From Desulfomicrobium sp. (lineage in GTDB: Bacteria; Desulfobacterota; Desulfovibrionia; Desulfovibrionales; Desulfomicrobiaceae): 64,000 bases of DNA. Shown in pieces: positions 1-64,000 of this stretch; position 1 is the stretch's first letter; each line of letters begins with the position of its first letter. Location: the NCBI GenBank assembly GCA_040768745.1, contig JAXGMI010000001.1:1792001-1856000 (forward strand), read 5' to 3'. The notes beneath the pieces are model-generated. The model ran no database searches. It had not been told where the DNA came from and worked only from the letters and a program-made list of their open reading frames with translations. Position numbers and translations under genes: made by a program.

Positions 1-311
1 CGGAGGTCATGAACGAAAAACTAGCCTCCATTGAAGGATTCACTGCAGACGCCGAATCAAAGCTTGAGAATTACAAGGCCTCCTTGCGGGGCGCGCGGGT
101 AGATGCGCAGGAGATTCGAGTTGCCCTGAAAGCTGAAGGCTCCTCTGCTGAAGCTTCTGTCCTGTCCAAGGCCAGTGCCGAAGCCGCTGAGAAGGTCGCT
201 GCCGCTAGGAAGGAAATTGATGCCCAGAAGCAGGCCGCATTGAAAACCCTGCGTGGTACTGTGGCTGACTATGCCAAGACAGTGGCCAACAAGGTCCTGG
301 CCAGGGAATAG
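1..311 (+). CDS. atpF: F0F1 ATP synthase subunit b' (5'-truncated by window edge)
   Basis: Ala/Lys/Glu-rich coiled-coil ORF directly upstream of a second b subunit and atpH. Confidence 0.8.
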   Translation, partial: EVMNEKLASIEGFTADAESKLENYKASLRGARVDAQEIRVALKAEGSSAEASVLSKASAEAAEKVAAARKEIDAQKQAALKTLRGTVADYAKTVANKVLARE

Positions 312-368
312 TTGGTCCGGAAACGTGTGCGTGAAGGCGTTACTTTTTCATACAAGGAGGGCGGAATT

Positions 369-938
369 TTGAAAAAGTTCAGGACTGTCGGATTGGTGAC
401 GGCAGCATTGGTGCTCTGCGCGGCGGTCGCATTCGCCAGCGGCGGGGAGGGTGGTGGCCACGACAAATGGCTTGATCTCCTCTACCGCTTTATCAATTTC
501 GGCATAGTCGCTTTTCTGATCTACAAGTTCGCGGGCAAGCGTGTGGCGGACATGATGACCGGCCGCACCAAGCAGATCGAGACAGACCTGTCCGATCTCG
601 ATGAACGGAAAGAGGAGGCAGAGAAGCGACTGCTGGAAGTTGAGGCGAGCATTGCCAACCTGGAGACGGAAAAGGCCAGGATTATTGCCGACGCCAAGGC
701 CCAGGGCGAAGCGATGCGTCAGGCTATTCTTGAAAAGGCCGAAGTCCAGGCTGCGCAGATCAAGGCCCAGGCTGAGATTGCGGCTGCACAAGAGACAAAG
801 TTGGCCATAGACGCGATTCGTGAGGAACTGGCCGAAAAGATTATAGTTGCCGCCGAAGATCTTGTGAAAAAGCAGCTCAAAAAGAAGGATCACGAAGATT
901 TGGTTAACGAATATCTTAAGAAGGTGGTGCTCAATTGA
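369..938 (+). CDS. atpF: F0F1 ATP synthase subunit b
   Basis: TM segment RFINFGIVAFLIYKF followed by coiled coil; TTG start after AGGAGG; position in atp operon. Confidence 0.9.
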   Translation: MKKFRTVGLVTAALVLCAAVAFASGGEGGGHDKWLDLLYRFINFGIVAFLIYKFAGKRVADMMTGRTKQIETDLSDLDERKEEAEKRLLEVEASIANLETEKARIIADAKAQGEAMRQAILEKAEVQAAQIKAQAEIAAAQETKLAIDAIREELAEKIIVAAEDLVKKQLKKKDHEDLVNEYLKKVVLN

Positions 939-1486
939 CTGGGAACATCGTAGCAAGACGGTATGCCAAGGCGCTGTTTGCTGTGGCGCAGGCGTCAGAC
1001 AAGGGCGCCATGACACAGTATGGTGAAGACTTGGCGAGGCTGGCTGGAGTCCTGGAGAATGCGCCTGAGCTCACGAAGATCTTCCGCAATCCAATTTTTG
1101 GGGTGGAAGAAAAGAGAGGAGTGATTGTCTCCGTTCTGGACAAGGTTGCCCCGTGCGCCATGGTCCGGAATTTCTGTCTGCTTCTGGCAGACAAAAACAG
1201 ACTGGCTTTTCTCCCCGAGATCAACGCGTCCTACAGCATGCTTTTGGATTCAGCCCAGGGTGTTCTTCGTGGCAAACTGGTGACGGCGGTGAAGCTGTCC
1301 GACGTGGTGCAGAAGAACGTTGTCGACAAACTTCAGAGTGAGTCAGGCCAGAAAGTGATCCTTGATTATGAAGTTGATCAGGACATCATCGGCGGACTCA
1401 TGCTCAAGATCGGGGACAAGGTCCTTGATGCCAGCATTCGGGCTCAACTACAGATTTTGAAAGAAAATATCAAAAGGGGTGAGTAG
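935..1486 (+). CDS. atpH: ATP synthase delta subunit
   Basis: [11 protein letters not shown]-terminus; [20 protein letters not shown]-terminus. Confidence 0.95.
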
Positions 1487-1491
1487 AGGCT

Positions 1492-3000
1492 ATGCAGATC
1501 AAAGCAGAAGAAATTAGCCAGATCATCGAAGGCCAGATCAAGAATTACGAGAAAAAGGTTGAGATGAGCGAAACTGGCGTGGTCCTGTCTGTGGGTGATG
1601 GTATCGCCCGCGTCTATGGCTGCGAAAACGCGATGGCCATGGAGCTTCTTGAATTTCCCGGCAACGTCATGGGAATGGTTCTCAACCTGGAAGAAGATTC
1701 CGTTGGTGTGGCCCTCCTTGGCGAGACCGAGCACATTAAGGAAGGCGACCTGGTCAAGCGTACCGGTCGAATCTTCCAGGTGCCGGTCGGCGATGCAGTC
1801 ATGGGCCGAGTCATTGACCCTCTGGGTAACCCCATCGACGGTCTTGGCCCGATCCAGACAGACCTGTATCGGAACGTGGAGATCAAGGCTCCCGGCATCA
1901 TCGCCCGCAAGTCAGTCCACGAACCCATGTACACAGGCCTGAAGGCCATCGACGCCATGACTCCTATTGGCCGTGGCCAGCGCGAACTGATCATCGGTGA
2001 CCGTCAGGTCGGCAAGACCGCAGTTGGCGTTGATGCCATCCTGGCCCAGAAGAACAGCGACATCCACTGCTTCTACGTCGCCATCGGCCAGAAGCGCTCC
2101 ACTGTTGCCCAGGTCGTTGAGGCCCTGCGCCAGAATGGCGCCCTGGCTTACACCACGGTCATTTCGGCCACGGCCTCAGAGCCAGCGCCCTTGCAATTCA
2201 TCGCTGCCTACTGTGGATGTACCATGGCCGAGTTCTATCGTGACAACGGCAAGCACGCCCTGATCGTCTATGACGATCTGTCCAAGCAGGCCGTGGCCTA
2301 CCGGCAGATGTCCCTGCTGCTGCGCCGTCCTCCGGGACGTGAAGCGTTCCCCGGCGACGTTTTCTATCTCCACTCCCGCCTGCTGGAACGTGCGTGCAAG
2401 GTCAACGACAGCCTGGGTGCCGGCTCCCTGACCGCCCTTCCGGTCATTGAAACGCAGGCTGGCGACGTCTCCGCCTACATCCCGACCAACGTCATCTCCA
2501 TCACTGACGGCCAGGTTTACCTTGAGCCCAACCTGTTCATGGCCGGCATCCGCCCTGCCATCAACGTCGGTCTGTCCGTCTCCCGAGTCGGTGGCGCGGC
2601 CCAGATCAAGGCCATGAAAAGAGTTGCCGGCACGCTTCGTCTGGATCTCGCTCAGTATCGTGAACTGGCCGCCTTCGCCCAGTTCGGCTCCGACCTGGAC
2701 AAGGCCACCAAGACAAAGCTGACCCGCGGAGAGCGCCTGGTGGAACTGCTGAAGCAGCCCCAGTACCAGCCCATGCCCGTCGAAGAGCAGGTTGCCGTGC
2801 TGTACGCGGGCACACGTGGCTACCTTGATGACATCGCTGTGACTGAGGCCATTCGCTTCGGCAACGAGTTGGTTGATTTTATGCGCAACCAGAAGTCTGA
2901 CGTCCTGGCCGAAATCGTGCAGACCAAGGACCTTGGCGCTGAGACCGAAAAGAAACTGGCTGCCGCCCTTGAGGAGTTCAAAGCTGGTTTCAAAGCCTAG
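1492..3000 (+). CDS. atpA: ATP synthase alpha subunit
   Basis: GDRQVGKT P-loop, [24 protein letters not shown]. Confidence 0.99.
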
Positions 3001-3020
3001 GATCGTGTAAGGAGTCGTAA

Positions 3021-3893
3021 ATGGCATCACTGAGGGACATTAAAAACAAAATCGTCGGTGTAAAAAAGACCAAGCAGATTACGAAGGCGATGAACATGGT
3101 CGCTTCGGCAAAGCTGCGCGGTGCTCAAGGCCGTATCGAGCGCTTTCGTCCCTATGCTGATAAGTTCAATGACATTCTTATCGATTTGGCTTCCCGCGCT
3201 GACGCGAGCGTTCATCCCCTGCTTGAAAAGCGTGAGGTGATCCAGAATGTAGGCATAGTTCTGGTCACTTCAGACAAGGGGCTGTGCGGCAGCTTCAATG
3301 CCAACCTGTGCAGCGCAGCTGACAGGCTGGCAAAGCAGAAGGAAGCAGAAGGCAAGACGGTCAAGTTTATCTGCATCGGTAAAAAAGGCAGAGATTTCAT
3401 TCGTAAAACGAAATTCGAAATCGTTTCGCAATATGCTGAGAACATGACGAACTTCGATTTTCAGCTGGCCAGCGAAACAGGCAATATCGTCATCGATGGC
3501 TATCTCTCCGCGCAATTTGACGAAGTGCATATCGTTTATGGTAAGTTCGTAAACATCGGCAAGCAGGAAGCGACTACGGCACAAATCCTTCCTGCCGAAA
3601 CGGTTGAATCAGGCGCACAGGCAGGCGCATCCAGCGAATACATCTTTGAGCCTTCCGTAGAAGGGCTGCTTGCCGAATTGCTGCCAAGGTATGTGAAGGT
3701 TCAGATGTACAGAGGTCTCCTCGATACTTCGGCCAGCGAACACGCTGCCCGTATGTCGGCCATGGATAACGCGACCAAGAACTGCGACGAAATGGTCGGA
3801 AGCCTGACCCTGGTGTACAACAAGGCGCGGCAGGCCAGTATCACCACCCAATTAATGGATATTGTAGGCGGTGCCGAGGCACTGAAAGGATAA
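3021..3893 (+). CDS. atpG: ATP synthase gamma subunit
   Basis: KQITKAMNMVA, DKGLCGSFN, ARQASITTQL motifs. Confidence 0.98.
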   Translation: MASLRDIKNKIVGVKKTKQITKAMNMVASAKLRGAQGRIERFRPYADKFNDILIDLASRADASVHPLLEKREVIQNVGIVLVTSDKGLCGSFNANLCSAADRLAKQKEAEGKTVKFICIGKKGRDFIRKTKFEIVSQYAENMTNFDFQLASETGNIVIDGYLSAQFDEVHIVYGKFVNIGKQEATTAQILPAETVESGAQAGASSEYIFEPSVEGLLAELLPRYVKVQMYRGLLDTSASEHAARMSAMDNATKNCDEMVGSLTLVYNKARQASITTQLMDIVGGAEALKG

Positions 3894-3903
3894 GGGGGCA
3901 TAA

Positions 3904-5316
<1,413 letters not shown>

Positions 5317-5339
5317 TTCATTCCTCCTGGGGTATCGAT

Positions 5340-5768
5340 ATGGCTAAGACATTAACGCTTGAAATAGTGACTCCAGACAAGATGGTGCTCAAGGAAGAAG
5401 TCGACTACGTCGGCGCTCCCGGCATCAACGGCGAGTTTGGTGTCCTGCCCAATCATATCCCGTTTCTCTCTGCGCTTGGCATCGGGAGCCTGTTCTACAA
5501 GCTGAATGGCAAGAAGTACTATGTGTTTGTTGCCGGAGGCTTTGCCGAGGTTTCCCCTGCAAAGGTGACAGTTCTTGCTGAAGTGGCAGAACGAGCTGAA
5601 GACATTGATCTGGAGCGGGCTCGCAGGGCTCAGGAAAGGGCTGAGCAGCGCGCCAGACAGCAACAGGAGAAACTGGATTACGCAGCAGCACAGGCAGCGT
5701 TGGCACGTGCGCTTCATCGTATGAAATGCCGTGCAAATGCTGTGAGCGAAGGCACCTGCCGCATGTAA
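5340..5768 (+). CDS. atpC: ATP synthase epsilon subunit
   Basis: [24 protein letters not shown]. Confidence 0.97.
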
Positions 5769-5789
5769 TGAACCTGATGGTCGAATCAG

Positions 5790-5819
5790 AAAGCAGGCTC
5801 TTCGGAGCCTGCTTTTTTT
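5790..5819 (+). terminator. Rho-independent terminator of atp operon
   Basis: AAAGCAGGCTC-TTCG-GAGCCTGCTTT stem-loop followed by a T run. Confidence 0.9.
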
Positions 5820-5928
5820 ATTCTATTTTCTAGAAGTACAAGAATGTATTTTACCGCATTAATCATATTCACAGGATGTGGTTTTTTGTGAGATGGCGCC
5901 AGAATAGAATGCAACTAGCAGGTGAAGT

Positions 5929-7317
5929 ATGAATTTAGATTTAGGCTATCTGATTTTGGCTGCTGGAAAAGGGACACGGATGCATTCCGATTTACCAAAA
6001 GTACTGCAGCATGTTATGCATAAGCCAATGTTGGGATATGTTTTTGATTCACTAAATGCTTCAGGCATGCACGCACGATGGACAGTTGTTGGATTCGGTG
6101 CTGATGCAGTACGTAGCGCATTTCCAGATGAAACAAATTTTGTCCTCCAGGAAGAGCAATTGGGGACAGGTCATGCTGTGGTTAAGGCGTGGCAAAATGT
6201 CGTCGAATCAGGAGTACGCTATGTTTGCGTGCTGAACGGGGATACACCGCATGTGCCCGTCGACGACATAGTGGAAATGGCCTGTCAGTGCAGAATGGCT
6301 GGGGCTGCCATGGGCTTTTTGACCCTGCAGTTGGAGAATCCTTTTGGATACGGCAGGGTGGTCCGCTCGGAAAATGGTTTGGTACGCAATGTGGTGGAGG
6401 AGAAAGATTTCCATCCCAACGACTTCGGAGGTCAGATTCACGAAGTCAACTCAGGGGTCTATGTTCTTGCAGTGGAGGCCTGCTCCGCCTTGCTGCCGAA
6501 GATCGATCGCAACAACGCGCAGAACGAGTTTTATTTGACCCAGCTGATCAGCCTGTGCGCAGCCGAAGGTTTACCGGTTGTCGCGCGTCCTTACACGGGA
6601 CGCGGGCGTCTTCTGGGCATCAATTCCCCACGTGAACTGGTGGAATTCGAAGAGTCCCTGCGCGGGCGGATTGTGAACGAACTCCTGGATTCGGGAGTGA
6701 TTATCCGGAAACCAGGTGCTGTCATAGTCGGACCAGATGTGATTATCGAGCCGGGAGTCGATATCACAGGTCCCTGCGAGATTTATGGAAAAACCCATGT
6801 GCAGCGCGGAGCTCAGATCGCATCGCACTGCTGGATCAAAGACTCGTTTCTCGGCCCTTGCCAAGTGAAATCATTTTCTCATATTGAAGCATCACGCATT
6901 GGCGCCGGAGCGAGCGTGGGACCGTTTGCGCGTTTGCGACCTGGAACTGACATAGGAGAGAGGGCACGCGTCGGGAACTTCGTGGAGGTCAAGAAGTCCA
7001 CATTGCACGCCGGAGCCAAAGCCGGACACCTTTCCTATCTGGGTGACAGTGAAATTGGCCGGGATGTCAATATCGGAGCGGGAACGATCACCTGCAATTA
7101 TGACGGGTCGCGCAAACACCGCACAGAAATTCAGGAAAATGCCTTTATCGGCAGTAATACCGCCTTGGTTGCACCTGTGGTCGTGGGCGCTGGAGCCTTG
7201 GTCGGCGCTGGATCGGTTGTGACAAAGAACGTTCCAGCAGGAGCTCTCTGTGTTGCCAGGGCCAGACAGTTGAATCTGGAACGGAAATCATCCAATCAGT
7301 CACATTCGGGAGAATAG
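5929..7317 (+). CDS. glmU: Bifunctional UDP-GlcNAc pyrophosphorylase / glucosamine-1-P acetyltransferase
   Basis: ILAAGKGTRM, QLGTGHAV, hexapeptide repeats, GAGTITCNYDG. Confidence 0.97.
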   Translation: MNLDLGYLILAAGKGTRMHSDLPKVLQHVMHKPMLGYVFDSLNASGMHARWTVVGFGADAVRSAFPDETNFVLQEEQLGTGHAVVKAWQNVVESGVRYVCVLNGDTPHVPVDDIVEMACQCRMAGAAMGFLTLQLENPFGYGRVVRSENGLVRNVVEEKDFHPNDFGGQIHEVNSGVYVLAVEACSALLPKIDRNNAQNEFYLTQLISLCAAEGLPVVARPYTGRGRLLGINSPRELVEFEESLRGRIVNELLDSGVIIRKPGAVIVGPDVIIEPGVDITGPCEIYGKTHVQRGAQIASHCWIKDSFLGPCQVKSFSHIEASRIGAGASVGPFARLRPGTDIGERARVGNFVEVKKSTLHAGAKAGHLSYLGDSEIGRDVNIGAGTITCNYDGSRKHRTEIQENAFIGSNTALVAPVVVGAGALVGAGSVVTKNVPAGALCVARARQLNLERKSSNQSHSGE

Positions 7318-7319
7318 CC

Positions 7320-7499
7320 ATGGACATACTGACGCAGTTGACAGACAAAATAACGCTTCTTCTGGAACGCCAGGATCATCTGAAAAAAGAAAATTTACAA
7401 CTAAAAGAAGCTCTTGAACAGGAGCGACAGACCAAAGAGGCCGTTCTTGCCCGGGTTGAAAACATCTTGAATCAGATTCAAGAGGTTGATATAAACTAA
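7320..7499 (+). CDS. zapB: ZapB-like coiled-coil cell division protein (59 aa, below ORF-track cutoff)
   Basis: MDILTQLTDKITLLLERQDHLKKENLQLKEALEQERQTKEAVLARVENILNQIQEVDIN, read by hand; immediately upstream of zapA. Confidence 0.75.
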   Translation: MDILTQLTDKITLLLERQDHLKKENLQLKEALEQERQTKEAVLARVENILNQIQEVDIN

Positions 7500-7502
7500 A
7501 TA

Positions 7503-7769
7503 ATGCCAGGATATAATTTGACAGTGCTCGGCCTCGATCTTTCCTTCGCGGCCGATGTGCCACCTGAACGGATACAAAAAGCGGTGGATTACGTACACCA
7601 ACGCTACCGCGACCTTCAGGGGCGGAGTGGTCAATTAAGCAAGGAGCGGCTTTTGACGTATCTGGCATTGAGTCTGGCCGACGATTATTTGCATGATCAA
7701 GGGAAGTTGATGCAATTGGAAACGACATTGCAACAACTTCTTTCAAAGATAGATAGTCCTGAAAAGTAG
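7503..7769 (+). CDS. zapA: Cell division protein ZapA
   Basis: 88 aa; beta-strand N-terminus, ALSLADD motif, C-terminal coil; zapA-6S-rny synteny. Confidence 0.85.
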   Translation: MPGYNLTVLGLDLSFAADVPPERIQKAVDYVHQRYRDLQGRSGQLSKERLLTYLALSLADDYLHDQGKLMQLETTLQQLLSKIDSPEK

Positions 7770-7775
7770 GTTTAC

Positions 7776-7952
7776 GAACCCTGGGAGGTCAGTGATTGGA
7801 GATGCGTTTTTGAGCCAATAAAGCGCAAAAAGGGTAGCTTTCAACCGTCTTGTGTGCAAGCTCTGGATAGCCGGAGAAGCCTAATGGACTGTAGCCAACC
7901 CCCTCTTAACTTAAGAGGTTCAAAATAAATCCCAACACTACCTTCCGGGGCT
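7776..7952 (+). ncRNA. ssrS: 6S RNA (ends approximate)
   Basis: About 180-nt intergenic segment whose ends pair (CCCTGGGAGGT-CAGTG-ATTGG with CCAA-CACT-ACCTTCCGGGG); canonical position between zapA and rny. Confidence 0.8.
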
Positions 7953-8110
7953 TTTCGCAGTCTGTCCTATCCAGAAGCCAGGCCTGACATCCCTCCTTGC
8001 ACTCCAATGTAATTCATTACGCTGGTGTTTTCTTGTTCCGCTTTCAGGAAGGGGAACGCCGAATTATGGCTGTCGCGTAGCCTTTTACCATATTGTGCCA
8101 AGGAGATTTC

Positions 8111-9670
8111 ATGGCAAGCCAAATCATCATTACTGCTTTTTTGTGCATTGGAATCGGAGCTGTGGCAGGTTTCCTGTTCAAAAAATACATCACGGACAGA
8201 GAAATCGAGGAAGCCAACAAGTTGTCTGAGCGTATTCTCGATGAAGCCAAAAAAGATGCCTTAGCGCATAAAAAGGAAATGTTGCTTCAGGCCCAGGACG
8301 AAGTTTTCGCTCTCAAGAAAGAAATGGAACAGGATGCCAAGGACCGAGAACGGGAGTTGAAGAAGAACGAGGCGAGGCTGCAGGCCAAGGAAGAACGCCT
8401 GGAAAAGAAGGTTGAGGACCTGGCCCTCAAGGAAAGCGAGCTGGTCAACCTGGAGAAGAAGGTTGTCAAGCAGGAACGGGCAGTGGAAGAAAACGAGCTG
8501 AAGCTGCAGGAGATGATCGAGGAGCAACGGATCAGGCTGGAGGAAATCTCAGGTTTGACGGCTGAGGAGGCCAGGTCCAAACTGATGCAGGAAATCGAGA
8601 GCAAGGCCAGACATGAGGCCGCCAAAATGATTCGCGTCATCGAGGTCGAGGCCCAGGAGTCCGCCCACCGGAAGGCCCAAATGATCATCGCCAGCGCGGT
8701 GCAGCGCTATGCGGGCGACTACGTATCGGAACATACGGTCAGTGCGGTGGAACTTCCGAGCGAGGACATGAAGGGCCGCATCATCGGGCGGGAAGGCCGC
8801 AATATCCGGGCCATTGAGGCCGCCACAGGCGTTGACCTCATCATTGATGACACGCCCGAGACGGTCATCCTGTCCGCTTACAACCCTCTGCGCCGAGAAG
8901 TGGCCAAGCGTTCCCTGGAGCGTCTCATCAGCGACGGCCGCATCCATCCAGCCCGGATCGAGGATATTGTGAAGAAGGTGGAAAAAGAGATGGATGTCCA
9001 GATCCGGGAAATCGGGGAACAAGCCACCTTTGATCTTGGCGTCCATGGCATCCATCCTGAAATCATCCGGCTTTTGGGGCAGCTTCGTTTCCGGACCAGC
9101 TTCACCCAGAATGTGCTGCAGCATTCCCTGGAAGTGGCGTTCCTGTGCGGGATCATGGCGGCGGAACTGGGCCTGGATGTCAAGAAGGCCAAGCGTGCCG
9201 GCTTGCTGCATGACCTGGGCAAGGCCGTGGACCACGAGGTAGAGGGCCCGCACGCCATCATCGGCGCTGACCTCGCAAAGAAATATAATGAATCCAGTGA
9301 AATAGTGCATGCCATTGCCGCGCACCACGAGGATGTCCCACCCAAATCCGTCTATGCCGTGCTGGTCCAGGCAGCGGACAGCTTGTCCGGGGCCCGGCCT
9401 GGGGCGCGCAAGGAACTTCTGGAAAGTTACGTGAAACGCCTGGAGGAGTTGGAAGGCATTGCCACAGGATTTTCCGGAGTCAGCCGGGCCTTTGCCATCC
9501 AGGCCGGCCGTGAAGTGCGGGTCATGGTGGATTGCGACGCGGTCAACGACGATCAAATCTATATGCTGAGCAAGGACATCGCCAAACAGATCGAGGAGAA
9601 GATGACCTATCCGGGACAGATCCGGGTCACGGTCATCCGCGAAAAACGGGCAGTTGGCATTGCCAAGTAA
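8111..9670 (+). CDS. rny: Ribonuclease Y
   Basis: N-terminal TM, coiled coil, KH domain (KGRIIGREGRNI), HD domain (LLHDLGKA); ATG after AGGAG. Confidence 0.97.
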   Translation: MASQIIITAFLCIGIGAVAGFLFKKYITDREIEEANKLSERILDEAKKDALAHKKEMLLQAQDEVFALKKEMEQDAKDRERELKKNEARLQAKEERLEKKVEDLALKESELVNLEKKVVKQERAVEENELKLQEMIEEQRIRLEEISGLTAEEARSKLMQEIESKARHEAAKMIRVIEVEAQESAHRKAQMIIASAVQRYAGDYVSEHTVSAVELPSEDMKGRIIGREGRNIRAIEAATGVDLIIDDTPETVILSAYNPLRREVAKRSLERLISDGRIHPARIEDIVKKVEKEMDVQIREIGEQATFDLGVHGIHPEIIRLLGQLRFRTSFTQNVLQHSLEVAFLCGIMAAELGLDVKKAKRAGLLHDLGKAVDHEVEGPHAIIGADLAKKYNESSEIVHAIAAHHEDVPPKSVYAVLVQAADSLSGARPGARKELLESYVKRLEELEGIATGFSGVSRAFAIQAGREVRVMVDCDAVNDDQIYMLSKDIAKQIEEKMTYPGQIRVTVIREKRAVGIAK

Positions 9671-9678
9671 CGCGTTCC

Positions 9679-10470
9679 ATGCGGCTTCTTTTCCTCGGTG
9701 ACATTGTTGGCCAGGGCGGACGGCAGATGGTCAGGGATCATCTGCCGCGTCTGCGTCAGGAACTCGCCCTGGATGCGGTCCTGGCCAATGTGGAAAACGC
9801 ATCGGGAGGGCTCGGGGTCTCGGCCAAGAATGCCGCAGAACTCCATTTGGCTGGCGTTGACATTATGACCTCGGGCAACCATGTCTGGAAATTTGCGGAT
9901 ATTCGGCCGGTGCTCGACGCTGAGCCATGGCTGCTTCGACCGGCCAACTATCCGGCGCCTGCCCCTGGCCGCGGAGCAGGGTTGTTCGATTTCGGCGGCG
10001 GGAGGGTCCTGATGGTCATCAACCTGCAAGGCCGGACCTTCATGGACCCCATCGACTGTCCTTTTGCGGTTGCCGAACGTCTCGTCAGGGAAGCGCCGGA
10101 CCATGCCAATATCGTTGTGGATTTTCATGCCGAGGCAACCTCCGAGAAGCGCGCTCTGGCACACATGCTGCGAGAAAAGGTGCAGGCCGTGGTGGGAACT
10201 CACACGCATGTGCAGACCAATGACGCCTGTATCCTGGACAGGAGGACAGGCTTCATGACCGACCTGGGCATGTGCGGCCCGGTGGACTCCTGCCTGGGCA
10301 TGGACAGTGAGATCATTGTCCGCAAGTTCAGGACCGGGCAGCCTCAGCGGTTCGAGCTTGCCAAGGGCCCATGCGCGTTGAATGGCGCATTGATAGAATT
10401 GGAAGAGGGAAGATGCCGAAGCATCTCGGCATGGACGTATGCAGTCTCAAATGAACAGGAAGGGTCATGA
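9679..10470 (+). CDS. ymdB: YmdB-like metallophosphoesterase
   Basis: [32 protein letters not shown]; follows rny. Confidence 0.9.
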
Positions 10471-11663
10471 CAGATACAGAGTTGTCTCGTCAGCTTGCGC
10501 AGATCCGGCGGGGGAGTGTCGAAATCATCAATGAAGAGGAGCTCATTGCCAAGCTGCGCAAGGGAGTGCCACTTCGGGTCAAGGCCGGGTTTGATCCGAC
10601 TGCCCCGGATTTGCACCTGGGGCACACCGTGCTCATCCAGAAGCTCAAGCATTTCCAGGAGCTCGGGCACCAGGTCATTTTTCTCATCGGAGATTTTACC
10701 GGGATGATCGGCGATCCGTCCGGGAAATCAGAAACCCGCAAAAAACTGACCCGCGAAGAAGTGCTGCGCAACGCCGAAACCTACAAGCGGCAGATATTCA
10801 AGATCCTGGACCCAGTCAGGACTGAAATCGCATTCAATTCCAGGTGGATGGATTCTTTCAAGGCTTCGGATTTCATTGAATTGTGCTCATGCTATACGGT
10901 GGCCCGCATGCTTGAGCGGGATGACTTCGAGAAGCGCTTTAAAGGCAACCAGCCCATTTCCATCCATGAATTTCTCTACCCCCTGGTGCAGGGTTACGAT
11001 TCAGTGGCCCTGAAGGCGGATGTGGAGCTTGGCGGAACAGACCAGAAATTCAATCTGCTCATGGGCCGTCATCTGCAACGTGAGCATGGCCAGGCGTCGC
11101 AGATAGTGCTGACCGTGCCCATTCTTGAAGGACTGGACGGGGTGCAGAAGATGAGCAAATCCCTGGGCAACTACATCGGCATCGACGAAGTCCCGGCAGA
11201 CATGTTTGGCAAGCTCATGTCCATTTCCGACGAGCTCATGTGGCGCTACTATGAACTGCTCTCCGACAGGACCCTGGAACAGATCCGCGTCCTGCAGGAG
11301 CAGGTCGGTTGCGGGGACCTGCATCCGAAAACGGCCAAGGAGGATCTGGCCCAGGAGATAACGTCCCGTTTCCATGGGCAGGCCGCAGGGCAGGCCGCGC
11401 GGGGAGGCTTCAATGCTGTTTTCGCCCAGCAAGGGGTGCCCGAGGACGTACAGGTATTCAACGCCCCGGCCGGGACTCTGCTTGTCGACGTGCTGAGCGA
11501 AAGCTGCCTCTGCCCTTCCAAGGGCGATGCCAAGCGCATGTGCAAGCAGCAGGCCGTGACCATCGATGGCCGCAAGGAGGAGGATTTCTCCTTCGCCTTC
11601 GTCCCGGGCGAATACGTTCTGAAAATCGGCAAAAAGCGCTTCCTGCGCGTCGTGGTATCCTAG
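10467..11663 (+). CDS. tyrS: Tyrosine--tRNA ligase
   Basis: [13 protein letters not shown] (HIGH), KMSKS, C-terminal S4-like domain. Confidence 0.97.
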
Positions 11664-11676
11664 GGCGGGTGGGGTT

Positions 11677-12540
11677 ATGTTTGGGCTTTGGCGAAAAATT
11701 GTTCTACTGGCCCGCATGGTCAAGATCGAGCACTCGGTTTTTGCGTTGCCGTTTGCCTACCTCGGCATGCTCTGGTCCGCGGGAGGCTGGCCTGGCTGGA
11801 GGGTCTTCCTGGCCCTGACTCTGGCCATGGTCGCGGTGCGCTCCTTCGCCATGGCTGTGAATCGGCTGGCCGATCTGTTCATCGACGTCAAAAACCCCCG
11901 CACCCGGACCAGGCCGCTTGTCACCGGGGAACTGTCTCCAGGCGAAACCAGGGTCTTCGTCGCCGTGTGCGCACTGGTCTTTGTCGGGGCGTGCTGGCTG
12001 CTCAATCCACTCTGCCTGGCCCTGTCCCCGGTGGCTCTGGTTTGGTCTGCACTGTACAGCTTCACCAAGCGGTTCACCCCACTATGTCATTTTTTTCTGG
12101 GATCTGTCCTTGGACTTGCGCCCCTGGCCGGGTGGCTGGCCGTTAATCCGTCAATCGCCGTCACGCCTGTGCTCCTGGGAGTGGGGGTGACCTTCTGGGT
12201 GGGTGGGTTCGACATCCTGTACGCCTGTCAGGATGTCGACTTCGATCGGCAGGAAGGTTTGCACTCCCTGCCCGCCTATCTGGGCGTGCCAACGGCCCTG
12301 GCCATCTCGACCTTTGCCCACGTCGTGACCAGTATTTTTTTTGTTCTGGCCGGGTGGACAGGTGGGGCGGGTCTCGTGTTCACGGCATTCTGTATGGGGG
12401 TGGCGGCCATTCTGATTTTTGAGCACCGCTTGATATCTCCACAGGACATGAGCCGAGTCAATCTGGCCTTCTTTACCCTGAACGGATTTGTGGCAGTGTT
12501 GTTGTTTGTGGGCGCCGTTGCCGATACGGCGCTGCGTTAA
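11677..12540 (+). CDS. UbiA-family prenyltransferase (MqnP-like, probable menaquinone pathway)
   Basis: KIEHSVFALPF, NRLAD...NPRT..RP, GFDILYACQDVDFD; multi-TM. Confidence 0.85.
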   Translation: MFGLWRKIVLLARMVKIEHSVFALPFAYLGMLWSAGGWPGWRVFLALTLAMVAVRSFAMAVNRLADLFIDVKNPRTRTRPLVTGELSPGETRVFVAVCALVFVGACWLLNPLCLALSPVALVWSALYSFTKRFTPLCHFFLGSVLGLAPLAGWLAVNPSIAVTPVLLGVGVTFWVGGFDILYACQDVDFDRQEGLHSLPAYLGVPTALAISTFAHVVTSIFFVLAGWTGGAGLVFTAFCMGVAAILIFEHRLISPQDMSRVNLAFFTLNGFVAVLLFVGAVADTALR

Positions 12541-12561
12541 CGTAAACCGAGGAGTTCGGCC

Positions 12562-14016
12562 ATGCGCGAAGCCGATATATTCCCTGCCTACCGCGGGGAA
12601 ATGGAATATGTCTGTCTGGGTTGCCAGGCCAGGTATCCCATCGACGAACTGCATTACACATGTCCCAGCTGCAGAGGCGTGTTTCTGCTGGAAGACAAGC
12701 AGTCTGGGGAATTGGGTCGGACCAGCGGCCAGGGGTGGCGAAATATTTTTGATCTGCGGGCTGGGACCAAGAATCCTACCCTGCGCGGAATTTTTCGTTT
12801 TTATGAGCTGATGGCACCGGTCTTGGCCGAGGACGCCATCGTCTATCTGGGGGAGGGAAACACGCCCATCACCCGGTCCTCAACCGCTTTGGAACGGCTG
12901 GTCGGACAGCCCATGGCCTTCAAGAATGACGGCCAGAATCCCTCGGCATCATTCAAGGACCGGGGCATGGCCTGTGCGTTTTCGTATTTGAAGCATCTGG
13001 TGGCCAAGCACGAATGGGAGCACGTCATCACCATCTGCGCCTCCACAGGGGACACCTCGGCCGCAGCGGCCCTCTACGCCGCCTATGTTGGCGATCCGCT
13101 GAAGTCGGTTGTCCTTCTTCCCCAGGGCAAAGTCACGGCCCAGCAACTCTCTCAGCCCCTGGGGAGCGGCGCACGGGTACTGGAGATTCCGGGCGTTTTT
13201 GACGATTGCATGAAAGTGGTGGAGCACCTCGCCGATCACTACCGCGTGGCGCTGTTGAACTCCAAGAATGCCTGGCGGATTCTGGGACAGGAGAGCTACG
13301 CCTTTGAGGTGGCGCAATGGTATGACTGGGACATGTCCGGCAAGGTTGTGTTCGTCCCCATCGGAAACGCAGGCAACATCACGGCCATCATGAGCGGTTT
13401 TCTGAAACTGTTGCGCTTGAATATCATTGACCGTTTGCCGCGCATTATCGGAGTGCAGTCCGAACACGCCGATCCGGTCTTCCGCTATTATGCCCAGGAC
13501 AAAGATGCGCGCCGGTATGAAGCGGTGGCGGTCCGTCCGTCCGTGGCCCAGGCGGCCATGATCGGCAACCCCGTGTCGTTTCCCCGGGTAGCGTATCTGG
13601 CGGAGCAGTACGAGGCCCTGGGTGGATTCGGGTCCTTCCATGTGGTGCAGGTCAGCGAGCAGGGCATTATCGAGTCCATGCTCCTGGCCAACAGGCATGG
13701 ACACATTGCCTGTACCCAGGGCGGAGAGTGCCTGGCCGGGTTGTTCAAGGCCAAAGAGATGGGCCTGATGGATGCGAAGGAACTGGCCATTCTGGATGCC
13801 ACGGCCCATGCCCTCAAGTTCGCCGGTTTTCAGGACATGTATTTTCGCAATGCGTTTCCGGCCGAGTACGGGATTGTTCCAGACCAGGCTCTGGCCAACG
13901 TGCCCAGACTGGTCATCGCCCAGGACGCCAGGGCTACGCTGAGCGAGTCCGCATTCACGGTGCAAGCGGCGGAAAATGTGGTCGGGATTCTCGGATTGGA
14001 CAAAAAGATCGCGTGA
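12562..14016 (+). CDS. thrC: Threonine synthase
   Basis: NPSASFKDRGM PLP lysine, CASTGDTSAAAA, VPIGNAGNI. Confidence 0.92.
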   Translation: MREADIFPAYRGEMEYVCLGCQARYPIDELHYTCPSCRGVFLLEDKQSGELGRTSGQGWRNIFDLRAGTKNPTLRGIFRFYELMAPVLAEDAIVYLGEGNTPITRSSTALERLVGQPMAFKNDGQNPSASFKDRGMACAFSYLKHLVAKHEWEHVITICASTGDTSAAAALYAAYVGDPLKSVVLLPQGKVTAQQLSQPLGSGARVLEIPGVFDDCMKVVEHLADHYRVALLNSKNAWRILGQESYAFEVAQWYDWDMSGKVVFVPIGNAGNITAIMSGFLKLLRLNIIDRLPRIIGVQSEHADPVFRYYAQDKDARRYEAVAVRPSVAQAAMIGNPVSFPRVAYLAEQYEALGGFGSFHVVQVSEQGIIESMLLANRHGHIACTQGGECLAGLFKAKEMGLMDAKELAILDATAHALKFAGFQDMYFRNAFPAEYGIVPDQALANVPRLVIAQDARATLSESAFTVQAAENVVGILGLDKKIA

Positions 14017-14091
14017 TCTGTGCGTGGTGGGATTCGTTTTGGCCAGGCTGCTGCCTGGCCTTTTTTTTGCCCGCGGGCGGGGGGTGAGTGT

Positions 14092-14910
14092 TCAGATCAA
14101 GGGTCCGACGTGCCGTCCGATAATGGCTATGCCATGGCGGTCGGCAAAATCCACTGCCTTCTGCCGCTCAAAGAAGAGGGTCTGACCGGCCTCGATGGCC
14201 AAGACCCCTGCCCCGACCTCCGCCATGGTCTGAACTGTCTCCAGACCCACTGCAGGCAGGTCCAGGCGCCTGTCCTGGCCCGCCTTCGGACGCTTGACGA
14301 CCACGGCCCCAGGCCCGCCCAGGGTTCCCCCGCGGCGGATGGTGGCGTCGGTCCCTTCGATGGCCTCCACGGCCAGGACGATCCCTTCGCGGATGACGAG
14401 GCACTGTCCGATATCGAGGGATCCAAGCTGTTCGGCCACGGACCATCCCAGATCAATGTCCTGCTGTTCCCGCTTGTCTGGGGGACGTCTGGTGAGCAGC
14501 CCTGCCGGAGTGTGCATGTCCGGGGAGAAATGGTGAGGCCCCACAAGGAGCATGCCTTCCTTTTCCAGCTCCGCACCCACGGCCCGCAACAGTGCGTCGT
14601 CCCCGCGCGTACGCAGGGACAAAAGCAGCCGGGCGGCCCGCCAGTCCGGACGCAGGTCCAGGGCGCGTGGCTTGTTGATGGGGCCGGCCATGACTACATG
14701 CGTGACCCCGTGCTGGGTGAAAAAATCGACAAGCCGGCCCAGTTGTCCAAGTTTGAGCCAAATGAATTCGTCGCAATGATTGGGAAAGGAGGGGTCGGTG
14801 TCCGGTGCAAACCCGACACCGACGATCCGGGAGCCGAGACTGCGCGCATTGTCCGCGACAGTGGTGGGCAAAGAACCCCCGCCGGCAATGATGCCCAGAA
14901 CCGTGGCCAT
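14092..14910 (-). CDS. lpxI: UDP-2,3-diacylglucosamine diphosphatase LpxI
   Basis: LGIIAGGGSLP, DIGQC, AVEAIEGTDATI, QDRRLDLP; downstream of lpxA. Confidence 0.9.
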   Translation of the reverse strand: MATVLGIIAGGGSLPTTVADNARSLGSRIVGVGFAPDTDPSFPNHCDEFIWLKLGQLGRLVDFFTQHGVTHVVMAGPINKPRALDLRPDWRAARLLLSLRTRGDDALLRAVGAELEKEGMLLVGPHHFSPDMHTPAGLLTRRPPDKREQQDIDLGWSVAEQLGSLDIGQCLVIREGIVLAVEAIEGTDATIRRGGTLGGPGAVVVKRPKAGQDRRLDLPAVGLETVQTMAEVGAGVLAIEAGQTLFFERQKAVDFADRHGIAIIGRHVGPLI

Positions 14911-14917
14911 GTTCCGG

Positions 14918-15709
14918 TCAGATGCGCTCAGGCGTGATGGTGCCCCGCTTGCTCGACCGGATGAAATCGAGCAGCTTGATGACCTGCGGAAAATGCCCAA
15001 GTTCAGTCTCCGCCTGCTGCATGACCTCGTTGCGTTCCTGGTTGGATCGCCAGATCAGTTTGTACGCAGATTTCAGGGCGTGGATCTCCTCGGAGGAAAA
15101 ACCATGACGGCGCAGGCCAATGAGGTTCAGGCCGCGCAGGGTGGCCCGCTCGCCCACGGCCAGCATGTAGGGCGGGACGTCCTGTGCCACACCGGTTTTG
15201 CCGCCGATAAAGGCGAAATCGCCGATGTTCACGAACTGGTGCACTGCAGACAGCCCTCCGACCACGACCTCACTCCCCACGACAACATGTCCGGCCAGGG
15301 TGGCGGCGTTGGCCAGGACATTGTTGTTTCCCACGATGCAGTCATGGGCGATGTGGGAATAGGCCATCATCAGGTTGTCCGAGCCGACGCGGGTAACGCC
15401 GCCTCCACCTTCAGTGCCGCGATGGATGGTCGAAAATTCCCGGATCCTGTTGCGCTCCCCGATTTCGAGCCTGGTTTCCTCGCCATGGAATTTCAGATCC
15501 TGGGGCTCTCCGCCGACACAGGCCATGGAGTGCACATGGTTTTCCGCACCGAGGGAGGTGAACCGCTTGATCTGGGCGGCGGCGTCAACCACGCAACCGT
15601 CACCGATGCGTACGTCCTCCTCGATGATGACGTAGGGTCCGACCTGGACGCCGACTCCGAGGGATGCCTTGGGATGAACAACGGCAGTGGGATGGATGGT
15701 TGTCTGCAT
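14918..15709 (-). CDS. lpxA: UDP-GlcNAc O-acyltransferase
   Basis: IHPTAVV, PQDLKF, HIAHDC, hexapeptide repeats. Confidence 0.97.
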   Translation of the reverse strand: MQTTIHPTAVVHPKASLGVGVQVGPYVIIEEDVRIGDGCVVDAAAQIKRFTSLGAENHVHSMACVGGEPQDLKFHGEETRLEIGERNRIREFSTIHRGTEGGGGVTRVGSDNLMMAYSHIAHDCIVGNNNVLANAATLAGHVVVGSEVVVGGLSAVHQFVNIGDFAFIGGKTGVAQDVPPYMLAVGERATLRGLNLIGLRRHGFSSEEIHALKSAYKLIWRSNQERNEVMQQAETELGHFPQVIKLLDFIRSSKRGTITPERI

Positions 15710-16176
15710 CAGTCCTCCCGTGGCACGACTGAAGCGGTGAGAATGCCTTCGGCCACGACCTTGCCATCAACCATGGCCTTGCCGTTGGTCTTCCACATCA
15801 TCATTTTATGGCGTTCGTAGGTGACATGCAGGTGGAGCTGATCCCCCGGGAACACCGGACGCCTGAAGCGGACCTTTTCCATGCCCGTGAACAGGAATAT
15901 CCTGCCCACGGTGTCCTCGGGAGGCAAACTTTTGATGACCATGATCCCGCCTGCCTGAGCCAGGGCCTCCAGGATGAGCACTCCGGGCATGACCGGATAG
16001 GAGGGGAAGTGGCCCTGGAAAAAGGGTTCATTGATGGAGACGCTTTTGATGGCGTGGATGGATTTCATGGGTTCGAACGAGAGAACCCTGTCCACCAGGA
16101 GGAAGGGATAGCGGTGTGGGAGCAGGTCCAGGATGTCCCGGCTGACTATTTCACCGGATTCAGGTTTGGTGAGCAT
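15709..16176 (-). CDS. fabZ: 3-hydroxyacyl-ACP dehydratase
   Basis: LPHRYPFLLVDRV, FFQGHFP, MPGVLILEALAQ. Confidence 0.97.
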   Translation of the reverse strand: MLTKPESGEIVSRDILDLLPHRYPFLLVDRVLSFEPMKSIHAIKSVSINEPFFQGHFPSYPVMPGVLILEALAQAGGIMVIKSLPPEDTVGRIFLFTGMEKVRFRRPVFPGDQLHLHVTYERHKMMMWKTNGKAMVDGKVVAEGILTASVVPRED

Positions 16177-16183
16177 AGCTTCC

Positions 16184-17209
16184 TCATTTGTTGGCAAGTT
16201 CTTCCCGCAGGGAGGCCAGTTCCTTTTCCAGTTTGGAGAGGCGACGCTTCATTTCCGGCAGCTTGGGCATGATGGTCGATGCCCGCAGGTAGGTTCCGTG
16301 GGGCATGGCTGGAATCCCGCTCATATCCTGCTTTGGCGGCACGTCCTGACCCACTCCGGATTTGGCGCCGATGCGGCATCCGTCACCCAGGTGGATGTGA
16401 CCGGCGATGCCGGCCTGGCCAGCCAGGATGACGCCATCGCCCAAACTCGACGAACCGGCGATGCCGACCTGGGCCACCAGGATGCAGTTGCGTCCGACCC
16501 GGACATTGTGTCCGAGCTGGACCAGGTTGTCGATCTTCGTGCCCTGCCCAACCCGTGTTTCCCCGAGAGCCGCGCGATCGATGGTCGTATTGGCCCCGAC
16601 CTCCACGTCATCCTCGATGACGGTGCGCCCGATCTGGGGAAATTTCAGCATTCCTCCCGCGGCCTGGGCGAAACCGAACCCGTCGCTGCCCAGCACCACG
16701 CCGGCATGCAGGATGACCCTTTGCCCGATGCGGACTCCTGCCATGAGGGTGCAATTGGGGTAGATGACGGCGTCATCGCCGATGAGACAATCTTCGCCCA
16801 CGTAGGTGCCGCTGAAGATCTGCACGTTCTTGCCGACGATGGCGCCCGGGCCGATATAGACAAAGGGATAGATCGTGGCAGTGGGATCGATCCTGGCCTC
16901 GGGATGGACAAAGGCCATCTCGCTCACCCCGCTGAAGCTGCCCTGGGCCTTGGCAAAAAGCTGCACGCAGCGGGCAAAGTCCAGATAGGGGTTCGGGCTG
17001 ATCAGGCATGATCTGTCCGCTGGCGCCTGCTCCTCGGACACGACCAGAGCGCCGGCCCTGGTCGTCGCCAGCTGGGCCGCGTACTTGGGGTTGGCCAGAA
17101 AGGACAACTCCGACGGCGCTGCCTCGGCCAGGGTGTTCACACCCGTGATTTCCTGATCCGCACCGCGCTGGGGCAGATTCAGCTGGGTTGCGATTTCGGA
17201 AAGAAGCAT
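16184..17209 (-). CDS. lpxD: UDP-3-O-acylglucosamine N-acyltransferase
   Basis: LSFLANPKY, GSDGFGF, TKIDNLVQLGHNV. Confidence 0.97.
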   Translation of the reverse strand: MLLSEIATQLNLPQRGADQEITGVNTLAEAAPSELSFLANPKYAAQLATTRAGALVVSEEQAPADRSCLISPNPYLDFARCVQLFAKAQGSFSGVSEMAFVHPEARIDPTATIYPFVYIGPGAIVGKNVQIFSGTYVGEDCLIGDDAVIYPNCTLMAGVRIGQRVILHAGVVLGSDGFGFAQAAGGMLKFPQIGRTVIEDDVEVGANTTIDRAALGETRVGQGTKIDNLVQLGHNVRVGRNCILVAQVGIAGSSSLGDGVILAGQAGIAGHIHLGDGCRIGAKSGVGQDVPPKQDMSGIPAMPHGTYLRASTIMPKLPEMKRRLSKLEKELASLREELANK

Positions 17210-17220
17210 CGGAGGTCCTG

Positions 17221-17736
17221 CTATTTGCCGCGCATGGCCTTGTTCAGTTCGGCGATAATGGCGTTGGTGATGTCCGCACCATCCTGGTGGAACACAGTGC
17301 CGCTGGCCTGCTTGTCGAAGATGGCGGTATACCCGTTTTGGTTCCCGTAGTTCTGGACCACTTCAATGAGCTTTTCGATGATGGGCTTGGACAGGTTCTG
17401 CTCAGCCTGCTGCAGTTTGCGCTGGTAGTTCTGGCCCATGTCCTGGAAATCCCGGACCTTGCGCTTGTACTGGGCCTCCTTGTCCAGTTTGGCCTCCTGG
17501 CTGAGCATCATGGACTGTTTCTGCAGTTCGTCTTTCAGGGTGTCCAGGGACTTTTTCTGGGCATCCAGATTGTCCTTCATGTCCTTGAACTGCGTCTTGA
17601 GCTGTTCCATGGCCTTGCTGCCCGGTTCGGACTTGGCGATGACCGCCTTCATGTCCACGAAGCCGAGCTTGGTTTCGGCGGAGGCCGTCAGGCTGCAGCA
17701 CAGAATGCAAAGGATCGCAATGATGATTGAACGCAT
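17221..17736 (-). CDS. skp: Skp/OmpH periplasmic chaperone
   Basis: Signal peptide, KLGFVDM, coiled coil, DIT C-terminus; lies between bamA and lpxD. Confidence 0.9.
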   Translation of the reverse strand: MRSIIIAILCILCCSLTASAETKLGFVDMKAVIAKSEPGSKAMEQLKTQFKDMKDNLDAQKKSLDTLKDELQKQSMMLSQEAKLDKEAQYKRKVRDFQDMGQNYQRKLQQAEQNLSKPIIEKLIEVVQNYGNQNGYTAIFDKQASGTVFHQDGADITNAIIAELNKAMRGK

Positions 17737-17773
17737 GAAAATCTCCTTACCTTATATTTTTGTGTGTTCGATT

Positions 17774-20464
17774 TCAGAAAAACTGTCCAACGGAAAACTC
17801 AAACCGGCCTTTCCTGTCTTCGTTGGTTTCCACATCGTCCAGAGGGTATCCGTACTCCAGCCGCAGCGGCCCCAGAGGAGAGTACCAGCGGACGCCCGCC
17901 CCGACGCTTTTGCAGAGTTCGAAGTCGATGGACTGGTCGTCGTCCCAGACGTTGCCGGCATCGAAAAAGACCAGGCCCATGATGCCCATTTCCTTGTGCA
18001 GGGGGACGAGATATTCGACGTTGAAGAAGAAGCTCTTGTCGCCGCCCTTCTCGTCGCCCTCCTCATAGCCCTGCTGCCCTTCCTGCGGGTCGTAGACAGG
18101 TGAGATGGACCGCTCCTTGTACCCGCGCACGGAATTCATGCCGCCGAGATAGAAGCGCTCGAACGGCGGGATCCGTTCGCTGGTGTTCTTCATCACGTAT
18201 CCAGCCTGGGCATGCAGGTGCAGGATGGTTTCCAGCAGTACGGGGTAGTAGTGGTTCGCGTCGGCAATGTATTTGATGAAGTCGTCGTCGCCGCCCAGGA
18301 TGCCTCCGCCGTATTCCACCGAGAACTGGTGGGTGTTGCCCCTGCTCGGGTTGATGCGCCTGTCCGTGGTGTCTCTCTTGATGGACGCATACAACGCGCT
18401 GGCCCAGTTGTGGCCTTCAATGTCCTTGATGACCTTGTCCGCGTCGTCGTCCACGTCTTCGATGGTGTATCGTTCCAGACGGTAGTTCCAGGACAGGTTG
18501 GTGTATTCTCCCAGGGGGTAGCCGAAAAGGAGCTTCCCGCCCATGGCCTGCTTGTCGTAGTCGGAATACTCGCTGATGGTGTTGTAAAGGCTCAGGCCCA
18601 TGCCCAGATTCGTATCGTTGTAGTGGGGGTTCCAGAACGTGGTGGTGTAGTCGGAGGACTTGGCGCTGACGGTGCCCCGGAAGCCGAGCTGGTAGCCCAT
18701 GCCGAAGAGGTTGCGCTCCAGGACCTGGCCTGAGAAAAACACCTGCGAGTAGCTGGAATACCCCACGCCAGCGGAGAATTCGCCGGTGGGCTTTTCCTTG
18801 ACCCTGACCCGCAGGTTGAGATTTTCCGGGCTTCCGGTGGGTTCGGGGGTGATGTCCACGGTGTCGAAGAAATCAAGCTTGGTCAGCCTGGTGTTCGATC
18901 TGCGCAGGAGACTTCCGCTGTACAGATCCCCGTCGGCCATGCGCATTTCGCGGCGGATGACGTTGTCCCTGGTCTTGCTGTTCCCCTCGATGAGCACCCT
19001 GTTGATGGATACCTTGGTTCCTTTGGACAGAAGGTAGGTGATTCCGAGGGATTTGTCGTCTTCGTTGCGGGCGATCTTCACGTCCGCCTCGGCAAAGGCA
19101 TAGCCGAAGTTCGAATAGTGTTCAGCCAGCTTTTGCAGATCCGACCGCATGACGGAACGATCGAAGAAGCCTTTGGATTTGGCCACATCATCCAGGGCGA
19201 CCACGGAGTTCAGGTCATCGGGATGGCTGATCATCTCCCCGCTGAAGTCCACGGATTGCACCTTGTAGCGGGCTCCTTCCTCCACCTGGAAGGTGACGGT
19301 GATGCCCTTGTCCGTGAAGCTGACCACGGGCTGGCCGACCTTGGCGTTCAAGAAGCCGCGGTTTCCGTAATAGGCCTCCAGGGCCGCCGCGTCGCGGTCC
19401 AGTATTTCCTCGCGCAGGATGCCTGATCCGGTCATCCACGAGAACATGCCTCGTTCGGACAGGGCCAACTGGTCTTTCAGGTCGTCCGAATCAAGTTGTT
19501 TGGCGCCTTGGATGACGATATCCGTCACGTAGAGCTTGTTCCCTTCATTGATCACGATGTTCAGTCGGGCCCGCTTGGCATCGGCCTGTTCCAGCCGATA
19601 GTCCACTGTGGCGTTGAAGTAGCCGTCCTTGCGGTACAATTCCCGTATTTTGCCCATATCATCGGCCAGCACGCGAGGATTCAGCACGGCCCCTGTTTTG
19701 GTCGAAATGGCCGCCAGAATGTCTTCGGCGTCCAGCTCCTGCGCCCCTTCCACGTTGATGGCCTGGATCAGGGGTTTTTCCTTGACATTGATGATCAGGC
19801 GCTTGCCGTCGGACACCTCTTCCATGGAGATGGTGATGTCATCGAAATAGCCGAGGCCGTAAAGGTTTTTGAGTTCCGCGTTGATCACCTTGGGATCGTA
19901 GGCATCCCCTGGCTGAACCTTGAGACGCATGAGAACCACATCGTCGTCGAGGATCTCGTTTCCCTGTACATCGATGGAAGCGATGCGGTCCTGCCGGCCG
20001 ATGCCGATTTTGATCTTGGCCGCCGTCTCCTCGACCGCCGGAAGGAGGTTGATGACTCCTTCCTTGACCACGAAGAAAGGCTTGGGTTCCTTGATGCCAT
20101 AGGCCTCCACCAGCCGGGTGTCCAGGCTGATGGTTTCACCCACCTGACTGAAGCTGCCGTAGACGGCGTACCCGGCGCCGGCAAGCAGGGCCATTTCCTT
20201 GGCCACGGCCAGATCGAGAAATTCAACCCGGTGCTCCTGCAGCAGTTTCACCGCCTGTTCGGGAGGGAGAACCTCCAGGCCCATGGAAACGAGCCGGTCA
20301 TGCAGCAACTTGGGCAGGCTCTCTTCCAGATAGGCCAGATTGGGGCCCGCGTTGACTGCAAAGGGCAGCACAATGACCTTGGTGTTGGTCTCCGCCGGAG
20401 CGGTGGAGACGGCGCAAAAAAGAAGGAGACCAAGGACAAGACACAGGAACGGGCTATGTTTCAT
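17774..20464 (-). CDS. bamA: Outer membrane protein assembly factor BamA with extra N-terminal domain
   Basis: POTRA repeats (GNSKTRDNVIRRE), VRGY motif, SPLGPLRLEYG, terminal Phe. Confidence 0.95.
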   Translation of the reverse strand: MKHSPFLCLVLGLLLFCAVSTAPAETNTKVIVLPFAVNAGPNLAYLEESLPKLLHDRLVSMGLEVLPPEQAVKLLQEHRVEFLDLAVAKEMALLAGAGYAVYGSFSQVGETISLDTRLVEAYGIKEPKPFFVVKEGVINLLPAVEETAAKIKIGIGRQDRIASIDVQGNEILDDDVVLMRLKVQPGDAYDPKVINAELKNLYGLGYFDDITISMEEVSDGKRLIINVKEKPLIQAINVEGAQELDAEDILAAISTKTGAVLNPRVLADDMGKIRELYRKDGYFNATVDYRLEQADAKRARLNIVINEGNKLYVTDIVIQGAKQLDSDDLKDQLALSERGMFSWMTGSGILREEILDRDAAALEAYYGNRGFLNAKVGQPVVSFTDKGITVTFQVEEGARYKVQSVDFSGEMISHPDDLNSVVALDDVAKSKGFFDRSVMRSDLQKLAEHYSNFGYAFAEADVKIARNEDDKSLGITYLLSKGTKVSINRVLIEGNSKTRDNVIRREMRMADGDLYSGSLLRRSNTRLTKLDFFDTVDITPEPTGSPENLNLRVRVKEKPTGEFSAGVGYSSYSQVFFSGQVLERNLFGMGYQLGFRGTVSAKSSDYTTTFWNPHYNDTNLGMGLSLYNTISEYSDYDKQAMGGKLLFGYPLGEYTNLSWNYRLERYTIEDVDDDADKVIKDIEGHNWASALYASIKRDTTDRRINPSRGNTHQFSVEYGGGILGGDDDFIKYIADANHYYPVLLETILHLHAQAGYVMKNTSERIPPFERFYLGGMNSVRGYKERSISPVYDPQEGQQGYEEGDEKGGDKSFFFNVEYLVPLHKEMGIMGLVFFDAGNVWDDDQSIDFELCKSVGAGVRWYSPLGPLRLEYGYPLDDVETNEDRKGRFEFSVGQFF

Positions 20465-21131
20465 ACAGTTCTCCGGAACGAAGCTCCAGGGTGCGGTACA
20501 TGCACTGAGCAAGTTCTGTATTGTGGGTCACGACGATCAGGGTCACGCCCTGGACCTTGTTCAATTCCATTATGAGTGCATTGATTTCTCGGCCAGTGCG
20601 TTCATCGAGGTTGCCTGTGGGTTCGTCAGCCAGGATGACCTTGGGCTCAAGGAGGATGGCGCGGGCAATGGCCGCACGTTGTCTTTCCCCTCCGGACAGG
20701 GTGGTTACCCTGTGATGGAGCCTGTGCGCAAGTCCCACGCGCGTCAAGGCCGCGTCGGCCATATCCAGGGCCTGCCGCTGGGACATGCCGCCGATGATGC
20801 CCGGCATGGCCACATTTTCGCGGGTCGAGAACTCGGGCAGGAGGTGGTGGAACTGGAAGACGAAGCCGATGTTTATGTTGCGGATCCGGGCCCGATCCTT
20901 CCAGCCCAGTGTGGAGATGTCCACCCCGTTGAAGAAGATGGATCCCGAGGACGGAACGTCCAGGGTGCCCATGATTTGCAGGAGGGTGGTTTTCCCGGAT
21001 CCAGAGGCCCCGACAATGGCCACGGATTCGCCCTGGGCAATTTCCAGGTCGATGTCGCGCAGTACGGTCAAGGTCTCCTCTCCCTGGATATAGGTCTTGC
21101 CGATCCGTTCCAGGCGGTAGACGCTATTCAT
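20454..21131 (-). CDS. lolD: Lipoprotein-releasing ABC ATPase
   Basis: [25 protein letters not shown]; coupled to lolC/E. Confidence 0.9.
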
Positions 21132-22353
21132 AGCGCAGGGCCTCGGTGGGGAGCATTTTGGCCGCCTGTCTGGCCGGATAGAGGGTGGCCAGGAAACACA
21201 GGGCCATGGCCGCCAGGGCGATGCAGGACATGTCCCACAGCTCGATCCTCACCGGCAGGTGGTCCAGATAGTACACGTCGGCAGGGAGCTTGATGAATTG
21301 ATATTTTTTGAGCAGCGAGCAGATGGCGAGCCCCAGGCAGAAGCCGCTGGTCGTGCCCACGGCCCCGATGAGCGAGCCCTGGAGAATGAAGATGTTCCGG
21401 ATCTGGAGGGTTGTGGCGCCCAGGGCCATGAGCACGGCGATGTCCTTGGTTTTTTCCATGACCATCATGACCAGGGTGGTGATGATGGAAAAGGATCCGA
21501 CCAGCACGATCATGATCAGGATGACGGCCATGGCTGTTTTTTCGAGCTTCAGGGCTGCAAAGAGGTTCTGGTTCATCTCGATCCAGTTCCTGGCGTAGAA
21601 AGGAAAGCCGCCCAGGGCCCGGACCAGGAGATCGCCTGTCTCCTGGACATTGTCGATGTCCTTCACCCGGTACTCGATGCCCGTGACGAAATCGCCTTCA
21701 AAACCCAGAATCTTCTGGGCCTCGGGGATGGATACGAAGGCCAGGGAAGAGTCATACTCGAACATCCCGGAATGAAAGATGCCAACCACGTTGAAAAAGG
21801 CGATTTTGGGCGAGAAGCCGGCTGCGGACTTCTTGCCGCTGGGCGAGAGCAGGCTGACCCGGCTGCCCAGGGTCAGGCCGAGACGCATGGCCAGTTCCTT
21901 GCCAATGACGATGCCCGGGGTATCGTCAGTCAGGGCGAGGTCCGTGAGGGAGCCGGCGATAATGTCTTTTTCCACGGACAATACCGTGCCGGCGGTGCGC
22001 GGGTCGATGCCGCGCAGCACCACGCCCTTCACCCCGGTGGGAGTGGAGAGCATGACCTCGTAGTAGATGAAGGGGGTTGCGGCCACGATGCCGTCGGTCT
22101 GCAGGCTTTTGTGGACCAGGCGGTCGTAGTCCCCGAGGGTCTGTTTCACCGAGCCCAGAATGAGGTGGGAGTTCAGTCCCAGAATCTTGTCCCGCAGGTT
22201 CTCGCTGAATCCGTTCATGACCCCCAGGACCACGATGAGGGAGGCCACGCCGATGGCCACGCCCAGCACGGATATGAGGGAGATGACGGAAATGAAGGCC
22301 TGCTTGCGCCGGGCCAGAAGGTATCGCAGGGAAACAAACAGTTCGAAGTGCAT
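21124..22353 (-). CDS. lolE: Lipoprotein-releasing ABC permease LolC/E family
   Basis: LRYLLARRKQAFISVIS, VMNGF, ALKLEK, YPARQAA...EALRYE. Confidence 0.9.
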   Translation of the reverse strand: MHFELFVSLRYLLARRKQAFISVISLISVLGVAIGVASLIVVLGVMNGFSENLRDKILGLNSHLILGSVKQTLGDYDRLVHKSLQTDGIVAATPFIYYEVMLSTPTGVKGVVLRGIDPRTAGTVLSVEKDIIAGSLTDLALTDDTPGIVIGKELAMRLGLTLGSRVSLLSPSGKKSAAGFSPKIAFFNVVGIFHSGMFEYDSSLAFVSIPEAQKILGFEGDFVTGIEYRVKDIDNVQETGDLLVRALGGFPFYARNWIEMNQNLFAALKLEKTAMAVILIMIVLVGSFSIITTLVMMVMEKTKDIAVLMALGATTLQIRNIFILQGSLIGAVGTTSGFCLGLAICSLLKKYQFIKLPADVYYLDHLPVRIELWDMSCIALAAMALCFLATLYPARQAAKMLPTEALRYE

Positions 22354-22407
22354 GATTGTCTCTGTGGGAGGGATTGAGCCGGCCATAAAGGGCCCGGCGC
22401 AATGCCT

Positions 22408-23916
22408 CTAGCCGGCGATTTCGGGCCGCAGCAAGGGAAAAAGGATGACTTCCCGGATGGACGGCGAGTCCGTGAGCAGCATGACCAGGCGGTCGATGCC
22501 GATGCCCTGTCCTGCCGCCGGGGGCATGCCGTACTCCAGGGCGCGGATGTAGTCCTCATCCATGGCGTGGGCCTCGTCGTCCCCCGCGGCCTTCTCGCGG
22601 ACCTGTTCCTCGAAGCGGGCCTTCTGGTCATAGGGGTCGTTCAGTTCTGAAAAGGCGTTGGCCATTTCCTGCCCGCAAATGAAAAGCTCGAACCTGTCCG
22701 TGATCTCCGGGTTCTGGTCGTTCTTGCGCGAGAGCGGGGAGATGTCCGTGGGATAATGGTAGATGAAGTGGGGCTGGATCAGCTTGGGCTCTACCAGGTT
22801 GTCAAAGAGTTTGGCCTGGAGCTTGCCGAGCTTTTCGTTCTTCTGCACGGTCTCCCCGAGTTTCATGGCCAGGTCTTTGCATTTGCCATAGTCGCGGTAG
22901 ACCTCGGGAGAAACCCCGCCAATCTTTTCCAGGGCTGCATGGAATGGCATGCGCACCCAGCCGTCCTGCAGGTCGATGACCTCGCCCTGGTATTCCACCA
23001 GATGCGTGCCGTTCACGGCCTGGGCCAAGTCGCGGAAGAGTTCCTGGGTCAGGTCCATGAGGTCGACGAAGGTGGCGTAGGCCCAGTAGAATTCGATCAT
23101 GGTGAATTCCGGGTTGTGCCGCGTGTCGATGCCTTCGTTGCGGAAATTGCGGTTGATCTCGTAGACCCTGTCGAATCCGCCCACCAGCAGGCGCTTAAGA
23201 TAGAGTTCCGGGGCGATGCGCAGAAAAAGGTCCATGTCCAGGGCATTGTGGTGGGTCCTGAAGGGCTTGGCCGTGGCCCCGCCGGCAATGGGCTGCATCA
23301 TCGGTGTTTCCACTTCCAGGAAGTGGCGTTCGTTCAGGAACTTGCGGATAAATTGCACAATGGCAGTGCGTTTGCGGAAGATTTCCCGGGCCCGGTCATT
23401 GACCAGGAGGTCCACATAGCGCTGGCGGTAGCGGGTCTCCACGTCCTTGAGGCCATGGTATTTTTCCGGCAGGGGCCGCATGGACTTGGACAGCAGGCGG
23501 ACCTCGCTGGACTTGACGGTCAGTTCCCCTGTCTTGGTGCGGAACAGGGTGCCGGCCACGCCGACGATGTCGCCGATCTCGAATTTTTTGAAAATGGAAT
23601 AGTTGTCAGCGCCCAGGTCATCGCGCTGGGCATACACCTGCACGCGGCCCGTGGCGTCCTGGATGTGGAAAAAGGTCGCCTTGCCAAAGGAGCGGTGGGC
23701 CATGATCCGGCCGCACACGGCCAGGGCCAGGGCTTCCTGGGCCAGGGCTTCCTCGGATTTGTCCCCGTGTGCCGTGAGCACGTCTCCGATCTCGGCAGAT
23801 CGCCGGAAGTCGTTGGGATATAGGGAAATGCCAGCGTCGAGCAGGAACTGGGCCTTTTCCTTGCGGTGGCGCAGGAGCTGCTTTTCCGTTGGGGCATTGA
23901 TCTGGTCTTGTGTCAA
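22408..23916 (-). CDS. lysS: Lysine--tRNA ligase (class II); start codon uncertain
   Basis: [30 protein letters not shown]. Confidence 0.97.
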
Positions 23917-23978
23917 GGACTGTCTCCAGTTCGGTGTAATGCGTAAACCAATGCGGCTATTGGAAATTGGACGTGACG

Positions 23979-24818
23979 TCAAGAAATGTCAACCCAGGAA
24001 GGCGGCGGGAGCGCTGGAATTGAGCCGTTTTTCAGGTTCCGGGCAAGCCGTGCGCCATTGTCCATGATTCTCTCCCCGGTCAGTCCGCAGGAGCGCAGGG
24101 TGGCCAGGTTGGCGCGTTCCACACGGGGGTTGAACAGGGGGTAGTCGCTGCCAAAAAGGATGCGGTCCGGGGCGTGGCGTCTGAGAATGGCGGTGACTGC
24201 CGGCTCGCCCAAAAAGGGGCCGCAGCAGGATGTGTCCAGGTCCAGATCACGGCCGCAGAGCAGGTCCAGGGTCTGGGACCACTGGTGCAGCCCGCCCAGG
24301 TGTGCGGCGATGACCCGCAGGCGGGGAAAATTGTCCAGGACCGAGGCCAGGGCCCGGGGTGGGGACACCGTCGGGTTTCCGGGCCGGGAGGGTCCCATGT
24401 GGATCATGCATGTGAAATCATCCTGGGCCGCCTCCCACAGGGGGCGCCAGACAGGGCTGTCCAGGGGGATGCCGGTCAGGTCCGGATGGATCTTGAGCCC
24501 GTGAATGCCGTGGCGGCGCAGGCGGTCCAGCTGTCCTGCCCACCCGGGATGCAGGGGATGGACCGAGCCGAAAGGAATGAGCCTGGGGTGTTGCCGGCCG
24601 ACCTCGATCATCCAGGTGTTGGCCGGCACCGTCTGTTCGGGCCGCAGGGCCGCGGTGAAACAGAGGGCGTGGGTCAGGGCGGCATGGTCCAGGTGCCGGA
24701 GGAGGTCTTCCGGCGACCCGTCTCCGGCAGGAGGACGGCCGAATTCCTGACCAATGGCCGCAGCCAGTTTGGGTCCGATCTTGGGGGGAAAGACGTGGGT
24801 GTGGCAGTCAACCAGCAT
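23979..24818 (-). CDS. Amidohydrolase family protein
   Basis: [29 protein letters not shown]. Confidence 0.85.
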
Positions 24819-25242
24819 CGGGCAGGTGCTGTTCAAAAAGGTCATGCAGCCAGTCCGGAATGCGCACGGGCCTGCCCTGTCCGTTGACCAGGGCGTGCTG
24901 GGTCGATCCCCGGGCCAGCACTGCGGATTTGTCCGCGTTGGTGATTTCGTACACAAAGGTCAGACTGGCCCGGGAACGCTTGGCTAGGCCGGTGCGGATA
25001 TGGATGATCTCGTCGTAGCGGGCCGGGGAGAAATAGCGGCAGCTGGCCTCCCGGACCGGCAGAAAGAAACCGCGGGCCTCGACCGTGGCGTAGCTGAAGC
25101 CCAGGGCCCGGATCAGGGCGCCGCGGCCGCGCTCGAAAAGGTGCAGATAGTTGGCGTAATAGACCACGCCCATGGCGTCGGTCTCCCCGTAGGAGACCCG
25201 GTGCTCCAGCCAGCAGTTGGGCTGGGCAAAGGGGGTCGTCAC
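24808..25242 (-). CDS. YbgC/4HBT-family acyl-CoA thioesterase
   Basis: RVSYGETDAMGVVYYANYL. Confidence 0.9.
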   Translation of the reverse strand: MTTPFAQPNCWLEHRVSYGETDAMGVVYYANYLHLFERGRGALIRALGFSYATVEARGFFLPVREASCRYFSPARYDEIIHIRTGLAKRSRASLTFVYEITNADKSAVLARGSTQHALVNGQGRPVRIPDWLHDLFEQHLPDAG

Positions 25243-26429
25243 GTCCGATCCCCGAGGCAGAAGGGCAGCAGTTCCTGACCGGAGTCCAGGAACAGACCGG
25301 TGGACGAGGCCGTATCCTCGTCAAACGCGGCCGGGCCACCGGTGCGCGGGGCGCGGGTGCGGTAGACTGCGAACGGCACCGGGTCCTCGGTGTGGGTGCG
25401 GCGGGCGATGGGGGTAAAGTGGTCGCAGGTGACCACGATGGTGGCGTCGCTGTCCTTCAGGGCGGCCAGGACCGGGGCGGCGATGCGCTGGTCGAAAAGC
25501 TCGATGGCCCGTTTCTTGAGGTCCGGATCGCCCATGTGTCCGCACTCGTCCGGGGCTTCCACGTGCACGTAGACAAAATCGCCGTGGTCCAGGAAGTCCA
25601 GGGCGGCCCGGACCTTGCCTTCGTAGTTGGTGTCGATGAGGCCGGTGGCGCCCGGCACGTCCAGCACGGCCATGCCTGCGGCCCGGCCCAGACCCCTGAC
25701 CAGGTCCACGGCCGAGACCACGGCCCCGATGCGTCCGAAGCGTTCGGCAAAGGGAGGCAGGGTCAGGGGACGGCCCTGGCCCCAGGGCCAGACCGAGTTG
25801 GCCTGGGACGTGGGATCGGCATGCAGAAAGGCGTGGGCTGCGCGGATGAAGCGCTCCAGGTCGGGGATGGTGGCAAAGGCTTCCAGATCCTGGGCAATGG
25901 GTTGGTCCAGGATGTCGTGGGGAGGACGGATGGCCAGCCCGGCGGCGCTGGTCCGGGCTCCGCCCTTGTGGACCAGGAGGTGCCGGTACTGGATGCCCTG
26001 CACCGGCACAAACGGGCTGCCTGCGGCCAACCTGGCCAGTTCGGCCACCAGGGGCGCGGCCACCGGCGTGCCGATGTGGCCGGAGGAATAGTCCAGCATG
26101 CGGCCCTGGTCCGAGAGGGCGGACACGTTGACCAGGTTCATGCGCCAGACCAGGTCGTCGGGGTCCAGTTCCAGGCCCTGGGCCGCTGCTTCGATGGGCC
26201 CGCGGCCCGTGTGGTGGGTCTGCGGATCGTATCCCAGCAGGGACATGTTGGCCACGTCGGACCCCGGATGCATGCCCACGGGCACTGTCCGGCAGCGGCC
26301 GCATGTGCCGCGCCGGGCCAGATAGTCCATGGTCGGGGTCTGGGCGGCCTGCAGGGTGGTGCGGCCGCCCAGGGAGTCGATAGGCCAGCCGGCCATGCCG
26401 TCGGCCACCAGGAAGAGGAGCTTTGACAT
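25239..26429 (-). CDS. ApgM-type cofactor-independent phosphoglycerate mutase family (proposed homoserine kinase subfamily)
   Basis: ADGMA, PGSDVAN, TGRGPIEAA, HVEAPDECGH, DHFTP; start overlaps hom stop. Confidence 0.85.
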   Translation of the reverse strand: MSKLLFLVADGMAGWPIDSLGGRTTLQAAQTPTMDYLARRGTCGRCRTVPVGMHPGSDVANMSLLGYDPQTHHTGRGPIEAAAQGLELDPDDLVWRMNLVNVSALSDQGRMLDYSSGHIGTPVAAPLVAELARLAAGSPFVPVQGIQYRHLLVHKGGARTSAAGLAIRPPHDILDQPIAQDLEAFATIPDLERFIRAAHAFLHADPTSQANSVWPWGQGRPLTLPPFAERFGRIGAVVSAVDLVRGLGRAAGMAVLDVPGATGLIDTNYEGKVRAALDFLDHGDFVYVHVEAPDECGHMGDPDLKKRAIELFDQRIAAPVLAALKDSDATIVVTCDHFTPIARRTHTEDPVPFAVYRTRAPRTGGPAAFDEDTASSTGLFLDSGQELLPFCLGDRT

Positions 26430-27721
26430 CAGATGATCCTGTAGTGCACCGGCGGGTCGAGCACGAAGGTGAATTTCTTGATGGTGTCCAGGGCCGCGGA
26501 CACATTCTGCATCTGGGCCGAATGGCTGATGAAGACGATGGGTACCCCGGCATTGGGCGCGCATTCACGCTGGACCACCTGGGCGATGCTGATGTTGTAT
26601 TCGCCCATGACCCCGGCGATGGAGGCCATGACTCCGGGGCGGTCAACCACGGTGAAGCGGAAATAATGGCGGAATACGGTCAATTCCGGGGCCAGGATCT
26701 GGGCCATGGGCAGCCGCGCTTCCAGGAACCCGGTGTTGTTGGGCACGCAGTTGGTGCGGGACAGGGCCAGAATGTCGGCCAGGACCGCACTGCCCGTGGG
26801 CAGGTCACCGGCGCCCTGGCCGTAGAGCATGACCGGGCCCACGGCGTTGCCTTCCAGCAGGATGGAGTTGAACGGGCCGTCAACCTTGGCCAGGATGTGG
26901 TCCTGGCGCAGCAGGGCGGGGTAGACCCCGGCATGGAGCAGGCCGGACTTTTCGCGCACCTGGGCCAGGAGTTTGAGCCGGTAACCGAATTCCTTGGCCA
27001 GGGCGATGTCGAAGCGGTCGACCTTGGAAATCCCCTCCACGACCAGTTTGCTCAGGGGGAAATCCAGCCCATAGGCCAGGCGGATGAGGATGACCAGCTT
27101 GTGGGCCGCGTCGATGCCTTCCACGTCCAGGGTCGGATCGGCCTCGGCATATCCTTTGGCCTGGGCCTTGGCCAGGACAGTGGTGAAATCCTCGTCCTTC
27201 TCGGACATCTCGGACATGATGAAGTTGGCCGTGCCGTTCAGGATGCCGGTCAGGGCCTTGATGCGGTTGCCGGCCAGGCTTTCCTTCAGGGTCTGGATGA
27301 TGGGGATGCCGCCGGCCACGCTGGCCTCGTAATACAGTCCCAGGTTCTTGCTGGCGGCCAGTTCGAAGAGTTCCGGACCGTGCTCGGCCAGCAGGGCCTT
27401 GTTGGCCGTGACCACGGACTTGCCGTGGTTCAGGGCCTGGGTGATGAGTTTGCGCGGGAACTCGATCCCCCCGGCCAGTTCGACGATGATGTCGATTTCC
27501 GGATCGTTGACCAGATCGTCCATGCTGGTGGTGAAGGCCGTACCGGGCGAGGGCGCGACGTTTCTGGGCTTGTCCAGGTCGCGGACCATGATGGTTTTGA
27601 CGTTCAGGGTCTTGCCCAGCCTGCGCTCGATCCAGGCGTTGTTTTCCTGGATGATCTTGACCAGACCGGAGCCGACCGTGCCGAGGCCGGCCAGGCCGAG
27701 ATGGATAATGGAGTCTTTCAA
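26429..27721 (-). CDS. hom: Homoserine dehydrogenase with C-terminal ACT domain
   Basis: GLGTVGSG, VVTANKA, EASVAGGIP, GILNGT; TTG start after GGAGG. Confidence 0.95.
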   Translation of the reverse strand: MKDSIIHLGLAGLGTVGSGLVKIIQENNAWIERRLGKTLNVKTIMVRDLDKPRNVAPSPGTAFTTSMDDLVNDPEIDIIVELAGGIEFPRKLITQALNHGKSVVTANKALLAEHGPELFELAASKNLGLYYEASVAGGIPIIQTLKESLAGNRIKALTGILNGTANFIMSEMSEKDEDFTTVLAKAQAKGYAEADPTLDVEGIDAAHKLVILIRLAYGLDFPLSKLVVEGISKVDRFDIALAKEFGYRLKLLAQVREKSGLLHAGVYPALLRQDHILAKVDGPFNSILLEGNAVGPVMLYGQGAGDLPTGSAVLADILALSRTNCVPNNTGFLEARLPMAQILAPELTVFRHYFRFTVVDRPGVMASIAGVMGEYNISIAQVVQRECAPNAGVPIVFISHSAQMQNVSAALDTIKKFTFVLDPPVHYRII

Positions 27722-27883
27722 GGATTCCTCCACGCCGAGGCATTGGGAAAAAGATTGTGGAACAGAAGTGCGCTTGTATCCGTTTCCGCCTCGGTCTGTC
27801 AAAACGGCAGCCGGGGGAAGCCCGCATGGATTCTGGTTGACGCCCCAGGGGGTTTTGGATAGATAGCCGGTTCTTCACAGAGC

Positions 27884-27980
<97 letters not shown>

Positions 27981-27985
27981 CCCCT

Positions 27986-28076
27986 GGAGGGTTGGCAGAG
28001 CTGGTTGATTGCACCGGTCTTGAAAACCGGCATGCCTTTGCGGGCATCTGGGGTTCGAATCCCTAACCCTCCGCCA
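27986..28076 (+). tRNA. tRNA-Ser(TGA)
   Basis: GGAGGGT/ACCCTCC acceptor stem, CCGGT-CTTGAAA-ACCGG anticodon arm, long variable arm, TTCGAAT loop, encoded CCA. Confidence 0.95.
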
Positions 28077-28085
28077 AAAGAATAC

Positions 28086-28121
28086 AAACCCCGCGCAGTG
28101 GTTCCTGACTGCGCGGGGTTT
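28086..28121. terminator. Probably bidirectional terminator between tRNAs and hsdR
   Basis: AAACCCCGCGCAGT-N8-ACTGCGCGGGGTTT perfect 14-bp stem. Confidence 0.8.
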
Positions 28122-28153
28122 CTTGTTTAGCGGGGCTCCTGCCGGGTTGGGCG

Positions 28154-30598
28154 TCAGGCGGCAACCGTTGGCTGGTACAGGAATTTCTGGAACCCGACAA
28201 AGATCTTGTTGATCTCCTCCACCTGGCCCAGATCGGCCATGGCATCCTTGAGCGAGTTGCCATAGCGCAGCCGCAAGAGAGGCGTCAGTTTCGTCTGGTC
28301 CAGTTCTTCCACTCCGACGTTCACGTAGTGTCCGAGCACAAAGTCCAGGAAAGCCTGCTGCTTGCTGTTGAAGCGCTGCTGGATGCTGATTCTGGCCCTG
28401 GCCGCTCTTTCTTCCCGCGTCAACGGCACATCGGCGTAGGCCACATGGGCCAGCACGTCGAAGATGTCGCACTTTTCAGCGTCGATGATCTTCTGCATTT
28501 CAGCGAGCTGTTCCTTGCCAAAGCCTTTTTCCGCCAGACCGTCCAGGAGTCTGCGCCGGGTGTCCGGAACGCTCCAGATGCTGCGCAGTTCGTCCTCGTC
28601 CTGGAAGAATTCCGGCAGTCTCCCGAAGAGCGCCTCCATGAACTGCGCGGCGGACATGGGCGTTCCGTCCGGGTGCCAGAAGCTCGTGGCCACCATGTGC
28701 TGGATGGTGCGCTCCTTTCCGTCGGCCAGCTTGATCCTGGCCCTTTTCACGCATGTGCACGGGCGCTGTCCGCATTTGGGGCATGGGTCCTTGGGGCATA
28801 CGCAAGGCTGCTGCCCACACTCCGAACAGGGCGGCTTGGGGCAGACGCATGGTTGCTCGCCGCAGGTCAGACACGGGGCCGGGCGCTCCTTGACGCAGAC
28901 GCAGGGGTATTTGCCACAGATCGTGCAGGGTTCGGGCTCAACGGGTTCTCCGTCCCATTCGGGATCGTTGAAGTGGTGATGGGCCTCCACGAAGTCGTAA
29001 ATCGTGAAGTAGTCCTTGCCGTCGTACAGGCGCGTGCCGCGTCCGATGATCTGCTTGAACTCGATCATGGAATTGATGGGCCGCATGAGCACGATGTTGC
29101 GGATGTTGCGGGCATCCACGCCGGTGGACAATTTCTGCGAGGTGGTCAGGACCGTGGGGATGGTCTTTTCGTTGTCCTGGAAGGCCCGCAGGTGCTGCTC
29201 GCCGAGCACCCCGTCATCGGCCGTGACGCGCTGGCAATAGTTCGGGTCCCCGTAGGACTTGAGCTGGTTGACCAGATCGCGCACGGCCAGGGCGTGGTCC
29301 TGGTTCGCGCAAAAAACCAGGGTCTTCTCGCGCTGGTCCATGAGGGACATGAAAATTTCGACCCGTTTCTTCTCCCGCGCCCTGATTTCGATGATGCGGT
29401 TGAAATCCGCCTCCCCGTAGATCTTTCCGTCCTCGATCTCCCCTTCGATCAGCGTGTCGTCGGACGTGTACACGTATTCGTCCAGCGTGGTGGCGATCTG
29501 CTTGACGCGGAACGGTGTGAGGAATCCGTCGTTGATGCCGTCCTTGAGCGAGTAGATGAAGACCGGGTCGCCGAAATAGGCGTAGGTGTCGGCGTTGATG
29601 TCCCGCTTGGGCGTGGCAGTCAGGCCGAGTTGCACGGCCGGGGCGAAGTATTCCAGGATGCCGCGCCATCTGCTTTCGTCCCTGGCGCCGCCGCGATGGC
29701 ATTCGTCGATGACGATGAAATCGAAGAAGTCGGGAGGGTAGTCCCCGAAATAGGGGCTCGGTACTCCGCCTGTCGGCGGTCCGCACATGAAGGTCTGGAA
29801 GATGGTGAAGAAGATATTGCCGTTCTTGGGCACCTTGCCTTTCTTCCTGATCTCGTCCGGTGCGATGCGTACCAGAGCGTCCTCGGCAAATGCGGAAAAT
29901 GCATTGTAGGCCTGATCCGCCAGAATGTTGCGGTCGGCCAGGAACAGGATGCGCGGCCTGCGGCTCGGCACCCCGTCCTGTCGCCAATCCTGCAGGTTCC
30001 AGCGGCTGTGGAAAAGCTTCCAGGCGATCTGGAAGGCGATGAAGGTCTTGCCCGTGCCTGTGGCCAGCGTCAGCAGGATGCGGTCCCGGCCGTCGGCCAT
30101 GGCGGACAGGACCCGCTCAACGGCGATGTCCTGATAGTACCGGCCCTGAAAGTATCCGCCGCGGTCCTCGAAGGGCACGGCCTTGAATCGGTCCCGCCAG
30201 AGATTCTGCACGGCGAAGGTCCGCCCCCAGAGTTCTTCCGGCGTGGGATAGGCGGATATTTCGGCCTCGCTGCCCGTTTCCATGTCCACGGCATAGATGC
30301 CCTGTCCGTTGGTGGAGTACGTGAAGCGCACGGCCAGCTTGTCGGCGTAGTCCTTGGCTTGGGCCAGCCCTTCGGTCAGCGCCTTGTCCCAGGCCTTGGC
30401 CTCCACCACGGCCAGCTTGGTGTTGCGGTATTCAAGGACGTAATCGGCCGTGAGAGCCTTGGCCCGCTTTCCCGCACCCTGGATGCGCCCCATGGTGATG
30501 GGATACTCGGGCCGGATGCGACTGCCTTCGAGCACGCCCCAGCCGGCGGCCTTGAGGGCCGGGTCTATGTGCAGGAGGCGGGTTTCGGCTTCGTTCAT
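28154..30598 (-). CDS. hsdR: Type I restriction endonuclease subunit R (EcoEI/EcoAI-like) with Cys-rich repeat insert
   Basis: ADY..VVEAK nuclease motif, LATGTGKT, IDECHRG, QIIGRGTR. Confidence 0.93.
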   Translation of the reverse strand: MNEAETRLLHIDPALKAAGWGVLEGSRIRPEYPITMGRIQGAGKRAKALTADYVLEYRNTKLAVVEAKAWDKALTEGLAQAKDYADKLAVRFTYSTNGQGIYAVDMETGSEAEISAYPTPEELWGRTFAVQNLWRDRFKAVPFEDRGGYFQGRYYQDIAVERVLSAMADGRDRILLTLATGTGKTFIAFQIAWKLFHSRWNLQDWRQDGVPSRRPRILFLADRNILADQAYNAFSAFAEDALVRIAPDEIRKKGKVPKNGNIFFTIFQTFMCGPPTGGVPSPYFGDYPPDFFDFIVIDECHRGGARDESRWRGILEYFAPAVQLGLTATPKRDINADTYAYFGDPVFIYSLKDGINDGFLTPFRVKQIATTLDEYVYTSDDTLIEGEIEDGKIYGEADFNRIIEIRAREKKRVEIFMSLMDQREKTLVFCANQDHALAVRDLVNQLKSYGDPNYCQRVTADDGVLGEQHLRAFQDNEKTIPTVLTTSQKLSTGVDARNIRNIVLMRPINSMIEFKQIIGRGTRLYDGKDYFTIYDFVEAHHHFNDPEWDGEPVEPEPCTICGKYPCVCVKERPAPCLTCGEQPCVCPKPPCSECGQQPCVCPKDPCPKCGQRPCTCVKRARIKLADGKERTIQHMVATSFWHPDGTPMSAAQFMEALFGRLPEFFQDEDELRSIWSVPDTRRRLLDGLAEKGFGKEQLAEMQKIIDAEKCDIFDVLAHVAYADVPLTREERAARARISIQQRFNSKQQAFLDFVLGHYVNVGVEELDQTKLTPLLRLRYGNSLKDAMADLGQVEEINKIFVGFQKFLYQPTVAA

Positions 30599-30599
30599 T

Positions 30600-31580
30600 T
30601 CAGGCCCCCGGCGACAGCATGTTCATGATGAGTTGGATGATCGCCTCTTTCTGGGCAGGGTCGGATTCCGCCACCAGCAGAGCCAGAGCTGCCAACCCCA
30701 TATCGTTGAACACCGGGGCGCCGTGGTTGTCGAACAGCCGTTGGTTACGATTGAGGAAGTCCACAAACAGGAAGGCCCCGCTTCGCTTGTTGCCGTCGGC
30801 AAAAGGGTGATTCTTGATGACGAAATAGAGCAGATGCGCGGCCTTGGCTTCGATGCTGGGGTAGGCGGGTTCACCGAACACGGTTTGCTCGAGATTACCC
30901 AGCAGGGCGGCCAACCCGTCGCCCCGCTCCTGTGCAAAGAGCGCGGTAGCCTCGCTTCGTCCGACCAGATCCGTCTTCAGAGCGGCCAGCATCTGCCGGG
31001 CCTCCTCCACGGTTGGCAATGCTCCTCCCGACTGCTGGCGCGGTTCGGTCAGCAAGCCTTGGTCGTAGCGTTGGAGGAGGAGAAAAGTCTGGGTGTAGCG
31101 GGCGATGATGTCCACCAGACCGCGTCCGGCATCAACCGCAAACATGGGACTTTGGGCGGCTTTTTTAGCCAGTTGCAGCGTTGCTTCCAGCGCCTTGGCG
31201 TTTGTTTCAAAACGCTTACGGTTCAGGGCGAAATCACGGGTTAGATACCCTCGTAAAACACGGGTCGCCCATTGCCGAAAACGGGTGGCGCGGGCGGAAT
31301 TAACCCGATAACCTACGGAAATCACTGCATCCAAGTTGTAGTGGTCAATGCGTCGAGTGACCTGCCTGGCTCCTTCCCGTTGAACTGTTTCCTTTTTGGA
31401 AACGGTTGCCCCCCGCTCCAATTCGCCGCTGGTGTAAATATTTTTGAGATGTTTCGAGATGGCTGCTTTTTGCACTGCAAACAGCAGGGCCATATGTTCC
31501 TGCGAAATCCAGAGGGTGTCCTGCTCCAACAGCACCTCTATTGAACTCGTCTCATCTTGGTAAATGGCTATCTCGCTCAT
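30600..31580 (-). CDS. RhuM-family / Fic-Doc domain fusion protein
   Basis: HYNLDAVISVGYRVNS..ATRFRQWA (RhuM) plus HPFADGNKR (Fic/Doc). Confidence 0.9.
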   Translation of the reverse strand: MSEIAIYQDETSSIEVLLEQDTLWISQEHMALLFAVQKAAISKHLKNIYTSGELERGATVSKKETVQREGARQVTRRIDHYNLDAVISVGYRVNSARATRFRQWATRVLRGYLTRDFALNRKRFETNAKALEATLQLAKKAAQSPMFAVDAGRGLVDIIARYTQTFLLLQRYDQGLLTEPRQQSGGALPTVEEARQMLAALKTDLVGRSEATALFAQERGDGLAALLGNLEQTVFGEPAYPSIEAKAAHLLYFVIKNHPFADGNKRSGAFLFVDFLNRNQRLFDNHGAPVFNDMGLAALALLVAESDPAQKEAIIQLIMNMLSPGA

Positions 31581-31592
31581 AACATCCGGCCG

Positions 31593-32798
31593 TTACAGGT
31601 TTCCGCTAAAAGCTTGGTGCAGCAGGGATTGCTTCAATGCCTCCAGCGCGGTGAGTTTGCGCTCGTAGATGTGGGCGAGGCGTTGGGTTTCTTCCATCAA
31701 AGCGTCTAGTTTTTCCACGGCTTGCTGCTGTTTTCTCAACGCAACCTTTGGAACGACGAAACTGCGAAGAAGTTTCAATGAAACGGTCTTTTGTGCTGTA
31801 CCTGTCGCGCCGTCGTTTGCCTGTTTGAACAACTGTGGAGACAGGAGGAGATAGTAAAGCCACGCGCTACTTGTCTCTGGCTTCGGGCGAATAAGCCCAA
31901 TATGCCGCTGGAAGCAAAACTCGCTATCGTCGCGCACCATGACGGGGATTCCGAATGAACCGGTGACAGTGTAAAGCAGGTCACCCTGCCGAGGCTTCTT
32001 GTATGGTTTCAGAGCGTCAAAGTAAGCACGGGGAACCATGAAGGTGTCTCTGAAATCAATCTCGCGAGTTTCTTTTACGATGTTACCGATGGTGATGAAC
32101 GGAACGCCTGTCGGAGATTTAGGCGGCGGTAAATGGTCGCCGTCCGTGATGTCTGTTGCCAAGTCCGCAAGCGTAACTGGTTCTCCTGTTTGCCATTGGT
32201 CCGCAAAGACGGATTGGAGATGGCTTTCGAAGAGGGCGCGGGCGTTTTGGAGATTCTTTTCGGCGTTGGCTTTGGCGGTGGCGAGGCCCGCAAATGCTTC
32301 GTCGAGAATGGCGACGATCCGCTGCTGTTCGGGGAGCGGAGGGACGGGAATATCGACACTTTGAAGTTTTTGAATCGTCAGAGTATCGACCGTTGCGCCA
32401 TTGCCTCGGTCGAGTTGGTCAAAGAAGGAAGGCGACTTCAGCCATAAATTGACGAACTCGCTGCTTACCTCGGCGGCTCGCTTCATCCAGAGAACGCTCG
32501 CGTCCTTGAAGTAAAACTTGTCGCTGCTTCGGACAACATGTGAGTTCCCGATTGTTCCAATCGCGGTGATGACAATGTCGCCCGCTTGAGGAACGCCGTA
32601 TTTTTTCGATAGCTCGGCAAAGTGCTTCTCTGAGATGAAAAGCTCGTTGTTTACGAAACCGTCGGCTGCCAGTCGCGTCACTTCGCGCCCACGGTAGAAG
32701 GGAACGCCCTCAGTCTTCCATTGGGATTTCAGAACGCGTTTGCTTGAGCCAATCTGGTAGAGATCGCTCAGCTTTTTTTTGGGCCACCCCTTCTTCAT
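31593..32798 (-). CDS. hsdS: Type I restriction-modification specificity subunit
   Basis: Two TRDs separated by PPLPEQQRIVAILD conserved helix; LKQSLLHQAFSGNL end. Confidence 0.93.
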   Translation of the reverse strand: MKKGWPKKKLSDLYQIGSSKRVLKSQWKTEGVPFYRGREVTRLAADGFVNNELFISEKHFAELSKKYGVPQAGDIVITAIGTIGNSHVVRSSDKFYFKDASVLWMKRAAEVSSEFVNLWLKSPSFFDQLDRGNGATVDTLTIQKLQSVDIPVPPLPEQQRIVAILDEAFAGLATAKANAEKNLQNARALFESHLQSVFADQWQTGEPVTLADLATDITDGDHLPPPKSPTGVPFITIGNIVKETREIDFRDTFMVPRAYFDALKPYKKPRQGDLLYTVTGSFGIPVMVRDDSEFCFQRHIGLIRPKPETSSAWLYYLLLSPQLFKQANDGATGTAQKTVSLKLLRSFVVPKVALRKQQQAVEKLDALMEETQRLAHIYERKLTALEALKQSLLHQAFSGNL

Positions 32799-32839
32799 AG
32801 CAGAGCCTTGATGTTGCTCAATACTACCGTGTTTTCGGC
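32795..32839 (-). pseudogene. Stranded second copy of the hsdM 3' end
   Basis: Translates AENTVVLSNIKALL* versus AESAKVLATIRELL* at the end of intact hsdM; both end in CTGCTATGAA overlapping the next ATG. Confidence 0.7.
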
Positions 32840-32849
32840 AGGATGACAG

Positions 32850-32876
32850 ATGGAAATCATGGAAAGTATGTGATTG
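32850..32876. repeat. Three degenerate 9-nt ATGGAAA-type tandem units downstream of four-helix-bundle gene
   Basis: ATGGAAATC ATGGAAAGT ATGTGATTG. Confidence 0.55.
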
Positions 32877-32892
32877 AAGTGCGTCATAGGCA

Positions 32893-33585
32893 TCATTTCT
32901 TGTGTTGCTGGTTGCGGTGCGCGAGCCGCGCCTGGAACATCCGTTCGCGGAGGCCGCCTTGTTCCAGGAAATCTGTTTCCAACCGACGCAGTTGCTGGTC
33001 GAGCAGGTAGTTGGTCTGGTGAATCAGGCAGATGGCAATGTTGGCGATGACCTCGGGCGGTCGGGTTTCCACATACTCACGGTAAAGTTCAAAGGTATGT
33101 GGGGTCTTGCGGCCGAGGCGGCGGACAAATTGCGCTTCCTTGGAGTCCTTGTCCCAAATGACGTGGTCGCGCACGCGAAGATAGTCGCGGTAATCGGCGA
33201 GCAGCTCTTCGAGACTGGCCCGCCCGACATTGGTCAGCTTGATCTCGGATTCCTTGGAGGTGAGCCCGGCTTTGCTGCCTTCAAGGATGTTCTGCTTGCC
33301 GGAGCGCGCGGCCTGGATCATCTGGTCCACGGTGCGGTCGCCCTTGCCGAGGTACTTGTGGGCGAAGCGGTGCGTGATGTCGTAGATGACTTCGGCTTTC
33401 TGAAAAGAGAGCAGGGTTTGGTAATCGCCGCGCGGGGGGATGATGGGATGGGCGTCGGGCGAAGGTGGCTGAGAATGGGAGATATGGGAATTATGGGAGC
33501 CAGGGGAAATATGATTATCGGCATTTCCATGTTTTTCATTCTGCCCATCATTCCCATGCTTCCCATATTTCTCATCAGTATTCAT
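32893..33585 (-). CDS. Four-helix-bundle protein (23S rRNA IVS/S23-like family) with four-helix-bundle suffix domain
   Basis: YQTLLSFQKAEVIYD, RTVDQMIQAARSGKQNILEGS, RASLEELLADYRDYL, FLEQGGLRERM. Confidence 0.85.
   Translation of the reverse strand: MNTDEKYGKHGNDGQNEKHGNADNHISPGSHNSHISHSQPPSPDAHPIIPPRGDYQTLLSFQKAEVIYDITHRFAHKYLGKGDRTVDQMIQAARSGKQNILEGSKAGLTSKESEIKLTNVGRASLEELLADYRDYLRVRDHVIWDKDSKEAQFVRRLGRKTPHTFELYREYVETRPPEVIANIAICLIHQTNYLLDQQLRRLETDFLEQGGLRERMFQARLAHRNQQHKK
33475..33575. repeat. Inverted array of 9-nt tandem repeats (4 forward + 6 reverse units)
   Basis: + strand: ATGGGAGAT ATGGGAATT ATGGGAGCC AGGGGAAAT, spacer, then CATTTCCAT GTTTTTCAT TCTGCCCAT CATTCCCAT GCTTCCCAT ATTTCTCAT. 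Confidence 0.85.
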
Positions 33586-35036
33586 AGCAGTTCCCGGATA
33601 GTGGCCAGCACCTTTGCGCTCTCAGCATCCAGCGCCGCGATTTCGTCCATGATTTCCTGTGGGCTGCGGTGTTTCACCTCTTCGCCGTTGTTCGGGTTCT
33701 TGGCCGAAAGGTCAAAGCTCGTCCGATCTATGCCGGTAACATCCACACTCCAGCTTTTGGGCGAGTCGGCCTTGGTTTTTTGCAGCTCCACGAACTCGGC
33801 CAGATCGGCGTCGTTCAAGGCCGTGGTCTTGCCCAAACTGCGGCCGGGGTCGAGTTGATAGAACCAGACCTTGCGAGTGGGCCGGCCTTTTTCGAAAAAG
33901 AGGACCACGGTCTTCACGCCAGCACCCTGGAAGGTGCCGCCTGGACAATCGAGGACCGTATGCAGGTCGCAGCTTTCCAGCAGCATTTTGCGCAACGACA
34001 CTGAAGCATTGTCCGAGTTGGACAGGAACGTGTTCTTGATGACCACGGCCGCCCGGCCCCCGGCTCTCAGCATCTTGATGAAGTGCTGCAGGAAGAGGAA
34101 GGCCGTCTCGCCGGAACGGATGGGGAAGTTCTGCTGGACCTCTTTGCGCTCCTTGCCGCCGAAGGGCGGGTTGGCCAGGATCACGTCGAAGCGGTCCTTG
34201 TCCTGGATGTCGGCCAGGTTTTCGCTCAGGGTGTTGGTGTGGACGATGTTCGGGGCCTCGATGCCATGCAGGATCATGTTCATGATGGCGATGACATAGG
34301 CCAGGGACTTCTTTTCCTTTCCGTAGAAGGTGCGTTCCTGGAGGGTCTTCAGGTCGTCCGTGGTCAGGTCCGGCTTGGCCGTGAGATAGGTGAAGGATTC
34401 GCACAGGAAGCCGGCCGAACCGCAGGCGCCGTCATAGATGCGCTCGCCGATCCTGGGCTGCGTAACCTGGATCATGGCCCGGATGAGCGGGCGCGGCGTG
34501 TAATATTCCCCGCCGTTGCGGCCCGCGTTGCCCATGCGCTTGATCTTCTCTTCGTACAGGGCCGAGAGTTCGTGCTTTTCGCTCTGGGAACCGAAACGCA
34601 GTTCGTCCACGTGGTCGATGATGTCGCGCAGGGTGTAGCCGCTGCGGATCTTGTTTTTGATCTCGCCGAAAATCTCGCCGATCTTGTATTCGATGGTGTC
34701 CGGCCCGGTGGCCCGCTGCTTGAATCCGTGCAGGTAGGGGAAGAGCTTGCGGTCCACGAAGTCGACCAGATCATCCCCGGTCATGGCCTTGTTGTGGTCC
34801 AACTTGCCGCCGCCGTTCTTGGGCGCGGCCCACGCCTCCCAGCGGTAGGGCGCATCAAGGATGAACGAATACTCCCGCCCTTCCAGGGCCGCTTCCGTGG
34901 CCTTGTCCTGCTCCAGCGCATCGAGATATTTGAGAAAGAGCAGCCACGAGGTCTGCTCCGTGTAGTCGAGTTCCGTCGTGCAGCCGCTCTCTTTCCAAAG
35001 CGCGTCGTCGATATTCCTGAATGCTTGTTCGAACAT
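33582..35036 (-). CDS. hsdM: Type I restriction-modification N6-adenine methyltransferase
   Basis: GEYYTPRPLI, YDGACGSAGFL (motif I), ANPPF (motif IV). Confidence 0.95.
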   Translation of the reverse strand: MFEQAFRNIDDALWKESGCTTELDYTEQTSWLLFLKYLDALEQDKATEAALEGREYSFILDAPYRWEAWAAPKNGGGKLDHNKAMTGDDLVDFVDRKLFPYLHGFKQRATGPDTIEYKIGEIFGEIKNKIRSGYTLRDIIDHVDELRFGSQSEKHELSALYEEKIKRMGNAGRNGGEYYTPRPLIRAMIQVTQPRIGERIYDGACGSAGFLCESFTYLTAKPDLTTDDLKTLQERTFYGKEKKSLAYVIAIMNMILHGIEAPNIVHTNTLSENLADIQDKDRFDVILANPPFGGKERKEVQQNFPIRSGETAFLFLQHFIKMLRAGGRAAVVIKNTFLSNSDNASVSLRKMLLESCDLHTVLDCPGGTFQGAGVKTVVLFFEKGRPTRKVWFYQLDPGRSLGKTTALNDADLAEFVELQKTKADSPKSWSVDVTGIDRTSFDLSAKNPNNGEEVKHRSPQEIMDEIAALDAESAKVLATIRELL

Positions 35037-35259
35037 GGCGTTTCTAAGGGTTGGCCAGCGCATAGCGGCCAGTGGGCAATGGTTTGGAATCAGAAAACCA
35101 GGTGTTTTTCTAGGTTACAACAGCCGGAGCAGACAAGGCCAATTTTGCAGCCGTGGCCCGGCGGCGGGTTCGGGGTGTTAAAAGAGCAAAAAATTTCTTT
35201 TTGCAAAAAAAATATGAGTATGTTATTTAATAACCATGAAAAACTGTTAAAACGCCGCG

Positions 35260-36213
35260 TCAGGCACAGGCCTGCATCGGCTGAACATTGGGTCGAAGTA
35301 TGTGCCCAAGGAATTTGAGATACAAAAAACACAGAACCCGGATGAACTTCCGGAAATTGAACGCGGCACAGGCCATGAACAGATTCACGGCGTCGCCGAC
35401 CTGGCCTTTGAGGTAATTGCGCAGCATCCTGTGGTCGTTCTTGAGGTGGCCGATGATCGGTTCGATGGCCGCACGCCGACGGAACCGTTCCCTGGCTTGC
35501 CGTTTGTCAGAAGCTGTTTTCGTCCGCTTGCCTGACTCGGGAATTTCGATGCTGGTCACGCCGACCTTGCGCTTGCCGCGGTATCCTCGGTCGCAGATCG
35601 CCATGGTCGGCCGTTGCCCCACGATGCTTTCGACTTGAGACAGAACCGCAGGCAGCGTGTGCCCGTCGAAAGGATTGTCCTGGAAGGACAAGGCGCCAAC
35701 GATGATGCCGCTGGTCTTGGTCACGGTCACGGAGGCTTTGGCGCCGAACTCGTACTTCTTGTGAGCCTTGCCTTTGCTGATGCAGGACACTCCGGGTTCG
35801 TGGAGGCTGTAGATCTTGCCGGTGTCGGATCGCTGCTCTGGCTGCATTCCGGTCTTCTTCCACAGTTCGACCGAGCAGCGGGGCAACTGGGCATCCAGGT
35901 CAGTTTCCAAGGCGATCCGCTGAAACCGTTGCCGCAAAATCTCGGCGGAAGGAACGCGTCCAAGGCCAAGGCTGGTCGCGAAGAAATCGTCGCCGTAGTA
36001 CTCACGAACATGGTCGAAATCCGTTTTGCCTTGGCACATGAGGCCGACCAATGTGCGGAAAATTTCGCGCTCCTTGATCTGCGGAGCTTTTCCAGGCCCA
36101 AGACGATCGACCAGTGTATCCAGACCGCAAACCCTGGCCATCTCGCTAATCAGGGCCAGGCCGACATGACCAATGTTGTTTCCTTCGTTTCGCTTGATAT
36201 CGGTGATGAGCAT
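35260..36213 (-). pseudogene. Chimeric transposase: IS1380-family N-terminus fused in frame to IS5-family C-terminus
   Basis: GLMCQGKTDFDHV..RVPSAEILRQRF (IS1380-like) joined near 35840 to KIYSLHEP..KGKAHKKYEFG..DRGYRG..RRRAAIEPIIGHLK (IS5-like). Confidence 0.75.
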
Positions 36214-36333
36214 TGCAAACTCCTGTCGCACCCAATGGGTGCAAAAACTCATTCAGGAAAAGCAAACCCAATATACCGGTATCATTGATTTATTTCAAGT
36301 ACAAAATGTTTCAAAACTCTATATTCAATGCAA

Positions 36334-36351
36334 CTTTTTCACGGATTTAGG
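36334..36351 (-). mobile_element. Probable left end of IS1380-family element
   Basis: CCTAAATCCGTGAAAAAG on minus strand about 140 nt upstream of the transposase start; partner end not found. Confidence 0.55.
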
Positions 36352-36551
36352 TTAAAAGTCATCAACCTTGAAGAGGATGTTCTCTGCTTTCACTGTGATT
36401 CAATCTGTATGTCTGTCTTCTGGAAAAATTATTTCAAAATAGTTGCAAAAATACATATTATATTTTCAGAATCTGATCAAATTCATCTATTACAATTAAT
36501 AACGTAATTTTTTTTGTGATAACAATTTAAAATTACAATCATTATTCAATA

Positions 36552-37442
36552 ATGAATAAAATCATTTTCTTATACAAATTTATTTTTTTAAATTTTTTCA
36601 TTATTTCATTATCTTTAATTTTTATGAATATAAATTTATTTGCTTCAGAATTAAAATATAATATGAAAAATTCAATACAAATTGTAGATGAATCAACTGG
36701 AAAAAAAACATCGTATGAATTACTGGATACAGTATACGATCAAAAATTTAAAAATTTTGTTGTTTCAATTTCAAACTATATATCTGACAATATTGAAAAA
36801 TTAATAAATTTTTATAATTGTTCAAATGATAATCCGAAAATTGAACTTTGTTTTGTCTATAGGCCATTGATTCTTCAAAAAGCAGGAGGAGAATGCAGTA
36901 GTCTTATCACTGATGATTTGAAATCAAACATTATCTCTCATTTGAAGAGCCCTTGGGTGACCATTACAAGAAATCGTTCACCAATGCTTACACTTCATGC
37001 GGTGTTCATGTGGAACGAGCGGCAAGTTCTGATTGATCAGGCTTTGCTGGCGGGGTCTGATATTGCGCAAATCAAGTCGAACGCATCGATTGAGGCCGCT
37101 GTGTTTGAAAAATATGTTGAGGAGTATGCAAATTCTATCCTCCTTGCTCCGACTCCGGAAGCTCAAGCTGAAGCCAATGTCCGTATCGTTGAACGAATTC
37201 CTGCGGATATCTTGTGGCTTTTCAGGCAAGGGTGGCAAAGCACTCACGCACCATTCTCTATGGAATCGAGGCATACTCTTCATCTTGTTCTTGAACGTGC
37301 TGTGAATCAATATATCGATCTGTCAAAAGCACTTTTTGACAGATGTTTTATTTCAAAAAATACAAATGAACAATTTCATAATATTTTCTCTTTACATTCA
37401 ATTATTGATATCAACAAGCATAAAATTAAAAAGTTTCATTAA
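36552..37442 (+). CDS. Hypothetical protein, AT-rich, N-terminal hydrophobic segment
   Basis: 296-codon open frame in very AT-rich DNA; no family recognised. Confidence 0.6.
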   Translation: MNKIIFLYKFIFLNFFIISLSLIFMNINLFASELKYNMKNSIQIVDESTGKKTSYELLDTVYDQKFKNFVVSISNYISDNIEKLINFYNCSNDNPKIELCFVYRPLILQKAGGECSSLITDDLKSNIISHLKSPWVTITRNRSPMLTLHAVFMWNERQVLIDQALLAGSDIAQIKSNASIEAAVFEKYVEEYANSILLAPTPEAQAEANVRIVERIPADILWLFRQGWQSTHAPFSMESRHTLHLVLERAVNQYIDLSKALFDRCFISKNTNEQFHNIFSLHSIIDINKHKIKKFH

Positions 37443-37465
37443 AATTGAACAGAGAGGGTATTTGT

Positions 37466-40423
37466 ATGGCATTTTCAGACATCGAGGCAAAGACAACGAT
37501 CACTGGATTCACCGATGATCAGAAAACTTCAATCCTTGCAGACTTAAAAAAGGCGTATGAAGGTTCTGAAATAGCCAAAAAAATGTTCGATGATTGGATC
37601 GCAACAGCAGGACACACCATAGATATAAAGTATGTTGCTGGAAAATATCAGGCTTGGACTTCAACAGGACGGGTTGAAATAGATCCAGCATATTTATCAG
37701 ATGCGAGTTATATAAACGATAAAGGAACACCGATATTGGATTCACAGTTAACTGCTCTTACTCACGAACTTGGTCATGCGTTGACAGGAAGACGTGACAA
37801 CATAAGTGCTGTTGACTATCAAGGTGATAATGTCAGATACGTCAATACGATCTGGAATCAACTTGGATTGGAGAAGCAAATATCTTACGTAGCATACGCA
37901 AGAAATACTATTCATAAAGTCGGATATACATATACCAATGGTGCAGCCATAGATGCTGCCCGTTCCGGCGACATAGATATGAGTTTAACCGCGCTTAATG
38001 TATCGAACGATCTGTTGATTGGCGGCCCTTCCGCCAACATACTCCAGTCTGGCGGCGGGAACGACTTTCTTTTCGGAGCGGGGGGGGATGACCGATTGCT
38101 GGGTGGTGCCGGTACTGACACGGCAGTCTATTTCGGTTCACCGCTGGACTACGACATCCGGTTGACTGCGGATGGTACGTGGTCCGTCAAAAACGTGCGT
38201 GGTGCCAAGGATGCCGGTTTGGATATCTTGAAAAACATTGAAAAGGTGCAGTTTGACGCCACTGGCGGCGGCCACATTGCCTACGAGCTCAAAAAAGGCG
38301 GGCTTTCCTACCAAACCGATTTCGCCCTGGTCATAGATAGATCGGGGAGTATGGGTGATGATATAGATTCCGTGAAGGCGGTCTCTACCAGTCTTGTGAA
38401 TGCAGCATTCGGCGACGGGACGAAGGATGCCCGCATTGGCGCTGTCACATTCTCCGATACCGAATACGGTGAACCGACCAATGTGGTCCTTCAGTTCACA
38501 GACCAGGATGATTTTGCGGAAAGAAAGAGTGCCGCGATTGCCGCCATTAATGGCATTGGGCTGGATTGGGGTGGGGATGAGCCGGAAGTGGCTTTTGACG
38601 GCCTTCTTAAGGCGCTGGATGGGAGTATGGGCGAATGGAGGGCCGGCGCTGGCATCAAGCGTATTGCTCTGTTCACTGATGCGCCCGCTAAGGACAGTTC
38701 CCTTGCAGATCAGGTGACGGCACTTGCTCACAACATCGGGTTTTCAGTCGGATCTCGCTCAACTCTCTCGGGTGTTGGTGGTTCGGTCGACACCTTTAGC
38801 CTTACGTTCGAGGGTGACAGTTCGCTTCCTGCGGCTCGTGCTTTCCCAGATGACCCTGAAGCTGATGAGCTGCCCCCTTTTGAAATGACAGAAGAAGCCG
38901 TCGATCCTGATCCGACCACGACGCAAGTTCAGATATTCACGATAGTTACTGGAACTCCATACTGGGACACTTATGCATTTGAATCGATCTCGAGCGGCAA
39001 TGCTGGTCAGTTTCTGAGCGCTCCGGATAACGATACACTGGTAGATCTGCTTTTTGACATCGTCGAAGGCAAGGTTCCAGGGAACAATCCGCCGACAGAC
39101 ATGACCCTCTCCGCCAATGTGATTGCCGAGAATGCGGTCCTGGGACAGATTGTCGGCAGTCTCTCAACAACTGACGCGGACGCAGGGGAGACGTTCGTCT
39201 ATTCGTTGATCAATAATTCGGAACAGTTGTTCGGAGTCAACGGAGTGGACCTGGTTGTATCGGGAGCGTTGGACTTCGAGGCCGCCTCTTCGCATGACAT
39301 CACGGTGCAGGTAACGGATTCTGGAGGCAATGCGTACGTCAAGACGTTCACTGTCGACGTGACCAACATTGTTGGTGTTACCATAGCCGGCACAGACACT
39401 ACAGATGTGATTGATGCGGTTCATACAATTCTGGGTCAGCCGCTACCAACCGGTGAGGAGGATGCGATCACGGGTCTGGGCGGCGATGACTTCATCAGCG
39501 GCCTGGGCGGCAACGATACAATCGACGGTGGCTCAGGAAACGACACGCTCAAAGGCGGAACCGGCAACGACATGGTGGCCGGTGGAACCGGGAATGACAT
39601 TTTTATCTATCAATCTGGGAATGACACGCTCAATGGTGGAGCGGGCCAGGACACGGCAGTCCTGCCCATGTTCCCCGACGTGTATTCCCTGGTCCAGGAG
39701 GCTCCGGGGAGAATCAGGGGGACCTACGCGGATTACACCCTGACCCTGGAGGATGTGGAGTTCGTCCAGTTCGGGACATATTTCCAGACCACCCTTGCTG
39801 TGGGCGACCTGGCCTCGGGTCAGGCCAAGCTGCAGCTTGGCCGTCTGACGGATCTCTACCTGGCCTTCTTTGGCCGGGCACCCGATGTATCCGGTCTGGA
39901 ATACTGGCAGGAACGGCTGATGGAGGAGGGGCGGGATTTCGCCACGATCTCCAAGGACTTCGCGTGGAGCGATGAGGCCCAGCGTCTTTTCCCGCGGGAC
40001 GCCAGCAACCGGGAGTTCGTGCAGGCCATTTACCAGAACTGCTTTGACCGCGATCCGGACACGGGCGGATGGGACTACTGGACCCAGCGGTTGGATGCCT
40101 TGGGTTCGACGGATCTGAACGATCGCGGGTCCTTTGTGGGCGAGCTGATTCTGGGGGCGTACGCCGTGACGAGCGGAGAGGAGGATCGCGGCCTGCTGAC
40201 CCACAAGCACGAAGTGGCGATGCACTATGTGAACAGGTTGTCGGAGCAGCCGGAGGAGGAATTCGACGCCAGCATCAACGACCTGCTGGAGCTGGTCACC
40301 GGGGACTCGGGAACGCAGTCCAAAGCTGAGGCGGTCATCGACCATGTGTTCGAGGACCCGATCACCCTGACCGGGGTGATGAATGACCCGGCCCTGCTGG
40401 AGTCCATCTGGAGTGCTGCGTGA
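37466..40423 (+). CDS. Large secreted/surface protein: HExxH peptidase-like domain, RTX repeats, VWA, cadherin-like, RTX repeats, DUF4214-like
   Basis: THELGHAL; GGGNDFLFGAGGDDRLLGGAGTD; VIDRSGSMGDDI (MIDAS DxSxS); LDFEAASSHDITVQVTD; GGxGND nonapeptides; LYLAFFGRAPDVSGLEYW. Confidence 0.85.
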   Translation: MAFSDIEAKTTITGFTDDQKTSILADLKKAYEGSEIAKKMFDDWIATAGHTIDIKYVAGKYQAWTSTGRVEIDPAYLSDASYINDKGTPILDSQLTALTHELGHALTGRRDNISAVDYQGDNVRYVNTIWNQLGLEKQISYVAYARNTIHKVGYTYTNGAAIDAARSGDIDMSLTALNVSNDLLIGGPSANILQSGGGNDFLFGAGGDDRLLGGAGTDTAVYFGSPLDYDIRLTADGTWSVKNVRGAKDAGLDILKNIEKVQFDATGGGHIAYELKKGGLSYQTDFALVIDRSGSMGDDIDSVKAVSTSLVNAAFGDGTKDARIGAVTFSDTEYGEPTNVVLQFTDQDDFAERKSAAIAAINGIGLDWGGDEPEVAFDGLLKALDGSMGEWRAGAGIKRIALFTDAPAKDSSLADQVTALAHNIGFSVGSRSTLSGVGGSVDTFSLTFEGDSSLPAARAFPDDPEADELPPFEMTEEAVDPDPTTTQVQIFTIVTGTPYWDTYAFESISSGNAGQFLSAPDNDTLVDLLFDIVEGKVPGNNPPTDMTLSANVIAENAVLGQIVGSLSTTDADAGETFVYSLINNSEQLFGVNGVDLVVSGALDFEAASSHDITVQVTDSGGNAYVKTFTVDVTNIVGVTIAGTDTTDVIDAVHTILGQPLPTGEEDAITGLGGDDFISGLGGNDTIDGGSGNDTLKGGTGNDMVAGGTGNDIFIYQSGNDTLNGGAGQDTAVLPMFPDVYSLVQEAPGRIRGTYADYTLTLEDVEFVQFGTYFQTTLAVGDLASGQAKLQLGRLTDLYLAFFGRAPDVSGLEYWQERLMEEGRDFATISKDFAWSDEAQRLFPRDASNREFVQAIYQNCFDRDPDTGGWDYWTQRLDALGSTDLNDRGSFVGELILGAYAVTSGEEDRGLLTHKHEVAMHYVNRLSEQPEEEFDASINDLLELVTGDSGTQSKAEAVIDHVFEDPITLTGVMNDPALLESIWSAA

Positions 40424-40469
40424 ATCATGATTTTCTGACAACGGAGTCAGGGAGAGCGGAGGGGCTCTC

Positions 40470-40616
40470 ATGTCGGATGGGAAAATGTGCCGTAAGCCGG
40501 TGTCTGTGGAGCTGCATGTCTGCCTTTTGTGCATGTTGATGCTGTTGATGGTGTTCTCCACAGGATCGGAGGGTATGGACTGGGGAGAGAAAGATGCGAT
40601 GGAGCGTCATTATTAA
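40470..40616 (+). CDS. Possible small membrane/secreted peptide (48 aa)
   Basis: GGAGG upstream; hydrophobic stretch VCLLCMLMLLMVFS; no recognised homology. Confidence 0.25.
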   Translation: MSDGKMCRKPVSVELHVCLLCMLMLLMVFSTGSEGMDWGEKDAMERHY

Positions 40617-40747
40617 GAAAGGTAAGCTCCCCTTGTTCCATGAAATCGAGCGGGCTATATTGTAACCGGAAATGTGCCGCCGGCCATGCTGCGCAGGGAA
40701 TTGTTCCCTGGGCGGTGGGGTTGCGCGGGAAATGAGGAGAGGTGACG

Positions 40748-40936
40748 ATGAGAAAGGGACTGATGGCACTGATTCTGGCGATGCTGCTTTGCTCTTCTCT
40801 CGCCTTTGCGGGGAATGCGCCCGGACCCCAGCAGGATTCAGGCGACGGCATTCCGGACGGAAGCGCGTTCTTTGATCCCGATTATACGGGAGCCCTGCCC
40901 ATTGGGTGGAGTACTGCTCCTGGACCCGGCAGATAA
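40748..40936 (+). CDS. Small secreted Gly/Pro/Asp-rich protein (62 aa)
   Basis: Strong SD (GAGGAGAGG), signal peptide ending AFA, SGDGIPDGS motif, downstream terminator. Confidence 0.7.
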   Translation: MRKGLMALILAMLLCSSLAFAGNAPGPQQDSGDGIPDGSAFFDPDYTGALPIGWSTAPGPGR

Positions 40937-41020
40937 CGTCAGGTGCAGGTGCTGCAAATGGGAGCGATGTTCTTTGACTTGCTAGACACAACAGGACATC
41001 GCGAGGATTGGTCAATTTTG

Positions 41021-41061
41021 CCGGAAAGCCCCCGTCATGAAACGGGGGCTTTCCGGTTTTT
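41021..41061 (+). terminator. Rho-independent terminator
   Basis: CCGGAAAGCCCCCGT-CATGAA-ACGGGGGCTTTCCGG followed by TTTTT. Confidence 0.85.
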
Positions 41062-41159
41062 GGAGTCATGGGAAACGTCAGAAAATTAGACCTGTCGCTC
41101 CCTGTGCAGCCACAGGCCTTTCGATTTCAGCAATCGCCACAGCCGGAAGCAAGCCCTGC

Positions 41160-41292
41160 CGGTCGTACTGTTTGGCGTAGGCGGCGTCGTTGTAGAGGCC
41201 TTCCCCGTATTTGTCTGCCGTATTCGGCTATGATGGTCTGGCCCTTGCCGGAGGCGACGAAGGCGATGAACTTTGCGGCCATGTCCGTGCCG
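41160..41292 (-). pseudogene. 3' fragment of TupA-like (tungstate-binding family) gene, frameshifted
   Basis: TDMAAKFIAFVASGKGQTIIAEYG, then in another frame DKYGEGLYNDAAYAKQYD. Confidence 0.65.
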
Positions 41293-43168
41293 CCCAAGTT
41301 TGACAGCAATATCGAGCTTATTTGTTTAAAATTAGGATATTATCGCTTCGGCGCTAGTTGGAGTTTACACTACATTTCCTTTTTCTCCACGGGTCGGGAT
41401 CGGCGGGACTCCCAGAGCACGCAGGATCTTTTTCTGCGCGTCCGTGGGGCGACTAGGAGTCATCAGCGTCTCCTCTCCGACCATGATCTCCCCCATCTTG
41501 ATCTGACGCAGAAGGCGGATGGCTGTCGGCACAGACACTGCCATTCCTTTGAGCTTGTTGCGCATCCAGCGCTCTAACTGCAATGCGATCACGCAGACAA
41601 ACACATGTGCCCTGATTCGCTCCTCAGTCCAGTGATACACAGGGCGTAGTTCCAAGGTGCTTTTGAGCGCTCTCCATCCCCGTTCAATTTCAGCAAGCTC
41701 TTTGTAATGTTTGATAATGTCTGCGCATGGTGCATCCATGTCGGTTGTTTCGAGAAGCAAGACGCCATCGATCTTTTCCTCCCAAGCCCTGCGTTTCCTG
41801 TGGGCCTTGACGATGACCTGATCCTGAGTGAGCGCAACTTGGAACAATGAGAGCAAGCCCTTGTCACGCAGGTAATCCCTGATGCGGTCGTATTGACCCT
41901 GTGGGCTTGGTTTGCGTCCCTTGCCTGACCTTGGGGCGAGTATTTCCCGGATCTTGGCATCGGCCTTGGCAAGGCGCTCCTGGCGGTTCGCCTTGGTTTC
42001 GGCTGCGATCTTCGGAGAATAGGCCATAACGAACCGGACCCCGCTGCGAACTTCCTCGACAATCTCCTCGTCCTGCCCATTAAACGAGATCTTAAGACGC
42101 AACGCCTCGATCACGCTCCGCGCCTCCTCTCCACGACGCAATGGATGCGCCACGATGAAGCCGAATTCCTCGGCCAGCAACGTCTCGAGATTTTGGTCCG
42201 AGAGCATTCCCCTGTCCCCGACAAACACCACGCTGCGTAGCTTGAAGCGAGTCTTCAGATCCTTCACCACCTCAACCACAGTGGTCTTATCCACGGTGTT
42301 CCCCGGAAAGACATGGTGGCAAAGCGGTATGCCGTCCTTGCCCATGACCACGCCGATGGTGATTTGGCGCCGATCAAACCGGCCATCGCGACTGTATCCG
42401 AAGCGCCGAATGTCATCCTCCACCAACGATCGATCCCCGTCGAACCATGTGGAAGTGATGTCATAGAAGAGCAGGTCGCCTTCCCAATGCGCCTTGGGCA
42501 TGAAGCGCTTGGCTATCAAGGGCTCCAAAGCTTCCTTCGCATCCAGCAATCTATCCATGGCGCGCAGGAGATGGTGATAGGCCGGGCGGTGTTGCTCAAA
42601 TCCAGAAAGCCAGACGCCATCGAGCCAATCCAGTAGCGCCAGTTTGGAGCACGGATCGCAGAGTCGATTGACGATCAGCAACTTGATCAGTTCAGCATAA
42701 TCCATCCCGGCCCCGGTCTTTACTCCTGCACGGGCCAGGGCTTTGGAGAGTCCCAGGATTTCCCAGAGATGTTTGACCGCGTGAACATGTCCGAAATCAC
42801 GTGCAAACGTGAGGAGCGGCGGTCCAGTCTGAACCGGGTCTCGACCGAGAGCTTTCTGGAAGCCAGCGATGAGTCTCTCGACCTGGTCTTCGCCCAAACT
42901 CTCGATAGTGCCGAGATGAGCCAGGATGCGTGTGCGCGGAGATCCGCCTTTCTCGGGATCACGGAAAGATTCCGCGATCTGAAGATGGCGGTAGACTTTG
43001 TCGCCTCGTTTCTGCTTGGCTATTCGTACAAACATAAACTACGAGTAGCATTATTATTCATGAATAGCAATGTTTATGTCTATTTTGTACGTACTACAAA
43101 TTGGGCATTAAAAAACAATATAAGTCATAACTTCGAGGTGTTAGCCTCAGGCCGCTGTCAAACTTGGG
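41293..43168 (-). mobile_element. Complete IS1634-family insertion sequence (1876 bp)
   Basis: Perfect 15-bp IRs CCCAAGTTTGACAGC / GCTGTCAAACTTGGG; 6-bp TSD GTGCCG at 41287-41292 and 43169-43174. Confidence 0.93.
41365..43035 (-). CDS. IS1634-family DDE transposase
   Basis: FYDITSTWF, FGYSRDGR, VGDRGM, IERGWRALK..LRPVYHW..RIRAHV. Confidence 0.92.
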   Translation of the reverse strand: MFVRIAKQKRGDKVYRHLQIAESFRDPEKGGSPRTRILAHLGTIESLGEDQVERLIAGFQKALGRDPVQTGPPLLTFARDFGHVHAVKHLWEILGLSKALARAGVKTGAGMDYAELIKLLIVNRLCDPCSKLALLDWLDGVWLSGFEQHRPAYHHLLRAMDRLLDAKEALEPLIAKRFMPKAHWEGDLLFYDITSTWFDGDRSLVEDDIRRFGYSRDGRFDRRQITIGVVMGKDGIPLCHHVFPGNTVDKTTVVEVVKDLKTRFKLRSVVFVGDRGMLSDQNLETLLAEEFGFIVAHPLRRGEEARSVIEALRLKISFNGQDEEIVEEVRSGVRFVMAYSPKIAAETKANRQERLAKADAKIREILAPRSGKGRKPSPQGQYDRIRDYLRDKGLLSLFQVALTQDQVIVKAHRKRRAWEEKIDGVLLLETTDMDAPCADIIKHYKELAEIERGWRALKSTLELRPVYHWTEERIRAHVFVCVIALQLERWMRNKLKGMAVSVPTAIRLLRQIKMGEIMVGEETLMTPSRPTDAQKKILRALGVPPIPTRGEKGNVV

Positions 43169-43385
43169 GTGCCGGCGGTGCCGTCCGCAGGTCGGGTCAA
43201 GGCATTGTAGGTGTTCACGAGAAACCTGTCGCCCATGAACAGAATCTGCAGGTTGCCCAAATCCTTCCTGGCCGCCGCCCAGGTGCTCGAATCGATCATG
43301 AAGTAGCCGCGTTTCCTGTCGGCGCGCTTGAGTGTGGCCATCATGAAGTCCATGGACACGACCAGGAATCCAGCCTTGGGATTTC
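43169..43385 (-). pseudogene. Middle fragment of the same TupA-like gene; N-terminal part absent
   Basis: DFMMATLKRADRKRGYFMIDSSTW..LVNTYNAL..DGTAGT continues in frame into the 3' fragment once the IS and one TSD are removed. Confidence 0.65.
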
Positions 43386-43534
43386 CGGCTTGACAAGTTG
43401 TTTATGCCAAAAAGGACATAGATGCTGCCGACATGGCGGGATAGGTTCCTGGCGCGGGGTCTGCTCAGCATCCCCCCTGCTGCGCTGGGTGGTCCCGGCA
43501 GTGTGAGCATACCCAAAGTGTCCTGAGGGTTGGA

Positions 43535-45016
43535 TCAGCCGGCAGTTGCCGATGAGGGAGCGTTGAATATGTCCAGTATGGCCTTGTCCAGGTATTTCTC
43601 CTCCCGGTAGGTGAGGAATGCGGAGTTGAAGGCCCTGGTCACGTCGCTGACCTTCCGGCAGGCCCTGCCGATGTCCCGCGAGTAGGATCTCACGACATCG
43701 CGTCCGTCAGCCCAGGCCGCGTCCTTGTCTTCCGCCGTGGCGGCCTTCAAGAGTTCTTCATCGATTTCATCGAGTTCCTCTTCCATGCCTGCCTGCGCGT
43801 TCATGATCTGCATGAGGTGGGTGTTGAGATAGTGGCACATCCCTCCGGCGGCATTGCGGAGCACCCTGTTCCGCTGATCCTCCATGGCCTGCGTTATGTT
43901 GGTGGCGATGCCCTCGTAATAGAGCAGGTACCCTGCATCATCTGTTTTCGCCCTGGCTGTGACGTCCAGTTCCAGGGATGCGCCGGAAATCGCCCGCAGA
44001 CGGACGTGCTTGTTGGCGACAAAGCCCTGTTCGTTCAGCTCGGCCAGAATTTCCGCTCTCGTTGAATCCAGCTCGAAGAACCGATTGACCTCGCTGCGCA
44101 GGGCCTCCTCCTTGCCGGAGAAACCCAGCAGCTCAATCCCTGCGTCGTTGATATCCAGAAAAATTCCGTCCGGGGTGAGGCAAAAGGCCATGTCCTTGGT
44201 GCCGTGAAAGAAGTCCCTGTATTTCTGCTCGCTGCGATGCAGGGCTTCCACCGCCTTCTTCTCCTCCGTGATGTCGCGGATGACGTGGTCCATGCGCTGC
44301 ACATCGCGTTTCCGGCAGTAGACAATGTATCCTTCGTCGCGCACCCATCTGACCTTTCTGTTTGCCCTGACAATCCGGTACTCCAACTCCCCGTACTCTT
44401 CGCTGGAGAGGTCCCGGTAGAAGGCCTGCACCACCTCGCGATCGTCCGGATGAACGAAGCCGAGCAGGTCGTCCTCTCGGGCCTTGGCCAGGGTCCTGAG
44501 CGGGATGCCGAAGAGTTGTTCGGCAGCAGGATTGATGGCCAGGATCCTCCTGTCGGCGGCGGAAAAGGAAACGACCACATCGTGCATGGAGTGCAGGATG
44601 CTTTCCAGCCGATCGTTCAGCCGCGTGACTTCATGTAAGGCCTCACGCTTGGCCGTGGTGTCGAGCAGGGAAACGAGCACCAGGGGAACCGGGACAGACT
44701 CCAGCAGGGACATGTCCATTTCCACCCAGGTCGGGTCAGCAGGTCCTGGCAATTGCATCTCCCAGGGTTCAGCAGGCGTTTTTCCCGCACAGATGTCGAG
44801 ATACCCGGATTCCGCTTTGCTCTGGTCCTGCGCATCCACCAAGCTGAAAAACCGCTGGCCCAGGAGGGCATGGTGTTCGCGTCCGGCCATGGCGCAAAAG
44901 GCATCGTTGGCGTACGCGATCTGGCCGCCCTTCAGAACGGCGATGCCTTCTCTGCAGCGCCCAACGATCCTGGCGTAATCGACCGTACTCTCGGGGAAGT
45001 TATGTTTGGTGTGCAT
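43535..45016 (-). CDS. Triple-PAS protein with C-terminal HisKA(DHp)-like helix and no HATPase domain
   Basis: Three PAS-like segments (YANDAFCAMAG, INPAAEQLFG..VHPDDR, INDAGIELLG); AGGMCHYLN. Confidence 0.8.
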   Translation of the reverse strand: MHTKHNFPESTVDYARIVGRCREGIAVLKGGQIAYANDAFCAMAGREHHALLGQRFFSLVDAQDQSKAESGYLDICAGKTPAEPWEMQLPGPADPTWVEMDMSLLESVPVPLVLVSLLDTTAKREALHEVTRLNDRLESILHSMHDVVVSFSAADRRILAINPAAEQLFGIPLRTLAKAREDDLLGFVHPDDREVVQAFYRDLSSEEYGELEYRIVRANRKVRWVRDEGYIVYCRKRDVQRMDHVIRDITEEKKAVEALHRSEQKYRDFFHGTKDMAFCLTPDGIFLDINDAGIELLGFSGKEEALRSEVNRFFELDSTRAEILAELNEQGFVANKHVRLRAISGASLELDVTARAKTDDAGYLLYYEGIATNITQAMEDQRNRVLRNAAGGMCHYLNTHLMQIMNAQAGMEEELDEIDEELLKAATAEDKDAAWADGRDVVRSYSRDIGRACRKVSDVTRAFNSAFLTYREEKYLDKAILDIFNAPSSATAG

Positions 45017-45064
45017 ATCGTTCCATCGCTGTCTCGATTTAACAGGTTGGGGGTGCCCCGGACT

Positions 45065-46132
45065 TTACTCAGCCCTGCGCCGGTCCAGGCTCTCGGCATT
45101 GCAAAAGTCCTGGTAGGCGTCGTGGTCCAGGGGGTAGTCCCAGGAACCGTTGCGCAGTTCGATCCTTCCGCCGAATCCGGTCTTGAAACGGTAGAGCCCG
45201 TAAAAAGGATGGGCCGGATCCAGACCGGGAGAGACTGCGCCCATCTCGTAGGTAGCGCATCCGCGCGCACGGGCCATCAGCATGGCGTCCCAGTGCAACG
45301 CATACGGCCCCATGAAGTTCCTCTTGATGTTCGCGGACGCGCCATACAGGAAGTTCGCGGCCTTGCCGGTGATGGCCACGATGGCCCCGGCCAGGATGTC
45401 GCGGCCGTGCTGTGCGAGCAGAAACAGGATCTCAGCGTCTTTCCGTCTGCGGATCTGCGCGCTGAAAAGGGCCACGAAATGCCTGTAGCTGCAGGAGCTG
45501 AACCCGTTCCGCGACGCGGTCTGGCAATAGAGGGAATGGAATTCACGCAGCTTGTCCACGGACACGGCCCGTATCGTCACGCCTTTGCGGTGGGCGAGTC
45601 CGATATTGTAGCGTGTTTTCGGCTTCATGCGGCCCAGAATGTGCTCCTCCTGCCCGACAATGTCGACGACCAGCGAGCTGGCCACGGTCATATCCCGGAA
45701 CGATTTTCTGATGTTCCAGAATCGCGTGCCCATATTCATGCGCAGTTCGCGGATCCGCGGCTCCGGAAACGAATTCCATTTCTGCGCTTGCATCTCGTCG
45801 GCATATTGCGACTTCCACGGCAGGTCGTAGCGGATGAAGGCCACCTTCGGGCCCAGGTGCCGGGACAGTTTGACGGAAACGTGCTCCAAAAAAGGGCCGT
45901 AATCCTCCTCGGCCGGCGCAAATTCCGGGCCTTGGGGCACGTATGCGACCGCCTTTCCGCGGCCGAAGGGCTGGAGCAAAACCAGGACGTCCCCGCACTG
46001 CCGGGAAGAGAGCAGGTCGAAGGCCATGGGCGTGTAGCCCAGGCGGGACTTCACCTGCGCCCAGTACCGGGTTTGAAACAGAATGTCCGTGGGCAGCAGC
46101 GCTGACGTTGTTTTCGACGAAAGGTCCAACAT
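45065..46132 (-). CDS. FemABX-family aminoacyl-tRNA-dependent transferase
   Basis: LFQTRYWAQVK, YVPQGP, MKPKTRYNIGLA, YLYGAS-like motif, GLYRFKTGFGG. Confidence 0.88.
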   Translation of the reverse strand: MLDLSSKTTSALLPTDILFQTRYWAQVKSRLGYTPMAFDLLSSRQCGDVLVLLQPFGRGKAVAYVPQGPEFAPAEEDYGPFLEHVSVKLSRHLGPKVAFIRYDLPWKSQYADEMQAQKWNSFPEPRIRELRMNMGTRFWNIRKSFRDMTVASSLVVDIVGQEEHILGRMKPKTRYNIGLAHRKGVTIRAVSVDKLREFHSLYCQTASRNGFSSCSYRHFVALFSAQIRRRKDAEILFLLAQHGRDILAGAIVAITGKAANFLYGASANIKRNFMGPYALHWDAMLMARARGCATYEMGAVSPGLDPAHPFYGLYRFKTGFGGRIELRNGSWDYPLDHDAYQDFCNAESLDRRRAE

Positions 46133-46246
46133 ATCCGGCTCCTTGAACGAACGTTTTCGGGTTTCTGAAACAGCGTTGGGGATGCCTGCCCTGAATCAGG
46201 GAGTGATTCTTCAGCATGTCTCCAGGGGTCCCTGGGCCCGCATCCC

Positions 46247-46660
46247 TCAGCTATCGTAGTTTCCGGACCGCTCCGGCTGGTCGATGACTTCCTTGATGGC
46301 CAGACGCAACATGCCTCCACCGGGTCTCGGCCACTCGATTTCGTCGCCTTCGGACAGGCCCAGCAGTGCGCTGCCAACCGGGGCGAAGATGGAAATGGTT
46401 CCGCCGTTGATGTCCGTTTCCCCGGGATAGACGAGTTTGAGACAGTACTCCTCGTTGGAGTTCAGAAGCTGGAATTTGACCGTGGAGTTCATGGTCACCA
46501 CCGATGGCGGGACCTTCCTGGGATCCACTCTGATGGCGCGTTCCAGCTCCCCCTCCAGTTCGCTCTTGCCGGGGAATGCGGTGTTGGGCATCGAGTCCAG
46601 GAGTATTTCAAGCCGCTCGGCATCCTGGGCCGTGATGATGATGTCTGGTTTTCTGTTCAT
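46247..46660 (-). CDS. rnk: Regulator of nucleoside diphosphate kinase (GreA/B family)
   Basis: VVTMNSTV, LVYP, ISIFAPVGSALLGL..GDEIEWPRPGG, QPERSG. Confidence 0.93.
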   Translation of the reverse strand: MNRKPDIIITAQDAERLEILLDSMPNTAFPGKSELEGELERAIRVDPRKVPPSVVTMNSTVKFQLLNSNEEYCLKLVYPGETDINGGTISIFAPVGSALLGLSEGDEIEWPRPGGGMLRLAIKEVIDQPERSGNYDS

Positions 46661-46771
46661 GTTTTTCTCCTGTGCGGGCATGTCGATACCTGGCCCGGCC
46701 CGGTGGGCCGGTTGCGGGATTTCAGCCCCTGCGTGTGGGCTGTCTTGTCCAGGTTGTGTTTTGGGCAAACG

Positions 46772-46804
46772 AAAAGGGGGCGTGCGACAAACACGCCCCC
46801 TTTT
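46772..46804 (-). terminator. Terminator hairpin in rnk leader (candidate attenuator)
   Basis: AAAAGGGGGCGTG-N7-CACGCCCCCTTTT about 110 nt upstream of the rnk start. Confidence 0.7.
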
Positions 46805-47225
46805 GTGTGATACACAATGTTCAGGGCGTGATCAGGTGTCCACGCGGCGGCGAAGCTCTGCTGCTTCGGATATACGGCTTTGCTGGTTGCGTTGGGTCAT
46901 TGTCGTCGTCTGTTGGGACTGGGGAGTCCCGCTGTTGTCCCTGGTGCAAGAAAAAGGGGAAGCATCCAGTTGAGCCGGGACTCTTCCCTGAAAATACAAA
47001 AACAAAAACAAGCCATTCGTAACAGCTTGTTCCAGTTCATGCAAGTGGCCACATCTGCCAGGTGTTTTTGTCCCTCCCGCCCCGGACCAGGCGGTGCGGG
47101 ATGTGCCCATGGGCGCAGATCCAACCCGCCGGATACATCCAGGAAAAGACAGGTCCAGTCTGCACGGGAAACAGCGCTGCGGTTCTCCGCATGCAACCGG
47201 AACAGCATGGCCCGGCCATGCTGTT

Positions 47226-47417
47226 TCAATCGGCATTGTCAAGAATCTCCGCAAATTTTCTTTTCAGGTCGTCAAGCTCTGTCAGGATGGCAATGAGCAC
47301 TGCCCGCTGTCCGTCATCGGCAGGCAGATCTGAGAGCTGGTCCTGGAGTCGCAGAATCCTGGCCCCGAGAATGTCATAAACTCGGGAAATCTGGCGTTGT
47401 GTGGTTGTGTTTCTCAT
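47226..47417 (-). CDS. Small helical-hairpin hypothetical protein (63 aa)
   Basis: Amphipathic helices ILRLQDQLSDL and LTELDDLKRKFAEIL; no family recognised. Confidence 0.45.
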   Translation of the reverse strand: MRNTTTQRQISRVYDILGARILRLQDQLSDLPADDGQRAVLIAILTELDDLKRKFAEILDNAD

Positions 47418-47914
47418 GCAGGATGTTCTCGGCCTGGTTGCATCCAGGTGAAGTTGGATTCCTGACAGCCGAAAATGGTACAAATGTCAATCTGCGGGTT
47501 GTGTTGCACCCATTTGTCGACCTGCCTGGGGACGGGATTTTCTCGGACACAGGATCGGAAGCGCCAGGATCTGCCCATGACTCAGGTCCAGACGATCGGT
47601 TTGCGCGGCAACGTTTCCCCGCTTTCGGCCCTAGCGTCTCCAGGGTCCCATGATCGAGACTGTTGCATGCGGCCGCATGTTCGCCAAGCTTCTTGATTTT
47701 GACCCGGGCAGAACATACCGTGTCCAAAATCGCCGCCGCTCAGGAAGGGGCTTGGGTGCGCCTTTTCATTTTCCATGACGCGGGAATCCACCCGGGAAGG
47801 CATGAGCAGAGGCACAACCACCAGACGGCCCCGCCCGGTTGGCAGCAGTCGCTGGCTGCAACTGACCGGAAGGCCCCGCAAAGTTAGCCTGGACTCCTGA
47901 AGATGGGACATCCA

Positions 47915-48121
47915 ATGCACGACAATGAACTTCTTCGAATGCTGCCCTGCGCCAAATGCAAGAGCACGGATTTGCGGATAGAGTCCTGCAAGCCCCTGGG
48001 GCATACACGTGAGCTCTGGCGCGTTGTGTGTTCCTGTGGCAATGCGGCGCAGCAATGGTCTGTCTCGCGACCCGCTGCAGTCCGCCAATGGAACAGGTGT
48101 CTGGCGGAGGCGCGCATCTAG
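47915..48121 (+). CDS. Small zinc-ribbon protein, Lar (restriction alleviation)-like pattern
   Basis: LPCAKCKS..VVCSCG..AAVRQWNR. Confidence 0.65.
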   Translation: MHDNELLRMLPCAKCKSTDLRIESCKPLGHTRELWRVVCSCGNAAQQWSVSRPAAVRQWNRCLAEARI

Positions 48122-48154
48122 ACCCGTTCCCGATGTTCAACCTGAGAGGTCACA

Positions 48155-48757
48155 GTGAAACAATTCTTCTTTTTCGGGGACTCCATCACCCTGGGTGTCA
48201 ACGACCCCAAGGGCAACGGATGGGTGGGTCGGTTCATCCACAGGGCCATCGACGAGTACACATTGCCGGTGCCGCCCACCACCTTCTACAATCTGGGAGT
48301 CCGCAGGAATTCGAGCCGGGACATCCTGGGCCGCTGGGCAGCAGAATTCAGCGTCCGCCGGATGCAATCCGCCCGGCATTACCTGATCTTTTGTTTCGGC
48401 ACGGTGGACACGGTCCTTGCCGATGGAAAACCCAATGTTGACGTAGGTGAATCCGAGAACAATGCCCGTCTGATCCTTTCCGGGGCAAAAGAAGCGGGCA
48501 GGGTTCTGCTCATGAGCCCTCCTCCAGTTCGGGACGAAAGTCATTCCGAACGGATTGCGGCCTTGATCCGGGGCTACGCAACGCTCTGCCATGAGGCGGG
48601 GGTTCCGTTCCTGGACATCTTCAGCCCCCTGCGCGGGAAAAGGGACTTTCTGAATTCACTGGGCGATGGGATTCATCCGGACCCGGAGGGAAACACGCAG
48701 ATCGCTGGGCTGATTTCGGGATCGGATGTGGTGCAGTCCTGGGTGCAGGAGGAGTGA
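48155..48757 (+). CDS. SGNH/GDSL hydrolase
   Basis: FGDSIT, NLGVR, DGIHP. Confidence 0.88.
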   Translation: MKQFFFFGDSITLGVNDPKGNGWVGRFIHRAIDEYTLPVPPTTFYNLGVRRNSSRDILGRWAAEFSVRRMQSARHYLIFCFGTVDTVLADGKPNVDVGESENNARLILSGAKEAGRVLLMSPPPVRDESHSERIAALIRGYATLCHEAGVPFLDIFSPLRGKRDFLNSLGDGIHPDPEGNTQIAGLISGSDVVQSWVQEE

Positions 48758-48824
48758 TCGCGGAGACCCCTGAGAATTGCGGCAGGCCCTGGTCTGTGCC
48801 AGGGGACTCCGGCAGGGAGAAACC

Positions 48825-49541
48825 ATGACCGCGATCCCGTTTCTGCAGGGTCTGGGCACGGGGGCCGGACTGATCATCGCCATCGGCGCCCAGAACGCCT
48901 TTGTGCTGACCCAGGGTTTGGCCCGCAATCACCATCTGACCGTGGTCCTGATCTGCGCCCTCAGCGACGCGCTGCTCATCGCCGCCGGTCTGGCCGGCAT
49001 GGGCGCGGTCCTGCAGGCCGACACGGCACTTCTGTCCTGGGCCACCTGGCTCGGGGCCTTGTTTTTGTTCTGGTATGGACTGCGGTCCTTCCGGTCGGCC
49101 TTGGGGTCAGGCGGACTCGAACCCGGCCAGCGGGCGGGCTTGGGGTTCTGGGCCACCGTGGCCGCCACCCTGGCCGTGACCTATCTGAACCCCCATGTCT
49201 ATCTGGATACTGTCCTGCTTCTGGGTTCCATCGGCGGGCGGTACCCCCTGCCGGAGCGCGTGGCGTTCGGGGCGGGGGCGGCCACGGCGTCCCTGCTCTG
49301 GTTCCTGGCCCTGGGCCTGGGCGCTCCATTGTTCCTGCCCCTGTTTCGCCATCCCCGGTCCTGGGCCGTGCTCGACATCCTGGTGGGTCTGACCATGTGG
49401 GGGGTGGCCGCCTCCCTGGTGGTTCCGGCGCTGTCATCCTCCCCCTTTACCCCTGAACCTCCGCCAGCTATCACCCTCCCATCGGAGGAACCATGGCCAA
49501 GAAATACGACCCCTGCATGCACACGGCGGAACACATCCTGA
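48825..49541 (+). CDS. LysE/ArgO-family amino acid exporter
   Basis: LIIAIGAQNAFVL, TYLNPHVYLDTV. Confidence 0.9.
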   Translation: MTAIPFLQGLGTGAGLIIAIGAQNAFVLTQGLARNHHLTVVLICALSDALLIAAGLAGMGAVLQADTALLSWATWLGALFLFWYGLRSFRSALGSGGLEPGQRAGLGFWATVAATLAVTYLNPHVYLDTVLLLGSIGGRYPLPERVAFGAGAATASLLWFLALGLGAPLFLPLFRHPRSWAVLDILVGLTMWGVAASLVVPALSSSPFTPEPPPAITLPSEEPWPRNTTPACTRRNTS

Positions 49542-49945
49542 ACCAGACCATGGACCGGCTTTTCGCCTGTGGCCGCTGCTTTTCGGCCCACGTCAACCCG
49601 GACAAGGCCAAGTGCGACTACCATTTTGGGCGGGACCTGACCGAGGCCGAGGCGCGGGAGGTGGAGGCGCGGGTTAACGCCGTGATCGCTGCCGACCTGC
49701 CGGTTGCGGCCGAGACCATGGACCGGTTTGAAGCCCAATCCCGCTTCAGCCTGGAACGTCTGCCCGGGGAGGCGGCCGCGGAACTGGCTGCCATTCGGGT
49801 CATACGCATCGGGGACTACGACGCCTGCCCCTGCATCGGCGAGCACGCGACCCGCACCAGAGCCCTGGGCACCTTCCGCCTGACCACCCACTCCCATGCG
49901 GACGGCGTGCTCCGGCTCCGCTTCAAGCTGTCCAAACCCGCATGA
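49493..49945 (+). CDS. Small AlaX-type tRNA trans-editing protein
   Basis: HTAEH (HxxxH) and CIGEH (CxxxH) zinc motifs, [10 protein letters not shown]. Confidence 0.8.
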
Positions 49946-52515
49946 CCACCTCGGAACTTCCCGTGCACGGCGGCAACGTCCGGGCCATGGCCCAGAACCT
50001 GGGCTGCGCGCCGGAGGAGATTCTGGACTTTTCGTCCAGTCTGAACCCCCTGGGTCCGCCGCAGTGGCTGCGGCCTGTGGTGGCCCGCGCCCTGGCCGGG
50101 ACAGCCCGGTACCCGGAGCCGAGGTCCGAGGGGTTGCGGCGCAGGGCCGCGGCGCGTCTGGGCCTTGCCCCAGAAAACGTGGTGGCCGGGAACGGGTCGT
50201 CAGAACTCCTCTACGCCCTGCCCCGGGTCTGCCGGGAAATGGGACTTGGCCGGGCCGTACTGCCCGGGCCCTGCTACGGAGACTATGCCCGGGCCTGCGC
50301 GGCGGCCGGGCTCAAGGTGGAAACCCTGACCCTGGGCCCCGAGGACAACTTCGCCCTGGACTGGGCCGCTCTTGCCGCCCGGCTGGAAAAGCCCGCCCTG
50401 GTCATGCTGGGTCAGCCGGGCAATCCGGCCGGGGTGCTGTTGGATCCGGAACGCGTCCTGGAGATGGCGGAAAGCCGTCGGTCCAGTTTTTTCCTGGTGG
50501 ACGAAGCCTTTGCCGATTTCGTGCCTGGCCTTTTCCGCCTGGCCACGGTCATGCGGCCCAACCTCTTCGTCCTTCATTCCCTGACCAAGTTCTACGCCGT
50601 GCCGGGCCTGCGCCTTGGCCTGGGATACGGCAGCGCGGGCATCTGCGCGGCCCTGTCCGCCCTGTTGCCGGACTGGAGCGTCAATGCCCTGGCCCAGGCC
50701 GTGGGGGAGAAGGCGCTGGAGGACGAAGAGTATGCCCGGAGGACCGTGGCCGCGGTGGCGGAGCTGCGCGACCGGTTGCATGACGATCTGGCCGGACTCG
50801 GGCTGACCGTGTTCCCTGGCCAGGCCAACTACCTGCTCTGCCAGTGCAGAAGCATGGACGCCTTTGCCCTGCAGGAGCGGCTGCTGTCCAGCCGCATCCT
50901 GATCCGTAACTGCGCCAACTACACGGGGCTCGACGCCCGTTATTTCAGGGTGGCCGTGCGTTCGGCCGGGGAGAACGAACGCCTGGTGGCCGCCCTGAGC
51001 GGAATTCTGGCCCCAGAGCGTCCCCGTCCTGCGGTGTCCCGGCGAACCCCGGCCATCATGGTGCAGGGACTGTCCTCCAACGCGGGCAAGTCGGTCCTGA
51101 CCGCGGCCCTGTGCCGCATTTTCCTGCAGGACGGCCTGACGGCGGCCCCGTTCAAGGCGCAGAACATGTCCCTCAATTCCTACGTCACCCGGGACGGGGG
51201 GGAAATGGGCCGGGCCCAGGTCCTGCAGGCCCAGGCCTGCCGCCTGGACCCCGACGTGCGCATGAATCCGGTGCTGCTGAAGCCCAATTCCGATACAGGA
51301 TCCCAGGTCATTGTCCTGGGCAAACCTGTAGGGAACATGGGCGTGGCCCGGTACATCCGTTTCAAGCCGGAAATTTTCCAGACCATCACCAGGGCCTACG
51401 ACGAGCTGGCCGCCACGGCCCAGGTCATGGTCCTGGAGGGTGCGGGCAGCCCGGCCGAGGTCAACCTGAAGTCCCACGACGTGGTCAACATGGCCATGGC
51501 CCGCCATGCGGGGGCCAAGGTCCTGCTGGCCGGGGACATCGATCGCGGCGGCGTGTTCGCCTCCTTTGTGGGCACCATGGAGGTCATGGAGGAATGGGAG
51601 CGGGCCCTGGTGGCAGGCTTCATCGTCAATCGCTTCCGGGGCAGGCAGGAGCTCCTGGGGGACGCCATGGACTACGTGCGCCGGTTCACGGGCGTACAGA
51701 CTCTGGGAGTGGTGCCCTTCATTGAAAATCTCGGGCTGCCGGAGGAGGATTCCGTCACCTTCAAGCAGTCACGTCCCAAAATCCGGGACGCGGCCGTGCG
51801 CATCGCGGCCGTGGACCTCCCCCATATTTCCAACTTCACGGACCTGGATGCCCTGGGCATGGAGCCCGACGTGAGCCTGATCATCGCCCGCCGCCCAGAG
51901 GACCTGAAGGGGGCCGATGCCGTCATCCTGCCCGGGTCGCGTAACGTGTTCGCGGATCTGAACCATTTGTGGGCCTCGGGTATGGCCCAGGCCCTCGTGT
52001 CCAGCGCGGCCGAGATGGTCGGAATCTGCGGGGGGATGCAGATGTTGGGGACTGCCATCACGGATCCGGCCCAAGTGGAGAGCGAGGGACGTGTGGGCCG
52101 ACCACTGGGCCTGCTGCCCCTGGCCACGGAAATGGCCGTGGACAAGGTCCTGTGTCAGGTCAGGGGGGTTTTTCTGCCGACCGGCCAGGAGGTGCGGGGG
52201 TATGAAATCCACCACGGCCAGACCCGGGTGCTGGTCGGACCGGTCGAGCCGGTCATGGCCCGCGCCGAAGGGACCGTCATGGGCTGGGGCCGGCCGGATG
52301 GCATGGTCTGGGGCACGTATCTGCACGGCGTGTTCGACGCCGATGAGTTCCGTCGGTTTTTCCTGGACCGCCTGCGGCGACGCAAGGGGATGCAGCCGCT
52401 GGGGGCCGTGCAGGTGGCCTACGATCTGGAAGAGGCCTTGGACCGCCTGGCCGCGGTGGTTCGGCAGGGCCTGGACATGGAACGCATATACGGGCTCCTG
52501 GCCAACCAGGGCTGA
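49942..52515 (+). CDS. cobQ: Fused threonine-phosphate decarboxylase (CobD) and cobyric acid synthase (CobQ/CbiP)
   Basis: [28 protein letters not shown], then [38 protein letters not shown]. Confidence 0.92.
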
Positions 52516-52532
52516 ACCTCTAGGGCGGGCGC

Positions 52533-53216
52533 CTAGCGTGGCGCGAGGTAGTCCAGTACATCCTCCATCAGGGTGTTGATGCGTTGAAAATCCTGGGCCG
52601 TGGCAGACTGGATTTCCTCCCTGCCCTGGACAAAGGGCGCCGGAATCAGTTCCCGGCCACAATGGGCGATCATGGCCTCTATGGATGCGGGCGTGGCCTC
52701 CAGGTGGAACTGCAGGCCCAGGACGTTGCGTCGGTATGCAAACGCCTGGTTGAAGCATGCGGCGCTGCGGGCCAGATGCTGCGCCCCTGGGGGAAGGTCG
52801 AAGGTCTCCCCGTGCCAGTGGAAGACCTTTATCCGTTCCGGAAAGCAGAACGCATCCGCTGCGGGCTGGCCCTCCACATCAAACCAGCCGATTTCCTTTT
52901 CCCTGCCTTGGCAGACCCTTGCCTCCAGGGCGCTGGCGATGAGCTGGGCGCCCAGACAGACACCCAGGACCGGAACCTGGCGCTCCATGGCCGCCCGCAG
53001 GAACCGCTTCTCTTCCGCCAGCCAGGGAAATTCCGCCTCGTCATGCACGCTCATGGGTCCGCCCATGGCGATGACGAGGTCAAATTCAGGATTGGCGGGC
53101 AGAGCCGGAGACGTAAAGAAGCGGGTGTGCGTGACTGTCGCCGCGCGTCTCTTCAGCCATCCTTCCATACTGCCGATGCCCTCGAAAGCGACATGCTGCA
53201 GAACGTGGACCTTCAT
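52533..53216 (-). CDS. Type 1 glutamine amidotransferase-like protein
   Basis: MGGPMS, LGVCLGAQL, WHGETF, LQFHLE. Confidence 0.9.
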   Translation of the reverse strand: MKVHVLQHVAFEGIGSMEGWLKRRAATVTHTRFFTSPALPANPEFDLVIAMGGPMSVHDEAEFPWLAEEKRFLRAAMERQVPVLGVCLGAQLIASALEARVCQGREKEIGWFDVEGQPAADAFCFPERIKVFHWHGETFDLPPGAQHLARSAACFNQAFAYRRNVLGLQFHLEATPASIEAMIAHCGRELIPAPFVQGREEIQSATAQDFQRINTLMEDVLDYLAPR

Positions 53217-53338
53217 TGCTGACCTCCCATGCGGTACACCCTTGCCATAGTTTTCATGTTCCTGCGCAGGCAGGAAAATCACGAGGGGTTCCAGTCTTCA
53301 GACCGAAACCCCTCGCGCGGAAGCTTTCGCAGGAACCG

Positions 53339-54901
53339 TCAGCTGGTGGCCGGGGCCGGGATCAGGCGTTTGTTGCCTTCCCAGATCTTCTCGGCCTTGG
53401 GCGTGACCTTCAGGTACTGGAACCACTGGTGGGTGGCCATGTGCGCCGGATCCATCTGCAATTCGCGGCTGTGCTTCATGATGGGCGGCACCAGTTCCTT
53501 GATGTCCTTGGACAGGGCCTCGGCCGTGGTGAAGGCTGCGGCCTGGATGGCGATGTCCACGGCCTTCTGGCTGTACTGCTGGGACTTGGCCAGGGTGTCC
53601 AGGGCCTTGGTCGGGTTGTGGAATCCGACGCTGTTCTCGGCCGAGATGAGATCCCAGAAGAACTGCCCTTTGCGGCACATTTCCCGGGCATTGATCATGA
53701 GCTGATCGTAATTGGCCGGCTTATCACCCTGGAATTCGTTGGCCATGCGGATGGCCTCGTGGGCCTTGACCGAGATGTCCTGGGCGGCCATGAGCTGCTC
53801 CCAGACCTTGTGCTGGGTGTAGACCACGCGCTGCTTGAGGTAGTCAGGGGTCTTGTCCGTATGGCACTGGCGGCAGGCCTTCATGTCCGGATCCTTCAGT
53901 GGAGACGTCCAATGGTGGTTGGACATCTTCTTTTTGCCGTCCAGACGGGTGTAGCTCATGTGGCAGTCGGCGCAGGATACGCCGGCCGCCCCGTGCACGC
54001 CGTTGTGCCAGGTCTCGTACTCGGGGTGCTGGGCCTTGAGCATGGGTGTCTTGGACACCGGATGGATCCAGTCCACGAAATTGCCCTCGAATCCCGTGCC
54101 GTTGTAGTCGCCGTGATTCTTGTAATAGGTGTACATCTGTTCGGGATCCTTGCCTTGGGCCCAGGGGAATACCGGTTTTTTGGCCGGTCCAAAGCTTTTG
54201 TCCTGAAAATAGTATTCCACATGACACTGGCCGCAGACCAGGGCGCGCTGCTCGTTGCGGGGCAGGGTTTTGAAGTCCTTGCCTTCGGCCTTCAGGTGAT
54301 CCTGCAGGGGCACGGAATAGAGGCGCAGCTCCATGTTGGACGGGTCGTGACAGTTGGCGCAGCCGATGGTGTTCTCGTCCATGTCGACCTGTTCACGGAA
54401 CTGGTTGAAATCCTTGGCCCAGAAGTCGTCTCCATGTTCCTTGGTCCATTCGAGCATTTTCGCGCCCTTGCAGTTCCAGCAGGTCGAGGGCAGGCCCGCC
54501 TTTTCGTCATAGCGGTTCAGACGGTCGATGTGCAGGATATCCTTCAGGGCATAGGTATGTCCGCGAGCGGCCCGGTATTCGTAGCTGAAGGGATATCCGA
54601 GCCAGAGGTTCTTCAGGTACGGCTGGGCGTGCTTGTACCCTTCGGGCAGGGGGTTGACGTTGTCGTGCTTGTTGTAGGCCACGGATCCGCCGTATTCGGT
54701 CATGATCTCGGATTCGTTGTTGCGCAGGAATGTCTCGTAATGGAGCGGAAACTCGGACTTGAAGGCCGAATTTTTGATTTCTTCCTGCTTGAGCTTTGTT
54801 TTGAATTCAGGTGTCTTGGGATCGGATGTGTCGATGCAGGCCGTCAAGGCCAGGGCGCAGCCCACGGCCAGCAGGGTGAAAAGGGTTTTGGTGCTACGCA
54901 T
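53339..54901 (-). CDS. nrfA: Cytochrome c nitrite reductase catalytic subunit
   Basis: CWNCK lysine-ligated heme 1 plus four CxxCH; KAQHPEYE; lipoprotein-like signal. Confidence 0.96.
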   Translation of the reverse strand: MRSTKTLFTLLAVGCALALTACIDTSDPKTPEFKTKLKQEEIKNSAFKSEFPLHYETFLRNNESEIMTEYGGSVAYNKHDNVNPLPEGYKHAQPYLKNLWLGYPFSYEYRAARGHTYALKDILHIDRLNRYDEKAGLPSTCWNCKGAKMLEWTKEHGDDFWAKDFNQFREQVDMDENTIGCANCHDPSNMELRLYSVPLQDHLKAEGKDFKTLPRNEQRALVCGQCHVEYYFQDKSFGPAKKPVFPWAQGKDPEQMYTYYKNHGDYNGTGFEGNFVDWIHPVSKTPMLKAQHPEYETWHNGVHGAAGVSCADCHMSYTRLDGKKKMSNHHWTSPLKDPDMKACRQCHTDKTPDYLKQRVVYTQHKVWEQLMAAQDISVKAHEAIRMANEFQGDKPANYDQLMINAREMCRKGQFFWDLISAENSVGFHNPTKALDTLAKSQQYSQKAVDIAIQAAAFTTAEALSKDIKELVPPIMKHSRELQMDPAHMATHQWFQYLKVTPKAEKIWEGNKRLIPAPATS

Positions 54902-55370
54902 CGGCGGCGCTCCTTTTGGCTACGGGGATTTTGGGAGTGTGGGGCACGTGACGGTGGCAATCCGTGCAGAACTTCTTGCTCTGCATGACCACGGTGCTGG
55001 TGGTTGCTTCGTGGCAGCGTTGGCAATTGGCCTGGGTCACGTCCTTGGTGTGTTCGCCCGGATGAATCAGATCCGGGATCTTGCTGGTGACCGTGGCCAG
55101 AGCGTCACGGGTGCCCTCTTTGGCCTTGAAGGGGATCTTGGCCACGATGTTGTGCGGGGCATGGCACTCGTTGCAGGCCAGTTCGGCGTGCACAGACCGC
55201 TTGTGGGTCAGGGCCGCCTCGGCCATGGAATGGCAGTTGCCGCAGAACATGGCCTGGTCCGTGGTGTTCATGGCGATGGCAGCCCCCACCGTGAGCACAA
55301 CGCCGATGATGGCCGGAGGCAAGGCGTAACGCCAGCTGCGGCCCCCAGAGTCATCTTTCTTACGATTCAT
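54894..55370 (-). CDS. nrfH: Tetraheme quinol dehydrogenase NrfH
   Basis: N-terminal TM and four CxxCH; overlaps nrfA start. Confidence 0.94.
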   Translation of the reverse strand: MNRKKDDSGGRSWRYALPPAIIGVVLTVGAAIAMNTTDQAMFCGNCHSMAEAALTHKRSVHAELACNECHAPHNIVAKIPFKAKEGTRDALATVTSKIPDLIHPGEHTKDVTQANCQRCHEATTSTVVMQSKKFCTDCHRHVPHTPKIPVAKRSAADA

Positions 55371-55620
55371 CCTTCCCTCCTGCGTAGATAATTCCGTGGC
55401 AACCGCGCATCGTCCCTCGGCCGAGTTCTGCCAGAACAGATCGCGTTGCGGGCGCCACCTTGTGCACGCCGATTCTGAACCGATGAGGCCGCTTCAAGCC
55501 CCGCCACAGAAAATCAGCCACGCTCGTGCGGGCGGATTTCCGTGTGCACGGGTTTCAATTGATTTGATCAACTAGCAGGTATTCAAGTCCAATGAAAGTC
55601 ACATTGTTTGCCAAGATAAC

Positions 55621-55665
55621 TTGACAGGTCTTTATATCGAAATAAAGTGAGTCATCAATCACTTT
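55621..55665 (+). promoter_or_regulatory. Sigma70-type promoter overlapped by probable TetR operator
   Basis: TTGACA-N16-TAAAGT; inverted repeat AAAGTGA-N8-TCACTTT at 55644-55665. Confidence 0.6.
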
Positions 55666-55681
55666 TTTGTGAGGCCCTGGA

Positions 55682-56290
55682 ATGCCTAGCCTTCCCAAAT
55701 ACTGCACTGCCGATCAGAGGCGGGTCATGACAGTCGAGTCCGTTCTCGCCTTGGCTGCCACGCAGAATCCGTCTGGGATCACCACCGCAGCCATCGCCGC
55801 GCACATGGGGGTGTCCCAGGGGGCGGTTTTCCGCCATTTCCCGACAAAAGACGCCATCTGGCAGGCGGCCATGGAGTGGGTGGCCACGGAATTGTATTCC
55901 CGTGTTGCACGTGTGGCGGAAAGCGCCGCCAGCCCGCTTTCCTCCCTTGAGGCGATGTTCATGGCCCACGTCGCCTTCGCTGTTGATTACCCCGGAGTTC
56001 CCCGCATGTTGTTTGGAGAACTCCAGAAAACAGAATCAACCCCGGCAAAAATCGCCGTTGCCTCGTTGCTTGAGCGATATGGAAAACTCCTGACATCGAA
56101 GTTGGAGCAGGGGAAATCCTCCGGAGAGGTGGATCCGAATATTCCCACTCCTGCCGCGGCCTCCCTTTTTGTCGGGGCTGTTCAGGGGCTCATCATCAAG
56201 GCGTTGTTGTTTGATGATGCGGAATATCTTCGCCAGGGCGCCTCAAAGACGTTTGCCGTGTTTCGTCGCGCCATAAGGAGCATTCCGTGA
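55682..56290 (+). CDS. TetR/AcrR-family regulator
   Basis: ITTAAIAAHMGVSQGAVFRHFPTKDAI HTH. Confidence 0.92.
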   Translation: MPSLPKYCTADQRRVMTVESVLALAATQNPSGITTAAIAAHMGVSQGAVFRHFPTKDAIWQAAMEWVATELYSRVARVAESAASPLSSLEAMFMAHVAFAVDYPGVPRMLFGELQKTESTPAKIAVASLLERYGKLLTSKLEQGKSSGEVDPNIPTPAAASLFVGAVQGLIIKALLFDDAEYLRQGASKTFAVFRRAIRSIP

Positions 56291-56439
56291 TGGGCCTCAT
56301 GTCCCGCAGGAAATTTCTGATGCTGGCGGTCTTGAGCGTGCTGGCCGTGGCCTTTTTGTATGTTGCGCTCAGATCAGGCCCGTTGGCTTCCGTTCCGGTC
56401 ACCGTGTTTGTGGACCGAATTCCGGGGGTGCAGAAATGA
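56290..56439 (+). pseudogene. Internally deleted efflux membrane-fusion (adaptor) gene
   Basis: 49-aa ORF: TM anchor plus ALRSGPLASVPVTV joined directly to a C-terminus-like VDRIPGVQK*. Confidence 0.6.
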
Positions 56440-56630
56440 TCAGCCTGGCCGGTCGCGATATCCTGCATTCCTGGGGCAAGTTCGTGTTCACCGGCATGGG
56501 CCTTGGCCCCCTGATCGGTGTGGCCAAGGCCGCCAACGTGACTTACTTGACCATGTAGGTCCGCCACGCCGGAGGAGACGTGCGGGCCATGGTGGTCGGC
56601 GTGGTTCCCGGCGGTCCGGGCGATCCCGGG
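56436..56630 (+). pseudogene. Deleted and nonsense-mutated MacB/FtsX-type ABC permease
   Basis: MISLAGRDILHSWGKFVFTGMGLG.LIGV|AKAANVTYLTM*VR..DVRAMVVGV; in-frame TAG at 56556-56558. Confidence 0.65.
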
Positions 56631-56658
56631 CCGTTGTTTGAATAGAGAAGGAGAGAGC

Positions 56659-57249
56659 ATGAAAGACCAATGCGGACTGATGGACCTGACCGAGGACGAC
56701 GTCCTCGACGCCATGCGCTCCATGCAGGGCTTCGTGGACATAACGCCGGGGACGTTTCGGGAGATTTACGCGCTGGCCTATGATCTGGCCCTGAAGCGCG
56801 TGCGCTCCCAGGGCAAGGCCGAGGACATCATGACCGCGCCCGTGCACTGCCTGCGGAAGGGCATGAGCGCCTCGGAAGCCGCCGCGCTCATGGCCGGGCT
56901 CGGCATCAGCGGCGCGCCCGTGCTCGACGGGGAGGGCCGGATCTGCGGGGTGGTTTCGGAAAAGGATTATCTGCGCAAAATGGGCCTGCCCGGCACGGCG
57001 TCATTCATGACCGTGGTCTCCACCTGCCTGAGCACCCCGGGGTGCATGGTCGCGGACCTGCGAGGGCTGCTGGTGGGCGACATCATGAGCTCCCCGCCCG
57101 TGGTTGCTTCCCGCGAGACGCCGGTGGCCGAGCTTTCGGAGATGCTGGCCAGGCATTGCATCAACCGCCTGCCCATCTGCGACGACGAGGGCTGCCCGGT
57201 GGGCATCGTGACCAGGACAGATCTCGTTGGCTCCATGCGCGGGAGGTAG
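56659..57249 (+). CDS. CBS-domain-pair protein
   Basis: DIMTAPV..SGAPVLD..GVVSEKD; DIMSSPP..NRLPI..GIVTRTD. Confidence 0.9.
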   Translation: MKDQCGLMDLTEDDVLDAMRSMQGFVDITPGTFREIYALAYDLALKRVRSQGKAEDIMTAPVHCLRKGMSASEAAALMAGLGISGAPVLDGEGRICGVVSEKDYLRKMGLPGTASFMTVVSTCLSTPGCMVADLRGLLVGDIMSSPPVVASRETPVAELSEMLARHCINRLPICDDEGCPVGIVTRTDLVGSMRGR

Positions 57250-57252
57250 GCT

Positions 57253-57789
57253 GTGGACTATTTCAAGAAAATGCGCGGCACAACCCAGAGTCCGCCCCGG
57301 GTCCGGGTTGTCGAGATTGTCTGGTCCTGGATAGGTGCCTTTCTGGGCATTGCCCTGGTGGGCCTCATGGGGTCCGCCTTTGTCGACCGGCTGGGCCAGG
57401 GCCTCCTGATCGGTTCCTTCGGCGCCACGGCTGTCCTCGTCTACGGGGCTGTGCGCAGCCCCCTGGCCCAGCCGCGAAATGTGCTCGGAGGTCATGTTCT
57501 TTCCGCCTTGATCGGCGTATGCACGCAGCAGGTCCTGGGGCACGTGCCGTGGCTGGCCGCAGCGGTCGCGGTCTCCACTGCCATTGCGGCCATGCACGCG
57601 AGCAGGACACTGCATCCTCCGGGAGGAGCCACGGCCCTCATCGCCGTCATTGGCGGGGAGTCTGTGCACAGGCTGGGCTTTTTCTACGCCCTGGCTCCGG
57701 TGGGACTGGGAGCGTCCATGCTCCTCGCCGTCGCCGTACTGGTCAACAACCTGCCGAAAAGCAGGCGGTATCCGGAATTCTGGTTTTGA
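57253..57789 (+). CDS. HPP-family membrane protein
   Basis: GSFGATAVL, SPLAQPRNVLGGH, LHPPGGATAL. Confidence 0.92.
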   Translation: MDYFKKMRGTTQSPPRVRVVEIVWSWIGAFLGIALVGLMGSAFVDRLGQGLLIGSFGATAVLVYGAVRSPLAQPRNVLGGHVLSALIGVCTQQVLGHVPWLAAAVAVSTAIAAMHASRTLHPPGGATALIAVIGGESVHRLGFFYALAPVGLGASMLLAVAVLVNNLPKSRRYPEFWF

Positions 57790-57879
57790 TCGCCATTGGT
57801 GAAACATCATTTGCACCCTGGTCAGCCGCGTCTGATCACTAACCGGCCACGGTCTGTCATGGCCACAAAAGGAGGCTCT

Positions 57880-59541
57880 ATGTTCTGTTTTCAGTGTCAG
57901 GAAACGGCCAAAAATACTGGCTGCACGGTCAAGGGCATGTGCGGCAAGCCGGAAGAGACCGCCAACCTGCAGGATTTGCTGATCTTCGTTCTGCGCGGCA
58001 TCGCCGTGTACGGCGAACGCCTGAAGGAACTGGGGAGTCCGGACCGCTCCAACGACGACTTCGTGCTGCAGGGCCTGTTCGCCACCATCACCAACGCCAA
58101 CTGGGACGACGCCCGCTTCACGGCCATGATCCAGGACGGCCTGGCCCGCCGGGACAGGCTCAGAAGCGCCTTTCTGGCCGCCTACAAGGCCAAGCACGGC
58201 AAGGACTTCAGCGAGCCCCTGCCTGACGCAGCGACCTGGAGCGGATCGTCGGCGACCTTCGCCGACAAGGCCAAGGCCGTCGGTATCCTGGCCACGGAGA
58301 ACGAGGACGTGCGCTCCCTGCGCGAGTTCCTCATCATCGGCCTGAAGGGCATCGCGGCCTACGCCGAGCACGCCGCGGTGCTGGGCTTCCGCAAGCCCGA
58401 GATCGACGACTTCATGCTGGAGGCCCTGGCTTCGACGACCAAGAATCTGTCCGTGGACGAGATGGTCGGCCTGGTCATGAAGGCCGGACAGGTCGCGGTG
58501 ACGACCATGGCCCTGCTGGACGAGGCCAACACGAAGACCTATGGCCATCCCGAGATGACCCAGGTCAACATCGGCGCGGGCACGAACCCCGGCATCCTCA
58601 TCAGCGGCCATGACCTCAAGGACATGGAAGAGCTCCTGAAGCAGACCGAGGGCACGGGCGTGGACGTCTACACCCACGGCGAGATGCTTCCGGCCAACTA
58701 CTATCCGGCCTTCAAGAAGTACAAACACTTCATCGGCAACTACGGCGGTTCCTGGTGGCACCAGAACCCCGAGTTCGAGGCGTTCAACGGCCCCATCCTG
58801 TTGACCACCAACTGTCTGGTGCCGCTCAAAAAAGAGAACACCTATCTGGACCGCCTCTACACCACGGGCGTGGTGGGCTACGAGGGCGCCAAGCACATCC
58901 CGGAACGTCCTGCGGGCGGGGCCAAGGACTTCTCGGCCATGATCGCCCAGGCCAAGAAATGCGCGCCGCCCACGGAACTGGAAAAGGGGACCATCGTCGG
59001 CGGCTTCGCCCACCATCAGGTCATGGCCCTGGCCGACAAGGTGGTGGAGGCAGTCAAGTCCGGCGCCATCAAGCGCTTCGTGGTCATGGCCGGCTGTGAC
59101 GGGCGGCAGAAGGCCAGGAGCTACTACACCGAGGTGGCCGAGGCCCTGCCCAAGGACACGGTCATCCTCACGGCCGGGTGCGCCAAGTACCGCTACAACA
59201 AGCTGAACCTCGGCGACATCGGCGGCATCCCGCGGGTGCTGGACGCCGGGCAGTGCAACGACTCCTACTCCCTGGCCGTCATCGCCCTGAAGCTCAAAGA
59301 GGTCTTCGGTCTCGACGACATCAACAAGCTGCCCGTGTCCTACGACATCGCCTGGTACGAGCAGAAGGCCGTGGCAGTGCTCCTGGCCCTCCTGTTTCTC
59401 GGCGTGAAGGGCATTCGCCTCGGCCCCACCCTGCCGGGTTTCCTGTCCCCGGCCGTGGCCAAGGTCGTGGTCGAGAAGTTCGACCTGAAGCCCATCGGCA
59501 CGGTGCAGGACGACATCGCGGCCATGATGGCCGGCAAGTAG
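57880..59541 (+). CDS. hcp: Hybrid cluster protein (hydroxylamine/NO reductase)
   Basis: [49 protein letters not shown]. Confidence 0.97.
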
Positions 59542-59675
59542 ATAAAGGGGGGCTTCTTTCCTTCTGGCCTGCATGTCACATGTCCATGTCTGCCGGGCCG
59601 GTTCGTGAATGAGGATAATCGGGAAAGGAACGGAGGGCCGGAGACGACCGGTCCTCCGAAGTTTCCGGGAGTGGC

Positions 59676-60029
59676 ATGAGGATCATGACCAAAAGAGTGT
59701 ACGACCCGATCGGGGAAGATGGCGTACGTATATTGGTGGACAGGCTCTGGCCGAGAGGGCTGAGCAGGGAAGGGCTGCGGGGTCTGTGGTTGAAGGATGC
59801 GGCGCCCAGTTCCGACTTGCGTACATGGTTCAGACACGAACCTGACAAATGGCCCGAATTCAGGAGGCGGTATTTCTCCGAACTGGACGCCCGGCCGCTG
59901 GTTGTGCAGCGCATTGCGGCATTGGCCAAGGAGGGACCGGTCACTCTTCTGTATGCCAGTCGTGATCGGGAGCGGAACCAGGCCGTGGCGCTGCGTGACT
60001 ACCTTGAAGGGTTGTGCAATGGAACATGA
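59676..60029 (+). CDS. DUF488/YeaO-family protein
   Basis: KRVYD, RILVDRLWPRG, APSSDLRTWF. Confidence 0.9.
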   Translation: MRIMTKRVYDPIGEDGVRILVDRLWPRGLSREGLRGLWLKDAAPSSDLRTWFRHEPDKWPEFRRRYFSELDARPLVVQRIAALAKEGPVTLLYASRDRERNQAVALRDYLEGLCNGT

Positions 60030-60270
60030 GCAATGGAGTGCCCGGCACGGTGCTGTACCCGTGAAAGAAGATCTGCCATGCGCGACACCTCGATCCTGCT
60101 CGATACGGAATTTTCGGAAAGTCTGAAGAGCCGGAAAAAAAAGGCATCAGCTCAGCATACACGTCCCTTTGTGTCCTGGAACAGGGAGACGCACGGGGAG
60201 AGGACCGGATTGAACGGGACGAACGTCACGTCTTGACAATGCCTGTGCCTCCGTGCTCCCCACAACGGTC

Positions 60271-61260
60271 ATGCACCCCTTTGTCTCTTCTCTTTCAGTA
60301 CGCGGAAGATTGGCCCCCAGCCCCACGGGTCATCTGCATCTGGGCAACGCTTGGTCATTTCTCTTATGCTGGCTGGCCGTGCGCTCCCAAGGTGGGCGCG
60401 TGGTGCTGCGCCTGGAGGACATCGATCCGGACCGGGCCCGGCCCACGTACGCCTCAACCATCATGCGCGACCTGTCCTGGTTGGGATTGGATTGGGACGA
60501 AGGCCCGGACCTTGGTGGTCCTTCCGGGCCCTACACCCAGAGCGAGCGTTTGGATCGCTACGCCGAGGTCATGGAGATTCTGTCCCGCCAGGGCCGGACC
60601 TATCCCTGCTACTGTACGCGCAGGGAACTCAAGTCCATGGCTTCGGCCCCCCACGCCGGGGATGTGGGGCCCATTTATCCCGGGACCTGCCTGCATCTTT
60701 CCGCGGCGCAGCGCGCCGAACGTGAAGCCGCGGGGCGCGCGCCTGCCGTGCGTCTGCACGGCGGCGGCACGACGTCATTTTACGACCTGATTCAAGGGGC
60801 TGTGCGGCTGGGTTGGGAGGAATGCGGCGGGGACTTTCCCCTGCAACGGTCCGACGGGGTGATCTCCTACCAATTGGCCGTGGCTGTGGACGACCTGGAC
60901 CAGGGCATCAGCCTGGTCGTGCGCGGGGCCGACATCCTGTCCAGCACTCCGCGTCAGATGGTGCTGTTTCGCCTGTTGGGAGGGACTGTCCCGCAGTACG
61001 CGCACGTGCCTCTGGTCCTGGACCATCACGGGGAACGACTGGCCAAGCGGCATCAATCCATGGAATTGCGCGCCCTGAGGGAGCAGGGAATCTCACCCAG
61101 GGCAGTGGCCGGGTACCTCGCCGACCTGGCCGGGCTTCTCCCCCAGGCCGGGCCGGCGACTCCGGCCGAACTCCTCCCTTTCTTTTCCTGGGAACGCATT
61201 CCACGCCATCCGGTGTTCCTGCCGCCACAGATCATGACCCTGCTGGCTGATCTCTCCTAG
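60271..61260 (+). CDS. gluQ: Glutamyl-Q tRNA(Asp) synthetase
   Basis: GRLAPSPTGHLHLGN, YPCYCTR, YQLAVAVDD, RLAKRH; no anticodon-binding domain. Confidence 0.9.
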   Translation: MHPFVSSLSVRGRLAPSPTGHLHLGNAWSFLLCWLAVRSQGGRVVLRLEDIDPDRARPTYASTIMRDLSWLGLDWDEGPDLGGPSGPYTQSERLDRYAEVMEILSRQGRTYPCYCTRRELKSMASAPHAGDVGPIYPGTCLHLSAAQRAEREAAGRAPAVRLHGGGTTSFYDLIQGAVRLGWEECGGDFPLQRSDGVISYQLAVAVDDLDQGISLVVRGADILSSTPRQMVLFRLLGGTVPQYAHVPLVLDHHGERLAKRHQSMELRALREQGISPRAVAGYLADLAGLLPQAGPATPAELLPFFSWERIPRHPVFLPPQIMTLLADLS

Positions 61261-61272
61261 CCCAACACCTGT

Positions 61273-62055
61273 TCAACGATTTTTTTCCAGCCGGTCCAGC
61301 AGGCGCAGGTATCCGTCCAGAATGGTGAGGGGATGCGGCGGACAGCCAGGGATGTGGAGGTCGATGGGCACGATGGATCCCGCCCCGTCGTTGGTCTGGG
61401 CGTGTCCGGCAAAGGGTCCCCCGCTGATGGCGCAGGCGCCCACGGCGATGGCGATGCGCGGCTCGGGCACGGCCTCCCATGTCTTGCGCAGAGCCAGTTC
61501 CATGCCCTTGGACACGGGTCCGGTGATGAGCACGCCATCGGCATGCCGGGGGGAGGCCACATACTGGATGCCGAATCTGCTCAGGTCCCAGCCGATGGTC
61601 CCCAGCACGTTGATGTCCGCCTCGCACGCTCCGCATCCTCCCGCGCTGACCTGCCGCAGGCGCAGAGACCTGCCGAACAGGCGTCGCATCTTTTCGTCCA
61701 GTGCTTCGGCCAGCCGCATTTCCGTCTGTGCGGGGCTGAGGACCAGATCCTCCCTGCGTCTGGCTGCCAGGCGGTGGTCGTTGGTCTGCTGGATGGCCCC
61801 CTGGGGGCAGGCCGTGACGCAGTCCGCACAGAACAGGCAGCGGCCCAGATCCAGGCGGAGTTGACCGTTGGATCTGACGATGGCCTGACTCGGGCAGACC
61901 TCCACGCACAACGCGCATGTTGCGGAACATTTCGACGGATCCAGGCGCAAGGCCCCGCCGTGGCGGTCGGGCAGATCCGGGGCCGGGCCCTTGGGAAATG
62001 CCATGGTCATGCAGCCGCGTTTGAGACGATTGGTCAACGTATCGAAAATATACAT
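61273..62055 (-). CDS. Fused 2x[4Fe-4S] ferredoxin / NuoB-like small subunit of group-4-hydrogenase-related (Ehr) complex
   Basis: Two ferredoxin Cys clusters, then GGCGACE, SPRHAD, GACA, PGCPP. Confidence 0.88.
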   Translation of the reverse strand: MYIFDTLTNRLKRGCMTMAFPKGPAPDLPDRHGGALRLDPSKCSATCALCVEVCPSQAIVRSNGQLRLDLGRCLFCADCVTACPQGAIQQTNDHRLAARRREDLVLSPAQTEMRLAEALDEKMRRLFGRSLRLRQVSAGGCGACEADINVLGTIGWDLSRFGIQYVASPRHADGVLITGPVSKGMELALRKTWEAVPEPRIAIAVGACAISGGPFAGHAQTNDGAGSIVPIDLHIPGCPPHPLTILDGYLRLLDRLEKNR

Positions 62056-62065
62056 GAACGGTCTC

Positions 62066-63547
62066 CTAGAGGTCGAAGCCGCAATAGGACAGAGTGAAGC
62101 TCTTGTTGCAGAGCGGGAAGTCCGAGATGGCCGTACCGCGCAAGGACAGGGCCAGACCGGTCCAGTTGTGGAACGAGGGGTCCGTGATCTTGTAGCGCCG
62201 GAACCGACCGCTGTGGTCAGTCAGGGCGGCGTGACAGACTTCCCCTCGCCACCCTTCCACCAGGGCCGCGGTCAGGGATTCGGGCGCTGGGACAGGGGCT
62301 GGTGCGAGGATGTCTCCGTCCACTGGCCCGTCGAGCTGTTCCAGCAGGTAACGGCCAGACCGCTGAATTTCCAGGGATTTGACCCGGGCGCGGGCTAAAA
62401 TGTCCCCGCTGGGCCAGACCGCGACAGGAGCCTGGGAGAATCGGTGCCATCCGGCCGGGTGGTCGTAGCGCACATCCCTGACCAGCCCGCTGGCCCTCGC
62501 GGCCGGCCCGACCAGACCGATGTCCGAGGCCTGGGACGTATGCACGACCCCCACGTTAAGGAAGCGGACCCGGACCGAGGCCGCGTCCCAGAACCAAGCC
62601 GTGGCCTGCTCCACGTCGGCCAGATGGGTCTCAAGCCTGGCTTTCAGGGTCTGCAGCCGCTGGGGATCCAGATCATGCCGGCATCCGCCTGGGCGGATCA
62701 ATCCGCGGCCAAACCGGTTTCCACACATGAGGGCCGTCAGGTTCAGAAAATCGCCCCGGATCTTGCCGCAGGCAGACATGGTCGGCAGAAAGGCCACGTC
62801 TCCGGCCAGGGCTCCCATGTCGCCAGTGTGGTTGGCCAGGCGTTCCAGTTCCAGGGCCAGGGCGCGCAGCCATTGGGCCCTGAGGGGGGCCTCGATTCCG
62901 GCCAGGGACTCCATGACCATGGCATGGGCTGTGGCGTGGGCAATGGTCGCGTCCCCGGAAACAGTCTCCATCTGACTCATGGTGGCCCGGTGCGGACCGC
63001 CGCCCATGTGCTCCTCGACGCCCCGGTGCTGGTAGCCCAGGGCGATCTCCAGGTGCAAAACTTCCTCCCCCTGGCACTGGAAGCGGAAATGGCCAGGTTC
63101 GATGACACCGGCGTGAACCGGGCCCACGGCCACCTCATGCACTTCGCCCCCGTCAACGCGGAAAAAGGGGGCGTTGGCCGGGGCCGTCCCGTTGGCATGG
63201 CGCACGGGCTTGATCCAGGGGTGTCCCAGGGGCACCAGCCCGTGCTGTTCCCAGACCTCGCGCTCAAAAAGGTGGGCCTGGGGATATCTGGGGGTCAGGG
63301 ATGGGTAGGATCCGCTGATGGGTTCGCTGCGGGCCACCCCCAGGACGCTTTCGGAATCCATGGCCAGAATTGCGACCAGGCATGTTTCCTCGTGATCCTG
63401 AACCCCGAACCAGGAGCAGATGCGGGCTCCCCGGTCCAGGAGTTCGCCCGTGACCCGGACCAGCTTGGTGATGGAGAAAACCGGCACTGCCGGCCAGGAG
63501 ACGCTAGATCCGTTGGGGAAGATGAAAAATGGGGCAAGTGTGTTCAT
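62066..63547 (-). CDS. NuoC/NuoD-like large subunit (HyfG-like) lacking NiFe ligands (EhrL-type)
   Basis: GPVHAGVIEPGHFRF, GYQHRG, VEGWRGE, DPSFHNW; ETVSGD and DFPLCNKSF replace the CxxC motifs. Confidence 0.88.
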   Translation of the reverse strand: MNTLAPFFIFPNGSSVSWPAVPVFSITKLVRVTGELLDRGARICSWFGVQDHEETCLVAILAMDSESVLGVARSEPISGSYPSLTPRYPQAHLFEREVWEQHGLVPLGHPWIKPVRHANGTAPANAPFFRVDGGEVHEVAVGPVHAGVIEPGHFRFQCQGEEVLHLEIALGYQHRGVEEHMGGGPHRATMSQMETVSGDATIAHATAHAMVMESLAGIEAPLRAQWLRALALELERLANHTGDMGALAGDVAFLPTMSACGKIRGDFLNLTALMCGNRFGRGLIRPGGCRHDLDPQRLQTLKARLETHLADVEQATAWFWDAASVRVRFLNVGVVHTSQASDIGLVGPAARASGLVRDVRYDHPAGWHRFSQAPVAVWPSGDILARARVKSLEIQRSGRYLLEQLDGPVDGDILAPAPVPAPESLTAALVEGWRGEVCHAALTDHSGRFRRYKITDPSFHNWTGLALSLRGTAISDFPLCNKSFTLSYCGFDL

Positions 63548-64000
63548 GGCTGTGCAAAGAGTTGGAGAAGAGCTGCGGACCATGCGTCCCGAAGGACCTG
63601 AGGGGTGAACAGTCCGAGCCAGAGGGAGGCCACAAGCAGGGCAAGGGACGGCGCGATGATGCCGGCCGTCTCCTTGAGATGAATGCGTTCGGGGTTTTTC
63701 AGGCGGGGCCGGCCGTCAACGACGGCAAACACGATGCGGGACAATCCCAGGAAGGCCAGCAGCAGGCAGAAAAGAAAGAGGCCGATGGCCCAGCCCTGGC
63801 CCGCGCCCAGGCCCACCCGGATGATGAGCAGCTCGCTGAAGAAAGGGGCAAAGGGTGGGCAGGCCGTGATGGCGAACATGCCGGCCACGAAGATGCGCGA
63901 TGATCGGGGCAGAATCAAGGACATGCCCCGGACGTCATCCATGGAGGAGGATTTGGCGGCTCGCTGCAGGTTGGCGGCGCTGAGGAACAGGGCGCCTTTG
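63544..64000 (-). CDS. HyfF-like antiporter-type membrane subunit (5'-truncated by window edge)
   Basis: KGALFLSAAN, AITACPPFAPFFSE; multi-TM; stop overlaps next ATG. Confidence 0.8.
   Translation of the reverse strand, partial: KGALFLSAANLQRAAKSSSMDDVRGMSLILPRSSRIFVAGMFAITACPPFAPFFSELLIIRVGLGAGQGWAIGLFLFCLLLAFLGLSRIVFAVVDGRPRLKNPERIHLKETAGIIAPSLALLVASLWLGLFTPQVLRDAWSAALLQLFAQP

Follow-up and report, generated by a model that had tools for sequence, protein, structure and literature searches.

The window analysed here, a 64,000-nt stretch of a Desulfomicrobium sp. genome, carries a type I restriction-modification operon, assigned to the EcoAI/FtnUII group by its HsdR (NF046051, score 803.8 against a cut-off of 550) together with HsdM and HsdS. 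A gene for a four-helix-bundle protein sits between hsdM and hsdS, flanked by inverted arrays of 9-mers (Table 1). The arrays comprise six plus four units on the 5′ side and three on the 3′ side, as reported in a preliminary description of this DNA. The last ~45 nt of hsdM, hereafter the tail, contain the start signal for the gene that follows. Profile and domain searches detected no transposase, reverse transcriptase (RT) or recombinase within the cassette unit, and RVT_1 had 0 matches in the source genome (3.09 Mb, 99.99% complete), in agreement with the earlier statement that neither a transposase nor an RT accompanies the gene. Outside the unit, at a distance of 1.7 kb, hsdM is directly preceded by a fragment of an IS5-type transposase; an IS1634 gene also lies nearby, again outside. 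Rfam gave no match in positions 30000-37000.

Table 1. Features of the hsdM-hsdS junction (positions in the window)
Feature	Position	Strand	Remarks
hsdM (host gene)	33582..35036	-	domains N6_Mtase and HsdM_N; stop overlaps ATG of four-helix gene
Four-helix-bundle gene with suffix domain, 230 aa	32893..33585	-	repeat-encoded leader (residues 1-45), then conserved core
5′ forward array, six 9-nt units, family consensus ATGGGAAGA	33522..33575	-	within coding leader
5′ complementary array, four units (one degenerate)	33475..33510	-	local pairing with forward array
3′ complementary array, three units	32850..32876	-	beyond stop of four-helix gene
Relay frame, 33 codons	32795..32896	-	start overlaps four-helix stop; stop overlaps hsdS start
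Second, diverged hsdM 3′ tail copy	32795..32839	-	includes most of right-hand 10-mer
10-bp repeat, left copy	33581..33590	+	hsdM tail end plus overlap
10-bp repeat, right copy	32794..32803		end of second hsdM-tail copy
hsdS (host gene)	31593..32798	-	Methylase_S domain

An 11-nt spacer separates the forward from the complementary units of the 5′ array. The arrays are beyond chance, since the source genome holds just one other chain of at least three such units, a gene-free array on contig C3. The tight 5′ hairpin folded better than shuffled sequences (z = -2.8 as sense RNA, -4.5 as antisense RNA, -3.2 and -2.8 as DNA), while wider intervals (z = -1.4) and the whole unit (z = -0.93) did not, so that the expectation of better-than-shuffled folding held for the hairpin only. 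Pairing of the 5′ array had been proposed to occur either locally or across the whole ORF. The local form stood, with 30.5 expected base pairs in the hairpin versus 0.01 between the 5′ forward and 3′ complementary arrays; a long-range stem was absent from every centroid fold. The 5′ arrays stay in a single reading frame in 60/63 and 40/43 chains.

These results bear on the earlier suggestion that the ORF loops out of the mRNA as an intervening sequence (IVS), its outer arrays pairing over the ORF and the whole being excised as by RNase III in 23S rRNA IVSs. The protein shares its fold with IVS ORFs, outer forward and reverse arrays occur alone in 13/81 loci, and the Coxiella 23S rRNA IVS, in the available text of PMC4990558, has tandem heptamers ahead of the ORF as well as a terminal stem that RNase III cleaves. 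Besides the local pairing, mismatches between arms on the mRNA strand were A-C more often than G-U (56 versus 18 for the 5′ and 3′ arms, 38 versus 17 in the 5′ hairpin), the opposite of wobble selection, with codon bias and kinship as confounders. A 5′ forward arm and a 3′ reverse arm from one locus resembled each other no more than arms from different loci did (p = 0.20), and the conserved relay frame would be superfluous after excision and joining. RNA evidence consisted of contigs from four runs, one of them recorded as true RNA (depth about 3). These contigs contained no cassette-skipping joint, a weak indication at such low depth and with the uncovered parts uninformative; the two joints listed were intragenic, with short sides, and likely came from other organisms. 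One RNA-library contig, which may be DNA, runs unbroken across the 3′ array and hsdS. We therefore regard excision at the RNA level as very improbable.

At the DNA level, the junction proved to be variably occupied. Within the genus, one genome (G005; hsdM 95% identical) has an empty hsdM-hsdS junction and two (G007 and G019) carry orthologous filled alleles, confirming that the cassette may be present or absent at this operon junction. The N-terminal recognition region of HsdS differs among the three filled same-genus alleles, which are 37-39% identical across roughly the first 200 residues. Among 80 metagenome loci chosen by hsdM, the two genes were directly adjacent in 58, separated by the four-helix gene in 6 and by other passengers in 13, and 3 were unclear. 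Arrays accompanied none of the 13 other passengers, which include nucleotidyltransferase pairs, DUF1016, KilA-N and DUF3800. Filled alleles are scattered over the hsdM tree: the 19 filled alleles required 16 changes, at least 6 of them forced, and clustered no more strongly than shuffles (130/500). A mosaic test of hsdM 3′ ends gave a weak signal that is not specific to this cassette: the excess 3′ identity of filled hsdM alleles was small (0.018, p = 0.015) and equal with other passengers.

The preliminary description placed the unit between two copies of a 10-bp repeat. Both copies are there (the 10-mer occurs four times in the 3.09-Mb genome, both strands counted), but their reading as the boundary of the element is not supported, nor is one as a short target-site duplication: the right-hand 10-mer ends a longer, diverged copy of the hsdM tail (~45 bp). 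This copy was overlooked earlier, as was the 33-codon frame bridging the 3′ spacer. The second tail is identical to the resident tail at 23/39 positions and scores 35.7 bits against a matrix built from 52 empty hsdM-hsdS alleles. It restores the hsdS start signal and closes the relay frame, which is predicted to hand ribosomes on to hsdS and thereby keep hsdS translated. The frame is retained in G007 and, in the form of a two-step relay, in G019. Overlap-coupled chains were found in 13/18 filled loci versus 5.0 expected with shuffled spacers; the excess is modest under a frame-shift null (9.3 expected, p = 0.03). The proposal that insertion preserves translational coupling was thus upheld.

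A tail copy is also present behind 3/13 of the other passengers; since unrelated genes are followed by it too, it is not a target duplication specific to the element. An alternative is site-specific or circle-mediated integration, with the hsdM tail as attachment site: a circle made of the cassette and a single tail would integrate and excise, and integron-like arrays delimited by tails would result. Deletion between two tail copies would exactly regenerate the empty junction, and two loci have three tail copies: L001, and L028 with its near-perfect ~75-bp direct repeat (38/39 in the tail). This L028 repeat suits circle integration or a tandem duplication better than the explanation that we favour below. 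However, tail copies vary in length from 15 to about 60 bp, in only 1/21 pairs was a copy closer to its own resident tail than to all other alleles' tails, a downstream tail was found in just 1/59 stand-alone copies of the gene, and the unit lacks a recombinase. Such integration is accordingly quite unlikely.

We examined the 80 closest homologue loci. A forward array lies upstream in 62/79 (control 2/1104) and a complementary array downstream in 54/77 (control 5/1104), confirming that arrays flank homologues in unrelated loci; the inverted, polar layout recurs across many phyla. An hsdM match was missing from the fetched flank in 60/80 loci, and the nameable neighbours were unrelated. With words defined by eye, the repeat word tracked the protein phylogeny, 72 rows requiring 4 changes versus 36.4 when shuffled; co-inheritance alone would give such a concordance. 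Words vary by clade, with the period of 9 mostly retained. Gene-free inverted arrays are dispersed in 30/41 genomes of one genus (control 0) and share their word with the gene-flanking arrays. Arrays are also plentiful in some draft genomes without a match to the four-helix protein (45 in G130, 18 in G146).

The ends of stand-alone copies are ragged and include pieces of hsdM tail. In a planctomycete group, one genome of which (G149) contains both kinds, stand-alone copies can be matched to hsd-locus copies between -84...-168 and +542...+780 of the core and have no common end. Of the homologue loci that lack hsdM, 15/59 have tail scraps upstream (background 0.003 per 260 nt); scraps of 10-25 bp may be kept simply as a ribosome-binding site. 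For the stand-alone copies L019 and L032, 41 genomes each yielded no clean empty site, the flanks being too diverged or variable for the ends to be fixed. Remnants of hsd genes persist at 5/15 tail-scrap loci, and erosion of a larger island could therefore also yield ragged ends.

The protein belongs to TIGR04258 (82.7 bits, cut-off 40) and, narrowly above threshold, to TIGR02436 (25.4 bits, cut-off 24); its match to PF05635 (23S_rRNA_IVP) reached 21.4 bits, under the gathering cut-off of 33.8 (E = 3e-4). According to the available text of PMC4990558, this 23S-IVS protein family has solved structures and no known function. The core has a dN/dS of 0.07-0.09, indicating that it is under strong purifying selection, and the repeat-encoded leader one of about 0.7. 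A single-sequence structure model was discarded (pLDDT 44.7); the model retained is all-helical (pLDDT 87.9), and its top fold match was 2GSC (Z = 14.6; 110 residues superposed at an rmsd of 1.6). Foldseek likewise ranked 2GSC and 2RLD first, at E above 0.1, and PDB sequence searches with the protein gave no match. Prediction of a homo-oligomer of four copies scored 0.25 versus a mark of 0.42, which speaks neither for nor against such an assembly.

The ragged ends and upstream transcript scraps would also fit a cassette copied from RNA, an Avd-like protein acting with an RT in trans so that cDNA of the operon transcript inserts. The fold does resemble Avd (8UB7, Z = 11.9; 4DWL, Z = 11.3), but both values fall below the tool's guide value of ~13 for helical bundles, in a range also reached by unrelated ones. 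With no RVT_1 match in the nearly complete source genome and a scan of 109 neighbour frames that revealed no RT, we consider such copying very unlikely.

Alternatively, the gene may be a passively carried accessory gene of defence operons with a cellular or anti-phage role, its arrays inherited slippage by-products and its stand-alone copies eroded hsd islands. Purifying selection on the core, the acceptance of array-less passengers by the same junction and the hsd remnants beside tail scraps argue for this. So do four further family genes within a BREX-3-like locus of the source genome and a paralogous clade that holds a stable position across 7 same-genus genomes. Against it stand the many loci without hsdM among unrelated neighbours, the inverted polar layout in many phyla, words that are clade-specific yet mostly keep period 9, and the dispersed gene-free arrays. 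We judge this reading unlikely.

Taken together, the data favour, with a probability of roughly 55%, a repeat-packaged passenger cassette that occupies some hsdM-hsdS junctions only, that probably moves through homology-assisted illegitimate recombination, its ends being ragged, and that is probably retained where the frames stay coupled. Incoming hsdM-cassette DNA would recombine homologously within hsdM at its left end and join at its right end at a variable short match within the recipient hsdM tail, leaving behind the cassette a 15-60 bp piece of recipient tail with the hsdS start signal. Since the 9-nt period equals three codons and frames are open, the arrays would be translatable; ribosomes would therefore be relayed to hsdS and the insertion tolerated. 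Least certainly, the protein may bind its cognate repeat word, presented as a single-stranded hairpin, and thereby promote copying or retention of arrays and gene, host enzymes doing the chemistry, following the logic of REP/RAYT systems. No transposition event or intermediate was seen.

More tentatively still, four-helix genes and their cognate tandem inverted arrays might form a class of mobile elements without a catalytic transposase. The protein would recognise its own 9-base word and spread gene-free hairpins and gene through host recombination, and its entry into operons would be invisible, as coupling is maintained by the three-codon repeats and by a captured copy of the target's start signal; the hsdM-hsdS junction would be a hub radiating copies across phyla. 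The locus shows how a defence operon with tight coupling can take up a passenger gene and still stay on, and the same route would apply to the other passengers of this junction. The clade-specific word, the filled/empty pair in one genus and the predicted relay frame make the function of the 23S-IVS protein directly testable.

Among known systems, the ORF-bearing 23S rRNA IVSs (S23p/IVP; Coxiella, Leptospira), as far as described in the available text of PMC4990558, are alike in four-helix fold (2GSC, 2RLD), tandem repeats just 5′ of the ORF, inverted flanks and patchy presence. The cassette differs in lying between hsdM and hsdS rather than in rRNA, coupled into a protein operon; in encoding a suffix-domain subfamily under purifying selection, with arrays partly translated; and in forming a local hairpin instead of an ORF-enclosing terminal stem. 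Unlike insertion sequences or MITEs, it has no transposase of its own, no fixed termini and no target duplication of constant length, given its ragged ends and variable tail copy. Avd, the accessory protein of diversity-generating retroelements (DGRs), has a similar four-helix fold, at Z-scores that unrelated helical bundles also reach; the cassette lacks an RT and no template/variable repeat pair was seen. Cyanobacterial STRRs are dispersed short tandem repeats near starts and stops. The TAACTGA heptamers of Beggiatoaceae (PMC4679880), dispersed, of period 7 and mostly direct, are likewise intergenic short-period arrays near starts and stops, of no known function; in the accessible text, where 'helix bundle', '23S' and 'S23' have 0 hits, no four-helix-bundle gene is linked to them. 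Homology-facilitated illegitimate recombination, described in the accessible part of PMC6382021 as one homologous anchor plus a join at 3-10 bp of microhomology, would yield the observed mosaic junction; it is a host process rather than an element and leaves the arrays unexplained. Our search of open-access papers found no description of the gene-plus-array unit. A preprint entitled 'Tandem inverse repeats and associated proteins' (TIR/TARP) reportedly ties short tandem inverted arrays to several protein families, including four-helix bundles; the search did not find it, and should it exist in this form, the class has been described before. In REP/REPIN-RAYT systems, a single-copy gene lies between inverted copies of a word, the word tracks the protein clade, and further gene-free inverted copies are dispersed. 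The cassette departs from these in having no match to an HUH (Y1) nuclease, in its arms of tandem 9-mers and in its ragged ends, and resembles them in its dispersed gene-free inverted copies of the flanking word and in the tie between word and protein clade.

On the minus strand the operon runs hsdM, a 230-aa ORF, hsdS, a RhuM/Fic gene and an EcoAI-type hsdR. In a profile search the ORF passed the cut-offs of TIGR04258 and TIGR02436 and fell short of that of PF05635. The structure model of the protein (pLDDT 87.9, 51-row alignment) was closest to Xcc0516/2GSC (Z 14.6, rmsd 1.6, 110 aligned), followed by 2RLD (Z 12.7) and then Avd (11.9, 11.3). The four-helix core, with a dN/dS of 0.07-0.09 in 3/3 same-genus pairs, is under purifying selection; dN/dS was near 0.7 for the repeat-encoded leader, but its dS was below that of the core in all three pairs. 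All thirteen 9-mers and both 10-mers lie where the preliminary description had placed them.

Features of the hsd operon and its surroundings (window coordinates)
Feature	Position	Strand	Remark
IS1634 transposase	41365-43035		beyond the chimeric or truncated ORF
Transposase ORF, chimeric or truncated	35260-36252		just upstream of hsdM; front IS1380-like, back IS5-like, each below cut-off
hsdM	33582-35036	minus	first in operon order
10-mer copies	32794-32803, 33581-33590		
Four-helix-bundle ORF, 230 aa	32893-33585	minus	between hsdM and hsdS
5′ array	33475-33575		six forward and four complementary 9-mers
Downstream array	32850-32876		three complementary 9-mers
33-codon frame	32795-32896	minus	
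hsdS	31593-32798	minus	after the four-helix ORF
RhuM/Fic fusion gene	30600-31580		between hsdS and hsdR; second passenger in operon
HsdR	28154-30598		Cys/Pro-rich repeated insert ahead of C-terminal domain

From 537 confirmed relatives in genome contigs the best 80 were taken. Where the flank was long enough, the gene was preceded by a forward chain of at least two units in 62/79 loci and followed by a complementary chain of at least two units in 54/77; both were present in 43/76. The motif was derived from the same loci in which arrays were counted, and control windows gave 2 and 5 matches in 1104; a motif-free scan chose period 9 in 73/81 loci. Matches to hsdM beyond an N-terminal scrap were present in 20 of the best 80 loci, and hsdR, hsdS or hsdM scraps in four more. 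Around the other 60, a scan of 109 neighbour frames gave unrelated families, among them PNPase, a chorismate-binding enzyme, a secretin and ABC transporters, and many frames lacked any family match. The early suggestion that short-period inverted arrays flank homologues in unrelated loci was thus borne out. Behind the 9-mer arrays, the 3′ spacers of L197, L198, L199, L029, L057 and L120 also contain nested units of a second, different short-repeat family, which is A/T-rich and built around a CAATTG core.

The repeat word tracked the protein clade: on a FastTree tree of 118 proteins the ATGGGA word (72 rows) required 4 changes versus 36.4 after shuffling, with words assigned by eye, 19 rows having none and 6 duplicate or fragment loci excluded. 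Other 9-nt words are borne by more distant clades. Such concordance would arise from co-inheritance alone. From the concordance and 12 invariant Arg/Lys positions, we infer that the four-helix protein may recognise its own repeat word; Avd pentamers bind nucleic acid. In three distant-clade loci (L242, L244, L252), as read from their flanking sequence, the four-helix gene contains an in-frame insert that bears inverted repeat units of its own. A paralogous clade (L230, L231, L234, L236-L238), with a 5′ array only and one fixed position in same-genus genomes, looks domesticated. The genome of the window also holds a BREX-3-like locus (C2:822-13147, L260-L264; BrxF and PglZ above cut-off, BrxC-like, SNF2 helicase) in which gene junctions are occupied by four TIGR02436 genes of the classical type, one of them broken; each is accompanied by a short tandem run of its particular word, and in three cases this is a clear heptamer array.

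An hsdM match was found in 4 of 60 relatives searched. G005, with an hsdM 95% identical, joins hsdM directly to hsdS, whereas the orthologous cassette is present in G007 and in G019, followed by a different hsdS in each; G033 has a broken, more distant locus. An empty-site allele of the kind looked for at the outset therefore exists. The fifth codon of the G007 hsdS (L083) is an in-frame stop. Among metagenome loci picked by hsdM only and classed by eye, the best 80 of 585 comprised 58 direct junctions (4 with <300 nt downstream), 6 carrying a four-helix gene (one of them truncated, two seemingly identical), 13 holding other passengers and 3 unclear. Pfam names for 5/7 other-passenger loci submitted were a nucleotidyltransferase pair, DUF1016/YhcG, KilA-N and DUF3800. 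Forward arrays followed the hsdM stop in 4/6 four-helix-gene loci, 0/13 other passengers and 0/58 direct alleles. That the gene is an accessory one, carried passively at a junction that also holds other passengers, is unlikely. On an 87-row hsdM tree, from which 8 metagenome loci were omitted (duplicate, incomplete or unclear) and whose bootstrap had not fully settled, 16 changes are required to place the 19 filled alleles, starred branches forcing at least 6 of them; the filled alleles clustered no more than shuffles (130 of 500). These counts point to repeated changes between the filled and empty states, each of which may have been a gain or a loss.

The 45 nt that precede the hsdS start repeat the 3′ end of hsdM in diverged form (23/39 identical to the resident tail). 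Such tail copies span about 15 to 60 bp and follow 4/6 metagenome four-helix inserts and 3/13 other passengers, several of these passengers being cut by contig ends. The 10-bp repeat, at first taken for the boundary of the element, is instead the end of this copy. Since the hsdS start signal lies within the tail, selection would be expected to retain the tail whichever passenger is present. Only in L028, among 21 pairs, was the tail copy nearer to its own hsdM than to every other allele; in this locus a ~75-bp repeat is near-perfect and the tail occurs three times. The three copies bound the four-helix cassette and a remnant that by eye is DUF1016-like (L028:2270-3700), and the L028 hsdS itself begins with forward repeat units. 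Entry of the cassette by integration of a circle at the hsdM tail is improbable.

The hsdM stop overlaps the hsdS start in 58/58 direct alleles. In the window, the 33-codon frame, predicted to pass ribosomes on, overlaps the hsdS start at one end and the four-helix stop at the other. Overlaps run without a break, as a relay or an in-frame fusion, in 13/18 filled loci, against 5.0 expected with shuffled spacers and 9.3 under a frame-shift null (p 0.03); the 18 were selected for a tail copy, some are near-duplicates, and two have a gene other than hsdS downstream. Judged from these overlaps, the cassette probably keeps translational coupling, as originally proposed.

Pairing of the arrays across the whole ORF, with loop-out from the mRNA, was not supported. 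The expected pairing is local, with 30.5 base pairs against 0.01 across the ORF, and the hairpin is more stable in antisense than in sense RNA. On the mRNA strand, A-C exceeded G-U transition mismatches in the outer arms (56 versus 18, 44 loci), the 5′ hairpin (38 versus 17, 37 loci) and, not significantly, the 3′ hairpin (13 versus 8, 18 loci), counts weakened by codon bias and kinship. The outer arms did not co-vary within loci (p 0.20). Co-variation linked 5′ with 3′ forward arrays, and the 3′ hairpin arms (0 of 2000 permutations), which suggests local duplication of modules. No joint skipping the cassette was found in assembled contigs, at very low depth. Excision of the cassette from mRNA is very improbable, and its copying by a reverse transcriptase even more so, no RVT_1 match being present in the genome of the window.

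An hsdM-tail scrap lies just ahead of the start codon in 15/59 loci without hsdM (background, 5 matches in 441,814 nt), and 5 of those 15 have other hsd remnants. Alignments of twelve stand-alone planctomycete copies with hsd-locus copies start at -84...-168 and stop at +542...+780 (core start = 0), with no common end; G149 has one copy of each kind. The ragged ends would fit either insertion with variable ends or later erosion; no clean empty site was recovered for stand-alone copies. The genome of the window also has one inverted 9-mer array of the cassette's word without a gene (C3:~23810-23885), flanked by the start of a gene and by a hairpin that resembles a terminator. In a planctomycete genus the array pattern occurred in 30/41 genomes (0 control matches), and 8 of 15 hand-picked sites were short inverted pairs too tight for a gene. 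By hand count, the median was 9 matches, the gene's own arrays included, in 13 genomes with a close protein match versus 1 in 28 others; four genomes (G130, G146, G114, G138) had many arrays and no protein match with the query used.

We favour, with a probability of roughly 0.55, a repeat-packaged passenger that would enter by homologous anchoring in hsdM and a short illegitimate join, and would be tolerated in the operon through preserved coupling. Homology-facilitated illegitimate recombination is described in PMC6382021.

A literature search of open-access main texts found no published account of the gene-plus-array unit. A preprint that reportedly treats tandem inverse repeats and the proteins associated with them may already describe the class. 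TAACTGA repeats appear in PMC4679880 and PMC4853749, and PMC5524665 gives annotation tables only. For rRNA intervening sequences, PMC4990558 reports RNase III excision, heptamers ahead of the ORF and a protein without known function. The cassette fails defining tests of these sequences and of REP/RAYT, but it has the protein and the repeat-before-ORF layout in common with the former and resembles the latter in layout.
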